64,000 bases of DNA, taken from positions 26,608 to 90,607 of the forward strand of contig JACPGH010000002.1 of the NCBI GenBank assembly GCA_016182485.1, written 5' to 3'. Position 1 is the first letter of the stretch. Each line of letters begins with the position of its first letter. The position numbers and the translations under genes were made by a program. Positions 1-64,000 of this stretch are shown in pieces. The notes beneath the pieces were generated by a model. The model saw nothing but the letters and a program-made list of their open reading frames with translations, was not told the origin of the DNA and ran no database searches. The stretch comes from Candidatus Kaiserbacteria bacterium. Lineage in GTDB: Bacteria; Patescibacteriota; Minisyncoccia; Phycocordibacterales; Phycocordibacteraceae.

Positions 1-1
1 T

Positions 2-1429
2 CCCGCGCCTACTCCGACTCCGGCACCGACTCCGACGCCTGTTCCTACTCCTACGCCCACTCCGGTTTCTACTGTAAGCATCACTGCCAATACGTGGGTG
101 AAGGTTGCCGCTCCGCAGTACCCGGGGTCTTTCGGTTCGGGATACGGTTCAAAGCATGTTGCATTCGCCTACAATTCCCGGGACGGCAAGATATATATGT
201 GGGGCGGCGATTACTGCACCTCGGAGGACGGCACGTGCAATAGCCGCGAGCAGCTCTGGAGTTACAGTATCGCCACCAATACCTGGGAGAGAGTCCTAGA
301 CTACACAACCTCCAAAAAGGCGGGCTATCCGACGGGTCGCTGCATTCCCGGATTCGCCTACGATTCGAAGCGCAATGTCTTCTGGATGACCGCTGGGCAG
401 GAGAGGAATCAAGGCGGATACGCCCCCGGGCTGGTAAGCGGAGGCCTTTGGGCTTTCGATCCAGTTGGGAAAAAGTGGTTCCGAGAAGGACCCGGTCCCG
501 AGACGCAAAGCAGCAGAGTGAATGTCTTTTCCGACGAGCTGTACACCATGGTCTATGACGCCGCTGGAGACAAACTCGTCGCGATCGCCAAGGATGAAAG
601 CGCCGGGAACAGCGCGAAGATAGTGGAGTATTCTCTCGCCGGAGTCACGGTAGGTGACGGTCAGACGAACGACAACTGGAGCTGGGGGCCGGCGTTCGAG
701 TCCGGCTGGTTCGCAACGGCGGGGATCCAAGGCAAGGGCTTCACGCTCGACACGCGCAGAAATCGCGTCATCATCTATGACCCGGGGAATATATACGAAA
801 TGACGAAGACCGCGACGTGGAGCTATGACCTGAATACCAAGCAGCTGACAAGAATCAACACTCAGAACCTTCCCGCAAAAAGTCAGTTCGGAATGGAGTA
901 CGACTCCGTGAACGACGTAGTCGTCATGTTCGCGGGCGCGGATAACTTCGAGGGTTCGCCGGCGACTCAAATGAATGAACTCTGGGTCTTGGATTTCAGC
1001 ACGAACCAATGGACCAAGAAGGTTCTCGCTGGAACGCCGCCCTCCGGCAGAAAGGGAGAACAGATGGCCTATGACGCCCGTAGCAACGCCTTCATGATAA
1101 TGGGAGGCACTGGCGACATGGGAAGCGATGCGGATACCGTTTTCCTCTTCCGTCTCAGTCTCGGCTCAACTCCCACTCCAACAATCACTCCCGCTCCCGC
1201 GCCCACTCCAGCACCCGCACCTGCTCCCGCGCCAACTCCGACTCCGTCCACGACGTTCAGCATCGGAGACAGAGTCCGGACCACGGCGAATCTCAACGTG
1301 CGCGCCACCGCCTCAGCGACCGGCACGCTGCTCGGCACTCAGGCTATAAGCGCCCAAGGCACCATCATCGGAGGCCCGACCTTCGCCAATAACTTCTGGT
1401 GGTGGAATGTGAACTACGATACCGGCTGA
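2..1429 (+). CDS. Kelch/galactose-oxidase-like beta-propeller repeat protein with Pro/Thr-rich linkers and C-terminal SH3b-like domain (5' end outside window)
   Basis: The frame is open from nt 2. It encodes a PAPTPTPAPTPTPVPTPTP linker, then Kelch-type repeats (WGGDYCTSEDG, GGLWAFDP, NELWVLDF), a second PT linker and an SH3b-like tail (GDRVRTTANLNVRA...WWWNVNYDTG). Confidence 0.7.
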   Translation, partial: PAPTPTPAPTPTPVPTPTPTPVSTVSITANTWVKVAAPQYPGSFGSGYGSKHVAFAYNSRDGKIYMWGGDYCTSEDGTCNSREQLWSYSIATNTWERVLDYTTSKKAGYPTGRCIPGFAYDSKRNVFWMTAGQERNQGGYAPGLVSGGLWAFDPVGKKWFREGPGPETQSSRVNVFSDELYTMVYDAAGDKLVAIAKDESAGNSAKIVEYSLAGVTVGDGQTNDNWSWGPAFESGWFATAGIQGKGFTLDTRRNRVIIYDPGNIYEMTKTATWSYDLNTKQLTRINTQNLPAKSQFGMEYDSVNDVVVMFAGADNFEGSPATQMNELWVLDFSTNQWTKKVLAGTPPSGRKGEQMAYDARSNAFMIMGGTGDMGSDADTVFLFRLSLGSTPTPTITPAPAPTPAPAPAPAPTPTPSTTFSIGDRVRTTANLNVRATASATGTLLGTQAISAQGTIIGGPTFANNFWWWNVNYDTG

Positions 1430-1466
1430 CGGCTGGAGCGTCGAAGACTACCTAGATAAGGCTCCG

Positions 1467-2546
1467 GTGCCCGCTCCAACCCCCGCCCCTGTTCCTGCAC
1501 CGGCTCCGGTGCCAGCACCCGCCCCTAACTCGTCAAATGTTATCGACTCTCTCCAGCCGGGACGGTGGGCAATGATCCCCAATTCCCGAATGGATGCGGT
1601 AGATCCTTGCCCCGCCAGGAACTGTTCTTGGTCGGGCACCTTAGGTCTCGAGGGGATTATGGCGGCGTGGAGCGGAGGCATCTTCGACCCGTCGAGGAAC
1701 CGTCTCGTAATCTGGGGCGGCGGCCACGGAGATTATGCGGGGAATGAAATATACGCGTTCGATGTTAATTCGCTTTCGTGGCAGAGAGTAACCAACCCGA
1801 GCACTCCATATCCGTTCGGAAATCCGCCATCCAACCCGGTAAATAGCGACGGGACGCCTGCTTCCCTTCACACTTATGACGGTTTAGCGTATCTGCCCGG
1901 TTCCGATTCTCTCTTCGCTGTCGGCGGGAGCAAATGGCCCGGAGGAGAGCCCAGCAATCTCACATGGACCTTCAACTTCGGGACTTCGCGCTGGACTAAG
2001 AGAGCGGACGCTCCGTACCCGGGGGTCGACCTAGTGACCGCCTATGATCCTGCGAGCGGGAAAGTGTATGCCGCCGGACCGTTCTCCAATCAACCTCTCA
2101 TCGAGTACGACCCGGTGAATAACGTCTGGACGGGCAGGGGCGATCCTATCGACTACGGAGGGATGAACGCGGCTTTCGATCCGGTGAGGAAGAAGATGGT
2201 TGTCATCGGCCGAGGGAGAGCGTTCGCGTATAACCTGAACGTCGGAGGCTTCTCGGCGAAACAAAGCATATCTCCCGGCGCCTGCGCCGCCGGCGAGGCT
2301 CCGGGCATAGCGTATGACTCGACCAGAGACAGGATCGTCGCCTGGAGCGGGGGAACGAAAGTCTGCGTGCTCGACCCGAACTCTAATTCGTGGACCACGA
2401 TCCAAGCCGAGCCGGGAAATTCCGTAACCCCCACCGCTCCCGTAGAGGCAGGCACCTATGGCCGGTTCCAGTACGTGCCGTCGAAGAACGCCTTCATCCT
2501 GGTCAACGGAGTCAACCAGAACGTCTACGCCTACAAGATGCCATAA
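1467..2546 (+). CDS. Kelch-repeat beta-propeller protein; probably the downstream half of a frameshifted multidomain gene
   Basis: It starts with a GTG inside a PAPTPAPVPAPAP linker. It has Kelch repeats (WGGGHGDYAGNEIYAFD, SLFAVGG, IVAWSGG). The frame is open from 1413 and encodes DGWSVEDYLDKA, which completes the SH3b domain of the upstream ORF. Confidence 0.6.
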   Translation: MPAPTPAPVPAPAPVPAPAPNSSNVIDSLQPGRWAMIPNSRMDAVDPCPARNCSWSGTLGLEGIMAAWSGGIFDPSRNRLVIWGGGHGDYAGNEIYAFDVNSLSWQRVTNPSTPYPFGNPPSNPVNSDGTPASLHTYDGLAYLPGSDSLFAVGGSKWPGGEPSNLTWTFNFGTSRWTKRADAPYPGVDLVTAYDPASGKVYAAGPFSNQPLIEYDPVNNVWTGRGDPIDYGGMNAAFDPVRKKMVVIGRGRAFAYNLNVGGFSAKQSISPGACAAGEAPGIAYDSTRDRIVAWSGGTKVCVLDPNSNSWTTIQAEPGNSVTPTAPVEAGTYGRFQYVPSKNAFILVNGVNQNVYAYKMP

Positions 2547-2596
2547 GAAGAAGAACGCCGCGCGATATGTCGCGCGGCGTTCCCGCTTGAGCTAAA

Positions 2597-3532
2597 TCAG
2601 GCTCCCTCTGAAAGGATCCAGTGCAGGAGCGCCATGCGGATGACGAGGCCATTCGCCACCTGACGAAAGTAGGCGGCGCGCGGGTCGGTGTCTACCTCGA
2701 CGCTGATCTCATGCACTCGCGGAAGCGGATGCATGATGATCATGTCGTCCCGCATCTTGCCCGCGGTATCCGCGTTGATCACATAGCGGTCGGCGATCGC
2801 CTCATAGAGCTCCGCACTCATGCGCTCCTTCTGGACGCGGGTCCAGTAGAGGACGTCGCACTCCGATGCGGCAGGGAAGAGGTCCTCTGTTTCTGAGAAC
2901 CGAACGCCGTGCCGATCGAGATACGCCTTGATGTCGTCGCCGATGCGGCACACCGAGGGCGAGATGAACACCACCGAAACGCCCGTGAATTTCCCGAGCA
3001 GGTAGGCGAGGGAGCGCGCCGTGCGCCCGTGCGCGAGATCGCCGCCGATCGCGATCGTGAGGCCGTCCACTTTCCCTTTCTCGCGCTGGATCGTGTAGAG
3101 GTCGAGGAGCGCCTGCGTAGGATGCTGTCCGGTACCGTCACCGGCGTTGATAACCGGAACGGAGGAGACCGATATGGCTCGCGCGGCCGCTCCGGTTTCT
3201 TTGTGCCGAAGGGCGATGACGTCGGGTCCGAGCGCGCAGAGGACACGGAAGGTGTCCTCCAGCGTTTCTCCCTTGATGGCGGACGAGAACTGCGCCGCGC
3301 TCTCGGTCGAGACGATCTTCATCCCGAGGCGTGAACCGGCGGTTTCGAACGAGAGGCGCGTCCTAGTCGAGGGTTCATAGAAGATGGTAAAAAGAACCTC
3401 GTTCTCGTGGAGCTTCGTGAGCTCGCGCCTTCCAGACGAGCTTCCGAGCGCTTCGTGCATCCGATCCGCATCTTGGAAGAGCCTCTGGAGAAGCTGCCGC
3501 GTGAACTGTTGACTCTCAGTGACGTGTCTCAT
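2597..3532 (-). CDS. pyrB: aspartate carbamoyltransferase catalytic subunit
   Basis: Carries the STRTR, HPTQ and C-terminal HPLPR motifs. Length is 311 aa. Confidence 0.9.
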   Translation of the reverse strand: MRHVTESQQFTRQLLQRLFQDADRMHEALGSSSGRRELTKLHENEVLFTIFYEPSTRTRLSFETAGSRLGMKIVSTESAAQFSSAIKGETLEDTFRVLCALGPDVIALRHKETGAAARAISVSSVPVINAGDGTGQHPTQALLDLYTIQREKGKVDGLTIAIGGDLAHGRTARSLAYLLGKFTGVSVVFISPSVCRIGDDIKAYLDRHGVRFSETEDLFPAASECDVLYWTRVQKERMSAELYEAIADRYVINADTAGKMRDDMIIMHPLPRVHEISVEVDTDPRAAYFRQVANGLVIRMALLHWILSEGA

Positions 3533-4407
3533 ACGGCCGGTTGCGATTGCGTGTGCGCGGCGAAGCGCGCCATGAGGTCGCGGGTAACGGCGCCGGGTTC
3601 CCCCGATCCGATCGTATGCGCCCCGATCGAGACGATAGGCACGATATCTTTGAACGAAGAGGTGATGAACGCTTCATCGGCGGCGAACAATTCTGCGAGC
3701 ATAACCGGCCGCTCTTCTACCTGATATGCGCCCCGGGCGAGTTCGATGGTTACATTGCGCGTTATCCCTTTCAGCACGCCGGCATCGGGCGTTATCACCG
3801 CGCTGTCTTTTACGATAAAAATATTGCTCGTTGCGCATTCGAGCACTCGCTCGCCGCTCGTGTAAAGGATCTCGACCGCGCCGTCGGCCTTGCGTTTATC
3901 CTGCAGGGTGACCGCAGTGATGTAGCCGATCGTCTTCGCCTCGGGCATGAAGCGCAAGTGGTCGTGCTGTATCAGGTGCCCGCCGCGTTCATAGAGTACC
4001 TCGGGTAATGGCGCGAATTCCTCCGCGGTAATATAGAGCGTCTCGCGCCCCGGCACATGCTCGATGCCGCCCTCGGCCTCGCCGCCTGTCAGTATCATGC
4101 GGATGTTCGCGCGCTCGCCCAGCACCAAATTAGATTTGGTGCTGGGCGAGCCGTCAGTATTGCGCTTGATAAGCTCGCGCATCGCTTCGAGAACCTCGCC
4201 GCTCGAGTAGGGGAGGGTAAGGCCGAGCGGCTTCGCCGATCGCTCGAATCGTTCCCAGTGCGCGTCGAAATGGAACGGCTCGCCGCGAAAAGCGGTAATG
4301 CCTTCATAAATCCCGAATCCGCGCAGCACTCCTAGGTCAAGCACTCCGATTTTCGCCTCTTTGAGCGGCACCACATTCCCGTTCAGCCAGCAGAGTTGTT
4401 CTTTCAT
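3529..4407 (-). CDS. class IV aminotransferase (branched-chain amino acid / D-amino acid aminotransferase family)
   Basis: Length 292 aa. It has the ECATSNIF motif and a typical fold-type IV pattern. It overlaps pyrB by 4 nt. Confidence 0.8.
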   Translation of the reverse strand: MKEQLCWLNGNVVPLKEAKIGVLDLGVLRGFGIYEGITAFRGEPFHFDAHWERFERSAKPLGLTLPYSSGEVLEAMRELIKRNTDGSPSTKSNLVLGERANIRMILTGGEAEGGIEHVPGRETLYITAEEFAPLPEVLYERGGHLIQHDHLRFMPEAKTIGYITAVTLQDKRKADGAVEILYTSGERVLECATSNIFIVKDSAVITPDAGVLKGITRNVTIELARGAYQVEERPVMLAELFAADEAFITSSFKDIVPIVSIGAHTIGSGEPGAVTRDLMARFAAHTQSQPAV

Positions 4408-4524
4408 TCGCGCCAGTATAGCAGTATTTAAGATTGTATTCTCACTTTTGAAAATATCAAAATGGTCCTATAGGACAGAAATGATGAATATACAGCTCTA
4501 AAGGTGCTGAGATCTGCTTCGCGG

Positions 4525-4614
4525 TGCCGAGGGTGGGGGTCGAACCCACATGAAGGTTTTTGGGCCCTCTCAGCGTTTTAAGCGCTGTGCGTCTGCCAAT
4601 TCCGCCACCTCGGC
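4525..4614 (-). tRNA. tRNA-Leu (anticodon UAA)
   Basis: The minus strand reads GCCGAGGTGGCGGAATTGGCAGACGCACAGCGCTTAAAACGCTG...GGGTTCGACCCCCACCCTCGGCA. It shows a 7-bp acceptor stem, a D-arm, an anticodon loop CTTAAAA and a long variable arm. CCA is not fully encoded. Confidence 0.8.
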
Positions 4615-4831
4615 GAAGTGAGGAAGTAAAAAGATGCTAGCATCTTTTTACTCTCCGAACGAGCCGAAGTATGTACTCATACCTCGGCTTGCCCTTCGTA
4701 GCTTTAGCGAAGAAGGACGTACTTTTTATGATACCAGCACTCTGCTATTGTGGAAGAACGGCCCGGTGGCGAAGAAGCAACGCGACGGTCTGCAAAACCG
4801 TTATGCGAGGGTGCGAATCCCTCCCGGGCCT

Positions 4832-5140
4832 CTAGGAATGTTCAGGGTCGAGCAGGAAGTCCACGCGCGGGAGGCGCAAATGCGCCGTGTGATGCTTCAA
4901 ATGATCCGAGAAGGCCTCGCGCTGCCGCTCGAGAAATGCGAGGGCGGCGCTAGTCTTCTCGATAGGAAAAACGCTCACGAACACGTGCATCCGCTCGCCG
5001 TGGGCGACTGACTCCGCGCGGATCACCGTGATGAGGGATTCCGTGCCGGCTTCCTGCGCGATAAAGCGCGCCGCTTCGCGCGCGATAAGCGCGGTAACGC
5101 GGCCGGCCTCTCGAGCGCCGTTTTTTGGGCCGTCCGTCAT
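4832..5140 (-). CDS. rbfA: ribosome-binding factor A
   Basis: Length 102 aa with an RbfA-like sequence. It lies immediately downstream of infB with a 4-nt overlap. Confidence 0.85.
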   Translation of the reverse strand: MTDGPKNGAREAGRVTALIAREAARFIAQEAGTESLITVIRAESVAHGERMHVFVSVFPIEKTSAALAFLERQREAFSDHLKHHTAHLRLPRVDFLLDPEHS

Positions 5141-6606
5141 GATGCGGAAATTACGAAAGCAATTAGCGTGTCTCCCGGCGCCGCGCTCTCGCGGCTCTCT
5201 ATCTCCGCGCCGAAATCGCCTTCGGTTTTAATCTCCTTTACGTCCGCGCGAGCTTGCTGCAAATTCCGAATGCTTCCGCGTCCGATCTCAACGTCGCGGC
5301 GGAGGATCTTGATACGGTTGCCGGTTGTGAGAGTCCCGGAGACGTAGCGCGCGCCGAGCACCTGCTTCTTCGCTCCTGAAGAGAAGGTCTTCGCGACCGT
5401 GGCGCGGCCGAGTTCCTGTTCGGACTCGACAATCGGAGCGCGCTCGGCAAGCAGTTCCGCTACCTTCTCGGATAGCTTATAAATTATAGAGAAGGTGAAT
5501 ATCCCGATAGTCTCGCGTTCCGCGAGATCGCGCGCGATAGGATCAGTCGAGACATTGAACGCAATGACGGCTCCGCGCGCGGCCTGCGCCAGCCGCACAT
5601 CATTTTCCGAGACGCTGCCGACGCCGCTTCCGATTATCCGGAGGGCTGTCCGTTCGTGCTTCACCTTGCGCAGTTCGTGGATAATCGCGTCAATCGAGCC
5701 CGCTACATCCGCCTTGATCACGAGCGGCAGTTCAGAGAGGCCTTCGCTGTCCGTGGCTTGTTCGCTTGCCGATGCTATCGCATTCGCGTTCTCACTGGCA
5801 AGCTTTTCCGCTTCTTTCTTTGTTTTGACTATGCTGAAAAGGGAGCCGGCCGTCGGCAACTTGCTGAATCCCGAGATGCGCACCGGCGCGGAAGGGCCGG
5901 CTTCCTCGATGCGTGTACCGCGGAAGTCTTCTATGAAGCGGATGGGCGCGTATGCGTCGCCGGCGACCAGGAATCCGGCGAGCCTTAAGGTGCCGTCTTT
6001 CACTATAAGAGTCGCCGAGGCGCCGCGCTTAGGGTCCTGCGTCGATTCGAGCACGAACCCTTCCGCCGAAGCGTCAGGGTCTGCGGAGAGTTCTGCGAGG
6101 TCGGCAGTCAGAAGTACGAGACCGAGAAGCTCCGGCACGCCCTCGCCGCTTTTAGAGGAGATAAGGGCGTAGGCGACATCGCCCCCTAGACCCTCAAGGT
6201 ATATGCCGTTTTCAAGCATGGAGTTTTTCGCGCGTTCTATGTCGGCATTGTTTTTGTCTATTTTTGTTATCGCGACGATATATGGAATGCCAGATTCTTT
6301 GATCGCGGCCAGGGCGTCGAGCGTCTGCGGCATAACGCCCTCATCTGCGGCGACTACGAGAATCGCAATGTCCGCCGCCGCCGCGCCGCGCAGGCGCAGA
6401 GCCTTAAAGGCCTCATGGCCCGGCGTATCGAGGAAGGTGACGGGGCGGTCGTTATGCAGCGCGACATACGCCGCGACGTGCTGAGTAATCCCGCCCGCCT
6501 CGCCAGCCACCACGTTCGTTTTGCGGATGTAGTCGAGAAGCGAGGATTTCCCATGGTCTATGTGGCCCATCACCGCGATGACGGGCGGACGTATCTCCCG
6601 CGCCAT
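5137..6606 (-). CDS. infB: translation initiation factor IF-2 (short form starting at the G domain)
   Basis: Shows GHIDHGKSSLLD, DTPGHEAF and NKIDK GTPase motifs, then IF-2 domains II through C. The 489-aa length lacks an N-terminal extension. Confidence 0.9.
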   Translation of the reverse strand: MAREIRPPVIAVMGHIDHGKSSLLDYIRKTNVVAGEAGGITQHVAAYVALHNDRPVTFLDTPGHEAFKALRLRGAAAADIAILVVAADEGVMPQTLDALAAIKESGIPYIVAITKIDKNNADIERAKNSMLENGIYLEGLGGDVAYALISSKSGEGVPELLGLVLLTADLAELSADPDASAEGFVLESTQDPKRGASATLIVKDGTLRLAGFLVAGDAYAPIRFIEDFRGTRIEEAGPSAPVRISGFSKLPTAGSLFSIVKTKKEAEKLASENANAIASASEQATDSEGLSELPLVIKADVAGSIDAIIHELRKVKHERTALRIIGSGVGSVSENDVRLAQAARGAVIAFNVSTDPIARDLAERETIGIFTFSIIYKLSEKVAELLAERAPIVESEQELGRATVAKTFSSGAKKQVLGARYVSGTLTTGNRIKILRRDVEIGRGSIRNLQQARADVKEIKTEGDFGAEIESRESAAPGDTLIAFVISAS

Positions 6607-6665
6607 AGTTTCCTTATTTCATCATAAAAATTGCCTGGCCGCAATCCTTTGGGTAGAATCGAGTT

Positions 6666-7862
6666 ATGCGTTCCCGCCGTAAGAGTCATCAGCGAACATA
6701 TCTGGATGCCGCCGCGGGGTGGGACGGGCCTTCGCCACGCCGGAGCGGGCTATGGCCTCGCGGAGGCGGGAATCCGTCGTCGCCGCATGCGGAAGGCCGA
6801 ATGGCCCGAGAGATTCTTGAGGGAGCTCGCACGGTGGTCGCGCGTCTGCTTGAAGTGCAGGCGGACGACGTAATATTCACGAGCGGCGCGACGGAGTCGA
6901 ACGCGCTCGCGATACTGGGAGTTGTAAGGGCTTGCCGCAATCCCGCGGCTCGCCTGCATGTGCTGTATGCGCCCGGCGCGCATGCATCCATCGTTGAGAA
7001 CGTGAAGCTGCTTGCGGCGGAAGGGGCCGAGATCGAGCCTCTGCCGATGCGCGATCGCCAGGTGGACTGCGCCGCGCTCGCGAAACTTTTGCGCCCGAGT
7101 ACAGCACTCGTCACGATGGAGGCCGTCTGCGGCGAGACAGGAGTCATTTGGAATACGCGGGAAGTGGCGAGCGTCATACGCGAGCCATCCCGAGCGCAGC
7201 GAGGGATAATGTTGCATGTTGACGCCTCGCAAGCGCCGCTCACCGAGAAGGTAACGCGCGCGCATTTCGGTGCCGATCTTCTGACTCTTGACGGTTCGAA
7301 GATCGGGGCGGCGCGCGGGGTCGGCGCGCTCATTGCGCATCGCACTATCCCGCTTGCCCCTCTTTATCTAGGCGGCGGTCAGGAGCGCGGCGTGCGGCCG
7401 GGCAGTGAGGCGCCGCATTTGGCAGAAAGCCTCGCCAAGGCTCTAAGTCAGGCCGCGGCCGGCCGCGATGCGTTTCGCATCGCGGCCGAGGCCGCCCGGA
7501 CGGATCTCATTTCCCGCCTCACGGCTGCGATTCCTGACATATATATAAATGAGGGCCGGCCGGGTCGGCAGGTGCCGCACATCTTGAACGTGTCCTTGCC
7601 CGGCCGCGATACGGATTTCCTCGTCGCCCTCCTCGACGAAGCCGGCTTCGCAGTTTCCACAAAGAGCGCCTGCGAGACGGATTCCGAGACTGGTTCTCGA
7701 CCCGTCCTGGTTCTTTTCGGGGACGAAACCCGCGCTCGTTCGACATTAAGGATTTCCTGGAATCCCGAAGCCGATCTCTCGCGTCTCCGCTCTTTCGCGG
7801 ACGCGCTTACGCGAGCAGTCGCATTTTCCGCCGGCGGAGTTGACGATAGGGGCAGTGGGTAG
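6666..7862 (+). CDS. cysteine desulfurase (NifS/IscS family, class V aminotransferase)
   Basis: Motifs YLDAAA, GNPSSPH and FTSGATESNA are present, plus the PLP-lysine motif DGSKIGAARGVGAL. Confidence 0.85.
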   Translation: MRSRRKSHQRTYLDAAAGWDGPSPRRSGLWPRGGGNPSSPHAEGRMAREILEGARTVVARLLEVQADDVIFTSGATESNALAILGVVRACRNPAARLHVLYAPGAHASIVENVKLLAAEGAEIEPLPMRDRQVDCAALAKLLRPSTALVTMEAVCGETGVIWNTREVASVIREPSRAQRGIMLHVDASQAPLTEKVTRAHFGADLLTLDGSKIGAARGVGALIAHRTIPLAPLYLGGGQERGVRPGSEAPHLAESLAKALSQAAAGRDAFRIAAEAARTDLISRLTAAIPDIYINEGRPGRQVPHILNVSLPGRDTDFLVALLDEAGFAVSTKSACETDSETGSRPVLVLFGDETRARSTLRISWNPEADLSRLRSFADALTRAVAFSAGGVDDRGSG

Positions 7863-7878
7863 CATTATAGATATTGTT

Positions 7879-8646
7879 ATGAATATTGAGGAACTTTCTA
7901 AATCTCAGCTCATACTTCTCACTATCCTCGTCAATTTCGTCATGTCGGTCGCGACCGGCATCGTGACCGTATCGCTCCTCGATCACGCTCCCGCGTATGT
8001 CACGCAGACGGTCAATCGCGTAGTCGAACGCACTATTGAGACAGTGGCGCAGGCGGCGCCCGCTGCTATCATTCAGGCGCCCGCTCCGTCCAATCAGGAT
8101 CTCGTCACTGCCGCCATCGGAGCGGGAGCGGCGCGCGCCGTAACCATCTACGCCGCCGAGACGGGCACTTCGACTCCGGCGATAGCGGTGGGCACGTACC
8201 TGCCGAAGGCGCGCGCCATCGCCACCGCCTCCCAGGATGCGTTGCCGAAAGAGGTTCTTATCAGGTTCACTGACGGCTCGCATATCGCCGCCTCGCTCGC
8301 TCATAAGGGCGACGGGATTTCCATTTACGGCTTCGCCGACAAGGCCGTATTGCCGAAAGCCGCTTCTCCTGCGCTCATCTCGCCAAGCGACTTAAAGCTC
8401 GGGCAGACGGTCCTCGCGCTCTCCGCAGACGGTTCGGCCGCGACCGGGATAGTGGCGCGGGTCGATAAGGAAGGTATCCGCACAACGCTCCCGGACATAG
8501 GCGCCGGCAGCGCGGCGGTAGATCTTGCCGGCAACCTGGTCGGCATAGGCGCCGGAGAGACGCCCGGGCTCCTCCTAAGCGCGAATACCGTAATGAATCT
8601 CCTTACCGCCACGTCTTCTGTCGTAGCTCCAGTCTCGGCTAGATAA
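7879..8646 (+). CDS. membrane-anchored protein with a degenerate trypsin-like peptidase fold (catalytic Ser motif not conserved)
   Basis: It has an N-terminal TM helix. The C-terminal half resembles an S1 beta-barrel, but GSAAVD replaces GNSGGP. Confidence 0.45.
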   Translation: MNIEELSKSQLILLTILVNFVMSVATGIVTVSLLDHAPAYVTQTVNRVVERTIETVAQAAPAAIIQAPAPSNQDLVTAAIGAGAARAVTIYAAETGTSTPAIAVGTYLPKARAIATASQDALPKEVLIRFTDGSHIAASLAHKGDGISIYGFADKAVLPKAASPALISPSDLKLGQTVLALSADGSAATGIVARVDKEGIRTTLPDIGAGSAAVDLAGNLVGIGAGETPGLLLSANTVMNLLTATSSVVAPVSAR

Positions 8647-8669
8647 GCATTAACAGCGTAACGTTCACC

Positions 8670-11348
8670 ATGCCTCCTCCTTTCACTAATTTCACAACCA
8701 AAGCCAAGGAAGCGGTCCGCCGCGCGCATGAGCTCGCTATCGAGCGCGGGCAGAACCATGTCTCGCCGCTCCATCTTCTCGCGGCGCTCGTGCTGCAGGA
8801 AGAGTCGCTCGTTTTTTCCATCCTCGACCGGATGGAGATAGACGCGATCATGTTCACCGATGCCGTCCTCGAACAGCTGGAAACGCCCGAGAGCGCGTCA
8901 GTCCTCTCGCCCTCCTACCAGATTTATCTCACGCCGGATCTCGCACAGGCGCTCGAGGCGGCCGGGAAGATCGCCGCGCGCTTGAACGATACTTTCGTCG
9001 GTACCGAACATCTTTTCTTGGCGATAATCGAGCATCCGGGAGTCGCCGCCGACGTTCTCTCGCGCTTCTCTATCCAGCAAGCGTCCGCGCTCGCGGTACT
9101 GAAGGAGCTCAAGACCACTAAGGACGGAAGCTCCGCGGAGCCGAAACGCTTCCGCGCCCTCGCGAAATACGCGCGGAATCTCACCAAGCTCGCCGCCGAG
9201 AACAAGCTTGATCCGGTGATCGGCCGCGACGTGGAAATTAACCGGGTCATCCAGATCCTCGCGCGCCGCACGAAGAACAACCCGATACTTATCGGCGAGG
9301 CGGGCGTCGGCAAGACGGCGATCGCCGAGGGGCTTGCGGCGCGCATGGCCGTAGGCGACGTCCCGGAGACGCTGAAAGGGAAGGAATTGCTCTCGCTCGA
9401 TCTCGGGCTTATGATCGCCGGCACGAAATATCGCGGAGAATTCGAAGAGCGCATGAAGAACGTGATGAAAGAAGTCGAGCGGTCGGAAGGCAAGGTCGTC
9501 CTCTTCGTGGACGAGTTGCACACGCTCGTGGGCGCGGGCGGAGCCGAAGGCAGCCTCGACGCTTCGAATATGCTGAAGCCCGCGCTCTCCCGCGGCGAGA
9601 TCCGCGTCATCGGCGCGACCACGCTCAAGGAATATCAAAAATACATCGAGAAAGACGCGGCGCTCACCAGACGGTTTCAATCGGTGTTCGTGCAGGAGCC
9701 TTCAGTCGAGGACGGCATCGCGATACTGCGAGGGCTCCGCGATAAATATGAGCTCTATCACGGCGTGCGTATCACCGACGGCGCCATCGTAGCGGCCGTC
9801 GAGCTCTCGGCGCGCTACATCAGCGATCGCTTCCTGCCCGATAAGGCGATAGATCTTATCGATGAATCCGCCTCCGGACTGCGTATCGCTCTTGAGAACA
9901 AGCCTCCCTTGCTCGAAGAGACCGACCGCAAGATCCGCCGGCTGGAGATAGAGCGCCAGGCGCTCCAGAAAGACGTCGATGGCGAGCATTCTTCCGAGAT
10001 CAAAGAGCGCATCAAGGATATCGATGTCGAAGTGGCCGATCTTAAAGAGAAGACGGCCGAGCTCGGTCTCAAGTGGAAGAACGAGAAGGAAGTGTTGACC
10101 GAGATACGGGCGGCGAAGAACGAGCTCGAGAAGCTCAAGGTGCAGGCGGAGAAGGCCGAGGCCGCCGCCGACCTCGGCACGGTCGCGGAGATCCGCTACG
10201 GCCGTATCCCGCATATCCAGCGCGATCTCGAGACCAAGCTCAAGCGGCTCAAAACATTGCAGAAATCTCGGCGCGTACTGAATGAAGAAGTTACCGAACA
10301 GGATATCGCTTCTGTGGTCTCCCGCTGGACGGGCATCCCGGTACAGCGAATGCTCGAAGAGGAAGCGGCGAAACTCGCGCGCATGGAGGAAGCGCTTAAA
10401 GCAGGCATCATCGGACAAAATCCCGCAGTGCAGAAAGTTACGAACGCAGTGAAGCGCTCGCGGGTGGGAATCAGCGACCCGAATCGCCCTATCGGCTCCT
10501 TCCTCTTTCTCGGCCCGACCGGGGTAGGGAAGACGGAGCTCTCGAAGAAGCTCGCGGAATTCATGTTCAACGATGCCGACGCTCTGGTGCGAGTGGATAT
10601 GAGCGAATTCATGGAGAGGCACTCGGTGGCGAAATTGATCGGCGCGCCGCCGGGCTACGTGGGCTATGAGGAATCAGGCCTGCTCACCGAGCGCATCCGC
10701 CATCGTCCCTACGCGGTCGTGCTATTCGACGAAATCGAGAAGGCGCACCCCGAGGTTTTCAATATTCTGCTCCAGGTCCTCGACTCGGGGCACTTGACCG
10801 ACGGTAAGGGCCGCAAGGTCAATTTCAAGAACACGATCATCGTGCTGACCAGTAACATCGGCGGGGAATTCATCGATAAGTTGGCGCACATCGGCTTCGG
10901 GACGGCTGGCGCCACCGACGCGTCGCGTTACGAAGAGACTAAGGAGAAGATAATGAGCGAGCTGCGCGAGCACTTCCGCCCGGAATTCTTGAACCGCCTG
11001 GACGACATCATCATCTTCGACGTTCTCTCGAAGGAGGCGCTGGCCGAGATAGTGCACAATCAGGTGGAGGAGGTCGTGAAGCGGCTCGCGCACAAGCGCA
11101 TCACGCTCGTCATCTCGCCGGAAGTCCGTACGTGGCTCGCCGAGAAAGGATACAATCCCGAATACGGCGCCCGGCCGCTGCGGCGAACTATTCAGGATAA
11201 GATACTCACGCCGCTCGCATCGCTCATGGTCTCGCAGGGCGTGCTTGAGGGCGGCACGGTTGCAGTCAGCGTGAGGAACGACGAGCCGAGTTTCGAAGTA
11301 AGAAAGAAAGTGCGAGCGGGCCTTAAGAAAGAAGCCGCGGTTGCCTAA
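8670..11348 (+). CDS. clpB: ATP-dependent chaperone ClpB
   Basis: Length 892 aa. It has two AAA+ modules (GEAGVGKT; GPTGVGKTE) separated by a long coiled-coil middle domain. A Clp N-domain is present. Confidence 0.95.
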   Translation: MPPPFTNFTTKAKEAVRRAHELAIERGQNHVSPLHLLAALVLQEESLVFSILDRMEIDAIMFTDAVLEQLETPESASVLSPSYQIYLTPDLAQALEAAGKIAARLNDTFVGTEHLFLAIIEHPGVAADVLSRFSIQQASALAVLKELKTTKDGSSAEPKRFRALAKYARNLTKLAAENKLDPVIGRDVEINRVIQILARRTKNNPILIGEAGVGKTAIAEGLAARMAVGDVPETLKGKELLSLDLGLMIAGTKYRGEFEERMKNVMKEVERSEGKVVLFVDELHTLVGAGGAEGSLDASNMLKPALSRGEIRVIGATTLKEYQKYIEKDAALTRRFQSVFVQEPSVEDGIAILRGLRDKYELYHGVRITDGAIVAAVELSARYISDRFLPDKAIDLIDESASGLRIALENKPPLLEETDRKIRRLEIERQALQKDVDGEHSSEIKERIKDIDVEVADLKEKTAELGLKWKNEKEVLTEIRAAKNELEKLKVQAEKAEAAADLGTVAEIRYGRIPHIQRDLETKLKRLKTLQKSRRVLNEEVTEQDIASVVSRWTGIPVQRMLEEEAAKLARMEEALKAGIIGQNPAVQKVTNAVKRSRVGISDPNRPIGSFLFLGPTGVGKTELSKKLAEFMFNDADALVRVDMSEFMERHSVAKLIGAPPGYVGYEESGLLTERIRHRPYAVVLFDEIEKAHPEVFNILLQVLDSGHLTDGKGRKVNFKNTIIVLTSNIGGEFIDKLAHIGFGTAGATDASRYEETKEKIMSELREHFRPEFLNRLDDIIIFDVLSKEALAEIVHNQVEEVVKRLAHKRITLVISPEVRTWLAEKGYNPEYGARPLRRTIQDKILTPLASLMVSQGVLEGGTVAVSVRNDEPSFEVRKKVRAGLKKEAAVA

Positions 11349-11364
11349 GCTACGCCAGCACCGG

Positions 11365-11440
11365 TGTGAAGGTCTGACCTTCACATCGAAAAAGTCTGAT
11401 AAAATATACGTATATTGTATGTGAAGGTCTGACCTTCACA
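11365..11440. repeat. paired 21-bp perfect palindromes TGTGAAGGTCTGACCTTCACA x2 (locus 1, 34-nt AT-rich spacer)
   Basis: Exact 10-1-10 palindromes sit at 11365..11385 and 11420..11440, between convergent clpB and a minus-strand small gene. Confidence 0.85.
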
Positions 11441-11533
11441 GGTACGAGCTGGCGCAATCGCCAGCTTTCGGCGTGTAAAAACAACGCGGCGCGTGGAGGG
11501 AACCTCCACACGCCGCTGGGGCGCTCGCCATGC

Positions 11534-11848
11534 TCACTTCTTCGGGAGCTTGCACTCCGTCTCACCCGACGGGGAGACCGTGCAGGTGACAGGGCCCGAG
11601 TTCTTCTGCAAGTAGTACGCGATGATGCCGATCTGCGTCGACGTAGCTTCCTTGCCGGCGCAATCGAGTTTCAGCACCGCGTCGTCTGGAGAACGCGCCT
11701 CGGTTGACTTCATGGTACATGGGATGTCTCGCGCAGCCATGCTTGAGTGCCGTGGGACAGCATAGGCCACCGCTTGAATAGCGGCGGCCACAGCGATGAG
11801 CAGCGCGATGAGAAGTTGTGCTGGGAACGGTAGAATGAGGCGCTTCAT
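11534..11848 (-). CDS. small secreted protein (signal peptide, Cys-containing)
   Basis: Start MKRLILPFPAQLLIALLIAVAAA is preceded by AGGAGG. The longer ORF in the track (to 12313) has an Arg/Pro-rich N-terminal extension that looks spurious. Confidence 0.6.
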   Translation of the reverse strand: MKRLILPFPAQLLIALLIAVAAAIQAVAYAVPRHSSMAARDIPCTMKSTEARSPDDAVLKLDCAGKEATSTQIGIIAYYLQKNSGPVTCTVSPSGETECKLPKK

Positions 11849-12456
11849 GACCGCACCTCCTGCTCGTGGCGCTCGATCATGATCGAAGGGCAGACCTTCT
11901 GCTTCTGTGCGGCGAACCATTCGCCGAGGATTTCGAAGAAGGTCGGCGCTGTCGGGACATGCGCCTCCGCCTTCTCTCGCTCCGCGCGCCAGCGCCGAAG
12001 GCGTCGCTGGTACTGCCATTCGTTCACGCGGTTCCCAGCGGCCTTGATGCCCCAGATGAACAGGACGACTCCGACGATGCCGCCCGCGGTGAGCGAATAG
12101 GCGGAACCGCCGAAGAGGGTCATTGGCAGGACGGTGAAGACCGCTATCAGGAGGCCGTACAGGATCACGTGAAGCGTGAGAATGAGTGGTGCGTAGACGA
12201 GCGTGACCCTCAGGAAGAAGCAGAGATTGGTGTGCTTGATCCATGAGGCAGTGTCTCTGTCCCGGAAGGCATCGTAGATGCCAAGGGACCATAGGAACCA
12301 TCGAACGTACCATTGCCGGTCGTCGAGAGTCATTAGGTATCCTTTCTCCGCCTCAATGCGGCATTCGACAAGGAACTGCTTGAGCCGCTGCTGGCGAGTC
12401 CCAACGACGCGCCAATTCCGGGCCGAAGTATGCTCCACCGGAAGGCTTGTTGTCAA
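11845..12456 (-). CDS. hypothetical membrane protein
   Basis: It has multiple TM helices. Its stop overlaps the start of the downstream small secreted-protein gene (ATGA), so the pair looks like an operon. Confidence 0.55.
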   Translation of the reverse strand: MTTSLPVEHTSARNWRVVGTRQQRLKQFLVECRIEAEKGYLMTLDDRQWYVRWFLWSLGIYDAFRDRDTASWIKHTNLCFFLRVTLVYAPLILTLHVILYGLLIAVFTVLPMTLFGGSAYSLTAGGIVGVVLFIWGIKAAGNRVNEWQYQRRLRRWRAEREKAEAHVPTAPTFFEILGEWFAAQKQKVCPSIMIERHEQEVRS

Positions 12457-12527
12457 GGTTCGCCAGCGGTCGCTCAGGACATAAGCGAGAGATTGCTTCC
12501 TGGGTTCTTGTTTGTTATATTTTTAAT

Positions 12528-12698
12528 ATGTCCCAAGACCGAATCATACGGATGCAGTCCTCCGCCTCGAAACACGTATTGATAACCCGCAAGAACAAAA
12601 AAGCGGTGCAGCGTAAGATCGAACTTACGAAATACGATCCTGTCGCTCGGAAGCGCGTGGTGTACAAAGAAATCAAGTGGAAGGGTAAGGGAGGATAA
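12528..12698 (+). CDS. rpmG: 50S ribosomal protein L33
   Basis: MSQDRIIRMQSSASKHVLITRKNKKAVQRKIELTKYDPVARKRVVYKEIK matches the L33 pattern (TKNKK...KFDPV...H.IYKEIK). Confidence 0.8.
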   Translation: MSQDRIIRMQSSASKHVLITRKNKKAVQRKIELTKYDPVARKRVVYKEIKWKGKGG

Positions 12699-12700
12699 AT

Positions 12701-12728
12701 CGAAAGCCCCGCGTCCGCGGGGCTTTCG
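12701..12728 (+). terminator. hairpin terminator after rpmG
   Basis: CGAAAGCCCCGCG-TCC-CGCGGGGCTTTCG followed by ATTTGG. Confidence 0.5.
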
Positions 12729-12925
12729 ATTTGGCGGGCTTCGCCTCGCCGAAGGTTCGTTTTTTGCGAACCGAAGGCGGGTCCACGAGGAGTCGGACCT
12801 CGGCTATCGCTTTTGGAGAGCGACGTTCTACCGTTAAACTATGGACCCCAACAGCTTTACGATAACAGAGAGTGGGCAGTGGGGAAAGCGGCGTTCGGAC
12901 TGGATACGGACGGTATCATGTAGAC

Positions 12926-14053
12926 ATGCGTTCTCGCACGTTCCTTCTCTTTGTCGCGTTCATGGCCGTTCTGTTCGTTCCTCAGCTCGCAGAAGCCCGC
13001 ATCCCGTTCTTCGGCCCGATTCTTCCAAGCGAGGCCTTTAACCCCGCATTGTGCCCGACCGGACTCGGCTGGGGAGCGGTCATAGTCGTCATCAACAATG
13101 TCATCGAGTTCGCGCTCACGATTATCCTCGTCTTCCTCGCGCCGATCATGATCGCCTACTCCGGATTCCTCTACGTCGTGAATCCCTTCAAGCCAGATGG
13201 GTTGGCGAAGGCGAGGTCACTTCTCCTCAGTACTGTCGTCGGCATAGTCGTGGCGCTTGGCGCCTGGATGATCGTGAGCGCGCTCATGGCGGTGCTCTAT
13301 CATCCGGATCCGAACAAGGGATTTACGGAAAATTGGGCCAGCATCATTAATTCCGGCGGGCAGGGGCTATGCCTTTCGCAACAAGGGGCGGCTCCTTCTT
13401 CTGGAGGGGGGTCAGTCACGGTGATAGGAGTCGAGCCGATTACGCAGCCAACGCCCGTTACGCCGCCCACTTCTGGCGGCCCTTCTATGAGTCAGACAGC
13501 TATACAAACCGCTGCGAACAAGGCCCAGCCCTATCGGAATCAAGTCTGCGCGGCGGCTTCCGTTAATGGCATTTCTGGCCAATGCAACCAACTGCTCGGT
13601 ATTCTCGGGGTCGAATCAAATGGAAATCCAAATGCCCGTCCTCCGGGCGGCGGAGAAGGCGAGATAGGTCTCATGCAGCTTAAGCCGAGCACCGCGGCGA
13701 TGAACGGCGTCGCTGCATGCGTTGGCTCATCGGACCTTTCTCCGTCGGCGGAGTGCGCAGCCAGATTGCAAGACCCAACGGCGAACATTAATGCCGGTGT
13801 TCGATATTATGCGGGGCTGTATCGCGAATTCCGCGACTCTAGAAATGCAACAGCCGCATATAACGGCGGGAATGGTCGCGGCAGTAATGCGGACGGCACT
13901 CGACAAGCATTTGCGCCAAGCAGGGATTGTATCCCTCCGACATATCCCTCGGGCATGTATGCGTGGGAATGCCCCATTAATCCGGGCGGCTTTGCGGGCA
14001 CGCAAAGTTACGTCGCCAACGTCGCATCTGTTGCCGCCAGAGTAGCAAATTAG
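12926..14053 (+). CDS. membrane-bound lytic transglycosylase (SLT domain) with N-terminal two-TM module
   Basis: The C-terminal part (GILGVESNGNP...GEIGLMQLKPSTA...NINAGVRYYAGLY...AAYNGG) is an SLT domain. The N-terminus has two TM helices. The MRSRTFLL start is preferred over the upstream GTG. Confidence 0.7.
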   Translation: MRSRTFLLFVAFMAVLFVPQLAEARIPFFGPILPSEAFNPALCPTGLGWGAVIVVINNVIEFALTIILVFLAPIMIAYSGFLYVVNPFKPDGLAKARSLLLSTVVGIVVALGAWMIVSALMAVLYHPDPNKGFTENWASIINSGGQGLCLSQQGAAPSSGGGSVTVIGVEPITQPTPVTPPTSGGPSMSQTAIQTAANKAQPYRNQVCAAASVNGISGQCNQLLGILGVESNGNPNARPPGGGEGEIGLMQLKPSTAAMNGVAACVGSSDLSPSAECAARLQDPTANINAGVRYYAGLYREFRDSRNATAAYNGGNGRGSNADGTRQAFAPSRDCIPPTYPSGMYAWECPINPGGFAGTQSYVANVASVAARVAN

Positions 14054-14070
14054 GACATCGGATGTCCTAA
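14050..14070. terminator. 21-bp perfect palindrome TTAGGACATCGGATGTCCTAA containing the stop codons of both convergent genes
   Basis: A 10-1-10 palindrome. The TAG of the SLT gene and the TAA of miaA (minus strand) both lie inside it. Confidence 0.6.
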
Positions 14071-14970
14071 TTTCCGCAGCCAAGCCTTCTGCCGGCGCGC
14101 GTATTGCCAGAGCTTCGCTGAAAGGATAGGGAATAATTTTCTCTCAAGCCGCGCTGCGTCCTCTGTAGCCTTGGCGGAGGAGGAGAGGAACTCGCCGACT
14201 ATTTTGTATTCAAGCCCGAGTTCGTTCAGGCGCGCATCGCCCGCGGCTTCACGCACGCGCCGCACTTCCTCAATGAGGCCGCGCTCGAAGGCGCGCGCGA
14301 GACGGGCGCCGATGCGCGCGCGTAGCTCTTCAGCCGGCGGGTCAATCACGATCCATTCCGGAGCAAATGTTAGGACATCCGATGTCCTAGTTTCAGAATG
14401 CATGTCGGGACATCGGATGTCCCTGGCCCGGGGCGGGACGGTGCCGTTGGCAGCGATTATCTCGAGCGCGCGGATGAGCCGGCGGCGGTTCTGCGGATCG
14501 AGTTCCGCCGCGCGGCGCGGGTCCTGTTCTCTAATTCGCGCGAATAGTTCTTCAGTCGGGAGTAATTCCAGTTTCTCGCGCAGTTCCGGATTCGCATCGA
14601 CTCCTGCGGGCAAGCCATGCAGCAAAGCATCAAAATAGAAATGCGTGCCGCCGACAAGAATGGGCAGTTTGCCTCGCGCTACAATTTCGGGGATTAATCT
14701 ACACGCATCGTTGACGAAATCTCCGGCGGAATACGTTTCGGCCACGTTCCGTATATCGATGAGATGATGCGGCACGCCGCGACGCTCGTCTGCCGGCATT
14801 TTCTCCGTGCCGATATCGAGTCCGCGATAGACCTGCCGCGAATCGACCGAGATTATCTCGCCGTCCCGCGCGAGCGCTTCTTCGACCGCTCGGGCGGATT
14901 TCCCCGAAGCGGTCGGGCCGGCGATACAAATTATATTGACCGGATTATGCCCGGTAGGACTAAATGGCAT
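14050..14970 (-). CDS. miaA: tRNA dimethylallyltransferase
   Basis: Shows the P-loop GPTASGKS, DSRQVYRGLDIGT and GGTHFYFDALL. Confidence 0.9.
   Translation of the reverse strand: MPFSPTGHNPVNIICIAGPTASGKSARAVEEALARDGEIISVDSRQVYRGLDIGTEKMPADERRGVPHHLIDIRNVAETYSAGDFVNDACRLIPEIVARGKLPILVGGTHFYFDALLHGLPAGVDANPELREKLELLPTEELFARIREQDPRRAAELDPQNRRRLIRALEIIAANGTVPPRARDIRCPDMHSETRTSDVLTFAPEWIVIDPPAEELRARIGARLARAFERGLIEEVRRVREAAGDARLNELGLEYKIVGEFLSSSAKATEDAARLERKLFPILSAKLWQYARRQKAWLRKLGHPMS
14370..14423. repeat. pair of GGACATCcGATGTCC palindromes embedded in-frame inside miaA
   Basis: TTAGGACATCCGATGTCCTAG at 14370..14390 and GGGACATCGGATGTCCC at 14407..14423. They encode RDIRCPDMHSETRTSDVL, which lies in a variable loop of MiaA. 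Confidence 0.6.
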
Positions 14971-15080
14971 TGCAGTACGCTTAATACGCTTTTAATACCA
15001 CTACAGGCATTAAGTGTATACTGTATAGCAATTATCAATCCGTTCACTTATCAAGTGATGCTATTTAATCCTAACCGGGT

Positions 15081-15746
15081 ATGAATGAAACCAAGAGCAA
15101 CTATTGTGCGCACTGCGGCGATTTCCACGATCCGGTAAGCGACTACGCCTCGCGGGTTAAAGTGGGCGAGAAAGTACCCGATTTCGAGTTCGAGGCGTAC
15201 CACGAGGACAAGATGAAAACGATGAGCCTCTCGGGAATTCGCGGGAAAGGAAGATGGACCGTGCTCGTCTTCTACCCGGCAGACTTCTCGTTCGTCTGCC
15301 CAACCGAGCTCGAGGAGCTCGCGAAACTTTACCCGAAATTCCAGGAGCTCAATGCCGAAATCGTATCGGTATCCTCAGACAGCGTCTACGTGCACAAGGC
15401 TTGGCATGACGCTTCGGAGGGCATCAGGCAGGTCCAGTTTCCGATGGCCGCGGACCCTTCCGGCAAGATCGCGCACGCCTTCGGCGTGCTAATCGAGGGC
15501 GGTGAGCCCGAGTTCATGGTGGATGAAGGATTCCCTCTGCGCGGCACGTTCATCATCGATCCTTCCGGCACCTTGCGCGCGATGGAAGTGAACGATAATT
15601 CTATCGGACGCAAGGGTACGGAGACGCTGCGCAAGCTACAGGCGGCGCAGTACGTGGAGGCGCACAAAGGGCAGGTTTGTCCGGCCTCGTGGGAGCCGGG
15701 CGAAGACACGCTTGAGCCGGGGCTCGGCCTCGTCGGGAAGTTGTAA
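15081..15746 (+). CDS. peroxiredoxin (typical 2-Cys, AhpC/Prx family) with N-terminal CxxC extension
   Basis: Contains FYPADFSFVCPTE and GQVCPASW. The N-terminus carries CAHCGDFHD. Confidence 0.9.
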   Translation: MNETKSNYCAHCGDFHDPVSDYASRVKVGEKVPDFEFEAYHEDKMKTMSLSGIRGKGRWTVLVFYPADFSFVCPTELEELAKLYPKFQELNAEIVSVSSDSVYVHKAWHDASEGIRQVQFPMAADPSGKIAHAFGVLIEGGEPEFMVDEGFPLRGTFIIDPSGTLRAMEVNDNSIGRKGTETLRKLQAAQYVEAHKGQVCPASWEPGEDTLEPGLGLVGKL

Positions 15747-15756
15747 AAAAGAATTC

Positions 15757-15783
15757 AGGCGTCCCGCGGGGAGCGGGACGCCT
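15757..15783 (+). terminator. GC-rich hairpin downstream of the peroxiredoxin gene
   Basis: AGGCGTCCCGC-GGGGA-GCGGGACGCCT. No clear T-tract follows. Confidence 0.4.
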
Positions 15784-16142
15784 GTTCATCGTCCTCGGCG
15801 TCACACCGAATGGTGTTCCGCCTTCCGGGACGGGGGAGGGCGCGAACTGGGCGTCCATGGCGGGCTAGAAGACCGGAGCCGAGACGCCGGGCTCGCGCCA
15901 TTCGACCCGAGCGTCCCGCACTTCCGCGCCGATGGCCCCGATCTGGGCACGTGCCTCCTTCTGAGCGCCCTGCACCGATGCGCAATCGTTGATCGGGATG
16001 ACGACTTCTCGGCGAAAGGTCACTTCGCCGATCCGACCTCTCACTACCACAACGAACACCGCGACGCACGCCATTTCAGGTCCCCCTTTCGATCAGCCTG
16101 CCGCTACTTTAACACGGATTTAATCTCGCCCGATATATTGCT

Positions 16143-17855
16143 TCACATCCGCGTCTTAAGCATGTCGCGCTTGATATCGTCGAAGGGGTCGATTGCTTGT
16201 CCCGAGCTTTGTCGAGGGACTTTTTTCCCGGGATTGAAAAGGTTAGTCGGATCAAAAATGTGCTTCGTTCGCTCGAAGAGCCGCATCATCTCCTCGCCGA
16301 ATACGAGCGGGAGGTAGGGCGTGCGGATGATTCCGTCGTTGTGCTCGCCGGTCGTCGTGCCGCCCTCCTTCACCACTAGATCGTAGACGCGCGGCCCGAG
16401 CTCGAGGATCACCTGTCGGTTCTCTTCCTTAGAAAGATCCATGAGCGGGATGATATGGAAGTTGCCGTTCCCGACGTGTCCGGCGATCGTGTACACGAAG
16501 TGCGAGGCGTATTCCTGTACGAGCGCATCGAGTTTCGGCAGGAAATCCGGATAGCTTGCGGGCGGCACGACGAAGTCGTCGATAAAGGGCGCCGTGTGCA
16601 GGTCGTGCACGTTCTTGCGCAGAAGATTGAAGCTCTCGCGCCGCACTATCCAATATTTCTCCGACTCTTTCTCATTCTTTTCTATTTTCGTTTGCAGATG
16701 CAGATCCGCCAATGCTGCCTCGGCCGCCGACGCTTTCGCGTCGGCGGCTTCCAGAGTATCTTCGGCAAATTCCGCCATTAGAAGCAGCTTCGGCACGCCG
16801 CCGGTCGCGACCAGCGCGGCCTCGGGAATGAATTCGATGCCGAGGCGAGCGGCCTTTACGAAGCCCATCTGGGCGAGCATTTGCGGAATGAATTTCACCG
16901 CGAGCTTGAAGGTGTGGTCGTCATAGGACTCGAACGATTCCGGTTCCTCGGCGAGGATGCGTTTAACGATCTCCGGCAGGGGAGCGAGGTCGTGCAGGAA
17001 GATTACGAGCATCGCGCGGTGCTCTTTCGGCCTGACGAGCGCGAGTTTCGCCTTCGTCCAGAGCGCGAGCGTGCCCTGGGAGCCGCAGATGAGCTTGGCT
17101 AGATTGAACGCGCCGGTTTGCGCGTCGCGAATGCTCCAGAGCGCGTAGCCGGCGGAGTTTTTCGAGACTTTCGGCCGGTGCGCTGCGATCAGCGCCGCAT
17201 TTTCAGAGAGAAGCGCGTCCATTTCTCGATAAATTTCGCCCTCGAGCGTCTGCAGTTTCTTTTTCTCCTCGACTTCGCCCGGAGTGAGCGATTTAAAAGT
17301 GGCTAACGAGCCGTCGGAGAGGACGACGTCGAGCTCTTCGACATATTTCTCTGTTTTGCCGTATTTAAGAGTGCGCTCTCCGCCGGAATTGTTCGCCACG
17401 ATGCCGCCCATCGCGCACAGCTCGCGGCTCGCGGGATAAGAAGGGAGGAGAAGTCCTTTTTCGAGCGTGGCCTTCTCAAAGTCGCGATAGAGCACGCCTG
17501 GTTCGGTGACGGCGAAGCCACCTATACCTCGCTGCGGCTCGGTATCTTCGCTGTGCTCGACCTCTCCGATGTGGTTCAGGTGTTCAAGGGAAACTACGAC
17601 GCTCCGCGTGAGCGGGCCGCCGGACATGTCAGTGCCGGCGGCCCGTGCTGTGAGCGAAACGTCAGGCCGTTCACCCTGAGCTTGTCGAAGGGCCTTCACG
17701 AGCGCGCTCACATCCTCCGCGTCTTTCGGGTACGCGACCAGCTCCGGCCTCCGTTCGAAAAGAGAAGTATCCCGCGAGAATTTCGTGAGCGTCTCCGCAT
17801 CATCCGCCACTTCTCCCCGAATCGCCGCCCCCAAGATATTTTTTAAATTTGCCAT
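16143..17855 (-). CDS. FAD-linked oxidase (GlcD / D-lactate dehydrogenase family, PCMH-type FAD-binding domain)
   Basis: The N-terminal FAD-binding domain reads PKDAEDVSALVKA...AAGTDMSGGPL. The MANLKNIL start is preferred. Confidence 0.8.
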   Translation of the reverse strand: MANLKNILGAAIRGEVADDAETLTKFSRDTSLFERRPELVAYPKDAEDVSALVKALRQAQGERPDVSLTARAAGTDMSGGPLTRSVVVSLEHLNHIGEVEHSEDTEPQRGIGGFAVTEPGVLYRDFEKATLEKGLLLPSYPASRELCAMGGIVANNSGGERTLKYGKTEKYVEELDVVLSDGSLATFKSLTPGEVEEKKKLQTLEGEIYREMDALLSENAALIAAHRPKVSKNSAGYALWSIRDAQTGAFNLAKLICGSQGTLALWTKAKLALVRPKEHRAMLVIFLHDLAPLPEIVKRILAEEPESFESYDDHTFKLAVKFIPQMLAQMGFVKAARLGIEFIPEAALVATGGVPKLLLMAEFAEDTLEAADAKASAAEAALADLHLQTKIEKNEKESEKYWIVRRESFNLLRKNVHDLHTAPFIDDFVVPPASYPDFLPKLDALVQEYASHFVYTIAGHVGNGNFHIIPLMDLSKEENRQVILELGPRVYDLVVKEGGTTTGEHNDGIIRTPYLPLVFGEEMMRLFERTKHIFDPTNLFNPGKKVPRQSSGQAIDPFDDIKRDMLKTRM

Positions 17856-17958
17856 TGTGCACAGTATAACCTTTCCACGCATATGCACACTTCATGAAGT
17901 GCTAGCCCCCGCTTAAAACACGGCGGGAAATGGGCCTCCTAAAGCGTCGGGAAAATAC

Positions 17959-18531
17959 CTAAAAAGTCTCTAGAGCAAGCCTCGCGCCGACGACAAACGA
18001 AAACTCCTTTTTGGCTTCGGCTTCTTCTTTAAGTTGTGAAAGCAGCGACGAGCGCAGGGGTTCGTTAGTACGAAAACACTTATCTATGGCCTTTTGTATG
18101 CGATTTAGCAGCTCCTGTCGGCGCTCTAAAAGTTCGGTCCGATTGAGCTCAATGTCGATAATTGTTAGTTCACCCCTCTCACTACCACCCCTCTGGAAGA
18201 TATATGCCCCTGAAGCCACTACAGAATCATTCGGATCTTCCGAGTAAGGGTTAATATACGGCATTCTATCCTCGTACTTGGTCCCTTTGGCGTTATTGCA
18301 TCGCTGGCAGACGAAACCGAGATTATTCCACTCGAACTCGAGTTCAGGATATCTACCCTTAGGCTGGATGTGCTCGACATCGCCAAATGATGTATCTCTG
18401 ACGTAGGCTTCGCAGTACATACATTTACCACTGGAGGCATCGATTAAAGCCGCCTTGTTATCTGCGTGCTTATAATCGCCAGCCGTAAGTCGGTCAGGTC
18501 TTGGACAGGTCGGGCGATGCAGTCTGATCAT
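17959..18531 (-). CDS. ptuB: HNH endonuclease, Septu PtuB-like
   Basis: Length 190 aa with CMYCE...DVEHIQPKG...FVCQRCNNAKG (His-Me finger). Its start overlaps the stop of the upstream ATPase gene (ATGA). Confidence 0.65.
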   Translation of the reverse strand: MIRLHRPTCPRPDRLTAGDYKHADNKAALIDASSGKCMYCEAYVRDTSFGDVEHIQPKGRYPELEFEWNNLGFVCQRCNNAKGTKYEDRMPYINPYSEDPNDSVVASGAYIFQRGGSERGELTIIDIELNRTELLERRQELLNRIQKAIDKCFRTNEPLRSSLLSQLKEEAEAKKEFSFVVGARLALETF

Positions 18532-19754
18532 TGCGCTTTATCTTCAGCCAGACGATAAATCGCTTCCGGCATCAATCTTTCGAGGCCTATCTCTTTCAAT
18601 TTGTCGCGCATCCGCAGGAGATCTTCTTTGGTAAGGTCCTTCTTCTCAGTATATTCTTTAGTGATTCGTGCCAGATCCTCTTCTGCCCAGATTGGCATCG
18701 TAAAGCTGACACCGAGCACTTCATCCAAAACCTCTGTTGCGGTTCTTGGTTTATCAACCAAGTCAAGCACTTCAGAGTAAACTTTTCCCTCCTTATACCT
18801 GAGTGCTACCACGGTAGAATCACGCACTGATGTCACAATAAGGGGACTGTGGGTACTTATGACAAATGATGCCTTCGGGAAGGCTTTCAAAAGATCTGAG
18901 AGTATCCTCCTCTGCATAGTCGGGTGTAGATGATTTTCCACCTCGTCAATTACGACAACGAAATTATCACGCTTATCGGTTGAGAACATATGTATTTGCC
19001 AAGCCAAGTCAATCATCGTGCTGATTCCACCTGATGCCGCATCAAGAAGGAACTCTCCACTGTCGCAGCAAAACACTATTTCTTGATCCCGGATCTCAAG
19101 TTTTCTAAAACCAAGACTTTTTGGCAGAACTACCTTAAGTACATTTTCAAAATCACGAAAATGCTGTAATAAATCCTCTCGTCCCGGCATAACTGGGTTC
19201 CCATAACCAAAGATATTCCAAGAAACCAGAATCTCTTTCATATGGTAGCTCGATGGAGCACCGCCGCCACCTGAGTAACGATTGCGTACGCTCTCTGATA
19301 TCCTCAAAAAAGCGTCCTCCTTACTAAAGGTTTGGCGCAGCGGCAGGCTGCCCAGCTGCTGATAATTGAATGTCGACCTGTGCGAGGGGATAAAGAATCC
19401 CTCCACATTTTGCTGCCCCCTTATAGTCAGAGTGTATTGTGCTTGCCCAACCAATGGTGCGTGAAGCACAGCTTTTACATCATCGTCATAGATAATTTCG
19501 CCAACATCGTCGCTTGATTTATCCAAGAGGCCCGAAAACCATTCGAGTGTGGAAGTAAGCAGATTCTTTCTAGGAACAGCAAGGCTCATAGAAGACCAAC
19601 CGAAGTGAGAAGCCAAAATGCTCTTGAGAATTGTGGTTTTCCCACTACCGTTGGCACCGGTAATGATAGTCATCCGCCGATGAAAAGGGATTTCAATATT
19701 CCCAAACTGTTGCCACCCTGTGATTTTCAGTTTCTTAAACATATGTTCAATCAT
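18528..19754 (-). CDS. ptuA: AAA_21/ABC-type ATPase, Septu PtuA-like
   Basis: Walker A is GANGSGKTT, the signature-like motif is ASGGIS, Walker B is VVVIDEVENHLHP, and the H-loop is STHSP. Paired with the HNH gene in a lower-GC region. Confidence 0.65.
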   Translation of the reverse strand: MIEHMFKKLKITGWQQFGNIEIPFHRRMTIITGANGSGKTTILKSILASHFGWSSMSLAVPRKNLLTSTLEWFSGLLDKSSDDVGEIIYDDDVKAVLHAPLVGQAQYTLTIRGQQNVEGFFIPSHRSTFNYQQLGSLPLRQTFSKEDAFLRISESVRNRYSGGGGAPSSYHMKEILVSWNIFGYGNPVMPGREDLLQHFRDFENVLKVVLPKSLGFRKLEIRDQEIVFCCDSGEFLLDAASGGISTMIDLAWQIHMFSTDKRDNFVVVIDEVENHLHPTMQRRILSDLLKAFPKASFVISTHSPLIVTSVRDSTVVALRYKEGKVYSEVLDLVDKPRTATEVLDEVLGVSFTMPIWAEEDLARITKEYTEKKDLTKEDLLRMRDKLKEIGLERLMPEAIYRLAEDKAQ

Positions 19755-19820
19755 TGTAACGCTTTTTAAGAATCCAGTACGCCTTATTTTCTATCGGTTG
19801 GAGTTTGTTTGTCATACAGA

Positions 19821-21401
19821 TTACGACACCCATTCCTCTCTTATTCTCCAATCAGTCCTTGGAAACATACTGAGATTAGAAGCCACCATTGTGCTACGCG
19901 GGTCGTCGAACGAGATCGTGACTGAAAACGATCCGTCAGCGTTACGTTTCGGTCGTGCAGAGGAGGCCTTGCTGTACATTTGATACTTTAATCGTAATTC
20001 GACACCATCGTCTTTCTTTTTGAACTTGTTCATTAGAACATCTATCTCATCAAGTGCAGCTCGAATTGTCTCTGGTTTGTTATCACCTAAGTAGTAGGTA
20101 CCATCATAAAGTGCTGCAGAACCACTTTGATTTTCGATTTTTTCAATCTCCAAGTACTTATTTTTTGACCAAAATGAACGTGAATATTTTTCTCCGTTAA
20201 ATAGTGGCGTATTACTTTTGATAACAAACTCGATTGCTCTATGGCCAGTTGCGTAGATGTAAAACAGACAGCCCTGAACTTCTTTGTCGAGTGTTGCTTG
20301 TTGCGCCTTGTGTTGAAGAGCAGAACTATTTCTCCTGAAGAGTATAGGAAACCAATAACCGATCCGGTTATATCTAGTTCCTCCTTGATCAAACGGTTTT
20401 CCATCAACTTTCCATTCGGTAGCAGCTTCATACGCAGCTAAATCACCGACATTCATTACCACGCCTTCTTCCTCCACCATAATATTTAGTCCCATTGTCC
20501 CCTCGTATTTCTTTCGCTCGAACATCGCATAATTTCCATTCGGGAAATGCATTTTGAATCCAGTAAGACCCTCATCCGGAGTTGACAGGAACTCAAGGAC
20601 TTCGAGGTCACGCATTATTCTGTATTTAGAGCCACTAGCTAGTCCCTTTCGTACTTGCTTATAAGTTATGAAGAACGCTGAATAAAAAGCGAAGCACCGA
20701 GAAAGCATATCTGACAACTTCTCAAGACTGATTGATCTGGCACCAATATCCGCACCTTCAATGATACGGAACTCTTCATCAGAGATCGTGTAGTCGGAAT
20801 GATAAAAGGCATTTCTTACTTCATTGTTGAAGAATCCGTCAATGATCTCCCCGATTCGTTCCTCGCCCGACGCAGCCGCCAATTCTTTTATGTAGCTGAT
20901 CTTTTGTCTTGGATATGGCAAATGTCGTCTTGGGAAAAGGCCTTCGGTTTTCCGTTCGACTGTAACCAAATGATCAAAAGGATACATTTTGTATGGTTGG
21001 TCCATACAACATCGCAGTAAGTTTGTTATGACTTCATATGGAGCTGACATTTCGGTTGAATGGCAGTAGAGAAATAGCGCCATTCTTAGCGCCCTCTTCT
21101 CTTGTCCTTTTCCCATTTTCCGCATCATTTTGCTGAAGTCCATTGCGGTATCTTCTGCTTCTACGAACGCATCCCAATGTCCGTCGGTGATTCCTTCTAC
21201 ACGAAGGATTGTGTAGAGATACGTAAAGCCATTTGTATCGCCAGCACGACTGAACAAATGATTGAAATATTCGAGATATTCATCTGTATATTTAGAGAGT
21301 AGGGTCGTGTCTCGTGCGCGCAACCATTTGCGAATCTTCTTTGTGGGCCAAGTCGCGATGTCTCTCATTTCCATAGCTAAGCCATTATTTTCTGCAAGCA
21401 C
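19821..21401 (-). CDS. hypothetical protein in the defence island (N-terminal helical region with HEPN-like R-x4-H motif VRNAFYH; C-terminal ~300 aa of unknown fold)
   Basis: A long ORF of lower GC, co-oriented with and tightly packed between hsdS and ptuA. I recognise no domain beyond the Rx4H motif. Confidence 0.7.
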   Translation of the reverse strand: MLAENNGLAMEMRDIATWPTKKIRKWLRARDTTLLSKYTDEYLEYFNHLFSRAGDTNGFTYLYTILRVEGITDGHWDAFVEAEDTAMDFSKMMRKMGKGQEKRALRMALFLYCHSTEMSAPYEVITNLLRCCMDQPYKMYPFDHLVTVERKTEGLFPRRHLPYPRQKISYIKELAAASGEERIGEIIDGFFNNEVRNAFYHSDYTISDEEFRIIEGADIGARSISLEKLSDMLSRCFAFYSAFFITYKQVRKGLASGSKYRIMRDLEVLEFLSTPDEGLTGFKMHFPNGNYAMFERKKYEGTMGLNIMVEEEGVVMNVGDLAAYEAATEWKVDGKPFDQGGTRYNRIGYWFPILFRRNSSALQHKAQQATLDKEVQGCLFYIYATGHRAIEFVIKSNTPLFNGEKYSRSFWSKNKYLEIEKIENQSGSAALYDGTYYLGDNKPETIRAALDEIDVLMNKFKKKDDGVELRLKYQMYSKASSARPKRNADGSFSVTISFDDPRSTMVASNLSMFPRTDWRIREEWVS

Positions 21402-22943
21402 TGAATGTTTTCTCGCATTTCTTGGACTTTCTCCACTATCCGTTTCTGCTCAGCGAGAGGAGGGAGCGGCATCGGAATTGGGTAAACACTTATTCCTGAA
21501 ATGACCGGTTGCGCGGAGCCTCGATGGGAGGATCTTAGATTTAAATAATTCAGAACGAGCAAAAAGAACTCCTTATCTAAAAAGTTTTCTGGATAACTAA
21601 CTATAAATGCATTGTCAGTTACCCACGCGTCAGATTCTGTAATATAAGCAGTGCCGCAAAGAGCGCCCACACGCCCTATAACAATCGTTCCCCTTGCTGC
21701 GTTAGAGGATGAGTGACGACCTGCTATGCCATTCCCTCCATAGACGAGATATGGTCCTTCAATGGCCTCGCTAACTTTCAGGGAATCGCCTGAGGATATG
21801 TTCATAACATCTCCAAGGCGAACCCACCTCCACGAAGCTGGGATATTAAATGGCGTGTCTGATGCACTAACAGGAGGAAGAAGTTTTGTTGTTTTGCGTT
21901 TCCGACCGGTGCTTAAGGTCTTTAAGCGCTCTTCTCGAATCTTAAGTAGTAGCTCCTCAGCTGTACCTTCCTTGGCATTTTGCAGGACCAGCTTGCCAGA
22001 CACAGCAAGTGTGAGAACTGCGTTCTCGAGTTCTTTGATATCCGATGGTGATTTTACCAACTCAAATAGATACTGAAGAGGCAGTTTACTGTTGCCATCC
22101 CTGAGATCTCTCATCGCACTTCGTGTAAGACGTGTACGTACTGCGTCTCGTTCTTTCTTTTTCGCCTCTAGCTCGTCAAGGCTGCGCATTACGTCCTTGA
22201 TCTTATCCACCATTCGATCCTGCTCACCAGAAGGCGGTAGAGGTATCTCAATCAGAGGCAATGTGTCGCCATTAAGCGTACGCCCCTTAATGGCATTCGA
22301 CGTTCTTCCGGTTAAATCTAGCGCCGGTAATATATGAAATAAATAGTCTCGTAGAGTTTGGTCAGGACTTATGAACGCTGCAATCGCCTCGTTATGACAC
22401 GCGTCCATCTCTAAAATAGACATCTTACCGATGGTCAGCTTAAAACTAAAAAGCAGGGACCCCAGCGGGGCTTTATAACCACGGAATACTTCCTCCAAAG
22501 CAAGTTCGTTAATGGATTCTTTCGTGGAGTGAATTGTGCTGCCATTTATCAAGTCGGAAATGGAAACCCAAGGAGTGTCTGCGGCTGACCAATACTTGGA
22601 TTCAACGCGCGGCGGTGTTTTCCCCACGCGAAACTCGACGATGTCACCAAGTCGAACCCATTTCCAAGAAACCGGGACCTCAAATGGTACCTCTGTCTGA
22701 TCGACAGGTAATAAAGATTCTTTTCTGCGTCTTCGACCATTCTCGGCAACACCCCGCTGCAATCGTTCACTCTGAATCTTCGCATAGAGCTCTTCTCCCG
22801 TGCCTTCCTTCGGGTCGTGCGGAACTAGCCGTCCAGAGACGGCAAGGGTGAGGACTGCTTTACGAAGACGCTCTATGCCGTCAGGCAACTCTAGAAAGTC
22901 ATCTAGGTTTGCGACGATTGTACGTACATCATTTAGTTCCATT
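21377..22943 (-). CDS. hsdS: type I restriction-modification system specificity subunit
   Basis: Two target-recognition domains are separated by conserved coiled regions (LAVSGRLV...; LAVSGKLV...). The MELNDVRTIV start is preferred. It overlaps hsdM. Confidence 0.85.
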
Positions 22944-24374
22944 GTGCGAGAGGGCGCCCTCCAAAAGCGCTCTGATTTTATCCAGTGCTTTCTTGGTTTC
23001 CTCCTGCTTGGTGCGATAGGTAGCAAGAAGCTCTTCAGGGGATTCGACCAATTCCTTCGGGGCACGAGGATTTTTAATATCAAGGTTGTAGTTCCTTGCC
23101 CGGATCTCGTCGATGGATACTTTCCACGCCTGTCCGTTTTCTTCGCGATTGTTCCACCACACCTTTTCCGGCGCGAACTCATCAACGCTCATAGGATTCG
23201 TCATCGAGTAAGCCTTCTGTCCTTTCGGCAGCGGATGCTCGTAGTACCAGATCTCTTTGGTCGGCTCGCCCTTGGTAAAGAAGAGGAGATTCGTGGCTAT
23301 ACTGGTGTAAGGAGCGAAAACGCTCTTGGGTAAGCGTACGATGGTATGCAAATTACACTCCTCGAGGAGCATCTTCTTGAGTGCGGTTTTCATTCCTTCG
23401 CCAAAGAGAGTGCCGTCGGGTAGAACAACGCCGCAGCGGCCGTACTTCTTGAGCAATCGTACGATAAGCACGAGAAAGAGATCTGCTGTCTCTCGCGTTT
23501 GAAACTCGGTCGGGAAGTTCTTCTCGACGCCCGGCTCCTCTGTGCCGCCGAAGGGAGGATTGGTAACTATGCAGTCGATGCGGTCAGCGTCTGTATAGTC
23601 GCGCAGCGGCTTCTCGAGCATATTGCCGCGGCGCATTGTGACTGGCTCCTCAATGCCGTGGAGCATCATATTCGTGATGAGGAGCATATACGGGAGCGGC
23701 TTCTTCTCCACGCCGTGAATGCTTTGCTGGATTTTCGCTTCGTCTTTGACGGTCTTTACTTGTTTACGGAGGTGCTCAAGCGAGTTTACGAGGAATCCGC
23801 CGGTGCCGGCTGCCGGGTCAAACACCGATTCGCCAACCTTCGGGTCAATCATCTCAACAATGAATTGGGTAACGGCGCGAGGCGTATATAGCTCGCCGTA
23901 GTTCTTTGCGCTCTGAAGGCTCTTAAGAAGACGCTCATAGACCTCGTTGAAAGCGTGCCGATCCTTTGAGGTATTGAAGTCGATCTCGTTCACCTTGTTG
24001 ATGACTTGCTTCAGTAGCGTTCCCTTGCGCATAAAGTTGTTCACGTCTTGGAACGCCATACGCGTAAGCTCTGTACGCTGATTACCATTAGTCGGTAGTG
24101 CACGCAGAGCAGGAATTAGGTCTCCGTTTACGAAAGCAACCAACTGCTCACCGGTCAGCCCATCAAGCGGAGCGGCCCACGTGCGCCACTGATACTCTTT
24201 CGGCAGTGTTGGTGTATATTTTTCCTTCCGTATCTCCAGAGCCCTATCTTCGTCGTCAAGGATCTTCAAATAGATGAGCCAAACGAGTTGCGAGAGGCGT
24301 TGCGCATCTCCGTCTACGCCGATGTCTTGGCGCATTATGTCCTGTATGGCTTTGATGGTAGCGGGGGTGAACAT
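22929..24374 (-). CDS. hsdM: type I restriction-modification system DNA methyltransferase subunit
   Basis: Carries the NPPFGG motif, an AdoMet-binding DPAAGTGGFL motif and an N-terminal HsdM domain. Confidence 0.9.
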   Translation of the reverse strand: MFTPATIKAIQDIMRQDIGVDGDAQRLSQLVWLIYLKILDDEDRALEIRKEKYTPTLPKEYQWRTWAAPLDGLTGEQLVAFVNGDLIPALRALPTNGNQRTELTRMAFQDVNNFMRKGTLLKQVINKVNEIDFNTSKDRHAFNEVYERLLKSLQSAKNYGELYTPRAVTQFIVEMIDPKVGESVFDPAAGTGGFLVNSLEHLRKQVKTVKDEAKIQQSIHGVEKKPLPYMLLITNMMLHGIEEPVTMRRGNMLEKPLRDYTDADRIDCIVTNPPFGGTEEPGVEKNFPTEFQTRETADLFLVLIVRLLKKYGRCGVVLPDGTLFGEGMKTALKKMLLEECNLHTIVRLPKSVFAPYTSIATNLLFFTKGEPTKEIWYYEHPLPKGQKAYSMTNPMSVDEFAPEKVWWNNREENGQAWKVSIDEIRARNYNLDIKNPRAPKELVESPEELLATYRTKQEETKKALDKIRALLEGALSHNGTK

Positions 24375-24377
24375 ACG

Positions 24378-24527
24378 TTAGACGATATAGACATTATCGA
24401 GGAGTTCATCCAGCATCCGGAGATATTCATCCTTACCGCCAAAAAGAGAGACGAGTTCGTAATCCGTACCGAGAGAACGAATCGGCTCGAGAGTAAGAAC
24501 ACGTACGCTTTCAATATCCTTGAGAGG
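24378..24527 (-). pseudogene. hsdR: displaced C-terminal segment of hsdR in the +1 frame
   Basis: The alternate frame encodes PLKDIESVRVLTLEPIRSLGTDYELVSLFGGKDEYLRMLDELLDNVYIV* (a typical HsdR tail, FGG...Y). It stops 4 nt before the hsdM start. Confidence 0.6.
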
Positions 24528-26718
24528 CTACGTGCATAATGAGGTCGAACAGATCGAACTCACCACCTACTTGTTTCTGGAGCTCCTCAAGGGGGATTCC
24601 CGTGGCGTCGAGCTGGTCGATGATAGCTTGCCTGCGTTCGGCGGACTGCCAAGCCGTAAAGAAGCTCTCGAGGGTCGGATAGTGATTGAGAATATTCTTG
24701 CGCGTGAAGTCGGTCAGGGATTCGGTTATGAGCTTGCCGTCGGCACCCAAATACTGCACCTGTTCCTTTACGATGGCATAGGGAACGCCGCTTATCGTAT
24801 ATACCGGCGGCCGCCCGATAGGACCTCCTTCTCCGGGACCTGTGATGATCACATCCACGAGCTCGTCTTCCTTTTCTTTTACTTCGATTGGCTCATCTGT
24901 CGGATCTAGCTCTTTCAACACACAGTCGATGTCGTCGTTCTCTCCCACTTCAAACACGCGCTCAGGCACTCCGTCGAATCCGGGGTCAGCGAAAAGTTTC
25001 GTTACGCCCTGAAAATCCATTACCGTGAACCACATTTTGCCTTTATCCTCGCGCACGCGCGTGCCGCGGCCGATGATCTGCTTGAACTCGGTCATACTCT
25101 CAATCGGCTTGTCCAAGACGACGAGCTTGCAGGTTTGTGCATCCACGCCAGTCGAAAGAAGTTGCGAGGTCGTCGCGATTGTCGGGAAGCGCTCTTCCGG
25201 GTCAATGAAGCGGTCAAGCTGATTCTTGCCCTCCTCGTCGTCTCCGGTGATGCGCATTACGTAGCGCACGTTCTCCCGAGCGCGGTCGCCGCCCGCGTTC
25301 ACGAGCGCAGAGCGCATTCGCTCGGCGTGTTCGGTGGTACGACAGAAGACGATAGTCTTTGCGAACGGATCGTCAATCGCGTCCAAGTACTCGATTATCT
25401 TCTTGGCTACCAGCTCATCGCGCTGCGGGAAAATGACCGACTTGTTCACATCGCGAAGCTCATAAATGCGGTCTTCTACAGCATTCCCTTTATCATCCAG
25501 CGTCCCCGGAGAAGGTCGCCATCCGGTAATGTCGTTATCAAGAAGCACACGGAGCACCTTATAGGGAGCAAGGAATCCATCGTCAATCCCTTGTTTCAAT
25601 GAGTATGTGTAAATGGAATCTCCGAAATAATGAGTGGTACTGGTGTCAGTCGTCTCTTTCGGGGTCGCGGTCAGACCGAGGTGAGCTGCGCTCGTGAAGT
25701 GTTCAAGCACCTCGTGCCACTCACTATCAAGTGAGGCACTGCCGCGATGGCATTCATCTACAATAATGAGGTCGAAGAAGTCGGCGGGAAGTCTCTTATA
25801 AAGCTTATCCGGTTCTGTTGGTCCGCTCATAGCCTGATACAGACCGAGGAATATCTGATGCGACATCAGCTTGCCTAGATCGTCGAAGTCGGAGCGAGAT
25901 ATTTTTGTAAGCGCCTCACCGAAATGCTTCAGATCATTTATACGAGCCTGATCAACAAGGATGTTGCGGTCTGCGAGAAAGAGGACGCGCTTTGCGTTTC
26001 CAGACTTCCACAAGCGCCACATAATCTGAGCTGCGGTGTAGGTCTTACCCGTGCCCGTGGCCATAACGAGTAGAAGGCGTCTGCCGCCACGCGCGAAAGC
26101 TTCAACAGCTCGGTCAACGGCGATGCGCTGGTAGTAGCGAGCAAGTTTTATCCCGTCGCCATAGTATTCAGTCTCGACCGCTGAACGTACGGCCGTATTG
26201 TCGCCCTTCCACGCGAGATACCGCGCGTGAAGCTCTGCTGGTGCTGGGAAAGAATCAAGCTCGATCTTCTGTTCTGTCGAGGCAGATTGCCCTGTGCGAT
26301 CGTGAAAGAGGAACGCTTCGCCGTTCGTTGAAAATACAAAAGGCACCTCAAGTGCCGCAGCATAGCCAAGTGCCTGCTGCATACCCGCGCCGAGCGGTTT
26401 GCCGATGTGTTTCGCTTCCACTACGGCGAGAGGCATATTCGGCCGGTGTTCAAGCAGAAAATCGACCTTCTTCCGGTCCCCGCGCTTTACTGTTTTTCCG
26501 CTAACGTGAATACGCCCCTCTGTATAGGCGTACTCTTCCCGTATCTGAGTGTCAGCCCATCCCGAACGCACGATCGCCGGCCTAATCAGGCGATTCCGTG
26601 TTTCTTCCTCGTTTGCGGGTTCTGTGGGCAAGATAAGGCGTATTTTCCCACATTTTTCGTCTTCATTCAATGCTAATAAAAGCGTACTCCGAAATGTCCT
26701 AAGCAGCGATTCTGACAT
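24511..26718 (-). CDS. hsdR: type I restriction enzyme R subunit (frameshifted near C-terminus)
   Basis: It has the N-terminal nuclease domain (VVEAKHIGKPL), SF2 helicase motifs (ATGTGKT, DECHR) and the C-terminal EFDLFDLI motif. Length is only 735 aa. The C-terminus continues in another frame. Confidence 0.85.
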   Translation of the reverse strand: MSESLLRTFRSTLLLALNEDEKCGKIRLILPTEPANEEETRNRLIRPAIVRSGWADTQIREEYAYTEGRIHVSGKTVKRGDRKKVDFLLEHRPNMPLAVVEAKHIGKPLGAGMQQALGYAAALEVPFVFSTNGEAFLFHDRTGQSASTEQKIELDSFPAPAELHARYLAWKGDNTAVRSAVETEYYGDGIKLARYYQRIAVDRAVEAFARGGRRLLLVMATGTGKTYTAAQIMWRLWKSGNAKRVLFLADRNILVDQARINDLKHFGEALTKISRSDFDDLGKLMSHQIFLGLYQAMSGPTEPDKLYKRLPADFFDLIIVDECHRGSASLDSEWHEVLEHFTSAAHLGLTATPKETTDTSTTHYFGDSIYTYSLKQGIDDGFLAPYKVLRVLLDNDITGWRPSPGTLDDKGNAVEDRIYELRDVNKSVIFPQRDELVAKKIIEYLDAIDDPFAKTIVFCRTTEHAERMRSALVNAGGDRARENVRYVMRITGDDEEGKNQLDRFIDPEERFPTIATTSQLLSTGVDAQTCKLVVLDKPIESMTEFKQIIGRGTRVREDKGKMWFTVMDFQGVTKLFADPGFDGVPERVFEVGENDDIDCVLKELDPTDEPIEVKEKEDELVDVIITGPGEGGPIGRPPVYTISGVPYAIVKEQVQYLGADGKLITESLTDFTRKNILNHYPTLESFFTAWQSAERRQAIIDQLDATGIPLEELQKQVGGEFDLFDLIMHVASQGY

Positions 26719-26743
26719 CGCGAATCACGCGGAGCCATTTCGT

Positions 26744-26979
26744 CTATGCAACGCGTATTTCGAGATCTTTGATATGTCGTGCTTGGTCGTCAAGTTCAGG
26801 TCGGACAACCTGGTCTATGCGTTGATGCACTTCATGCACGGCTGTTTCCAACTTATCCATGCGGCCTTCAAGTCTATCAAACCGTTTATCAACCTCGTCG
26901 AACCGCTCGTTCATTGCCGAGAATCCGTCCGCTACCATACGCGCAAGGCTATCAATATCATTTTCTTGCTCCTTGGCCA
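26744..26979 (-). CDS. small coiled-coil protein leading the hsdRMS array
   Basis: MAKEQENDIDSLARMVADGF...DKLETAVHEVHQRIDQ. Length 78 aa. It sits directly upstream of hsdR on the same strand. Confidence 0.5.
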
Positions 26980-26987
26980 TTGCCCAT

Positions 26988-27192
26988 AGCTTACCACGAC
27001 AACCACGACCACCCTCACCGAAGCGCAGAAAATATACGATACCAATACAGACAACCGCATCGACGTGCTCGACTTCAATGCGCTCATCGTGCATTGGGGC
27101 GAGACGGGGGCGAATGCCGTTGCCGACTTCGACAAAAACGGAGTCGTGGACGTGTTCGACTTCAATTCATTAATGGTGCACTGGACCGCGTA
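26988..27192 (+). pseudogene. orphan dockerin-domain fragment (C-terminal piece of a truncated gene)
   Basis: The frame opens after a stop at about 26985 with no plausible start. It encodes a T-rich linker plus two dockerin-type Ca-binding repeats (DTNTDNRIDVLDFNALIVHW; DFDKNGVVDVFDFNSLMVHW). Confidence 0.5.
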
Positions 27193-27226
27193 ACCCCGTT
27201 AGAAATATAAGATTACATAAACAACT

Positions 27227-27988
27227 ATGAACACACAACCGAAAAAAATTTCTAACGGGGTGAAAAAGATACTTCTTGCATCCGCATTACTCGCAGCTCT
27301 CGTCCCTGTCGCCGCATTCGCTTCATCTATAACGCTTGCACCCGCGTCGGTTGCGACAACTGAAGGCAAGTCCTTTAGCGTCGCGGTCGCCGTAGATCCA
27401 GCTTCGGGGAAGGCGTACACGGCGCGCGCGAATCTCTCCTTCGACCCGTCGGCAGTAACTCTCGTCGGCTTTTCCTTCGCGCCGAAATGGATGCAGCTGC
27501 CTCAGGAAGGTTATGACCTCGAAGATAATGCCGGAGGCAAGCTCGCGAAGACGGGCGGCTATCCCGGAGGCATTACGACAGCCACAGTCCTTGGCACGGC
27601 TACGTTCCGCGCCAAGACCACTGGCGTTACGACCATCTCGGCAACGGGGGATTCGCTCATCCTAGATGCCAGCAATCAAAACGCGGTTTCCGGAGCGCAA
27701 GGCTCGGTGCGGGTTTCTATAGCGGCCGTGCCGGTCGCGCCGCAGCCCGCAGCGTCTACAGAAACCGCGCCCATTGTCTCGACTGCCGAAGCGGTGCCCG
27801 CCACCACGACGCTCGATCTGGCAGAAGCAGTCACCGAAGCTGGCACCGCAGTAGCGCTCTCGCCGCTCGATTCCTTTCTCACTCTCGGCACGGGCAGCGC
27901 CGCAGTCGCCTCGCTCGTAACGCTTATCGTCCTTCTCGTCGTTGGCGCTGGCATCTGGCTCTGGCGCCGCGAACGGGCTCGGTATTAA
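27227..27988 (+). CDS. cohesin-domain protein with signal peptide and C-terminal TM anchor
   Basis: Has a signal peptide, a cohesin-like beta-sandwich (SITLAPASVATTEGKSFSVAVAVD...YTARANLSFDPSAVTLVGFSF), an Ala/Thr/Pro linker and a TM helix with an RRERARY tail. Confidence 0.65.
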   Translation: MNTQPKKISNGVKKILLASALLAALVPVAAFASSITLAPASVATTEGKSFSVAVAVDPASGKAYTARANLSFDPSAVTLVGFSFAPKWMQLPQEGYDLEDNAGGKLAKTGGYPGGITTATVLGTATFRAKTTGVTTISATGDSLILDASNQNAVSGAQGSVRVSIAAVPVAPQPAASTETAPIVSTAEAVPATTTLDLAEAVTEAGTAVALSPLDSFLTLGTGSAAVASLVTLIVLLVVGAGIWLWRRERARY

Positions 27989-28007
27989 TTTCGACCTCCG
28001 TCGCTCT

Positions 28008-28071
28008 TGTGAAGGTCAGACCTTCACAAGCTGTGAATCTGCAATGTCTTCTGTGAAGGTCAGACCTTCAC
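28008..28071. repeat. paired 21-bp palindromes TGTGAAGGTCAGACCTTCAC(A/G) x2 with 23-nt spacer (locus 2)
   Basis: Palindromes at 28008..28028 and 28052..28071. The spacer is AGCTGTGAATCTGCAATGTCTTC. Confidence 0.85.
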
Positions 28072-28163
28072 GACAAGGGGCCGTGTATCTTGACAAGCTT
28101 TATTAATTAGTATATATACCAGACCAGAGTGCGATCGTACAACCTCAATGCAAGGAGGCCATC

Positions 28164-28661
28164 ATGCTGCCATGGATCCAGCAGTTGAACGAGCGGATGA
28201 AGCAGGTCGACACGAGGCCTCTCCTCGAGCAGCTGGAGCTTGGAGCCAAGCTCCAGCCTCATGAGCACATCGTCGGAAAGCTTTCCGATGAGATGCTCCG
28301 GCTCTTCGGCGTCGTCCTCGCGCAGGGGATGGAGATGATTAGCCACATGGGGCGCTGCGCGGATCTGTTCGACCGGCTCCCGGAGATGGAGTCGGAACTC
28401 GAGATCGAGGCGAGGATAAGGCCCCTCATGTCGGAGGGCGCGGAGCTCTCCCGACGGCTACAGCTCACCGAGGACCTGTTCTGGGCGTCGATCATATTCG
28501 AGTTCCCCGAGGCCGCGAACAGGAATCGCGGGATTCGGGCGGGCGGGCGGGTCGTCGTCTGGGAGACCGAAGCCGACCCGCGGCGGATGCGCCAGCAGAT
28601 GGCCGCAGGCGAGCTTGCGGCCATCATAAGCAAGCTGGAGCAAATCCACCTCCGCAACTAG
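28164..28661 (+). CDS. hypothetical protein (165 aa) bracketed by identical 65-bp repeats
   Basis: The start is preceded by AGGAGG. I recognise no domain. Confidence 0.65.
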   Translation: MLPWIQQLNERMKQVDTRPLLEQLELGAKLQPHEHIVGKLSDEMLRLFGVVLAQGMEMISHMGRCADLFDRLPEMESELEIEARIRPLMSEGAELSRRLQLTEDLFWASIIFEFPEAANRNRGIRAGGRVVVWETEADPRRMRQQMAAGELAAIISKLEQIHLRN

Positions 28662-28704
28662 GGCTGGCGGGCGCCGAACCCTTCTGGGTCGGCGCCCGGT
28701 TTTT

Positions 28705-28731
28705 CTACCTTCTCTAATTCGAGCGCGGTGC
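28705..28731. repeat. direct repeat CTACCTTCTCTAATTCG(A)GCGCGGTGC, copy 1
   Basis: Matches 29747..29771 apart from one extra A. Confidence 0.5.
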
Positions 28732-28777
28732 CCGTCCGTAGCTACAAGCGGAGGAGGGAATAGGCGAATAAGTCCGT

Positions 28778-28842
28778 TGTGAAGGTCTGACCTTCACAAG
28801 CTGTGAATCTGCAATGTCTTCTGTGAAGGTCAGACCTTCACA
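28778..28842. repeat. paired 21-bp palindromes (locus 3), identical including the spacer to locus 2
   Basis: Palindromes at 28778..28798 and 28822..28842. The spacer is AGCTGTGAATCTGCAATGTCTTC. Confidence 0.85.
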
Positions 28843-28926
28843 ATGCGGTCGTCGCCCAAGTTAGGCATCCGATGTTTATTAAAAGGTAGCGCTCAAGCAT
28901 GGACATATAACTACAACGGGCCGCTC

Positions 28927-29571
28927 CTAGACAAGGAGACGGCCCATGTAATTCACCGCAGACCATAGCCAGACTGAAGACATCTTCTCGGCGAACTGCA
29001 AAGGATTGAAGACGATGTCTCTGGGGAAGGCTGCGTACGTCACCGCGAGCGACAGAGCAATCAGAGTCACATACGCGGCAAGTATCGCTGACCGACCGCG
29101 TCGATTGAGACGGGATATGCGCGCGGGCGTTCTGATCGCGCGCACCACTTTGTATCCGTCGTGTGACCCTACCGGGATGAGGTTAATAAGCGCGCCAAGT
29201 GCTTCAAGCGGAGCGCCGAACAGAATCACCTCATCGCCGGTTACGGTTCCCGTGGCGAACAGACCGATCCCGTAAAGAAGTTGGTACGTCGGCCCCGTCA
29301 GGCTGATGAAGCTGCCAACCCACCAATTCATTATCCTCGCTCGGTACATACACCAGCCAGCGAACCATGGGAACAAGTAGATGCCGCGCACCGGGACTCC
29401 GTGCCATCGTGCCGCATGAGCATGGCCGAGCTCGTGTACCGCCAAACCAATAAAGAGAATGGCGGAAAGCCGGGGACTGAAAATGCTCATGTAAGCAAGT
29501 AAGCAGAGCAGGGCGAGGCACGTCTTGCCGAACGGCACTCTATCGGCCAAGTTTGAAAGAGCTGCTTTCAA
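28927..29571 (-). CDS. M50 family (site-2 protease-like) membrane metallopeptidase
   Basis: HELGHA (HExxH) lies within a TM helix and the protein is polytopic. Confidence 0.7.
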   Translation of the reverse strand: MKAALSNLADRVPFGKTCLALLCLLAYMSIFSPRLSAILFIGLAVHELGHAHAARWHGVPVRGIYLFPWFAGWCMYRARIMNWWVGSFISLTGPTYQLLYGIGLFATGTVTGDEVILFGAPLEALGALINLIPVGSHDGYKVVRAIRTPARISRLNRRGRSAILAAYVTLIALSLAVTYAAFPRDIVFNPLQFAEKMSSVWLWSAVNYMGRLLV

Positions 29572-29718
29572 GTCTGCCCTCCTGGGGCGGCTGATTTACT
29601 GTTATCCATCATACATGATATGACGTCACTTGTCAATATCATACGAACCCGCCCTCCGAGCTTCGATCTTGCGGGAGCGATGACGACGGCGAGATTTACC
29701 GAGACGAAAAAGAAGGTA

Positions 29719-29742
29719 TTTAGGGACTTACGATGTCCCTAA
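29719..29742. repeat. palindrome TTTAGGGACTTACGATGTCCCTAA (relative of the GGACATC-GATGTCC family)
   Basis: A stem TAGGGAC/GTCCCTA with the same core as the miaA-associated palindromes. Confidence 0.4.
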
Positions 29743-29746
29743 TTCG

Positions 29747-29771
29747 CTACCTTCTCTAATTCGCGCGGTGC
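29747..29771. repeat. direct repeat CTACCTTCTCTAATTCGCGCGGTGC, copy 2 (followed by TATATAT)
   Basis: Matches 28705..28731. Together the two copies bracket the M50 gene and locus 3. Confidence 0.5.
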
Positions 29772-29820
29772 TATATATCATCTCCCCGACCAATCATTTA
29801 CATCTGATCCGCACAAAGGG

Positions 29821-30057
29821 ATGGGAGAACTGGAATATACGAGCGTCGAACCAGTTACGCCCTGGGCAAGAGAAGAACACGAGTCGGCGCTGGACGCAAT
29901 GGTACGTCATGGCGTACAGGTCTATTTCGTGGATCCAGAAACGTTCGCACGGATACAAACATCCCCGGATCACGGGTATGACATATTGAAAACACTCGAG
30001 TCAGAGAATCAGCGCCGCGGCGTCAATGCTACAGATTTGCCCGGTACGGAGGCTTAA
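29821..30057 (+). CDS. hypothetical small protein
   Basis: An acidic 78-aa ORF with a GGGA-like RBS. It overlaps the annotated start of the ABC ATPase. Confidence 0.35.
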   Translation: MGELEYTSVEPVTPWAREEHESALDAMVRHGVQVYFVDPETFARIQTSPDHGYDILKTLESENQRRGVNATDLPGTEA

Positions 30058-31048
30058 TTCTGACTTCTCGGAGTTTTGTTATAACAACCCGGTGTTAAAT
30101 CCAGATAACGCGATAGAAATACGCGGCTTAAAAAAATCGTTCAAAAAGACAGTCGTTCTGAAGGGGCTCGATCTCGAGGTGAAGCGCGGCACGATGCTCG
30201 CCTTGCTCGGACCGAACGGAGCGGGGAAGACGACTACGGTACGGATCTTGAGTACGCTTATCCCGCCCGATGAAGGAGAGGCGCGCGTGCTCGGTTTCGA
30301 TGTGGTGCGGGAGGCGCGGAGAGTACGGGAGGTCATCGGGCTTACCGGCCAGTATGCCGCTGTGGACGAGTATCTCACCGGCCGAGAAAATCTCGAGATG
30401 ATGGGCAGACTCTATCATCTCTCTCGCGAGGCGAGCCGGCGGCGCTCTAGCGAGCTGCTCGGCCAGTTCGATCTAGGCGAGGTGGCCGATCGTGCCGCGA
30501 AGACGTACTCGGGCGGGCTGCGCCGCCGGCTCGACCTCGCGCTCTCGCTCATGGCCAAGCCGCCAGTTCTCTTCCTCGATGAGCCAACGGCCGGCCTCGA
30601 TCCGCGCTCTAGGCTCACTATGTGGGAGATCATAGAGAAACTCATGGACGAGGGATCGACGATCCTTCTCACGACCCAGCATCTCGAAGAGGCCGACAAG
30701 CTCGCGGACCGAATCGCCGTGCTCGACCGCGGGAAGATCATCGCGGCCGGTACCGCCGACGAGCTCAAGGCGAAGGTCGGCACCGAAAGGATCGAGGTCA
30801 TAATCGACCGCGGAAGCAATTTCAAGAAGGCCGCCGAGATCATTACCGGAGAAGGGAAGCAGATGGACGAGAAAGAGCGGAGCCTCTCTGTGTCGACGGA
30901 TGGAAGCGTGCTCGAAATAAAGAAAATCCTAGACGGCATCTACAGCGCGGGAATCGATATCGAAAGCATGTCCGTACACAAACCTACTCTCGACGATGTG
31001 TTCATGCGCCTCACTGGCCGCGAAGCCGAGGAAGGCACGGAAACTTAA
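30026..31048 (+). CDS. ABC transporter ATP-binding protein (ABC-2/DrrA-like)
   Basis: Walker A is GPNGAGKTT, the signature is YSGGLRRRL and Walker B is LFLDEPTAGLD. The true start may be the GTG near 30092. Confidence 0.85.
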   Translation: MLQICPVRRLNSDFSEFCYNNPVLNPDNAIEIRGLKKSFKKTVVLKGLDLEVKRGTMLALLGPNGAGKTTTVRILSTLIPPDEGEARVLGFDVVREARRVREVIGLTGQYAAVDEYLTGRENLEMMGRLYHLSREASRRRSSELLGQFDLGEVADRAAKTYSGGLRRRLDLALSLMAKPPVLFLDEPTAGLDPRSRLTMWEIIEKLMDEGSTILLTTQHLEEADKLADRIAVLDRGKIIAAGTADELKAKVGTERIEVIIDRGSNFKKAAEIITGEGKQMDEKERSLSVSTDGSVLEIKKILDGIYSAGIDIESMSVHKPTLDDVFMRLTGREAEEGTET

Positions 31049-31051
31049 CGT

Positions 31052-31828
31052 ATGGAGAGACGACTCTATTGGATATTATCCGATTTCTTAGTCCTCGTCG
31101 GGAGGAGTTTGAAGCATATTTTTAAAAATATGGATCAGCTGCTTTCGCTCACGATCCAGCCGGTCATGTTCATGCTCTTGTTTGGGTACGTATTCGGAGG
31201 AGCGATCCAGACTGGCGGCGTGAGTTATATCAATTTCCTCGTGGCCGGCATCCTCGTACAGATGAGCGCTTTCGGCGCGACGACGACCTCGCTCTCTATC
31301 GCGACCGACATGCGCCGAGGAATAATCGACCGCCTCAAGACGCTCCCGATCCTGAGTTCCGCCGTCATGGTCGGACATGTAACGGCCGATCTTGTTCGCA
31401 ATCTCGTTTCTGCGGCGGTGCTTATCGCCGTCGCTTTCCTGATGGGCTTTCGGCCGGTAGCCAGCGTCTCCGATTGGCTCGCAATAGTCGGACTACTCAT
31501 TATATTCACTCTCGCGATCTCCTGGCTCTTTACGATCGCGGGACTACTGGCGAAAAGCATCGAAGCGGTGCAGTGGATGGGCTTCTTCATCGTATTCCCG
31601 CTCACCTTCGCGAGCGCAGCCTTCGTGCCGACGGAAAGCATGCCGAAATATCTCAGGATATTTGCGGAGAACCAGCCGGTCACGCACACCATCGAAGCCA
31701 TTCGGGCCTACATGCTCGGCCTGCCCGTCGGGAGCCACGCACTAATCGCCACTTTGTGGTGGCTCGCAGTCATAGCCATTACAATCCCTGTCGCCGGGTC
31801 TCTGTTTCGGACCCGGATCTTGAGTTAG
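31052..31828 (+). CDS. ABC-2 type transporter permease
   Basis: Six TM segments. It is immediately downstream of the ATPase. Confidence 0.8.
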   Translation: MERRLYWILSDFLVLVGRSLKHIFKNMDQLLSLTIQPVMFMLLFGYVFGGAIQTGGVSYINFLVAGILVQMSAFGATTTSLSIATDMRRGIIDRLKTLPILSSAVMVGHVTADLVRNLVSAAVLIAVAFLMGFRPVASVSDWLAIVGLLIIFTLAISWLFTIAGLLAKSIEAVQWMGFFIVFPLTFASAAFVPTESMPKYLRIFAENQPVTHTIEAIRAYMLGLPVGSHALIATLWWLAVIAITIPVAGSLFRTRILS

Positions 31829-31854
31829 CCCCGAATAGGCGAACAATGGCCATC

Positions 31855-31919
31855 TGTGAAGGTCAGACCTTCACAAGCTGAGAATTTTCGGCGCTTTCTG
31901 TGAAGGTCAGACCTTCACA
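31855..31919. repeat. paired 21-bp palindromes TGTGAAGGTCAGACCTTCACA x2 (locus 4)
   Basis: Palindromes at 31855..31875 and 31899..31919. The spacer is AGCTGAGAATTTTCGGCGCTTTC. Confidence 0.85.
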
Positions 31920-32003
31920 TCGAACCCGTTCGGTCGGACTTTGCTTTGAGAATCCACTGCGGCGGATAAGATGCGCGGTGATTGGTGATACGATTAGGGG
32001 CAT

Positions 32004-32171
32004 ATGGCGACGAATGAAAAACCGGGGCGAGGGAGAAAGGGGGTGGTGAAGAATCGTACGCAGGTCTTCAGCGGGCGGAATAAGCGCTGGACGAAGAAGG
32101 GAGCCGACGGGAAGTTCATGGATCAGATGACGCACAAGGGCGCGAAGTTCAAGGGCGTGCGTATCAAATAA
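32004..32171 (+). CDS. small basic protein (55 aa), absent from the ORF track
   Basis: MATNEKPGRGRKGVVKNRTQVFSGRNKRWTKKGADGKFMDQMTHKGAKFKGVRIK. It has an ATG start and is open to TAA. Confidence 0.4.
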   Translation: MATNEKPGRGRKGVVKNRTQVFSGRNKRWTKKGADGKFMDQMTHKGAKFKGVRIK

Positions 32172-32197
32172 TACTCACGGGAAGTTCATTACTCCTC

Positions 32198-32419
32198 ATG
32201 TATAGGCGAGTAATGGCGCGAAAGTACGGCAGAAGGGCGCAAAAGAAAGTCGAACAGACGATGCATGAATACAAGCGCGGCAAGCTAAAGAGCGGCCGTG
32301 CGGGTAGGCGCGTGAAGAATCCGAAGCAGGCGATAGCGATCGGGCTCTCGCAGGCGCGGCGGGCGGGCGCGAAGGTGCCGGCCCGGCGCCGCCCGCGCGG
32401 GCGGCGCCGGGCCGGATAA
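32198..32419 (+). CDS. small basic protein with KQAIAIGLSQARRAG motif
   Basis: Length 73 aa. It resembles a conserved family of small proteins (...KSGRAGRRVKNPKQAIAIGLSQAR...). The antisense ORF has low complexity. Confidence 0.45.
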   Translation: MYRRVMARKYGRRAQKKVEQTMHEYKRGKLKSGRAGRRVKNPKQAIAIGLSQARRAGAKVPARRRPRGRRRAG

Positions 32420-32491
32420 AGGGTGGGGAATTCTCCGAATTCCAGAGCCAGGACGGGGTACACTATATCCATTACCAGTTAGACAACCGAT

Positions 32492-32863
32492 ATGGATATC
32501 GCACTCGTCGCTGCCAAGATATTAGGGACCTATCTTATTGTGAGCGGGCTCTTCCTCATCTTCCGCGGGAAGACGGTTCCGCATTTGCTTAAAGATTTCT
32601 TCGACCACCCGGCAGTCATGTATCTCGCCGGCGCCATGCTTATTTTCCTATCTTCGGCCTATCTTTCCCAAAGCAATGTCTGGGACGGGACGTGGCGTAC
32701 CGTTCTCACGATATTTGCCTGGCTCGTACTCATCAAGGGCGTCGGATATATTCTCATGCCGGACGCATTGCATAAGGCCGTCAGCCGGAAAGTGCTCGAA
32801 TCCTTGAATCTCTACGGGCTAGTCGCGATGGCGATGGGCCTCGCGCTCTTCTACGTCGGCTAG
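32492..32863 (+). CDS. hypothetical membrane protein
   Basis: Four predicted TM helices. Length 123 aa. Confidence 0.55.
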   Translation: MDIALVAAKILGTYLIVSGLFLIFRGKTVPHLLKDFFDHPAVMYLAGAMLIFLSSAYLSQSNVWDGTWRTVLTIFAWLVLIKGVGYILMPDALHKAVSRKVLESLNLYGLVAMAMGLALFYVG

Positions 32864-32920
32864 CAATCCGTAGATATACGTCAGCCGCGCATGAGTGCTC
32901 GGTAAGTTATACTGGTTCAT

Positions 32921-33277
32921 ATGAACGAATCACCGCCGAATGAGAATGCGGAAGAAAGACGGCTTGTCCAAGCAGGACTCGAGCTGCAGCGGCAGGATAA
33001 GGAAGATCCCGAACGCGCGCCCATTGTGCGGATAGCACATAAGGTTGCCATGGAAGTGTACCGTGGGAATGAAGCATTGCTTAGAGACATTGAATCCTTT
33101 CGCAGGGATTTTCTGGAACATTTCGGAAAGTCCGAAGGGCAGAAATATAGGCTCTATCACGCACTCTCCGGAAGCACCCCTCTCGGCTCAGCCATTTATT
33201 TCGACGCAGAAGGAGAGTGGTCCATAGAGGCGAAAGCGCGCGAACTCGCCGAGCGGTATCACATCGATATAGAATAA
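32921..33277 (+). CDS. hypothetical protein
   Basis: Length 118 aa. It ends 7 nt before the helicase gene, so the two may be co-transcribed. Confidence 0.5.
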   Translation: MNESPPNENAEERRLVQAGLELQRQDKEDPERAPIVRIAHKVAMEVYRGNEALLRDIESFRRDFLEHFGKSEGQKYRLYHALSGSTPLGSAIYFDAEGEWSIEAKARELAERYHIDIE

Positions 33278-33283
33278 GAGCGC

Positions 33284-34972
33284 ATGACCCAAGGCGAGGC
33301 GCTCTCGATTCTCAAGACCGGCGCGAACGTATATCTCACCGGCGAGCCGGGAAGCGGCAAAACGCACGCGATAAATGAATTCATCGCGTGGCTGCGTCTT
33401 TCAGGGATAGAGCCGGCTATCACGGCCGCGACCGGCATCGCGGCGACGCACGTCGGCGGCATGACACTGCACTCGTGGAGCGGAATCGGCATTGCCGAGT
33501 CGCTCTCGCGCGCCGATATAGATCGCATCGCCGGGAAGGAGCATGTCGCCCGCAGGCTCCAAAAAGCCTCAGTGCTTATCATCGAAGAAATCTCCATGCT
33601 CTCCGCGGCGACATTCGAGATGGCGGATGCCATTTGCCGCGAAGCGCGCCGTGCCGAGCTCCCATTTGGCGGGCTCACGGTCATCCTCGTCGGAGACTTT
33701 TTCCAATTGCCGCCTGTGGCGCGTGTTCAGGCGATGTCCGTGCGCTTCGCTTACGCTTCGCCCGTTTGGGACAAATTAAACCCGATCACCTGTTACCTAA
33801 CAGACCAATATCGGCAGGATGATGTTGAATTTCTTGGCGTACTCTCGGCGATACGCGCCGGAGAGGTCGAAGAGGCTCATTATGAAGCGCTCATGGCGCG
33901 GCATACGGAGCCTGGCACCCCGCCCGCCTGCGCTCCGAAATTATTTTCGCATAATGCCGACGTCGATCGAATAAACGCGCAGGAACTCGCGAAGCTACCG
34001 GGCAAAGCGAAGACTTTCCGGATGAACGCGAAAGGGAAGGAGCAATTTGTAGAAGGGCTGAAGCGCGGGTGCCTCTCGCCGGAAATTCTCGAACTGAAGG
34101 AGGGCGCGGCGGTCATGTTCACGAAAAACTCTCCCCAAGGGAAGTTCGTCAACGGGACGCTCGGCGTTGTCGCGGGTTGGAGCTTCGATGGCTCGCCGAT
34201 TGTTGAGATACGCAGCCCCTCGACAAGCTCGGGACATCGGTTCCGCGTAACCGCGGAACCGATGGAATGGCAGCTTGAGGAACAAGGGAAGGTGCGCGCG
34301 AGTATCTCGCAATTGCCCCTACGGCTCGCCTATGCGATGACAGTCCACAAGAGCCAAGGAATGAGCATGGATGCGGCGGTCATCGATCTCTCGAAAGCCT
34401 TTGAATACGGGCAGGGATATGTGGCGCTCTCGCGGGTGCGGCGATTAAGCGGAGTGCATCTCACCGGCTTAAACGCGCGCGCGCTCGAAGTCCATCCGGA
34501 AATTCTTGAAAAAGACAGGGAATTCCGCGCCGCGTCTGACGCGGCGCGGGAAGCATTTGCGGCTCTGCCAAGCGCCGAGCTCGCAGGCATGCAGAAAAAA
34601 TTCGTCAAAGCCATAGGCGGCGCTTGGCCCAATCCCTCGCAATCGCTCGGGACGGCCCGGCAGCCCGGCTCGGCCGGGCTGCCGGGCCGTCTGGCAGAAA
34701 CCCTGCAGACCGTGCGGGATGCGAACGATTTAAATGCAGCGGCGAAGGCGCGCGGACTCACCGTTTCCACCATCGTGAAGCATTTGGAAGAACTGGCCGA
34801 AATAGGGAAGCTCGCCAGCGCTGATTTCGAGCACCTTATTTCTCAAGGCGAACTGCACGAGATCGCCGAAGCCATAGAAGCTGCCGGCCGCGAGCGCCTC
34901 TCGCCCGTTTATCATGCGCTCGGCGGCCGGCACTCATTCGAAACTATCCGGCTTGTCCGCCTTCTCAAGTAA
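33284..34972 (+). CDS. Pif1/RecD-like SF1 DNA helicase with C-terminal helix-turn-helix domain
   Basis: Walker A is GEPGSGKT and Walker B is IIEEISML. Pif1 family motifs are present (QLPPV; VHKSQG). The C-terminal HTH is TVSTIVKHLEELAE. Confidence 0.8.
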   Translation: MTQGEALSILKTGANVYLTGEPGSGKTHAINEFIAWLRLSGIEPAITAATGIAATHVGGMTLHSWSGIGIAESLSRADIDRIAGKEHVARRLQKASVLIIEEISMLSAATFEMADAICREARRAELPFGGLTVILVGDFFQLPPVARVQAMSVRFAYASPVWDKLNPITCYLTDQYRQDDVEFLGVLSAIRAGEVEEAHYEALMARHTEPGTPPACAPKLFSHNADVDRINAQELAKLPGKAKTFRMNAKGKEQFVEGLKRGCLSPEILELKEGAAVMFTKNSPQGKFVNGTLGVVAGWSFDGSPIVEIRSPSTSSGHRFRVTAEPMEWQLEEQGKVRASISQLPLRLAYAMTVHKSQGMSMDAAVIDLSKAFEYGQGYVALSRVRRLSGVHLTGLNARALEVHPEILEKDREFRAASDAAREAFAALPSAELAGMQKKFVKAIGGAWPNPSQSLGTARQPGSAGLPGRLAETLQTVRDANDLNAAAKARGLTVSTIVKHLEELAEIGKLASADFEHLISQGELHEIAEAIEAAGRERLSPVYHALGGRHSFETIRLVRLLK

Positions 34973-34996
34973 AGAGGTTAAACCTCTTTACTTTCG
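34970..34996. terminator. palindrome AAGTAAAGAGGTTAAACCTCTTTACTT overlapping the stop codons of convergent genes
   Basis: 11-bp arms. It contains the helicase TAA and, on the other strand, the HAD-gene C-terminal codons SKEV and its stop. Confidence 0.55.
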
Positions 34997-35787
34997 AGCA
35001 ATGCTTCGATGAGACGGGCGGTGTCGGAAGGGGAGTTAACGCTTTTGGTCCCGACGTTCGTTTTGAATACAGCTTCATCATTGCCGCCCTCGGTGAGCTG
35101 ATCGCCGATGTACAGCGCTTCAGATTCGGGAATGTTCAAACGCTCGCACAATTTGCGGATGCCGTAAGCTTTATCAATACCCGACTTTGTCACATCGATC
35201 GACGTTGCACCTCCCATTCTCACGGAAAACTGCGGCAGGCGTTCGGCAAGCGCCGCCTGCAGCGCGCGCCGCTTCGACTTATCCGGGTCCCATGCCTGCT
35301 TCTCTTTTACCGGCGCTTTCTGGCCGAGCGCCGAGAGCGTAACTTGGCTGCCGCGGTACTCGACGCGCTCGCCCCAGGCGGGAGCCGAAAAATCGATAAG
35401 GCCCGTGTGAGTCGCCGCGTCGCGCATCGCCCTTTCAATATGGCTGGCATCCGCCTCGGAGAGGCGTTCTTCGTACACTTTTTTCCAAGCGTCCGCGCTT
35501 GTCCCGAGCGATTTATCCTGAGCGGAGTCGATGGAAGTCGAGGGACTATATTCATACAACGTCGCCCCGCTAGTGGGGAGGAGATAGAGGTTCCTTAAAT
35601 TCGCTTCCGGGGGAAGCCGGTCTACGACCTGTTTCAAAAATTGAGGGAGAGCGCCGCCGGAAATGATCGCGACTTGCGTAGCGGCGAGCAGGCGCGCGAG
35701 CAGGCCGGCCATTTCTAGCGAGAGCGGCTGCTTGCTCTCCGCGAGCGTGCCGTCGAGATCGAAAATTATTAGTTTGTGCATACGCAT
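34978..35787 (-). CDS. HAD-superfamily hydrolase, subfamily IIB
   Basis: The N-terminus reads FDLDGTL and the C-terminus GDQLTEGGND. Confidence 0.75.
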   Translation of the reverse strand: MRMHKLIIFDLDGTLAESKQPLSLEMAGLLARLLAATQVAIISGGALPQFLKQVVDRLPPEANLRNLYLLPTSGATLYEYSPSTSIDSAQDKSLGTSADAWKKVYEERLSEADASHIERAMRDAATHTGLIDFSAPAWGERVEYRGSQVTLSALGQKAPVKEKQAWDPDKSKRRALQAALAERLPQFSVRMGGATSIDVTKSGIDKAYGIRKLCERLNIPESEALYIGDQLTEGGNDEAVFKTNVGTKSVNSPSDTARLIEALLESKEV

Positions 35788-35831
35788 TGCTCACTCGAAC
35801 ATGCGCCTCGAAGGACACGCATAATGCCGCA

Positions 35832-37787
35832 TCATGTTAAGGCGTCAATGATATGCGAGAGCGAAGCCGTCGCGACTCCGAGAACCTTGTCCGCGCCGCC
35901 GTAATACATATATACCGTGTCTCCCCGGACAACGGCGCCGCATGAGAATACGACGTTCGCCACGACGCCTTCTTTCTCATATTTCTCAAGAGGTTCGAAG
36001 ATCGGATCGGCCGTGCGCGCTAGCACAGTAGTGCCGTCTTCGCCGAGAAGCACGGCGCCGAGCCGATAGGTGCCGTGGCGGGAGACGCCGTGATATATCA
36101 TGAGCCAGCCGCCGGGTATCGGTATGGGCGGGCCAGCAATGCCTACTTTCGCGCTATCCCACATTCCTCGCCGCGGACTGATGATCTCGATGCAGCGGCT
36201 CGCACGTTTCCCCGACGCGAGGTCGGGGATAATGTCCGCGCAGATCTGATTATTGATACGGTGATAGAGCAGATATTTGCCGTTAATGCGCTCGGGCAAA
36301 AGGGCGAGATCCTTATCGTCAACCCCGTCAGGCGTGAGCAACTGCGGCTGGCTCCAATTCTCGAAGCGGCGTTCGAGAAAATCCTTAACGCTTATCGATG
36401 AGACAGCGCCGGATGGGACATGCGTGCCGTCATAGGCGGTGTATGTCATGTGAAGCGTGCCTGCCCCGAGTGGATCCGAGGAGTCGCCAATGCGGACGAT
36501 ACGCGGGTCTTCGCAGCCGGAATTGCCGGTCGCGTTCCCTCGTTTCATCTCGAAGTCGGCTCGCGGTACGTAGACCGGTTGCGACAATCGCTCATCGATG
36601 ACTGCGCCGTCTTTGGAGACGGCGAGGCCGATAGTCGAAGTATTCGCCGAATCCATTGCTCTATATAGAATATAGACGGCGCCATCGAGCTCTATGGCGG
36701 CCGCGTTGAAAACGCCGGCACTTTCGAAGCCCGAGCCCCGAGGCGCAAGGATCGGGTTCCGCGAATCGCGGATGAACGTGCGCGCAGGGCGCTCCGGATC
36801 GAGCGCGCGCAGGAGATCGTCGAGAGCGACGCTCGCCTTCGCGCATACGGTATCGGCGCCGCCATACCAGATCTCCACCTGCCTGCCGGCAGGCAGAGGC
36901 GCATCATACGTCGTCACACTGGTGGGGAACACAACCTGCGGCACTAGACCGTACTGCTCGTAATATTCCTGTGGGACGAGAAAGGATTCGGTCCGCGAAA
37001 TGCGCTTCCTGGGATCGTCTCGATCGAGAAGAGCGGCTTCTACCGAGAAGATACGGTTGCGCTCGTCGTAATAATTCTGAATGTAGGAATATACGAGAAG
37101 CCACCCTTTGTCCGTGAGCAGAGGAGACGCGCCCACCTCGATATGGTCGGCATCCTCGCGGCGCAGTTCCTCGAGCGCATGTTCCTGGAGCCGCTCGTGC
37201 CAACGCTCCCAATACTCGGGTTCGAAGAATTCCTCGATCTGCTTAGCGCGGGCTATAGCGATAGTCGGCCTCGGGTGCTCCGCCGTCCAATCCGTATGCG
37301 CGGTGAGGAGCATTACCACGTCTCCGTCTATCCGCTCGGGGAAGAGCGTGGCCGCCTTTGCGTTGAAAGGCGTTATCAAATGCCGTTCGGTGAAAGTATC
37401 CGGCTCATCGCCGATAGCCAAAGCCACCTTGATGTTATCGGGGCCGAAAGGGTAGCCCCCGAGCGCGGTATAGAAACAGTACCAACGGCCTTCGAAAAAG
37501 ACCGCCCGCGGGTCCTCGCAGCCGAACGCATCCCAAGGTTCCTGCGGCGCGAGGACCTGCTGCCTCGAATGAAAATGGATGCCGTCCTCGGAGAAGGCCG
37601 TCCCGATGGTCGAAAGCTCGGCCGAGGGAGTCTCTAGCGCGCTCGAGGAGCCGAGCGCGCGGTAATAGATCCGGACGCCCTCGCCGGTCCGAATTGCAGA
37701 CGGGTTGTATGTCGCGACCGACTCCCACGGCCGCTCGCGCTGGGGCGCCAGTATCGGATTATGCGGCTCTCGGCGAATGACGAACAT
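35832..37787 (-). CDS. tandem GH130-family beta-mannoside phosphorylase/hydrolase (two GH130 modules)
   Basis: Each half has NP(S/A)..G.R..YRA and GCEDPR motifs. The start MFVIRREPHNPILAP is preferred over the upstream extension. Confidence 0.75.
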   Translation of the reverse strand: MFVIRREPHNPILAPQRERPWESVATYNPSAIRTGEGVRIYYRALGSSSALETPSAELSTIGTAFSEDGIHFHSRQQVLAPQEPWDAFGCEDPRAVFFEGRWYCFYTALGGYPFGPDNIKVALAIGDEPDTFTERHLITPFNAKAATLFPERIDGDVVMLLTAHTDWTAEHPRPTIAIARAKQIEEFFEPEYWERWHERLQEHALEELRREDADHIEVGASPLLTDKGWLLVYSYIQNYYDERNRIFSVEAALLDRDDPRKRISRTESFLVPQEYYEQYGLVPQVVFPTSVTTYDAPLPAGRQVEIWYGGADTVCAKASVALDDLLRALDPERPARTFIRDSRNPILAPRGSGFESAGVFNAAAIELDGAVYILYRAMDSANTSTIGLAVSKDGAVIDERLSQPVYVPRADFEMKRGNATGNSGCEDPRIVRIGDSSDPLGAGTLHMTYTAYDGTHVPSGAVSSISVKDFLERRFENWSQPQLLTPDGVDDKDLALLPERINGKYLLYHRINNQICADIIPDLASGKRASRCIEIISPRRGMWDSAKVGIAGPPIPIPGGWLMIYHGVSRHGTYRLGAVLLGEDGTTVLARTADPIFEPLEKYEKEGVVANVVFSCGAVVRGDTVYMYYGGADKVLGVATASLSHIIDALT

Positions 37788-37809
37788 AGAGTAAAGTATA
37801 CTACCGTTA

Positions 37810-39192
37810 ATGAGCAAAAAGCTGGATTTCCAGAGACTTAAAACTCGTCCTTCAGAAAAATACCGCCGTTTCAGAAGTGAGACGGTCGAGCGCGCCATCG
37901 CGAATGTATCAGCGGCCATAGATGATCCCGTCTTGCGCCGAATGTTCGAACAGTGTTTGCCAAACACGCTCGATACGGCGATATATCATCGGAAAGATGC
38001 CAATAGAAATCCGGAGACGTTTATACTCACTGGCGACATCCCTGCAATGTGGCTGCGCGATTCAACTAATCAAGTATGGCCGTACCTGCGGTTCGCCAAA
38101 GCAGATGGCGCGTTACGCACTATGCTCGCCGGTCTCGTGCGCAGTCAGACGAAATGCGTTTTACTCGACCCGTATGCCAATGCATTCATTGATACCAAAC
38201 AAACGCGTAAACATACCAATCCCTGGTGGCCAAAAGGCCCCAAATGGAAAAATGGAATCTGGGAGCGCAAGTATGAACTCGACAGCCTCTGCTCGTTCCT
38301 GCGGCTGTCCGCAGGCTATTACGAGGCGACCGGCGACTTTTCGTCTTTTGGGGCGGCATGGACGCGAGCAGTCGGTCTCGCGCTCGATGTTATGGAGAAT
38401 GAGCAGAAAACGATGCGCAAAGATACACTAAAGTCGCTCTTTCGTTTCGTTGGACCCGACGGCCGGCCGCACCCGGCGATTCGGCTCCAGGGCTACGGAT
38501 ACCCCGGCAAGCATTGCGGATTAGTACGCACCGTCTTTCGCCCCTCCGACGATGAGACTGTCTATCCGTATCTCATTCCAGCCAATGCTATGACCGTTGT
38601 AGCTCTGCGGGCAGTCACGGCGCTCCTGCGAGACATCCGGAAGCCAGCACTCGCGTACAGGGCGCAACGGCTCGCAGATGAAATTGACGCGGGTATCAAA
38701 AAGTACGGCATTGTAGAGCACCCGGAATTAGGACGAATTTTCGCGTACGAGATAGATGGGGCCGGTTCATACTGCCTCATGGACGATCCTAACGTGCCGA
38801 GCTTGCTTTCGCTCCCGTATCTTGGGTACTGTTCGACTAGTGATCCTGTGTATATCGCCACGCGCCAGTTCATTTTAAGCGATTACAATCTTTTCTATGC
38901 GAAAGGGAAGGCGGCTGAAGGGCTTACCAGCCCACATTCAGGTACCGTGAATCGTTTTTGGCCGATGGCGACAATAATCCGAGCAATGACCAGCACCGAT
39001 GCGCAGGAAATCACGGCTTGTCTGCAGACCCTCAAAGAAACCCATGCCGGGACCTATTTTATGCATGAGAGCGTCGATGTTGACGATCCGAAGCGCTTCA
39101 CGCGGCCGTGGTTCAGTTGGGCGAATTCACTTTTCGGCGAATTAATGCTCAAACTAGCTGATTCACATCCGGAGCTGCTCAATAAGAATTAA
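37810..39192 (+). CDS. GH125-family (DUF1237) metal-independent alpha-mannosidase
   Basis: [15 protein letters not shown] and an (alpha/alpha)6 signature. Length 460 aa. Confidence 0.7.
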
Positions 39193-40351
39193 AGGTCTGG
39201 GCGGCAGTTGTGTCGAGCAAAGGCCGGTTGCCTTCAATGAGCGCGTCCAAGAATTCGGCAAGCGGAGCGGTCGCCACGCAGACTACCTTATCCGCGCCGC
39301 CATAGTATATGAACAGCGTGCGGTTTAGGACGACCGCGCCGCAGGCGTACACGATGCCGGGTTTCCCCTCGTTTTCATACCGCGCGTCAGGCGAGAGGAT
39401 CGGGGTCGCGGCGCGGTAGAGTACTCGCGTGGGATCCTCCAGGTCGAGCAGCATGGCTCCAAGCTTGTAAAGGTGCCGCTCGGTCGCACGCGTTGCGTGA
39501 TAGAAAAGGAGCCAGCCTTTATCAGTTTTGATCGGAGGAGGACCGGCTCCGCGTATGACGTTATCCCAATTATCCTCGGGCCCCGCCGCGCACTGGCGCG
39601 GCCCTTCCCAACTCTTGATGTACGGCTCCGTGGTTCCGATCGCGTCTATCGAGTCCCGATACTCTATCTCGACTTTCGGCACGATACTGTGGAGGATCGC
39701 AAATTTGCCGCGGATCTTCTCGGGGAAAATTACCCAATTTTTGTGGATCTGACCCTCCGGAGAGAGCAGGTGCATGGGCCGCCATTTCCAAAACCGTTTC
39801 TCGAGCAAGTCCTCCTCGTCGATCGAGACGCAGGCGACGCGAATGAAATTCCACCCGTCGAACGCGTTATATGTCATATAGATCCGCCCTTCGATAGTGA
39901 CCATGCGCGGGTCCTCGCAGCCTCCCCAGCTGCCGCCCGACGGATACATGACCGGCGAGTAGCGGCGCAGATGAGCCGGAGCGCCTGAAGGTTTTTGGGA
40001 AACATAAACCGGGTAGGGCAAGCGCTCGTCGAAGAGGTAGCCGTCCGGGCTCGAGGCGTAGCCGAGCCGCGAAACGCCGTCCGTACCGATCGCTCGATAG
40101 ATAAGGTGCGTGCGCCCATTGATGACGGCCGCGGCTGGATTGAAAGTCGCCTCCGCTGTCCAGGGACTAGTTCCCGGTCGAAGGATTGGATTCGCCGGAT
40201 GCCGCTCGAGATGGAGCTTACGGAATATTTTCTGCCGAATTTCCGCGACCTTCTTCCGGACAGTTTCCGAGAAGAGTACGCCGAGCAATACTCCGGCGAC
40301 GAAGAGAGAGAATAGAAGGGCGAGGATGTTGACGGCGAAAATGAAATCCAT
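39179..40351 (-). CDS. GH130-family glycoside phosphorylase/hydrolase with N-terminal TM helix
   Basis: Contains [15 protein letters not shown]...FNPAA and YRAIG. Confidence 0.75.
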
Positions 40352-40412
40352 AAGGAACTATATAGAGCATAACCCACTTGCGGGCGCCGCCGAGCCGTTT
40401 TACACTGCCCTC

Positions 40413-40787
40413 ATGTTGGTAAACGTATGTATCGCGAAGCTCCACCGGGCGACGGTCACGGGCGCGGACCTGAGTTACGTGGGTTCCATTACGATTGACG
40501 AAGCTCTTTTGAACGCCGCCGGTCTTGTGCCGGGGCAGATGGTTACCATAAATAATGTGTCGAATGCGGTCTCATGGCGCACTTACATCCTGAAAGGCAA
40601 GAAAGGGAAGGGCGAGATAATCCTGAACGGGCCGCCGGCGCGCATATTCCAGCGCGGGGACAAGGTCATCATTCTCGGCGAGGGCTGGGTAGACCCGAAG
40701 GAGGCGGCTAAGATGAGCCCGACGGTCGTCTTCATGGACGACAAGAACAAGATCACGGAGGTGAAGAAGGGTTGGCGTCCGGAGTAG
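40413..40787 (+). CDS. panD: aspartate 1-decarboxylase
   Basis: MLVNVCIAKLHRATVTGADLSYVGSITIDEAL...NGPPARIFQRGDKVIIL. The processing motif is G-S. Confidence 0.85.
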   Translation: MLVNVCIAKLHRATVTGADLSYVGSITIDEALLNAAGLVPGQMVTINNVSNAVSWRTYILKGKKGKGEIILNGPPARIFQRGDKVIILGEGWVDPKEAAKMSPTVVFMDDKNKITEVKKGWRPE

Positions 40788-40881
40788 TTGGCGGCAGGCG
40801 CGGCGAAGTGTATTGTGGAAGGCGGAAGCCCTTTCATAGGAACGAGAGGGCAAAGCCGCTCGAATAGACAAGGAGGTCCAG

Positions 40882-41865
40882 ATGAATGAGCCCGCGCTGC
40901 CGCGCATCGTCCCTATCACTCCCAACGCGCTCCCGATCGGCTGGCGCACGTTCTTCGCGAAGCATCGGATCCAGCTGCATGTCCTCGTGCTCTATGAGAA
41001 CGAGGCGGAGAACGGCAAGTACTGGCCGGCTCGCGAGATCATCGCACGCGGCCTCGCCCGCGGGGACCATCGTGACGCCAACACAGTCATCGATTCGACG
41101 TCCGGGAACTTCGGCGTGTCGCTGGCGACGGTCGTTCGGCAGGAGAACGAGCGAGACCCGGGGTTCCCGATAAAGAATGTCGCCTGCGTGGTGCCTATAA
41201 GTCTCCCGCAGGGCAAGCGGGATCGGCTGGAGAAGCATGGAGTCCGCCTTATCAACGCCAAGGATTCACTCGATGCCATGCGGGTGGCGAAATGCGAGGC
41301 GCAGAAGCGCGGCTGGTGGCTCACGGGCCAATATTGGAACGTCGACAATAGCCGCGGTTACTGGCGGATCGCCGGGCACATCGCGGAGAAGCTGCCGATG
41401 CTCGGCATGGCGGCATGGGGCGTCGGGAGCGGCGGAGGCTGTTCCGGTGTCATGCCGGTCCTCGACCGGTCGTTTGCACAGCGGAGCTTCAAGCTCCACC
41501 GGGTGGCCGTTGTTCTCGAGGACGGGCACAAGATCGGCGGCGTTCGGGACGAAGCCGCCCTCGAACCAGGCACGCTCAAGTGGCGCGCGCCGAACATCGA
41601 CGACGTCTGTTTCGTCGAGGCCGATCCTTCCTACAAGTTCAGCGCGGCGCTCTGGCGCGAAGGCATTCCCGTCGGGCCAAGCACCGGATTCGCCTGCGAA
41701 GGCGCGTCTCAAGCAGCTCGCAAGCTCGCGATCATGCGGCTGCTCGATACGATTCGCGCGCCTGACGGGTTCGTTCATATCCTCGCCCCGGCGCTCGATA
41801 AGAGAGGCCCCTACCGCTCGGAATACGGAGACAGAAAGATCCTTTTTTCGTCTCCTGATGCGTGA
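40882..41865 (+). CDS. PLP-dependent enzyme of the tryptophan-synthase-beta/cysteine-synthase fold
   Basis: Has an SGNFG glycine-rich loop and a GSGGG phosphate-binding loop. Length 327 aa. Confidence 0.7.
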   Translation: MNEPALPRIVPITPNALPIGWRTFFAKHRIQLHVLVLYENEAENGKYWPAREIIARGLARGDHRDANTVIDSTSGNFGVSLATVVRQENERDPGFPIKNVACVVPISLPQGKRDRLEKHGVRLINAKDSLDAMRVAKCEAQKRGWWLTGQYWNVDNSRGYWRIAGHIAEKLPMLGMAAWGVGSGGGCSGVMPVLDRSFAQRSFKLHRVAVVLEDGHKIGGVRDEAALEPGTLKWRAPNIDDVCFVEADPSYKFSAALWREGIPVGPSTGFACEGASQAARKLAIMRLLDTIRAPDGFVHILAPALDKRGPYRSEYGDRKILFSSPDA

Positions 41866-41981
41866 GCGGCTTCTCGAGAAGATGGCCCCGGCTCCGACGT
41901 TGCGTCGGAGCCGGGGTTCCTGTTTTTCGCGGCAGCGCCAACCAGGTTGGCGCTGCCGCGTGCTATCATTTCCGTAATCCC

Positions 41982-42479
41982 ATGCAAAATTCCGCGCTCT
42001 ATCTGCGCTCAATAATTTTCGGGATTAATGACAGCCTCGTCTCCACTGTCGGCTTTCTCGCAGGTATCAGCGCCGCCGGAGTGCCTCGAGCGACCATCGC
42101 GCTCACCGGCGTCGTCTACACCCTCGTGGAGGCATTTTCAATGGCGACGGGCGATTTCTTATCCGAAGAGTCGGCCGAGGAGTATGTCAGCAAGTCCAAG
42201 GTGAACGACCGCCCCTCGGCCATAGCGGCAGGTCTCATGTTCCTCTCCAGCGTGCTTGCAGCCCTCATTCCGCTCGCTCCCTACTTAATATTCCCGGCCG
42301 CCGGCACCGCCCTCATCGTATCCATCTGCGCGTCTATCCTCGCGCTGTTTATAGTGGGATTCATAAGCGGAAGGCTCGCAAGACTCTCTGTCTTATCGCG
42401 CGGCCTGCGGATGGCTGGGCTGGGCGGAGCCGCCATTCTCATCGGCGTTTCCGTGGGATTATTTTTCCCAGTCGCCTGA
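41982..42479 (+). CDS. VIT1/CCC1-family iron/manganese transporter
   Basis: YLRSIIFGINDSLVSTVGFLAGIS is the VIT signature. The MQNSAL start is preferred. Confidence 0.7.
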   Translation: MQNSALYLRSIIFGINDSLVSTVGFLAGISAAGVPRATIALTGVVYTLVEAFSMATGDFLSEESAEEYVSKSKVNDRPSAIAAGLMFLSSVLAALIPLAPYLIFPAAGTALIVSICASILALFIVGFISGRLARLSVLSRGLRMAGLGGAAILIGVSVGLFFPVA

Positions 42480-42480
42480 C

Positions 42481-43011
42481 ATGGCCCTCGACGTACAGTT
42501 GTTCTATCTTTTTAATGGCCTCGCCGGCCGGTCGGCTCTGCTTGACCAGATAATCGTCTTTTTCGGGTCGTATCTCCCGTATCTGGTCATCGCAGTATTT
42601 TTTATCCAACTGCTGATTTCCGGTTATTCGTACAGGGAGAAATCGCGGATGCTTCTCGTCGCCTTTGCTTCTGCCGCCATCGCGCGTTGGGGGATGGTGG
42701 ACCTTATCCGCAATTGGTATCACCGGCCGCGGCCGTTCTCGGCGCTGCCTGTGCGCCAATTGCTCGAGAACAGCGAATGGTCTTTCCCGTCCGGACATGC
42801 CGCTTTCTTTTTCGCGCTTGCGACGGCCGTGTTCTTCTATGACAGGCGGTGGGGGACCGGGCTTTTTACCGCGGCCATTTTCATTTCTTTCGCCCGAGTC
42901 GCCGCCGGCGTCCACTATCCCTCCGATATATTGGGCGGAGCCGTTCTAGGCATCCTCGCCGCCTGGGCGGTACGTTTAATTGCACTAAGGATATTAAGTA
43001 AAGAGGTTTAA
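42481..43011 (+). CDS. PAP2-family phosphatase (undecaprenyl-diphosphatase-like)
   Basis: Contains the PSGHA and YPSD...GG motifs. Confidence 0.8.
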   Translation: MALDVQLFYLFNGLAGRSALLDQIIVFFGSYLPYLVIAVFFIQLLISGYSYREKSRMLLVAFASAAIARWGMVDLIRNWYHRPRPFSALPVRQLLENSEWSFPSGHAAFFFALATAVFFYDRRWGTGLFTAAIFISFARVAAGVHYPSDILGGAVLGILAAWAVRLIALRILSKEV

Positions 43012-43021
43012 CCTCTTTACT
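42995..43021. terminator. palindrome AGTAAAGAGGTTTAACCTCTTTACT containing the PAP2 stop codon (second copy of the 34970 element)
   Basis: The same arms as at 34970. It encodes the C-terminal SKEV residues and the stop. Confidence 0.5.
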
Positions 43022-43122
43022 TATCGCGAGGAGCGATTATTCGAACCCATTGACTTTTGCTTGTCAATATGCTAGTATAAAAAAACCTAGATAGCTAGCC
43101 GCTATTTTGGTCAATCTAAGCA

Positions 43123-43695
43123 ATGCCAATCGTAGGAGCCCTTATGGGGTTTTTCTTTTTCCCCGCAGTGGCGGTCACTGCGCCGACGCCTACGCTCGTG
43201 TCGGCGCCGAAAATAATCCCCGATCTCCCGACATATATTGTGGGGATTACCGGCTATAACGCCGTGCCGGAGCAGACCGACGAGGACCCCTTCACTACGG
43301 CCTCTGGCGCCTACTCCAACCCTGAAGTCATCGCGGCCCGGTCCCGGGATTTCGCCGAGGAACTCCCGTTCGGGACCATCATTGAATTCGCCGCTCCTGC
43401 GGAGAGACAGCAGAATTGCGGGTACGATGCCGTTTCTCCAGAGATCGGCTACCGGATAATCGCGGACACCATGAATGCGCGCTATACGAATCGAGTCGAT
43501 ATCCTATTTGCCACCTCCTCTGTGTACTCTGTTAGTGGCGGCAAACGCAATGCGAGCGAGCTGCTTGGCAACTGCCGCGGCGTTACTATCCGCGTCGTCG
43601 GGCGCCTCGACGGCACCCGCCCGTATAGGTTCCCGAAGACTCAAGCCGCGCTCGCAGCTCTTGTCCGTGGCATCGAGCCGCTCGCGGTCAGGTAG
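43123..43695 (+). CDS. 3D-domain (MltA/YuiC-like) cell-wall protein
   Basis: Carries GITGYNAVPEQTDEDPFTTASG and FGTIIEF, with D residues characteristic of the 3D domain. Confidence 0.65.
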   Translation: MPIVGALMGFFFFPAVAVTAPTPTLVSAPKIIPDLPTYIVGITGYNAVPEQTDEDPFTTASGAYSNPEVIAARSRDFAEELPFGTIIEFAAPAERQQNCGYDAVSPEIGYRIIADTMNARYTNRVDILFATSSVYSVSGGKRNASELLGNCRGVTIRVVGRLDGTRPYRFPKTQAALAALVRGIEPLAVR

Positions 43696-43754
43696 TTAGC
43701 AGAGCACAAATAAAATTCGGAGGTCGCGTATCCGAATTTCATTCCTGATTTGCC

Positions 43755-44483
43755 CTATGCCCTCCGCGCCAGAATGAACGGCGTGAATTCTTCGGACTGG
43801 CCGGATGGATTATCGCGGAACAGTTCTTGCGCGAATTTTTCAGTAACTCCGCTGCCCGCGATTCCGAGCGTGAAGGACCCGCGGTAGTTGGCGTCGATGA
43901 TTACGACGTCATTGCCAAAGCGCTCCTTGATTTCCTTCGCTACCTTCCAAGGCTTGATAGGCGCAAGCTTCGCATAATGCAGATACGGGTGAATTGAGAA
44001 GGACATGGGGCAGTCGACCGACTTCGCCTGTTTGCCGACGAGATAATAGAACGCCCCTCGGATGCCGAGCGGCTTGGTTATCGCCGCAACAGCCGCCGCG
44101 AAAATGGCTCGCAGATATCCCGCTTCTTCTATGAGAAGTTGCATTCCCATCGCCGTCCCGTGCCCGAAACCTTTGAACTCCTTTGTGTGGAGCTTATTTT
44201 CGACTTTGCGAGCGAGCAGGCGGGCGAGCGGGGTCACTTTAATGTTGCGATAGGGAATGATGCGGCCTTGCGTTAGCGCTACGATCTTCTCGCTGATGAA
44301 TAGGATGTCACCGGGCTCGAGGTGCGGCCGCACGTATTTCTCAAGCGCGGCCATAAGGTCGTCCTTCTCGGTGATAAGGCCGGTCTTGATGGGCAAACGC
44401 AAATAAATCCCTCGGCTAGAGTCGATTTCAAGCGTTCTCGAGCCATTGGGTTTGAATATTTTTTCCACCGACTGTGTCGACAT
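43755..44483 (-). CDS. CofE-like (F420-0:gamma-glutamyl ligase family) protein
   Basis: PGDILFISEKIVALTQGR and the overall pattern match PF01996-like proteins. Confidence 0.55.
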   Translation of the reverse strand: MSTQSVEKIFKPNGSRTLEIDSSRGIYLRLPIKTGLITEKDDLMAALEKYVRPHLEPGDILFISEKIVALTQGRIIPYRNIKVTPLARLLARKVENKLHTKEFKGFGHGTAMGMQLLIEEAGYLRAIFAAAVAAITKPLGIRGAFYYLVGKQAKSVDCPMSFSIHPYLHYAKLAPIKPWKVAKEIKERFGNDVVIIDANYRGSFTLGIAGSGVTEKFAQELFRDNPSGQSEEFTPFILARRA

Positions 44484-44551
44484 GGTTCCAGTGTATCATG
44501 ACAAAGAACGCGCCCCGCTAAAGCGGGGCGCGTTCTTTCAATCAATCCGAC

Positions 44552-44761
44552 CTAGACCTTGTTCACATTGAGCGCGTTCGGACCCTTAGGGCTAGAACCG
44601 ATCTCAAAGGAGACCTTATCTCCTTCCTGAAGCTCGTCGAACGAAATGTTCTTGAGCTCGTTGGAATGGAAGAAAAGGTCCTTATCGCCATCACTGGAAC
44701 CAGTGACTTTGATGAAGCCGAAGCCCTTTTCGTTTTTCCTGACGACTGTGCCGTCTTGCAT
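44552..44761 (-). CDS. cspA: cold-shock protein
   Basis: KGFGFI and FFH RNP motifs. Length 69 aa. Confidence 0.9.
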   Translation of the reverse strand: MQDGTVVRKNEKGFGFIKVTGSSDGDKDLFFHSNELKNISFDELQEGDKVSFEIGSSPKGPNALNVNKV

Positions 44762-44936
44762 GTTCCTAGATAATTTATGTGGCTAGTATATCAAGTCAGT
44801 CAGCCGAAAGAGAGGCTCGATCCCACTTCTCCGGATCCAGCGCTGGTTGATAAGTGAAAGATAGCACCTTATACAATTTAGTCAACATCCACCGGATGGC
44901 GTTCGTGAATGCTACACTGTTAAGAACCATTCTGCC

Positions 44937-45629
44937 ATGCCTCAGAAGCAAACTTTTTCCTATAAAGACCTGTTTTCGCGGCCACACCTGGTCTCTCTCG
45001 TAACCGCGCTTATCATGCTTGGCACGGCCTACATTGCCGCTCATTTCGCTTACATTTATGCGGCCGAATACTCGGTGCGTCCGACGACGCGGTACGTGGG
45101 GGACCTCTTTCTCGACAACCTGCCGATCGTGGATCTCAATTTTCTTATAATTGAGACGGCCCTCATAGCATTCGTTTCCTCTATCGCATACATGCTCTAT
45201 CATCCGCGCTCGATCCTCTTTTCGCTCAAGGCGCTCGCGCTCTTTGTCGCGATACGGGCCATATTCATATCGCTCACGCACCTCGGAGTGTATCCGGGGC
45301 AGCTCTATCCCGGGGACGGCTTCTTCGATTCCATATACGTATTCCTCAACTTGCAATCCGGTTTCTTTTTCTCCGGCCACACGGGCTTGCCCTTCCTAGC
45401 CGCGATGATCTTCTGGGACCACCGGCTCGCCAGGTCCGCGTTCCTTGTCCTCACGGCTGTCTTCGCCGTCTCTATGCTCTTAGTGCGTGCGCATTACTCC
45501 ATTGACGTTTTCGCCGCGCCGTTCATGGCCTATGGCATATTCGGCTTAACGCGGTATCTATTCCCGCGTGACTACGCGCTCTCCGGCGCCCAATTCGTCG
45601 AGCCCTCCGACATACCCAAGCCTGAATAA
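44937..45629 (+). CDS. membrane protein, PAP2/sphingomyelin-synthase-like
   Basis: Polytopic, with the FFSGHT motif. Confidence 0.5.
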   Translation: MPQKQTFSYKDLFSRPHLVSLVTALIMLGTAYIAAHFAYIYAAEYSVRPTTRYVGDLFLDNLPIVDLNFLIIETALIAFVSSIAYMLYHPRSILFSLKALALFVAIRAIFISLTHLGVYPGQLYPGDGFFDSIYVFLNLQSGFFFSGHTGLPFLAAMIFWDHRLARSAFLVLTAVFAVSMLLVRAHYSIDVFAAPFMAYGIFGLTRYLFPRDYALSGAQFVEPSDIPKPE

Positions 45630-45744
45630 ATAAGAATTGAATCTAGTACCAAATTCGTCCTATAGGACGAATTTGGTACAGATATAAGGATCTATCACTG
45701 TCAAGTTATAGAATTCTTCACTCCCGCGTACCCACACTAGGGGC

Positions 45745-46281
45745 ATGTCGCGGCTCCTAACGCACCAATTCAAACAGCTCTATATTAATGAAGCGGATTC
45801 GGTCTTCCGCTTCTGCTACTACCGGACGTCCGATCGGGAAGTCGCGCAGGATATAGCGCAGGATACGTTTCTGCGGTTTTGGGGCGCGCTTTCCCGCGGA
45901 GGCGGGCGGATACGGAATGAGCGGGCGCTCCTCTTCGCCATCGCGCGCAATAACATAATAGACTGGTACCGCAAGAAGAAGGCTGTGTCGCTCGACGCGC
46001 TCATCGAGGAGTCGGGCGCCGAGGGAGAGCTGTTCTCAGATACGTCTCAAAAAGAGAAGATAGAGATGGACTACGAGGCGCGAAGCCTCATCGGAAAGAT
46101 CCGGGAACTCGATCCGCTCTACCAACGGATCGTCTATTTGCGCTTCGTAGAAGACTTGAGACCGAGAGAGATCGCTACCATATTAGGCCTCTCGGTGAAC
46201 GTCGTCTCTGTGCGCCTATTCCGTGGCCTCCGGCAGCTGCGCAGATTGGCAGGGTACGAGGAAAATGCACCCGGCCTCTAG
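45745..46281 (+). CDS. RNA polymerase sigma factor, ECF (sigma-70 group 4) family
   Basis: Region 2 reads QDTFLRFW and region 4 is an HTH. Confidence 0.8.
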   Translation: MSRLLTHQFKQLYINEADSVFRFCYYRTSDREVAQDIAQDTFLRFWGALSRGGGRIRNERALLFAIARNNIIDWYRKKKAVSLDALIEESGAEGELFSDTSQKEKIEMDYEARSLIGKIRELDPLYQRIVYLRFVEDLRPREIATILGLSVNVVSVRLFRGLRQLRRLAGYEENAPGL

Positions 46282-46289
46282 AACTGCGT

Positions 46290-46904
46290 TTAGCCGACGA
46301 GCGGCACGAAAGCGAAGCCGGGATGCGTCTCGATTGACAGGCGCTCGCCGGTTTCCTTCGTGACGCTCACGATAGCGTCGCGCACTGGGGCGACCATGCG
46401 TCCTCCGATCGTGAGCTGGGCGATGAGGGCGTTCGGGATGTCTGGGGCCGAGGCCGAAACGAGGATACGGTCGAAAGGAGCTTCGCGGGGCAGGCCGATC
46501 TTATTAGCCGCTTGCCGTATTTCAGCATGAGGAAAATGGAATGCGCGCAGATTGCGCCGTCCGTATTCGACTAGTTCGTGGACGATCTCGACACCCAATA
46601 CGCGGCCCCTCGGCCCGACAATGGTCGCGAGGAGCGCCGTAGTGTATCCGGAACCGGAGCCCACATCCAATACCCGGTCGCCTTTATGCGCGTCCAGGAG
46701 CTCGAGCATAAAGGCGACGACATAGGGCTGCGATATAGTCTGCCCGGCACCTATGGGAAGCGCCGAGTCGGAATAGGCGAGGTCGCGCAGGTGTTCCGGA
46801 ATAAAAAGCTTCCTATCCACTTTCTTGAACGCGGAAATGACGGCCGGGGTCTGTAGAACTCCGATGTGGCGCAAATATTCAACGAGAGCTTTATTCGTTT
46901 TCAT
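46290..46904 (-). CDS. pcm: protein-L-isoaspartate O-methyltransferase
   Basis: Contains TISQPYVVA and VLDVGSGSGY. The MKTNKAL start is preferred. Confidence 0.85.
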   Translation of the reverse strand: MKTNKALVEYLRHIGVLQTPAVISAFKKVDRKLFIPEHLRDLAYSDSALPIGAGQTISQPYVVAFMLELLDAHKGDRVLDVGSGSGYTTALLATIVGPRGRVLGVEIVHELVEYGRRNLRAFHFPHAEIRQAANKIGLPREAPFDRILVSASAPDIPNALIAQLTIGGRMVAPVRDAIVSVTKETGERLSIETHPGFAFVPLVG

Positions 46905-47917
46905 TTCCCGCGGCCGAAGTATTGCTTCAGGAGCGCGACGTGGCCCGCATACGTTTCCGAACAATGGAAGCGCCCGGAATCGTCATGGAAGTAGAAGATG
47001 CACGAAGTCTCCTTCGGATTGAGCGCGGCGAGAATGGCGGCCACCGAAGGGCTCGCGATAGGGGTGGGAGGCAAGCCCGGATTTAGATACGTATTGTAGG
47101 GGGATTTACGGAATTGATCTCCCGGCGCGACTGCCGGCCACCAGCTCCTCGTCGTTGCCTTGGTCGCCTTCACGTATTGCAGAGTAGCGTCGATCTGGAG
47201 ATTCATGTTGATGAACAGCCGGTTCCAGATGATGCCCGATATGAGCCGCATGTCGCCATCGCCGCCCGCTTCGCGCTGAATAAGCGAGGCCACGGTGAGC
47301 GCCTGCTCGAGCGGCACCATGCTCGCCGTCGTCGTACCATACCGGGAGAGCACTTTCTCCGTAAAGCGGGCGTTGATCAGAGCTTGGGCGGTCGCCGGCG
47401 TTGAGTCTACGGGCATGGAGTACGCCCCTGCCGCGAAGGAGCCTTCCGCCAATGGGAGCCCGGCGCCAGGCAGAGCTGTCAGGAATGCCTTCTTCTCTTC
47501 GGAATCCCATTTCAGCGCCTTTCCAAACGCGTTCGCCACCTGCTCTTTGCGCATACCGGGCCTAATTAGAACGAGGCGCTCTCCGGTACCCGCGCTGGCG
47601 AGCATTTCGTACCACGGCGTCGCCGAGATATAGACAGCGAGCCATGCGAGGGCTGCACTCGCGAAGTCTCCGGCACTCGCGACCGCTGCCGAGAGAGGGG
47701 AAGCACTGCTTTCTAGAAATTCGTTCACCTCGGTGTTTTCGACTATCTTCTTCTCCTTCGGATTAACCGTGACGGGGAACTCGTCAAATGGCACAGATGA
47801 TTTTTGCTCGCTTTCAAGTGTAAACGCGAATAAAGCGGGAATAGAAATGATGACGGCACTTATAAGCACCACGGCTCCTCCCGCGATGAGGAGCTGTTTT
47901 ATGAATCTGTCGGACAT
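46901..47917 (-). CDS. mltG: endolytic murein transglycosylase MltG (YceG family)
   Basis: SPYNTYLNPGLPPTPI is present and an N-terminal TM helix. Confidence 0.85.
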   Translation of the reverse strand: MSDRFIKQLLIAGGAVVLISAVIISIPALFAFTLESEQKSSVPFDEFPVTVNPKEKKIVENTEVNEFLESSASPLSAAVASAGDFASAALAWLAVYISATPWYEMLASAGTGERLVLIRPGMRKEQVANAFGKALKWDSEEKKAFLTALPGAGLPLAEGSFAAGAYSMPVDSTPATAQALINARFTEKVLSRYGTTTASMVPLEQALTVASLIQREAGGDGDMRLISGIIWNRLFINMNLQIDATLQYVKATKATTRSWWPAVAPGDQFRKSPYNTYLNPGLPPTPIASPSVAAILAALNPKETSCIFYFHDDSGRFHCSETYAGHVALLKQYFGRGK

Positions 47918-47932
47918 AAAAAATATTGTACA

Positions 47933-48286
47933 TCACGGCTGGGCAAGATAGGTAATGCGCGAGACGACGACGTGCTCGCGTTCGAGCCGGCCGACGACGG
48001 AGACGCGGCCGGCGGTCCAGTTCGAAAAATCGTGCGGCGGCAATTCTACGAAGGTCAGCGCTTTCGCATTAAGCCCGCCGCGCGCATCAGTATAGAAGAT
48101 GTAGGGCACAGGCCCGACGTTGTTCGGATAAAAAACAAGCGTGCCCGTTTCTTCAAATATCGGCAGAACGATTTCCTCCGACTTTTCCTCAGGAAAAGCT
48201 AACCGTTCCCGCCGCTCTTCAAAGAATATGAAGAGCGCATACATAACTACGAAAACGATGATAATTCCCCCGATCGCCCGCACCAT
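47933..48286 (-). CDS. hypothetical membrane-anchored protein
   Basis: N-terminal TM helix. Length 117 aa. Confidence 0.45.
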   Translation of the reverse strand: MVRAIGGIIIVFVVMYALFIFFEERRERLAFPEEKSEEIVLPIFEETGTLVFYPNNVGPVPYIFYTDARGGLNAKALTFVELPPHDFSNWTAGRVSVVGRLEREHVVVSRITYLAQP

Positions 48287-48317
48287 CGGGAGGAAGATAC
48301 CTTACGAGATATTAACT

Positions 48318-48947
48318 TTAGCTGACGAGTTCGGTCATAACGACGAGGCGTTCGTCGTACGTGAACCCTATCGAGTCGTCGCGGATACCTTTGCCTGCGC
48401 AGGTGATGAGGGAGATGCGCGGCGCGTCGTCACTCGTCTCTCCGAGGACTGATTGCGGCACCGCCTGATAGGGATACGTTTGCTTGCTGACCACCCGGAA
48501 CGTCCGCTTCTCGCCGTCTTTGGTCGTTGCGATTACCAAGTCGCCGATCTGGATGTCGCTCAGATGCTTAAAGACTCCAGGCAGGCCGAGCCCGTTGTCG
48601 TAGTGGCCGTACATTACCGCCGTGCCCGGCTCTCCCGGCACCGTCCCGTATTTGAACCAGCCGGCGTCCGCGAAGCCCGCCGGAGCCTGCATGCGGTTCC
48701 CGGCCACGAGACCCAAGTGCTGGACGGCCGCGTCGATATTCAACGAGGGGATCGCCAGGCGTGCGGGATATTCGCCGGGCAGGGGAGCGGGTATAGAAGA
48801 AGGGGTAGTCGTTGGCGGGACTATCACTTCCGCCTCCGGGCTATACGCCACCGTTCTTAAGATGGTTGAAACAAATACGAGCGCTCCAACGAGCATTCCG
48901 CCGACTGCCAGCCAAACAGGCGATCTATGTCGCATTATGCCAACCAT
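48318..48947 (-). CDS. sortase (class E/F-like transpeptidase)
   Basis: Has an N-terminal TM helix, the catalytic His region MYGHYD and the LITCAG cysteine motif. Confidence 0.8.
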   Translation of the reverse strand: MVGIMRHRSPVWLAVGGMLVGALVFVSTILRTVAYSPEAEVIVPPTTTPSSIPAPLPGEYPARLAIPSLNIDAAVQHLGLVAGNRMQAPAGFADAGWFKYGTVPGEPGTAVMYGHYDNGLGLPGVFKHLSDIQIGDLVIATTKDGEKRTFRVVSKQTYPYQAVPQSVLGETSDDAPRISLITCAGKGIRDDSIGFTYDERLVVMTELVS

Positions 48948-48968
48948 ACACCCACTAGACGGTGGCGG

Positions 48969-49214
48969 CTATTTGCTTTTGGCGAGGGCGCGGCGCATGT
49001 AGACTGCGCTCCCCGCGAAGAGGGCGATAGACCCGGCGAGGAGCAAGAGATTGAGGTCAGCTGCCGCACCGGCTCCCGTAGCAGGAGGCGTCGTTGTCGC
49101 CTGCGCATGCGCCAGAGAAGCTCCGTATAGCGCGAGCGGCAGCGACGAAAGTCCGACCGTTCCGATCCGAATAATATTCCTCATGGAAGTTGAATTACTG
49201 AATAAAATGCGCAT
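48969..49214 (-). CDS. small secreted protein with PATG motif, C-terminal TM helix and basic tail (candidate sortase substrate)
   Basis: A signal peptide, then TPPATGAG, a hydrophobic stretch and RRALAKSK. It is adjacent to the sortase gene. Confidence 0.45.
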   Translation of the reverse strand: MRILFSNSTSMRNIIRIGTVGLSSLPLALYGASLAHAQATTTPPATGAGAAADLNLLLLAGSIALFAGSAVYMRRALAKSK

Positions 49215-49312
49215 TCAGCGCATGGCCATAATTTCAGAATATCCGTGAAGTCTGAGTGAAAAGAAGCGCCGCGGCCAATGGCCGCGGCGTGAACTCCTGC
49301 TCCCTTCTGCGG

Positions 49313-49528
49313 TCACCACGCGTCCGCGCTGGCGCACGCGTCCGAACAGTAGATCGCTACTTGGGTGGGCGGAATGGGGTTGCCGCACGCCTGTCTCGCG
49401 CATTTGCGTCCCTGCGGATGGCCGTGGGGCAGCCACCCCTTGTTGCCACAGGTGACGCATCCCAGGCCGCCGCACTTCCCGCACTGCGCCGCATCAGGCG
49501 GGTACATCTTGTCCCTCGGTATGTCCAC
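49313..49528 (-). CDS. small Cys-rich (zinc-ribbon-like) protein
   Basis: GTG start with AAGGAGG 5 nt upstream. Cys pairs include CGKCGGLGCVTCG, CARQAC and CSDAC. Confidence 0.55.
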   Translation of the reverse strand: MDIPRDKMYPPDAAQCGKCGGLGCVTCGNKGWLPHGHPQGRKCARQACGNPIPPTQVAIYCSDACASADAW

Positions 49529-49608
49529 TCGCGCCTCCTTGGCGATTGTCTAATTCACATTTAACCTATAACGCGCCGAAAGTCAATGTCCTGAATTCAT
49601 GCCACTAT

Positions 49609-49644
49609 AAAACAAAAAAACCACCTACACAGGGTAAGTGGTTT
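49609..49644 (-). terminator. intrinsic terminator (minus strand)
   Basis: Hairpin AAACCAC...GTGGTTT followed on the minus strand by TTTTTTTGTTTT. Confidence 0.6.
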
Positions 49645-50024
49645 GCATTCCGCGCGAGGCGGAGAAAGAACGGTTGGGGAGCGGGGCGGCCCGACTAGGC
49701 GGGCCGCCCCCGACCTCCGGAGGAAGTTGAGCGCGCTAAGGCGCTTGCCCCGTTGTCATGCGGGGCTTGGGCGGTTACTCTCTCGGCCGTACGGCGGCGA
49801 TCGTTGATCACCATACGTCGTATCAACGCCGTACGGCAACTGCCTAGCCCGGCGGACTCTCCATGGAGGTTTAATCCTTCACATGCGAGTACGCAAAGTT
49901 CGGGTGCGCCCGGCACGCGACATGTCTGGTCGCTTGGCCGCACTCGGGGTGGTTTGCCACCCTTATGATCTGTGGCGATATTATAAGATACCTCTTGGGC
50001 TGTCAAGGAAATGTCCACAACCGT
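49645..50024 (-). ncRNA. candidate structured non-coding RNA or long structured 3' UTR (unclassified)
   Basis: About 380 nt and GC-rich with several strong helices (GGGCGGCCC/GGGCCGCCC; CCGTACGGCG...CGCCGTACGG). It has no credible ORF and ends at a clean terminator. Confidence 0.3.
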
Positions 50025-50522
50025 CTAGGGTTGGAACAGTTCCTCGGGAAGGAAGCGGACGGACTGGACAGCGGGGAATTGTCTGGCTGTGGCTTCTATC
50101 TGGTGCCAAAGGATCGCGACGCGGCAGGAACCGCCGCCGGTTTTGTTTTGCGGATCGTCAAACGTGAGAGTCGCGACGCCGTCGGCTATAGCGGCGCTCT
50201 TGAGCGCGACGCCGGCGAGCGGAAACTCGGATGTTATTCCGCGCGCTTTTTCTGCGGGAGAGAGCTCGCCCCGTAGGAGAAGCCGGATTGTGTCCGCTAG
50301 CGGCGTCGCTGTCTTCGGCATGACGCGCCCCACGGCAACGAGTCCGTTCTTGGAGCATTGCGCGCCGCCCGGTCCTTGGTCGAGCGCGGGATTGTAATAA
50401 TAGAGCTTGACGGAGATTCCTTCTGCGCTCGGAACAGGCTCTTCCGGATTTTTCGGCCACAGGAGCCAGCCGAGAAGCACGAGAAGAAGTATTCCCGCGA
50501 TAACAAGCATCGTTTTTTGCAT
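50025..50522 (-). CDS. GerMN-domain lipoprotein-like protein
   Basis: Has a TM/signal region followed by a GerMN-like region. The MQKTML start is preferred. Confidence 0.55.
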   Translation of the reverse strand: MQKTMLVIAGILLLVLLGWLLWPKNPEEPVPSAEGISVKLYYYNPALDQGPGGAQCSKNGLVAVGRVMPKTATPLADTIRLLLRGELSPAEKARGITSEFPLAGVALKSAAIADGVATLTFDDPQNKTGGGSCRVAILWHQIEATARQFPAVQSVRFLPEELFQP

Positions 50523-50561
50523 AGGTGTAGTGTAACTCTCTCTGCATGCGGGGAGTACTAT

Positions 50562-50876
50562 ATGAATATGAACAAAGACATAATCGGATACGCTGCGCTC
50601 CACGGGGGCGCTGTCGCTTTGTATATTTCGGGCATCGCTTTCTTTATAAACAATGCGGACCGATGGTTTGGAAGGCTGGAGGATACTCCGGCGGCGCCGG
50701 TACTCATGCTTACTCTTTTCGTACTTTCTGCCGCCATCACCGGCTCGCTAGTCCTCGGCCGGCCTCTGATCTGGTTCCTAGATGGCAAGAGGAGGGAAGC
50801 TGTCGCGCTTTTCATCTCGACGCTCGCCGTTCTGCTTTTATTCGGCGCGGGGCTCGCAGCGCTCGTTCTCAGATGA
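50562..50876 (+). CDS. hypothetical small membrane protein
   Basis: Three TM helices. Length 104 aa. Confidence 0.5.
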   Translation: MNMNKDIIGYAALHGGAVALYISGIAFFINNADRWFGRLEDTPAAPVLMLTLFVLSAAITGSLVLGRPLIWFLDGKRREAVALFISTLAVLLLFGAGLAALVLR

Positions 50877-50883
50877 AATTAAA

Positions 50884-50918
50884 AGGCCGCCCGAGAGGCC
50901 GGGCGGCCTCTCGGGCGG
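50884..50918. terminator. GC-rich palindrome GCCGCCCGAGAGGCC-GGG-CGGCCTCTCGGGCGGC between convergent genes
   Basis: A 15-bp stem. It shares its core with the hairpin at 59021. Confidence 0.55.
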
Positions 50919-50919
50919 C

Positions 50920-51219
50920 CTAGTTCAAGGAGGCCATGTACCGCAATCGCTCGGCGGTTGCATCGGCCGCCTTGGAAGCAGCCTCGTCCTTCACGACGAT
51001 GACCAGCCGGCCGCGCGCTTCCTGGATCTGTTCATAGACCCGGAGCGCGTCCTCGATGACCTCTCCAGCTGGCCGACCCGTGAGTCGGCAGAGCTTCTCG
51101 GTCCGGTTCTCGATCCGGTTCCGCCGCCGCTTTTCTTCTCGCCGCTGGAGGTGTGCCTCGATCAAAAAAATTGCCCCTGTAGCGGCTGCGATGCAGGCTG
51201 TAGACAGGACCCAACTCAT
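50920..51219 (-). CDS. hypothetical protein with N-terminal TM helix
   Basis: AAGGAG lies upstream of the ATG. Length 99 aa. Confidence 0.5.
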   Translation of the reverse strand: MSWVLSTACIAAATGAIFLIEAHLQRREEKRRRNRIENRTEKLCRLTGRPAGEVIEDALRVYEQIQEARGRLVIVVKDEAASKAADATAERLRYMASLN

Positions 51220-51349
51220 GTTGTCTCCTTCCTGGTCGCGATTCGTGCAGTCTATGTTTAAGGTAGCTTCTATACAGAAAGCGGTCAAATCATTACCGGC
51301 GACTGGCACATTCACCTTTTTTTAAGGGGAAGGGGAGTACGGTCAGGGC

Positions 51350-52192
51350 ATGTCTATCGTGCAAAGGGGACAGGTACGAGGGCTTATGATAGGGGCGCTC
51401 GTCGGCGTCGTACTCGGAGCCGGCGTGCCGCTCCTCTTGAGCCCTATAGCCGCGGCCCAGACTGTCCCCACGGGCGCATTACAGGCGGCTGATGCCGAGT
51501 TTGTTTCTATGGTGGAAACTGCCTCGAGCGCGGTGGTGAGTATTACCATCTCGGCACCTTCTGAGCCAAGATCGGCGAATCCTTTCTGTGACGACCCGAT
51601 CTTTCGGCAGTTTTTCGGCGATGAATGCCTTGCGCCCGGTACCGGTTTCCCTACGGTAGAGACGGTCGGCGCGGGAACCGGATTTTTCGTCTCTTCTGAT
51701 GGCGTCATCTTAACTAACTATCATTTAGTGAATGTGCCTGGCGCGACATACACGGTGATGCTGAACGATGGCCGGCAATTCACGGCCGAGGTTCTGCGCA
51801 CTGATCCGGCGCAGGATGTGGCCGTGCTAAATATCGAGGCAAGCGGCGTGCCGTTCCTCGCCCTCGGCGATTCCGATTCGATCCAGATCGGGCAAATGGC
51901 CGTCGCGATCGGGAACGCCTTCGGCCAGTTCTCGAATACGGTCTCGCGAGGCATCGTATCCGGCATCGGGCGCTCGGTGGTGGCGAGCGCCCGGGGCGGC
52001 GGGGCTGAAGAACTCTCGGAGGTTATCCAAACCGATGCGGCGATCAATCCGGGCAATTCGGGCGGCCCGCTCATCAACAGCGCGGGGCAGGTCATCGGCA
52101 TCAATACGGCGACGATAATCGGGGCGCAGAGTATCGGCTTCGCTATTCCTATCAACGCCGCGAAGACGGACATCGATCTCTTTTTAGATTGA
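51350..52192 (+). CDS. trypsin-like serine protease (HtrA/DegP S1C family, no PDZ domain)
   Basis: His region TNYHLV, Asp region DVAVL and Ser motif GNSGGPL. It has a signal/TM N-terminus. Confidence 0.85.
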   Translation: MSIVQRGQVRGLMIGALVGVVLGAGVPLLLSPIAAAQTVPTGALQAADAEFVSMVETASSAVVSITISAPSEPRSANPFCDDPIFRQFFGDECLAPGTGFPTVETVGAGTGFFVSSDGVILTNYHLVNVPGATYTVMLNDGRQFTAEVLRTDPAQDVAVLNIEASGVPFLALGDSDSIQIGQMAVAIGNAFGQFSNTVSRGIVSGIGRSVVASARGGGAEELSEVIQTDAAINPGNSGGPLINSAGQVIGINTATIIGAQSIGFAIPINAAKTDIDLFLD

Positions 52193-52269
52193 GCAGAATA
52201 GAGTGCGGCCCTCGCAATGTGAAGGGCTCCGCGATTGGTCGCGGAGCCCTGGCCCGTCTCTCGGGCGAA

Positions 52270-53253
52270 CTATCTTCCCGTGCTGTCATACATGCGGATC
52301 TTATTTTCCACAGTTTTCCGGCAGAAGCCGGAAATTCTCGCCGCCGCCGCTACGTTCCCGCGGACCCTATCGACGAGCGCCATTATGTACTTCTTTTCCA
52401 TCTCCTTGAAGGTGGGAAAGGAATTCTCGCTCTCGCCGAAGGCAGTCGTATCGATGCTGCTGTCCCGGCCCGAAAAGCAGATATGCTCGGCGCTGATCTG
52501 CTCCTCCTTCCCGGCCATGAACACGGCCCGCGAGACCGTGTTCTTGAGCTCGCGGACGTTGCCCGGCCAGGTGTGGGCGGACAGCAGGGACAAAGCTCCA
52601 TCCGAAAACCCCTTTGGCGAGGCATTCTCCTGCCAGAGGAAGTGCAATGCCAGAGGGACGGCGTCTGCCTTGCGTTCCCGCAGGGGCGGGAGCGTGAAGG
52701 TAACGACGTCCAGCCGATAGTAGAGATCCTCCCGGAACTCGCGCCGGTGCACCAGCGACTCCAGGTCGGCGTTGGTAGCGGCGATGATCCGGGTGTTGAC
52801 GGGAATCTCCTGCGCACCGCCGACGGAACGGAAGCTCTTTTTGTCGAGCAGTCGAAGGAACTTCGCCTGCATGTGAAGCGACATGTTCGCAATCTCGTTC
52901 AGGAAGAGCGTACCTCCCTCGGCTTGCCGGACCAGACCCAGCCTATCCCTAACCGCGCCCGTGAAGGCACCCTTCACGTTACCGAAGAGCTCCGACTCCG
53001 CTAGCTCTTCAGGCAGTCCCCCGCAGTCCACTAGTACGAACGGTCGCCGTTCTCCCGAATGGGCGTGAATCAGCTCGGCTAGGTGATCCTTGCCGGTTCC
53101 CGTCTCTCCACGGAGGAGGACGGAGTGTCCGGACACGGCGGCCCTTTCTGCGAACTCCCGCATCACAGCCGCCTCTTTGCTGACGCCCACCAGAGCGGCA
53201 GCGGGCTGTAAGGTGGCAAACGCCTGCTTCAGCTCGTTTAGGACCAGGCTCAT
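52270..53253 (-). CDS. sigma-54-dependent transcriptional activator, AAA+ and HTH domains only (PspF-like, no sensory domain)
   Basis: Walker A is GETGTGKD. It has the GAFTGA loop, an arginine finger and a C-terminal Fis-type HTH. Confidence 0.85.
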   Translation of the reverse strand: MSLVLNELKQAFATLQPAAALVGVSKEAAVMREFAERAAVSGHSVLLRGETGTGKDHLAELIHAHSGERRPFVLVDCGGLPEELAESELFGNVKGAFTGAVRDRLGLVRQAEGGTLFLNEIANMSLHMQAKFLRLLDKKSFRSVGGAQEIPVNTRIIAATNADLESLVHRREFREDLYYRLDVVTFTLPPLRERKADAVPLALHFLWQENASPKGFSDGALSLLSAHTWPGNVRELKNTVSRAVFMAGKEEQISAEHICFSGRDSSIDTTAFGESENSFPTFKEMEKKYIMALVDRVRGNVAAAARISGFCRKTVENKIRMYDSTGR

Positions 53254-53366
53254 GATCCGCCCCCTTTCGGAATGGTGTCAATGTATAGATCTGTCTCGGC
53301 TCAGATTACGTCAAATTATCTTAAAAGCAACCTCCCGCTCGCCTCGACGAGGCACAGAGTAGCCGC

Positions 53367-53432
53367 TGTGAAGGTCAGACCTTCACAAGCTATGATATCT
53401 CAAAGTCATACTGTGAAGGTCAGACCTTCACA
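53367..53432. repeat. paired 21-bp palindromes TGTGAAGGTCAGACCTTCACA x2 (locus 5) in the divergent promoter region next to the sigma-54 activator
   Basis: Palindromes at 53367..53387 and 53412..53432. The spacer is AGCTATGATATCTCAAAGTCATAC. Confidence 0.85.
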
Positions 53433-53521
53433 GCCCCGGCTTCGTCGTTGTTAACAGTGATTTTTTGCGGGCGGAGCAGGGAGGAGATACCATTACGATA
53501 GGTAAATAATCATCACTCATT

Positions 53522-54436
53522 ATGAAAAATAGGCTCTCAGTTCCCGTATTCATCGTCGCTGTGCTATTAGCAAGTGCGGCGCCGGCCTTGGCACAGACGG
53601 AAAGTGTCCCTCAGCCGAATACTGTGCGCCCAGCTTCAGACACGCAGAAGGTCCGGGAGCTACGGCAGAACGTAAAGACAGAGGCGCAAACCATCCGACA
53701 GGATGCGAGAACGGAACTGAATACGGTCCGTCAGAATGCCGTACAGAAGGCGCAAGAAATACAGACACAGGTGAAAATTTTCCGAGCCTCGGAAGTGGAA
53801 GCGTTCAGGGCGAAACGGGAGGAGGCGCAGACGAAGATCCAGCAGGTCCGGTCTGACGCCAAGGCCAGACTCGAGACGGCGCGGACGGAGGTCAAGACAA
53901 AGATCGAAGCGGAGCGGACGGAGCTGAAAGCGAAGCTGGAAAAGATACGGGACGAGCGCAAGAAGCAGGCGGTCGAGAAGATCGATAACCAAATAACCGC
54001 ATTGAGCGAACGCATGTCCAAGCACTATGTCGTGCTTCTCGACAAGCTCGACGGCGTGCTCGAGAGGATCGAGGCGCGCATGACCAAGGCAGAGGCCAAT
54101 GGCCGCGATGTCGCGCCCGTGAAAGAGGCCATCGCCGCCGCGAAGACCGCCATCGCTTCCGCGCGTTCGGCGGCGACGGTTCAGACAGGGAAGACCTATG
54201 CCCTCGCGATCAGCACTGAAGCGAATTTGCGTCCGGACGTAGGCAGGGCGCGAGACGCCTTGCGCACCGATCTCGAGGCATTGAAGAAGGCCGTGTTCGC
54301 CGCCCGGGATGCCGTGCATTCGGCCGCGACGAAGTTGGGGCAGATCCAGGGAGTCGACAAATTGGAGGTATCAACTGCGCCGGCCTCGACCACGACTCCC
54401 GCGACCGCCAGCTCGACTTCTGACGGGACCAATTAG
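53522..54436 (+). CDS. secreted coiled-coil repeat protein
   Basis: A signal peptide followed by long amphipathic repeats (apolipoprotein-like). Length 304 aa. Confidence 0.6.
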   Translation: MKNRLSVPVFIVAVLLASAAPALAQTESVPQPNTVRPASDTQKVRELRQNVKTEAQTIRQDARTELNTVRQNAVQKAQEIQTQVKIFRASEVEAFRAKREEAQTKIQQVRSDAKARLETARTEVKTKIEAERTELKAKLEKIRDERKKQAVEKIDNQITALSERMSKHYVVLLDKLDGVLERIEARMTKAEANGRDVAPVKEAIAAAKTAIASARSAATVQTGKTYALAISTEANLRPDVGRARDALRTDLEALKKAVFAARDAVHSAATKLGQIQGVDKLEVSTAPASTTTPATASSTSDGTN

Positions 54437-54456
54437 GAAAGATAATCTCTATCGCT

Positions 54457-54816
54457 ATGGATCAAATACCGACTACTCAGCCCGTTCCTACGCAAATGCC
54501 GACGGCCTCGCCGCAAATGCCGGAAGTAAAAAGTTGCTGTTCAAGCTCGAACAATGCGTGGCTGTGGCTTGGTGCTGCTCTGGTGCTCGTTTTAGCCGCA
54601 GGAGGCGGCATCTGGCTCTGGCAGAGCGCGCAGGTTGCTCCCGCTGTCCCGGAATCCATTGTTCCTGTCACGACGACATCTGCGACTTCGCCAACGGCCG
54701 CCGTGCCGGCAGACACCACTGGTTCGATTACCCAGGATTTGGTGAATATCGACGCGGAGACTAGAAGCTTCGATCAGGACCTCGACGCCATCGAAACGGA
54801 GCTGAACAATTTGTAG
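54457..54816 (+). CDS. hypothetical membrane protein
   Basis: One TM helix. Length 119 aa. Confidence 0.5.
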   Translation: MDQIPTTQPVPTQMPTASPQMPEVKSCCSSSNNAWLWLGAALVLVLAAGGGIWLWQSAQVAPAVPESIVPVTTTSATSPTAAVPADTTGSITQDLVNIDAETRSFDQDLDAIETELNNL

Positions 54817-54844
54817 CGTGCCGTTTTCTGCTAGACTGACCGGG

Positions 54845-55927
54845 ATGAAGAAAGCCATCCCGCTTCTTGTCGCATTGGCTCTCACTGCGCCGCTCTCAGG
54901 CCTCGCGCAGGTACAGGAGATGAGCTATATCGAGCGCGCCAAGGTCATCCAGGTGCTCTCGGAATCGATCCGGCCTATCGCCGGGACGGATGCCTCCGCC
55001 GAATACCAGACGCTCACGGCCGAGGTATTGGAAGGCTCGAAAAAGGGCGAGATAGTTACGGTTGAGAATGACTATCTGAATCTCGCGCCGGGCGACCAAT
55101 TCTACGCGCTTCGTACCGTGGTCGACGGAGCGGATTCGTATACCGTGCAGGAGCCGTATCGTCTGCCGACGCTCCAAATATTGGGCGTACTTTTCCTGCT
55201 CACGGTGGTAGTGTTTGGCGGGAAGCAGGGCATCCGGGGCCTGCTCTCGCTCGCCGCCAGCCTCATCGTCATCATTTTCGTATTGATCCCCGGCGTGCTT
55301 GCCGGCTATTCACCCATACTCCTTTCCGTCGCGGTCTCGTCTTTCATAGTCATCATCGGCTCCTATGTTACGCACGGATTCAATCGCACTACGAGCGCGG
55401 CGGTAGTGGGGATGATCGCCACTATCCTCATCACCGGCGCGCTCGCGTACTGGTCGGTGCACTCGGCTCTGCTTTCGGGCTACTCCTCTGACGAAGTTAC
55501 GTACCTGTTTTTCAATACGGGAGGGTCCATAGACCTAGTCGGCCTGCTCCTCGGCGGCATACTTATCGGTCTCCTAGGCATACTCTATGACGCCGCCATC
55601 GGCCAAGCCATTGCCATCGAAGAGCTGAAGCGCGCGGCGGCGCATTATTCTTCCCTCGATCTCTACCGCCGCGGGCTCCGCATCGGCAGAGAGCACATCG
55701 GCGCGCTCGTGAATACTCTCGCGATCGCGTATGTCGGCGCGTCGCTCCCGCTCCTGCTCCTCTTGCGCTTCAGCAACATGTCGCTCTCCTCGACGCTCAA
55801 TCGGGAAATATTCGCCTCCGAGATAGTGCGTACCGCGGTGGGGAGCATCGGGCTCATCCTCGCCGTGCCGGTTACAACGCTCATTTCAGTATGGATGCTT
55901 AGAAGTCGTCCGAACTCCGAAACATGA
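54845..55927 (+). CDS. YibE/F-family membrane protein
   Basis: A signal peptide, an extracytoplasmic domain and a polytopic C-terminal region. Confidence 0.7.
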   Translation: MKKAIPLLVALALTAPLSGLAQVQEMSYIERAKVIQVLSESIRPIAGTDASAEYQTLTAEVLEGSKKGEIVTVENDYLNLAPGDQFYALRTVVDGADSYTVQEPYRLPTLQILGVLFLLTVVVFGGKQGIRGLLSLAASLIVIIFVLIPGVLAGYSPILLSVAVSSFIVIIGSYVTHGFNRTTSAAVVGMIATILITGALAYWSVHSALLSGYSSDEVTYLFFNTGGSIDLVGLLLGGILIGLLGILYDAAIGQAIAIEELKRAAAHYSSLDLYRRGLRIGREHIGALVNTLAIAYVGASLPLLLLLRFSNMSLSSTLNREIFASEIVRTAVGSIGLILAVPVTTLISVWMLRSRPNSET

Positions 55928-56892
55928 ATGATTATTCTTTCTCTTCGAGGGATCCCGCATTGGCCAGGCAGTTGGTATTGGATGAGCTATTCGACTTAAC
56001 GCTCTATCGGCGCCTGCGCGCGTCTGCCGCGGGGGATACGGCTACGATGCTCGATCGCCTGATACCGGTGGAAGAAGGGCATTACGCGTTTTGGCGCGAG
56101 TTTTTCGGACTTCCGGAGCGGCCGCTAGATCTGCGGCGGCGCGTGAAGCTCGCCGTACTGCTTCTTTTCGCGCGCGTGTTCGGGGAAGCGGGGATACATC
56201 TCGTGCTCGAATCAATCGAGATCTACGGCGTGCGCAAATATCTACGCCTGTGGCATCTCTACGGCGATATTCCGCTCGGCCACGCGGTACGGAACGTACT
56301 TACCGACGAGTTCCGGCACGAGGACGAAATCGTATCCGAGACCGCTCGCCGGAGGATGCATCCTGAACGAGTGCGGGACATGTTTCTGGGCTTCAACGAC
56401 GGCCTGGTCGAGATATTAGGCGCGGTTGCGGGCTTTTTCGCGGCGTTTGAGCTAGCCACTTCCGTGCTCGTTGCCGGACTGACCGTTGCAGTGGCGGGCT
56501 CCATTTCCATGGCGGCGGGCGCGTTCGCCGCGCTCTCATCGCAGCAGGAGGTTAGCGAGCTCGAAGAGCAGAAAAAGGAATTTCTGAGCGGGAAGAAACA
56601 AGAGGGCGAGGCGGCGGGAAGCCCCGTTTCTTCGGCGGTGGTGGTCGGCATCTCGTATTTCGTGGGAGCCATGGTGCCGGTATTGCCCGTTCTTTTTGGC
56701 GCCACGACGGCGTTCGCGTCCATTACGGCAGGCGTGTTAGTCGCGATGCTCGTGTCGTATGTCATTGCCATTCTCTCCGGCATGCGCCTCGGCAAGCGTA
56801 TCGCGGTAAATCTGACCATCATTGCCATCGCCGTTTCAGTAACCTACGCGATCGGCATCGCGGCGAAAGAGATCTTAGGAATTACCTTATAA
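55924..56892 (+). CDS. VIT1/CCC1-family transporter with N-terminal ferritin-like domain
   Basis: Rubrerythrin-like N-terminus (EEGHYAFW; DEFRHEDE) and VIT-type TM helices. Confidence 0.7.
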   Translation: MNDYSFSSRDPALARQLVLDELFDLTLYRRLRASAAGDTATMLDRLIPVEEGHYAFWREFFGLPERPLDLRRRVKLAVLLLFARVFGEAGIHLVLESIEIYGVRKYLRLWHLYGDIPLGHAVRNVLTDEFRHEDEIVSETARRRMHPERVRDMFLGFNDGLVEILGAVAGFFAAFELATSVLVAGLTVAVAGSISMAAGAFAALSSQQEVSELEEQKKEFLSGKKQEGEAAGSPVSSAVVVGISYFVGAMVPVLPVLFGATTAFASITAGVLVAMLVSYVIAILSGMRLGKRIAVNLTIIAIAVSVTYAIGIAAKEILGITL

Positions 56893-56911
56893 GCAAGAGG
56901 AACTCGGAAGG

Positions 56912-58072
56912 CTACTCCCGCGTGATGCGATAGATGGCTCCCGCGTGATCGTCTGATACGTATACAATGCCACCCGGCTCGGCGAGAATGCCGGCCGGAC
57001 GGCCAATCGCCTCGCCTTCTTTAAGGAAGCCGGTTATGAAATCAGTCGTGCTCGTGTGCTGGCCATCAGGGGTAAGCTTCATCCGCACGACCTTATATCC
57101 GGTCGGTACGCTGCGATTCCAGGAACCGTGGTATGCGACGAGCAGGTCGCCTTGAAATTCGGCAGGCCAACCTTCTGCAGGAATGAATGCCAGGCCGAGC
57201 GGCGCCGAGTGCGCGGGAATGTCTATATGGCTCGGCACCGATTCTTGTGCGAAGCTGGGACGGGCATTGGGATTGAAGGCGAAGTCCTCGACGTTCTGGC
57301 CATAGAACCAGGGCCAGCCGTACCACGCCCTCTCGCGCAGGATATTTATCTCGTCGGGCGGAAGGTCGTCGCCCAAGAAGTCCCGGCCCATATCCGTGCC
57401 CCAGACTTCTCCGCGGCGGGCGGCCATGAATACCGTATTGCGCAGGCCGGTGGCGAAGGGGCGCACAGCGCCGCTTTCAAGATCGATCGCGAGTATAGCG
57501 GCCCGCCGCGGATCTCGCTCGTTGCAGACATTGCAGGAGGAGCCGATGGCGACCAGCAGGTCCTTGCCATTCGGGTGGGCGAGAAGCGAGCGCGTGGTGT
57601 GCCCGCGGCCGAAGGGGAGCGCGGCGAGCGTCCGTACGTAGGTCGCCTGGCGCGTCTCTGGATCATACGCGTATTCGCGCACGGCATGTTCCTCGGCGAT
57701 ATAGAAAGCGCAGTCAGGCGCACAGCGGAAGGCGAGGCCGTGCGGTTTGCGTAAGCCGCTTATTATCTGGACTACGGTATCGGCTACCCCGTTTGCATCA
57801 GCGTCAGGCAGAGCAACTACCGAACCATTATCGGTGAGCGAGGCGAGGAGCACGCCTCGCGGATCGCGGAGGAGCACACGCGCGCCGGGAACATCATTGG
57901 TGTAGAGCCGCGCGACGAATCCCTCCTCAAGTGAGAAGGGTAGCGGTTCCCCCTCCGGCAGTTGCGGCGCCGGACGTATAAAGGGCAGTATGCCCTTAAC
58001 GGCACCCCAGGTACTCCAAAGCCCTAGTCCTATCACAAGTAGGAAAAGCAACCCCCAGCCTGCGTATCTCAT
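56912..58072 (-). CDS. PQQ-dependent sugar dehydrogenase (soluble glucose/sorbosone dehydrogenase family beta-propeller)
   Basis: Typical motifs PHGLAF, GLRNTV and WYGWPW. It has a TM anchor. Confidence 0.75.
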   Translation of the reverse strand: MRYAGWGLLFLLVIGLGLWSTWGAVKGILPFIRPAPQLPEGEPLPFSLEEGFVARLYTNDVPGARVLLRDPRGVLLASLTDNGSVVALPDADANGVADTVVQIISGLRKPHGLAFRCAPDCAFYIAEEHAVREYAYDPETRQATYVRTLAALPFGRGHTTRSLLAHPNGKDLLVAIGSSCNVCNERDPRRAAILAIDLESGAVRPFATGLRNTVFMAARRGEVWGTDMGRDFLGDDLPPDEINILRERAWYGWPWFYGQNVEDFAFNPNARPSFAQESVPSHIDIPAHSAPLGLAFIPAEGWPAEFQGDLLVAYHGSWNRSVPTGYKVVRMKLTPDGQHTSTTDFITGFLKEGEAIGRPAGILAEPGGIVYVSDDHAGAIYRITRE

Positions 58073-58177
58073 CGCGGGAGTATGCAGAACCTGGTTATTA
58101 GAAATGATGAATCTCAAGCTCGCCCGTGTTGAAAGTAACTGAAGTTGTCGATATTTTTTGTACACTGAATGGAGGTC

Positions 58178-58525
58178 ATGGATAATTTCCAGAAAGGTTT
58201 CGCCTCGGTGCTCGTTCTCGCGCTGGTCATCGTGCTTGCCGGCGGCGCTCTCTACTACGGGCAGCGCGCATCGAATCAACAGTTTCAAACACGAGGAGAA
58301 AGAAGCGGAGATGCCCCCGCGGAGTGCGAATCTAAAGAAGCGCTGGAGAGGAGTCTAGTGCAGGCCCAAAAAAGTGGCGGGATTACGCCGGACTCGCATG
58401 CATACCTAACCCGCTGCTTGGAGGAACTCGAACAACAGGGAATTAATGTTGGCGATCTAAAAAGTGGTCTCTCGAAACTTGTGGTCGGTGGCAGCCGGCC
58501 GGGGAATCTACCACGGAGCAGATAG
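58178..58525 (+). CDS. hypothetical membrane-anchored protein
   Basis: TM helix. Length 116 aa. Confidence 0.4.
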   Translation: MDNFQKGFASVLVLALVIVLAGGALYYGQRASNQQFQTRGERSGDAPAECESKEALERSLVQAQKSGGITPDSHAYLTRCLEELEQQGINVGDLKSGLSKLVVGGSRPGNLPRSR

Positions 58526-58554
58526 TCCCTCCGTTATTCGTTAAAAAAGGGCAG

Positions 58555-58806
58555 GTGATAGTCACGGGTCTTCAAGAGAAAGTGAATCCCGAACGTCCCG
58601 GATTCGACTGGGGGATCATGGATTTTCGGCATGAGAATGACGCGTCGAAAGATCCTCAATTCCGCGAACTCTACGGCTATGCTTCATGGAATACGTACCA
58701 TGGCGTCTGCTGGTTCGATCTCTTGCCGGCCGAAGAGGAAGCATTGGTTAGAAGTTTCCCCGGAGTAGACGGCAAAGAAGGGAAGAACAGCGAATACTGC
58801 GACTAG
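58555..58806 (+). CDS. hypothetical protein
   Basis: Length 83 aa. Confidence 0.4.
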   Translation: MIVTGLQEKVNPERPGFDWGIMDFRHENDASKDPQFRELYGYASWNTYHGVCWFDLLPAEEEALVRSFPGVDGKEGKNSEYCD

Positions 58807-59020
58807 AACCGGACGGTTTCAATGATCTGATCAGCCAGCGGATCGAAATCGAAAGTTTGTCGTTCCCGTTCGCATTTTGATCTATCGGGTTCCTCATAGT
58901 TCGCGCATTCCGGGTACCGGAGCACTGCACGGAGCGAGTCTTGTGGATGTCGGACATCCACAGGACCTAAATCGAAGGCGGGGAAGATGTTCGAACTTAT
59001 TTGAAAAGAAATGAGAACCG

Positions 59021-59047
59021 CCCGAGAGGCGAGCGGCCTCTCGGGCG
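59021..59047. terminator. GC-rich palindrome CCGCCCGAGAGGCGAGCGGCCTCTCGGGCGG between convergent genes
   Basis: It has the same arms as the 50884 element. Confidence 0.5.
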
Positions 59048-59073
59048 GTGTTGAGCGGAATGCAGAGTGGGGT

Positions 59074-59355
59074 CTACGGAGGCGTAATATCGATACTGGT
59101 GAGCCAGTCATGATCTCCAGGATTCATACCAGAGAGCGGTCGAGGGAAGATTACTTCTCGTTGTTCGTCGCCTCGCTCGATGATGAGCTTCCACCCGTCA
59201 TGCTGCGTTTCGACGAACCACTGCAATAGGCCGAGAGCTTGCTTTACGACCTCGACATCAGCGCCGAGCCGCAAAGCTTTTCGCATGTTGCGTAGCTCTA
59301 GTGCTGATTCTGGAGAGAAGTCGAATTGAAGCCTGAGTCTGAGTTTGTCATTCAC
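59074..59355 (-). CDS. hypothetical protein
   Basis: Length 93 aa. Confidence 0.4.
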   Translation of the reverse strand: MNDKLRLRLQFDFSPESALELRNMRKALRLGADVEVVKQALGLLQWFVETQHDGWKLIIERGDEQREVIFPRPLSGMNPGDHDWLTSIDITPP

Positions 59356-59691
59356 ACCTGCATCCTCCTGTCTATGTAGATCAACATCCTGCCGGCAGAC
59401 TAGCTCTTGGGAAGAGAAGCGTCAAATTGCACCCGTGAATTCTAGTTTGAAATGCAACACGCCTTGTTGAATATCGCGCAGGAGCGCATCCTCCAATACG
59501 CTTGCGGGGCGTATGGTTCATGAGCTCAGTCGCTTATCACAAATTATCGACGACCGTCATATATTTGTGATAAGCGGCTGGAGCAAGGCTATGCGCGATA
59601 CTCAAACTTGTTTTGCATTGACAATGACATCCGCCCGAGAGTGTCGCGCCCGGCGCAAATGCGCTCCGAAAGTTGAGCAAGTTATGCCGAG

Positions 59692-60204
59692 TCACATTTT
59701 CCGGCTGTCGTAGGCCCAGTGCAGAACCGCCTGTCTTTGGGTGGGACGGCAGGTCAGGTCTTTCGGCCTGCAGTTCTTTTTGATTTGCGATATATGCCGA
59801 CGGATGGCTTTCCACCTCTGTATCTGCCGCTCGTCTTCGCCGGGCAGTCGTCTCCCCATATAGTAGCGGCAATACCATTGGAACCAGCCGCGTGGATCAT
59901 GCGCTTCATTGATCCATCCTTTTTTCCGCCACACCGAAAGCGGCTGGCTGGCGCGCTTATGAAAAAAGTTTAACGCGTCGTCGTGATGCGCGGGCGAGAG
60001 CTTGGCGCGCACATACCAGCTTTTGGGAAACTCTTTCCGGCAGTCGGTCATGTACTTGCCGCCAAAGACGCCGAGAGCGAGCATTTCCTTCGGCGTAAGT
60101 TCCGGCTTGAAATTCGGATGAAAATTCCGTCCCGCCGGTTCGATCAATTCGTACCGATATCCCTTTTGCATCTTATCGCTGACCTTTACGGTTCTTTTTT
60201 TCAT
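59692..60204 (-). CDS. hypothetical protein (WFQWYCRYYMGRR motif)
   Basis: Length 170 aa and basic. No domain could be assigned from memory. Confidence 0.5.
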   Translation of the reverse strand: MKKRTVKVSDKMQKGYRYELIEPAGRNFHPNFKPELTPKEMLALGVFGGKYMTDCRKEFPKSWYVRAKLSPAHHDDALNFFHKRASQPLSVWRKKGWINEAHDPRGWFQWYCRYYMGRRLPGEDERQIQRWKAIRRHISQIKKNCRPKDLTCRPTQRQAVLHWAYDSRKM

Positions 60205-60212
60205 GGCGGGCT

Positions 60213-61703
60213 TTAAGACTCATTCTCGATCAAATTGGCGGCGATGCGCCCTGACTCGTAAATGGTCGGCAAACCGCTGCCCGGATGAGTGCCGCCCCCG
60301 ACCAGATACATGTTCCGCATTTCTTCAAACCGATTGTGCGGACGGAACCAGAGCATCTGCCGCAGTTGGTGGCCAAGATTGAAGACGGCTCCGTGCGCCA
60401 CGTTAAAGTCCCTTTCCCAGTCGGCCGGAGTAATTATCTTCTCGGTCTCGATATTCTCCCGGATATCATGGAGGCCCAGGCGGCTTATCATCAAGTCCAG
60501 CGTTTGTTCGCGCAGAACCGGCGCCGCCTTCTGCCAGTCAATTTCAGACAGGTTGTTGGGTACCGGCACAAGGACATACAGGGCCGACTTGCCCTCCGGC
60601 GCCAGCGTAGGATCAACCCGGCTGGCGTCGCGGACATAGAAAGAGAAGTCCTTGTCCGTAAGACGGCCTTCGAAAACATCGCTGACATTCGCTTCGTAGT
60701 CCTTGGCGAAGACGATATTGTGATGCTCCAATCCGTATCGTTTGCCGACTCCCAGATACATCATGAATATGGAACAGGAATATTTTTTCTTGAGCAGTTT
60801 ATTCGGCGCGTATTTTTTGAGCGAACCTTCGGGCATGAGTTCCTTCATGGCATACGAGAAATCCGCGTTCAAAATAACCCTGTCCGCGGGGACCATCCGG
60901 CCGTCATCGAGCTCGACGCCCGTCGCCGCGCCTTTTTCAGACAGCACTCTCTTTACTGCCGAGTCGTAATGGATCTTGCCGCCCTCTTCCTCGACCACCT
61001 TGGCCATGGCCTCCGCAAGCGAAGAAAGTCCGCCGGCGACGTGCTCCACTCCGAACTGCTGTTCGACATACGGCACCATGGCAAAGGCCCCGGGGCATTT
61101 CCAGGGCGACATGCCCAGATACTTCGACTGGAAGGTAAAGCAGAGCCGCGCTTTCTTTTGTTTGAAATAATGTCCCAGCACTTGGTAAAGAGTCCGGCCG
61201 ACTGCAAACGCGGGCAAGGCCCGGATAAAATTGGGACGAAAGGCATCGAAGATGTTGTTGTTGTGATGGGATAAGATCGGATACAGCTTGGCCAGGCGGT
61301 TTCTTTCCTTACTATTGAACTTGAGCAATCCTTTCTCTTCTCCCGGGAAAGCCCGTGCCAATTCCGCAAGCATCTTATCGTCTTCCTCGTATACGTTCAT
61401 CTCCCTGTCATCGAAGTAGAGACGATACATGGGCGAAAGCCGGGTCAGTAGAACATAATCCTCCAGCTTGCGGCCGGTCGCCTTGAAGATATCCCGCAGT
61501 ACGAAGTCCATCATGAAAAAGGTCGGACCGACGTCAAACTTGTATTCCCCCAGGCGGATGTATCCGTTACGCCCTCCGGGAAGGGGATTCTTCTCGAATA
61601 TCTCCACCTCGAAACCCTTATGCGCCAAAAGCATGCCTGCCGCCAATCCTCCCGGCCCCGCTCCGACTATCACTATTTTCTTTTTGTTATTTTCCGCCCC
61701 CAT
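60213..61703 (-). CDS. phytoene-desaturase-family FAD-dependent oxidoreductase (CrtI/CrtN-like)
   Basis: The N-terminal Rossmann motif is VGAGPGGLAAG, with a CrtI-like C-terminus. The MGAENNKKK start is preferred. It overlaps the upstream paralogue by 17 nt. Confidence 0.8.
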   Translation of the reverse strand: MGAENNKKKIVIVGAGPGGLAAGMLLAHKGFEVEIFEKNPLPGGRNGYIRLGEYKFDVGPTFFMMDFVLRDIFKATGRKLEDYVLLTRLSPMYRLYFDDREMNVYEEDDKMLAELARAFPGEEKGLLKFNSKERNRLAKLYPILSHHNNNIFDAFRPNFIRALPAFAVGRTLYQVLGHYFKQKKARLCFTFQSKYLGMSPWKCPGAFAMVPYVEQQFGVEHVAGGLSSLAEAMAKVVEEEGGKIHYDSAVKRVLSEKGAATGVELDDGRMVPADRVILNADFSYAMKELMPEGSLKKYAPNKLLKKKYSCSIFMMYLGVGKRYGLEHHNIVFAKDYEANVSDVFEGRLTDKDFSFYVRDASRVDPTLAPEGKSALYVLVPVPNNLSEIDWQKAAPVLREQTLDLMISRLGLHDIRENIETEKIITPADWERDFNVAHGAVFNLGHQLRQMLWFRPHNRFEEMRNMYLVGGGTHPGSGLPTIYESGRIAANLIENES

Positions 61704-63138
61704 ATTTCGCCACGATCTTATCTCCCACTTGCTGTCCTGACAGCACCGCCATGGGCATGCCGCCTCCCGGATTGACGCTTCCGCCGACAAAGTAGAGGTT
61801 CTCGTACATTTCACTCTGCTTCGGCGCCTTGAAGCCGAGATTCTTGCGCCTGTCCGACACCACGCCGTAAATGGCCCCTCGATTGGAATAGTAGCGCTTC
61901 TCTATATCCTCCGGCGTCCACATATCTTCGGTTATGATGTGCCTCCTCAGATCAGTGAGGCCCATCCGTTCGAGCTTGGAGAGGACTCTTTCGCGTAGAG
62001 CGGCATATTCCTCTGCCGTGAAGCGCTTATCCTGAAGATGCGGAATATGCGGCAGAATTTTGATGTTCTCGCACCCCGGCGGCGCCTGGGTCTTATCGGT
62101 GCGTGCGGGGGCCACTAGATATATAGTCGGGTCTTCTGGCAGGACCTTCTTGTTGAACACGGAATCGAAATGCTCTTTCGGCTCCTTCGAGAAAAAGAAG
62201 TTGTGGTGAGCCAGCTGGGGATATTCGCGGTCGACTCCAAGATGCAAGACCAGGCCGGAACAGGCGGGTTCAAATTTCTTCTCATATCGCTTAAGAAATT
62301 CCGCTGGTTCCTCGGTGAGTTTGCGATAGGCGGGGATTACTTCCATATCGGAGACATACAAGTCGGCGCGGATAATCTCTCCGGAAGCGAGGCGCAAGCC
62401 GGAGATCTTGTCCCCCGATTTCTCCATTTTAATGACCTCGCTGCCAAGGCTTATCTTGACTCCCAAGTCGCGGAGCAGTTTTTGCAGTCCCTTGGCCAAG
62501 TTGTACAGGCCGCCGTCAACGTACCACAGGTCATACTTGAACTGGACGTGAGCCAAAAGGCCTAGGATGGCGGGGGCGTTGTATGCCGATGAGCCGACGT
62601 ACTTTATGAAAAAGTCCATGATCTCGCGGAGATGCGGGTCGGAAATGTACTCGGCGGTTCTCTCGTGCATGGTCGAAAAGACGTCGGCTTCTCGCAAGAG
62701 CGACACTGGTCCGTAGAACTTCACCGTAGGCCAAAGCTTGTCCAAACCCCGGCGGAAGTATCCCCGCTCCGCGAAGTTGTAAAGCCTCTCGGAGTACCGC
62801 AAATATTTATCGAGCTCAGGAGAAACGTTTTCTGGCGACAGGTCCATTACCGTTCCGTCCTCAAAAAAATTACGCCAATGGGGGCGGAGCGGACGGATCG
62901 AAACGTAGTCTTCCAGTTTCTTGCCCGCCCGCTCGAAGAGCGCGCGGAAAATATGGGGCAGAGTCAGTATGGAAGGCCCGAGGTCGAAGGAGAAGCCGTT
63001 CTTTTGGAGCAGATTGAGCTTGCCTCCGACGTGATCGTTCTTTTCATATATCTCAACCTCATACCCGGCCGCCGCCAATGATGCCGCAGCTGAAATCCCC
63101 CCCAACCCCGCCCCGATAATCGCCACTTTTCTTGGCAC
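61687..63138 (-). CDS. phytoene-desaturase-family FAD-dependent oxidoreductase (CrtI/CrtN-like)
   Basis: IIGAGLGGISAA Rossmann motif. Length 483 aa. Confidence 0.8.
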   Translation of the reverse strand: MPRKVAIIGAGLGGISAAASLAAAGYEVEIYEKNDHVGGKLNLLQKNGFSFDLGPSILTLPHIFRALFERAGKKLEDYVSIRPLRPHWRNFFEDGTVMDLSPENVSPELDKYLRYSERLYNFAERGYFRRGLDKLWPTVKFYGPVSLLREADVFSTMHERTAEYISDPHLREIMDFFIKYVGSSAYNAPAILGLLAHVQFKYDLWYVDGGLYNLAKGLQKLLRDLGVKISLGSEVIKMEKSGDKISGLRLASGEIIRADLYVSDMEVIPAYRKLTEEPAEFLKRYEKKFEPACSGLVLHLGVDREYPQLAHHNFFFSKEPKEHFDSVFNKKVLPEDPTIYLVAPARTDKTQAPPGCENIKILPHIPHLQDKRFTAEEYAALRERVLSKLERMGLTDLRRHIITEDMWTPEDIEKRYYSNRGAIYGVVSDRRKNLGFKAPKQSEMYENLYFVGGSVNPGGGMPMAVLSGQQVGDKIVAKYGGGK

Positions 63139-63511
63139 AATGGTGCAATTATATCAGCTCAGCGGCCAAGATTATCCCCGGGCGCAACGGGATTGGGGAA
63201 GGGAAGTGAGCTCGTCGAAGCAGCGGGTATCTAATTCAAAGTCCAGATAGTGTAGTTCAAATACGCGGCGTAGCTCACCCAAGGAATGTAGGGCGCCAGG
63301 AGCCACGCGGCCGTACATCCTTATATACTCAAGTATATTGGGATGTTGTTTTTTATTCCGAGGCTTGAAGGACCACACAAGGTAAAGCGCGTGCGGGGCC
63401 GGGCCTACTTCTGGCTGAACCTGAAGAACGCATCGTACGACTCATTGTAGCCGGGCTTGTCGTAGGCGACTTTCCAGCCCGCCGAAAACGATACCTTATA
63501 TTCTCAAGTAT

Positions 63512-63799
63512 TTAAGGATGTTTGCGGAAGGATTGCAGGAATTTAACAAAGCTTTTGCCGTAAGGCGAAAGCGTATGCTCGACGAATTTCCCCCGGTATT
63601 TCTTGTTGACCAATCCTGCCACGGCAAGCCGTCTCGTGTGCTCTCCAAGCGTCTTCTCGTTCGCGCCGATCGCGGAAACGATATTGTCCAACGTCGCTCC
63701 ATCGTTATCCGCGATGTACAGCAAAATTTCAATTCGGTAATGGTTCGACATTCCCTTCAAATGCCGCTCCATCTGTCTCGCTGTTTTCATTTTTGCCAT
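63512..63799 (-). CDS. ArsR/SmtB-family winged-helix transcriptional regulator
   Basis: The HTH reads ATLDNIVSAIGANEKTLGEHTRRLAVAGLV. Length 95 aa. Confidence 0.65.
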   Translation of the reverse strand: MAKMKTARQMERHLKGMSNHYRIEILLYIADNDGATLDNIVSAIGANEKTLGEHTRRLAVAGLVNKKYRGKFVEHTLSPYGKSFVKFLQSFRKHP

Positions 63800-63820
63800 G
63801 CTTACATTATCTCACTATAG

Positions 63821-63846
63821 CCTTATATACTCAAGTTTTTAAGGAT
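63821..63846. promoter_or_regulatory. operator-like dyad CCTTATATACTCAAGTTTTTAAGGAT, about 22 bp upstream of the ArsR-family gene
   Basis: The same 26-28-bp motif recurs at 63317..63344 and 63494..63519 (CCTTATAT(A/T)CTCAAGT(A/T)T(A/T)T.AGGAT). Confidence 0.45.
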
Positions 63847-64000
63847 ATTAAGGGACGCGGGACAGGGCCTTAACTCTGGTGCGACGTGATTTATGTTGAT
63901 GAATAAGTTTGAATGCGTTGCTTACTTTAGTTATTTTTTATCAGAATTAGGAGGCTCAACAAATTTTAATGAGATCGAATTCACGCAATGGCGGATGTTT

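Follow-up and report, generated by a model that had tools for sequence, protein, structure and literature searches.

REP sequences and their RAYT transposases have been characterised mainly in Proteobacteria, and classical REPs are species- or genus-specific. The mechanism of the IS200/IS605 family of insertion sequences is known from IS608 and ISDra2. REPINs and RAYTs were defined in Pseudomonas fluorescens SBW25 and Enterobacteria: the repeats are repetitive, extragenic and palindromic, occur mostly as doublets with a less conserved spacer and are able to form hairpins, and they flank a Y1 transposase gene whose neighbours are shared across relatives (PMC3116915; PMC5581495). An overview of the IS200/IS605 family is also available (PMC6006769). 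Here we analysed a 64-kb stretch of DNA (the window) of a Candidatus Kaiserbacteria genome, for which the original prediction, made from the sequence alone, had described a hypothetical gene bracketed by identical 65-bp direct repeats as a cassette-like and possibly mobile unit. We consider it probable that the 65-nt repeats are REP/REPIN-type elements of a RAYT system in this genome, that the gene between them is an ordinary one and that the repeat pair arose by copying or gene conversion.

The likeness to REPINs and RAYTs comprises short extragenic palindromes, their arrangement as doublets with a variable spacer, a predicted single hairpin and an IS200-related Y1 gene that is flanked by them. 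The Kaiserbacteria transposase gene also shares its neighbours with two other Kaiserbacteria loci. Several features differ, however. The host belongs to the Patescibacteria (CPR) and has a genome of roughly 1 Mb. Each REP is a perfect palindrome of 19–21 nt with a single central W, and an “inverted orientation” of the REPs is undefinable here. The core is common to distant Patescibacteria lineages, and the transposase of about 236 aa scores under the NCBIfam RAYT cutoff (27–29 vs 80 bits). The system is of a known kind, REPIN/RAYT-like, and is unusual in its CPR host, its perfect-palindrome REPs and a core shared by distant lineages.

With the IS200/IS605 family the system has in common the HUH/Y1 transposase (Pfam Y1_Tnp), the hairpin-forming sequences at both ends of its gene and the lack of target-site duplications, which these elements do not make and which were not seen at the doublets. 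In contrast to that family, the transposase is found once per contig inspected, the bracketed 165-aa gene does not encode a transposase, and the data searched contain no second copy of the bracketed unit. An integron cassette resembles the unit in having a promoter-proximal small gene between repeats that contain imperfect palindromes. The 65-nt unit nevertheless differs from attC in having neither the R''/L''/L'/R' organisation nor a GTTRRRY or RYYYAAC core, as read from the sequence; the lack of GTTRRRY agrees with the original prediction. The repeats are moreover dispersed over 42 kb instead of being arrayed, and promoter and terminator belong to the gene itself.

A mismatch-tolerant search yielded ten exact 19-nt palindromes in the window, with 0.00 expected from 100 shuffles. 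All ten are paired, at a distance of 25–36 nt, and form five doublets (11366/11421, 28009/28053, 28779/28823, 31856/31900 and 53368/53413). The features of the window needed for the following description are:

11366..11439, no strand assigned: doublet with a 36-nt spacer, between convergent genes, 17 nt past a stop codon
28007..28071, no strand assigned: left REPIN-like doublet, palindromes 28009-28027 and 28053-28071, both with central A, spacer AAGCTGTGAATCTGCAATGTCTTCT
28090-28095 and 28113-28118, plus strand: putative promoter read from the sequence, TTGACA and TATATA separated by 17 nt
28152-28158, plus strand: ribosome binding site AAGGAGG, 5 nt ahead of the ATG
28164..28661, plus strand: 165-aa gene HYV30_00590 (MBI2409523.1) of the Candidatus Kaiserbacteria MAG
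28669-28704, plus strand: intrinsic terminator, G+C-rich stem followed by TTTTT; the scan gave a stem at 28684-28699 plus the T-run, the longer stem was read directly
28777..28841, no strand assigned: right REPIN-like doublet, palindromes 28779-28797 (central T) and 28823-28841 (central A)
31856..31918, no strand assigned: AAGCT-type doublet, beginning 27 nt past the stop codon of an ABC-2 permease gene, spacer 17/25 identical to the 28-kb pair
53368..53431, no strand assigned: AAGCT-type doublet in a divergent intergenic region, spacer 21/26 identical to the 28-kb pair

All five doublets are intergenic, between long ORFs, and are spread over 42 kb of the window at a density of about one per 13 kb. 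Three of the five lie 17–27 nt 3' of stop codons; two are located between convergent genes and one between divergent genes. The three doublets at 11366, 31856 and 53368 stand alone and bracket no gene. All three are built like the 65-nt unit, and in two of them the spacer likewise begins with AAGCT. A search tolerating up to 5 mismatches revealed no decayed or degenerate single palindromes in the window. Within this genome, the palindrome count extends to the window plus about 11 kb of another contig. An Rfam scan of the window returned three tRNAs and nothing else.

The palindrome cores are 100% conserved, whereas spacers are 60–84% identical among the AAGCT-type pairs other than the bracket pair (15–21 of 25–26 positions). 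The spacer of the doublet at 11366 resembles those of the other doublets only weakly, at 16–17 of 36 positions (17/36 against the 28-kb pair). The claim that other loci carry different spacers was thus borne out. In the bracket pair the spacers are identical at 25/25 positions, which makes it the most similar pair and the only one in the window with identical spacers. Comparing the flanks, we found no consistent target-site duplication beside any of the five doublets or beside the whole bracketed unit. A MITE or composite transposon, which is recognised by terminal inverted repeats and target-site duplications, was rejected as a candidate on this ground. The suggestion of a MITE came close to the truth in so far as a non-autonomous element is concerned, but the repeats are not the MITE ends of a dedicated cassette.

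The two doublets at 28 kb form a direct repeat of 65 nt (28007-28071 and 28777-28841, start-to-start distance 770) with 64/65 identical positions (98%). The copies differ solely in the first palindrome, whose central W is A at 28018 in the left copy and T at 28788 in the right one. Each 65-nt unit is a doublet of the perfect 19-nt palindrome GTGAAGGTCWGACCTTCAC with the 25-nt spacer AAGCTGTGAATCTGCAATGTCTTCT in between; the gap becomes 23 nt when measured between the 21-nt TGTGA...TCACA palindromes, and this is the spacer length given in the original prediction, whose repeat pair we could confirm. The left doublet begins 19 nt past the stop codon of a 253-aa gene, and the right one sits where the 165-aa gene and an M50-like gene converge with their 3' ends. 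Sequence identity of the two copies is confined exactly to the doublet borders. Interleaved with the 65-nt repeat is another, short direct repeat (28705-28733 and 29747-29775); this arrangement suggests an additional local rearrangement.

We also inspected independent per-run Logan assemblies, in which contigs end at 28048 and start at 28812. These break points are those predicted by a k=31 assembly graph for a two-copy repeat with the A/T difference. The reads thus contain the repeat as well as its mismatch, neither of which is an artefact of the MAG assembly; as the contigs break at the repeat as predicted, they are uninformative on the presence of the 165-aa gene.

In single-stranded DNA, the two palindromes of each doublet are predicted to pair with one another, which yields a single long hairpin (z from -4.8 to -9.9), with the caveat that each REP is itself a perfect palindrome and two small hairpins are an alternative. 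The long hairpin is the minimum-free-energy structure in 6/7 doublets folded; for the left bracket doublet (z = -4.8) it is the centroid. The right bracket doublet is predicted to fold into a single 25-bp hairpin of -26.6 kcal/mol as its minimum-free-energy structure (z = -9.5). The A-to-T change in this copy would replace a mismatched central A.A by a T.A pair, so that the long hairpin is perfectly paired.

No RAYT-like transposase was found in the 64-kb window itself. A 236-aa protein annotated as Kaiserbacteria transposase is encoded by HYV30_04110 (P0065, MBI2410188.1) on another contig (L047). Its neighbours are tagged HYV30_04115, HYV30_04105 and HYV30_04090, which places it in one MAG with the window gene HYV30_00590. 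HYV30_04110 is flanked on both sides by doublets of the same palindrome (2587/2632 and 3396/3441 on L047), located 24 nt ahead of the start codon and 10 nt past the stop codon. In either doublet it is the AAGCT-extended palindrome that lies farther from the gene, and the two doublets are thus in inverted orientation. The span between doublet starts is 809 nt around the transposase gene, compared to 770 nt around the 165-aa gene. A repeat-gene-repeat arrangement elsewhere in the genome, which the original prediction had proposed to look for, therefore exists at HYV30_04110, although with tight, inverted doublets instead of direct ones. The protein scores 22.2 bits for Pfam Y1_Tnp against a cutoff of 23. 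The neighbours PG_binding, TPR, Wzy_C, L10 and L12 are common to the RAYT gene in two other Kaiserbacteria loci (L051 and L053), where the flanking palindromes are the variants GTGGAAGTTWAACTTCCAC and GGAAGGTCNGACCTTCC and the GAAGGTC-N-GACCTTC or a related core is kept.

In a collection with one genome per species (596 Gb), the exact palindrome was detected in 46 loci, about 39 of which belong to Patescibacteria (Saccharibacteria, Paceibacterota, Kaiserbacteria, Nomurabacteria and Parcubacteria). The chance expectation, calculated for 596 Gb and two 19-mers, is about 4 matches, with which the seven matches outside the CPR are in keeping. In many loci the conserved core is nested in a longer palindrome, and the outer arms vary by locus yet stay complementary, which indicates that a hairpin is preserved and not a fixed duplex site. 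Five loci (L014, L024, L030, L035 and L038) carry the palindrome on both sides of one gene, 756–801 nt apart. The flanked gene encodes a protein of 235–242 aa that matches Pfam Y1_Tnp with 28–34 bits (cutoff 23).

The corresponding transposase family comprises 986 proteins at E <= 1e-5, mostly of 236 aa. All 17 of 17 sampled members matched Pfam Y1_Tnp (best E 4e-8) and NCBIfam REP_Tyr_transpos and no other profile. As the NCBIfam scores of 27–29 bits stay below the cutoff of 80, we regard the family as RAYT-like and divergent and not as a classical equivalog. Invariant residues are an HxH motif (H84, H86) as well as Y127, Y140 and Y144, and each contig inspected holds one family member, not multiple copies. 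Homologous transposase genes of Saccharibacteria, Paceibacterota and Nomurabacteria are likewise surrounded by this 19-nt core. It is this flanking of RAYT-like Y1 transposase genes by the same palindrome, HYV30_04110 in the same genome included, on which the identification of the repeats as REP/REPIN elements is based. Together with over-representation, extragenic location, doublets with variable spacer and hairpin, and a cognate flanked RAYT, the repeats have the structural properties of REPs and REPINs. Metagenome contigs contained no match to the exact spacer AAGCTGTGAATCTGCAATGTCTTCT, and the generic doublet pattern was present there at a single locus, a Nomurabacteria-like RAYT locus. 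The palindrome was absent from viral contigs, and profile searches of PDB sequences with the RAYT-like family gave no match. None of the literature we found describes REPs or RAYTs in Patescibacteria or mentions this palindrome.

We then turn to the gene between the repeats. The 165-aa ORF with a strong ribosome binding site is present as predicted, with promoter-like site, ribosome binding site and terminator all inside the bracket; the terminator ends 72 nt ahead of the right doublet, and 92 and 115 nt of regulatory DNA belonging to the gene separate it from the two doublets. The consensus promoter scan omitted the site at 28090-28118 because the last base of its -10 hexamer is A and not T. 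Judged from these signals, the gene appears to be a complete, self-contained transcription unit. A low-GC type I restriction-modification island is located nearby at 18–27 kb, and the M50-like neighbour is nearly an orphan with 2 database matches.

A word-indexed protein search with the 165-aa protein retrieved only the protein itself, on one contig. An exhaustive phmmer search against 1.84 billion representatives yielded 22 distant homologs of 144–314 aa with 24–38% identity, which rules out an ORFan and reveals a real family. Aligned homologs have the motifs VVG..SD.L.RL, LFW.S...EFPE and GIR.GGQVV in common. Pfam, NCBIfam, PHROG and PADLOC contained no match. An AF2 model from the alignment reached a pLDDT of 87.7, compared to a poor 59 for the single-sequence model, and predicts a small sheet with a long helical hairpin packed on it; Foldseek against the PDB returned generic helical hairpins, all with E >= 0.4. 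The profile and structure check advised by the original prediction therefore produced a confident model, but neither a profile match nor a PDB fold. Four homolog loci in other genomes showed no flanking direct repeats and no REP-like palindromes; the inspected homolog loci represent ordinary chromosomal contexts with housekeeping genes around them, neighbours being for instance glmS, msrA, NUDIX and hisS. The gene is real, conserved and not generally associated with these repeats, and we judge it to be a bystander between two doublets. A decayed RAYT between the repeats was considered as well. It was rejected, since tblastn with three RAYTs gave only non-significant matches (E 4–5) on the minus strand and the plus-strand gene has a promoter, a ribosome binding site, a terminator and a conserved family.

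The GC3 of the 165-aa gene is 0.86, compared to 0.67 +/- 0.08 for the long ORFs of the window. Every inspected member of its family is 8–16 points richer in GC than its host locus. High GC being common to the family, this value cannot be counted as evidence for recent transfer.

Identity stops at the doublet borders, and doublets are found alone at three further intergenic positions of the window as well as around HYV30_04110. The unit that moves or replicates would hence be the 65-nt doublet itself and not the repeat-gene-repeat arrangement. The mobile-element reading of the original prediction holds to the extent that the repeats are related to mobile elements and that a MITE-like, non-autonomous element is close; its assignment of the unit does not. 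When five doublets were placed at random among the intergenic regions of the window, two of them flanked one gene with a probability of about 0.25–0.3 (simulation). The adjacency of two doublets is therefore unremarkable. Chance adjacency of independent insertions leaves the identical spacers of this pair unexplained, so some local process is needed; recent local copying or gene conversion is what the spacers suggest.

If the transposase behaves like those of characterised REP/RAYT and IS200/IS605 systems, it would recognise hairpins formed by single-stranded DNA and place copies of the doublets in intergenic DNA, often just 3' of stop codons. The 165-aa gene would then happen to lie between two occupied intergenic spaces. 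One bracket doublet may be a recent copy of the other, placed into the neighbouring intergenic space by the RAYT as in those systems; alternatively, gene conversion across 770 bp could have made the two doublets alike. With direct repeats of 65 bp on both sides, the 165-aa gene would incidentally be prone to deletion by recombination between them. REPs are known to have a role at the 3' ends of transcripts. The spacing of 17–27 nt past stop codons fits either a target preference or selection for such a role, as far as can be judged from established knowledge.

A different explanation holds that the direct doublets act like the end hairpins of an IS200/IS605 element, the RAYT moving the 835-bp unit in trans as single-stranded DNA with the gene as a passenger. 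The RAYT of the same genome has the same doublet-gene-doublet layout and is an intact HxH and Tyr transposase, the bracket doublets are direct and nearly identical, hairpins are available on either strand as all REPs are perfect palindromes, and the atypical GC3 of the gene would be in line with such movement, which is topologically possible. Yet it is unsupported, and we regard it as unlikely. Protein and unit are single-copy in all data searched (one contig, with the exact spacer absent from metagenomes), homologs elsewhere have no flanking repeats, and doublets occur by themselves at three other sites of the window. The RAYT gene is moreover tightly enclosed (24 and 10 nt) by inverted doublets, whereas the 165-aa gene lies 92 and 115 nt from direct ones. 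An IS200/IS605-type or passenger-carrying unit would be expected in more than one copy or at different sites in relatives; neither was seen in the data searched, with the protein on a single contig and its homologs not flanked by repeats. That the bracketed unit is a gene captured in a RAYT “slot”, to be excised and inserted as single-stranded DNA by the resident Y1 transposase, strikes us as quite improbable. If it were true, it would imply a gene-shuffling role for REPIN/RAYT systems in streamlined CPR genomes, and the near-universal Patescibacteria REP core would let cassettes pass between lineages. A cassette reading of the bracketed gene thus has a low probability and is unsupported, and a mobile gene cassette cannot be regarded as established.

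The bracket could also be a scar of recombination, in which a circle or foreign DNA with the gene and one doublet integrated at a resident doublet and left two copies comparable to attL and attR. Compatible with this are direct repeats that are identical up to the doublet borders and no further, the location of two almost orphan genes, the 165-aa one and the M50-like one, beside the restriction-modification island, and the interleaved second repeat, which suggests local rearrangement. Neither a donor sequence nor an empty site was found, however, the high GC is a trait of the whole family and not a sign of recent transfer, and the databases are without close relatives of this region for comparison, none having been retrieved for the synteny comparison; we hold this origin to be rather improbable. 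Far less credible still is a function of the palindromes as operators that bind a conserved transcription factor and regulate the 165-aa gene from either side. A perfect 19-nt palindrome conserved in several Patescibacteria lineages and the position of the 53368 doublet in a divergent promoter region would agree with it. Against it, two of the five doublets are enclosed by gene ends that converge, without a promoter, and three are 17–27 nt past stop codons, the palindrome is specifically located on both sides of Y1 transposase genes in at least six genomes, and the outer stems vary yet remain complementary, as for a hairpin and not for a fixed duplex site.

In summary, with the repeats read as REP/REPIN-type elements, the reduced Kaiserbacteria genome harbors a dense and apparently well-maintained REPIN-like population together with an intact cognate Y1 transposase. 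Doublets of this kind break short-read CPR assemblies exactly at the repeat and can mimic “cassettes” in sequence scans. The system lends itself to the question of how minimal genomes retain a domesticated transposase together with its repeats.

In every member of the 165-aa protein family that we inspected, the GC content of the gene lies 8–16 percentage points above that of the surrounding locus, with GC3 ranging between 0.70 and 0.89. The comparison comprised the gene between the two 65-nt repeat copies in the window (HYV30_00590, 28164–28661) and its homologs at four further loci (L056, 5001–5471; L062, 4001–4546; L064, 4001–4516; L066, 4001–4480). The excess is also seen where two of the homolog loci have neighbouring genes in common.

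Another direct repeat near this gene reads CTACCTTCTCTAATTCG(A)GCGCGGTGC and has its copies at 28705–28733 and 29747–29775. Its 17-nt core occurs exactly at these two sites only in the entire window (0.18 expected). The repeat is interleaved with the 65-nt repeat, enclosing the right doublet as well as the M50-like gene together with its promoter, and may mark a further local rearrangement. Upstream, the segment 18000–27000 shows a lower GC content of 41–53% versus about 58% and contains a type I restriction-modification system:

22929–24374, minus strand, hsdM
24511–26718, minus strand, hsdR

This low-GC segment is probably an acquired island located directly upstream of the doublet-bracketed gene. 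An inverted repeat, ACCCCGTTAGAAAT/ATTTCTAACGGGGT (27193–27206 / 27248–27261), spans the start of the 253-aa gene. Another one, ATCCCGTTAGAAGC/GCTTCTAACGGGAT, is found in L056, a locus of another MAG (4703–4716 / 4801–4814), some 200 nt ahead of the 165-aa gene's closest homolog. The two inverted repeats resemble each other and may represent one regulatory site common to both loci. The window ends in a stretch of low GC content that carries an AT-rich 34-nt repeat (CCTTATATACTCAAGTATATTGGGATGTT-like) in three copies (63314–63347, 63489–63522 and 63816–63849).

Besides the 19-nt REP palindrome, the window holds a pair of perfect palindromes, AAGTAAAGAGGTTWAACCTCTTTACTT, at 34967–34993 and 42996–43022, each built of 13-nt arms around a central W. 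Their architecture is that of the REP, and they are similar to the GTGGAAGTTWAACTTCCAC variant adjoining the RAYT of another Kaiserbacteria locus (L053). The pair may constitute a second REP family. The motif GAATAGGCGAAYAA, exact at both 28758–28771 and 31833–31846, lies 7–9 nt upstream of two doublets and could extend some doublet copies at their 5’ end.

Palindromes of the same family as the REP are located both within and beside a shorter RAYT-like reading frame in a Nomurabacteria genome (L024, 2193–3025) and on a metagenome contig (L061, 2913–3745), each possibly a disrupted or rearranged RAYT locus.

Considering the genome-collection loci L001–L046 together with the RAYT locus HYV30_04110 of the window's own genome (L047) and L061, we found the exact 19-nt palindrome nearly confined to Patescibacteria, where it occurs in several classes. 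Longer palindromes with covarying outer arms often enclose it. The Y1 transposases flanked by the 19-nt palindrome are homologous proteins of about 236 aa, sharing 37–78% identity. Retention of a REP core across lineages to such a degree is unusual.
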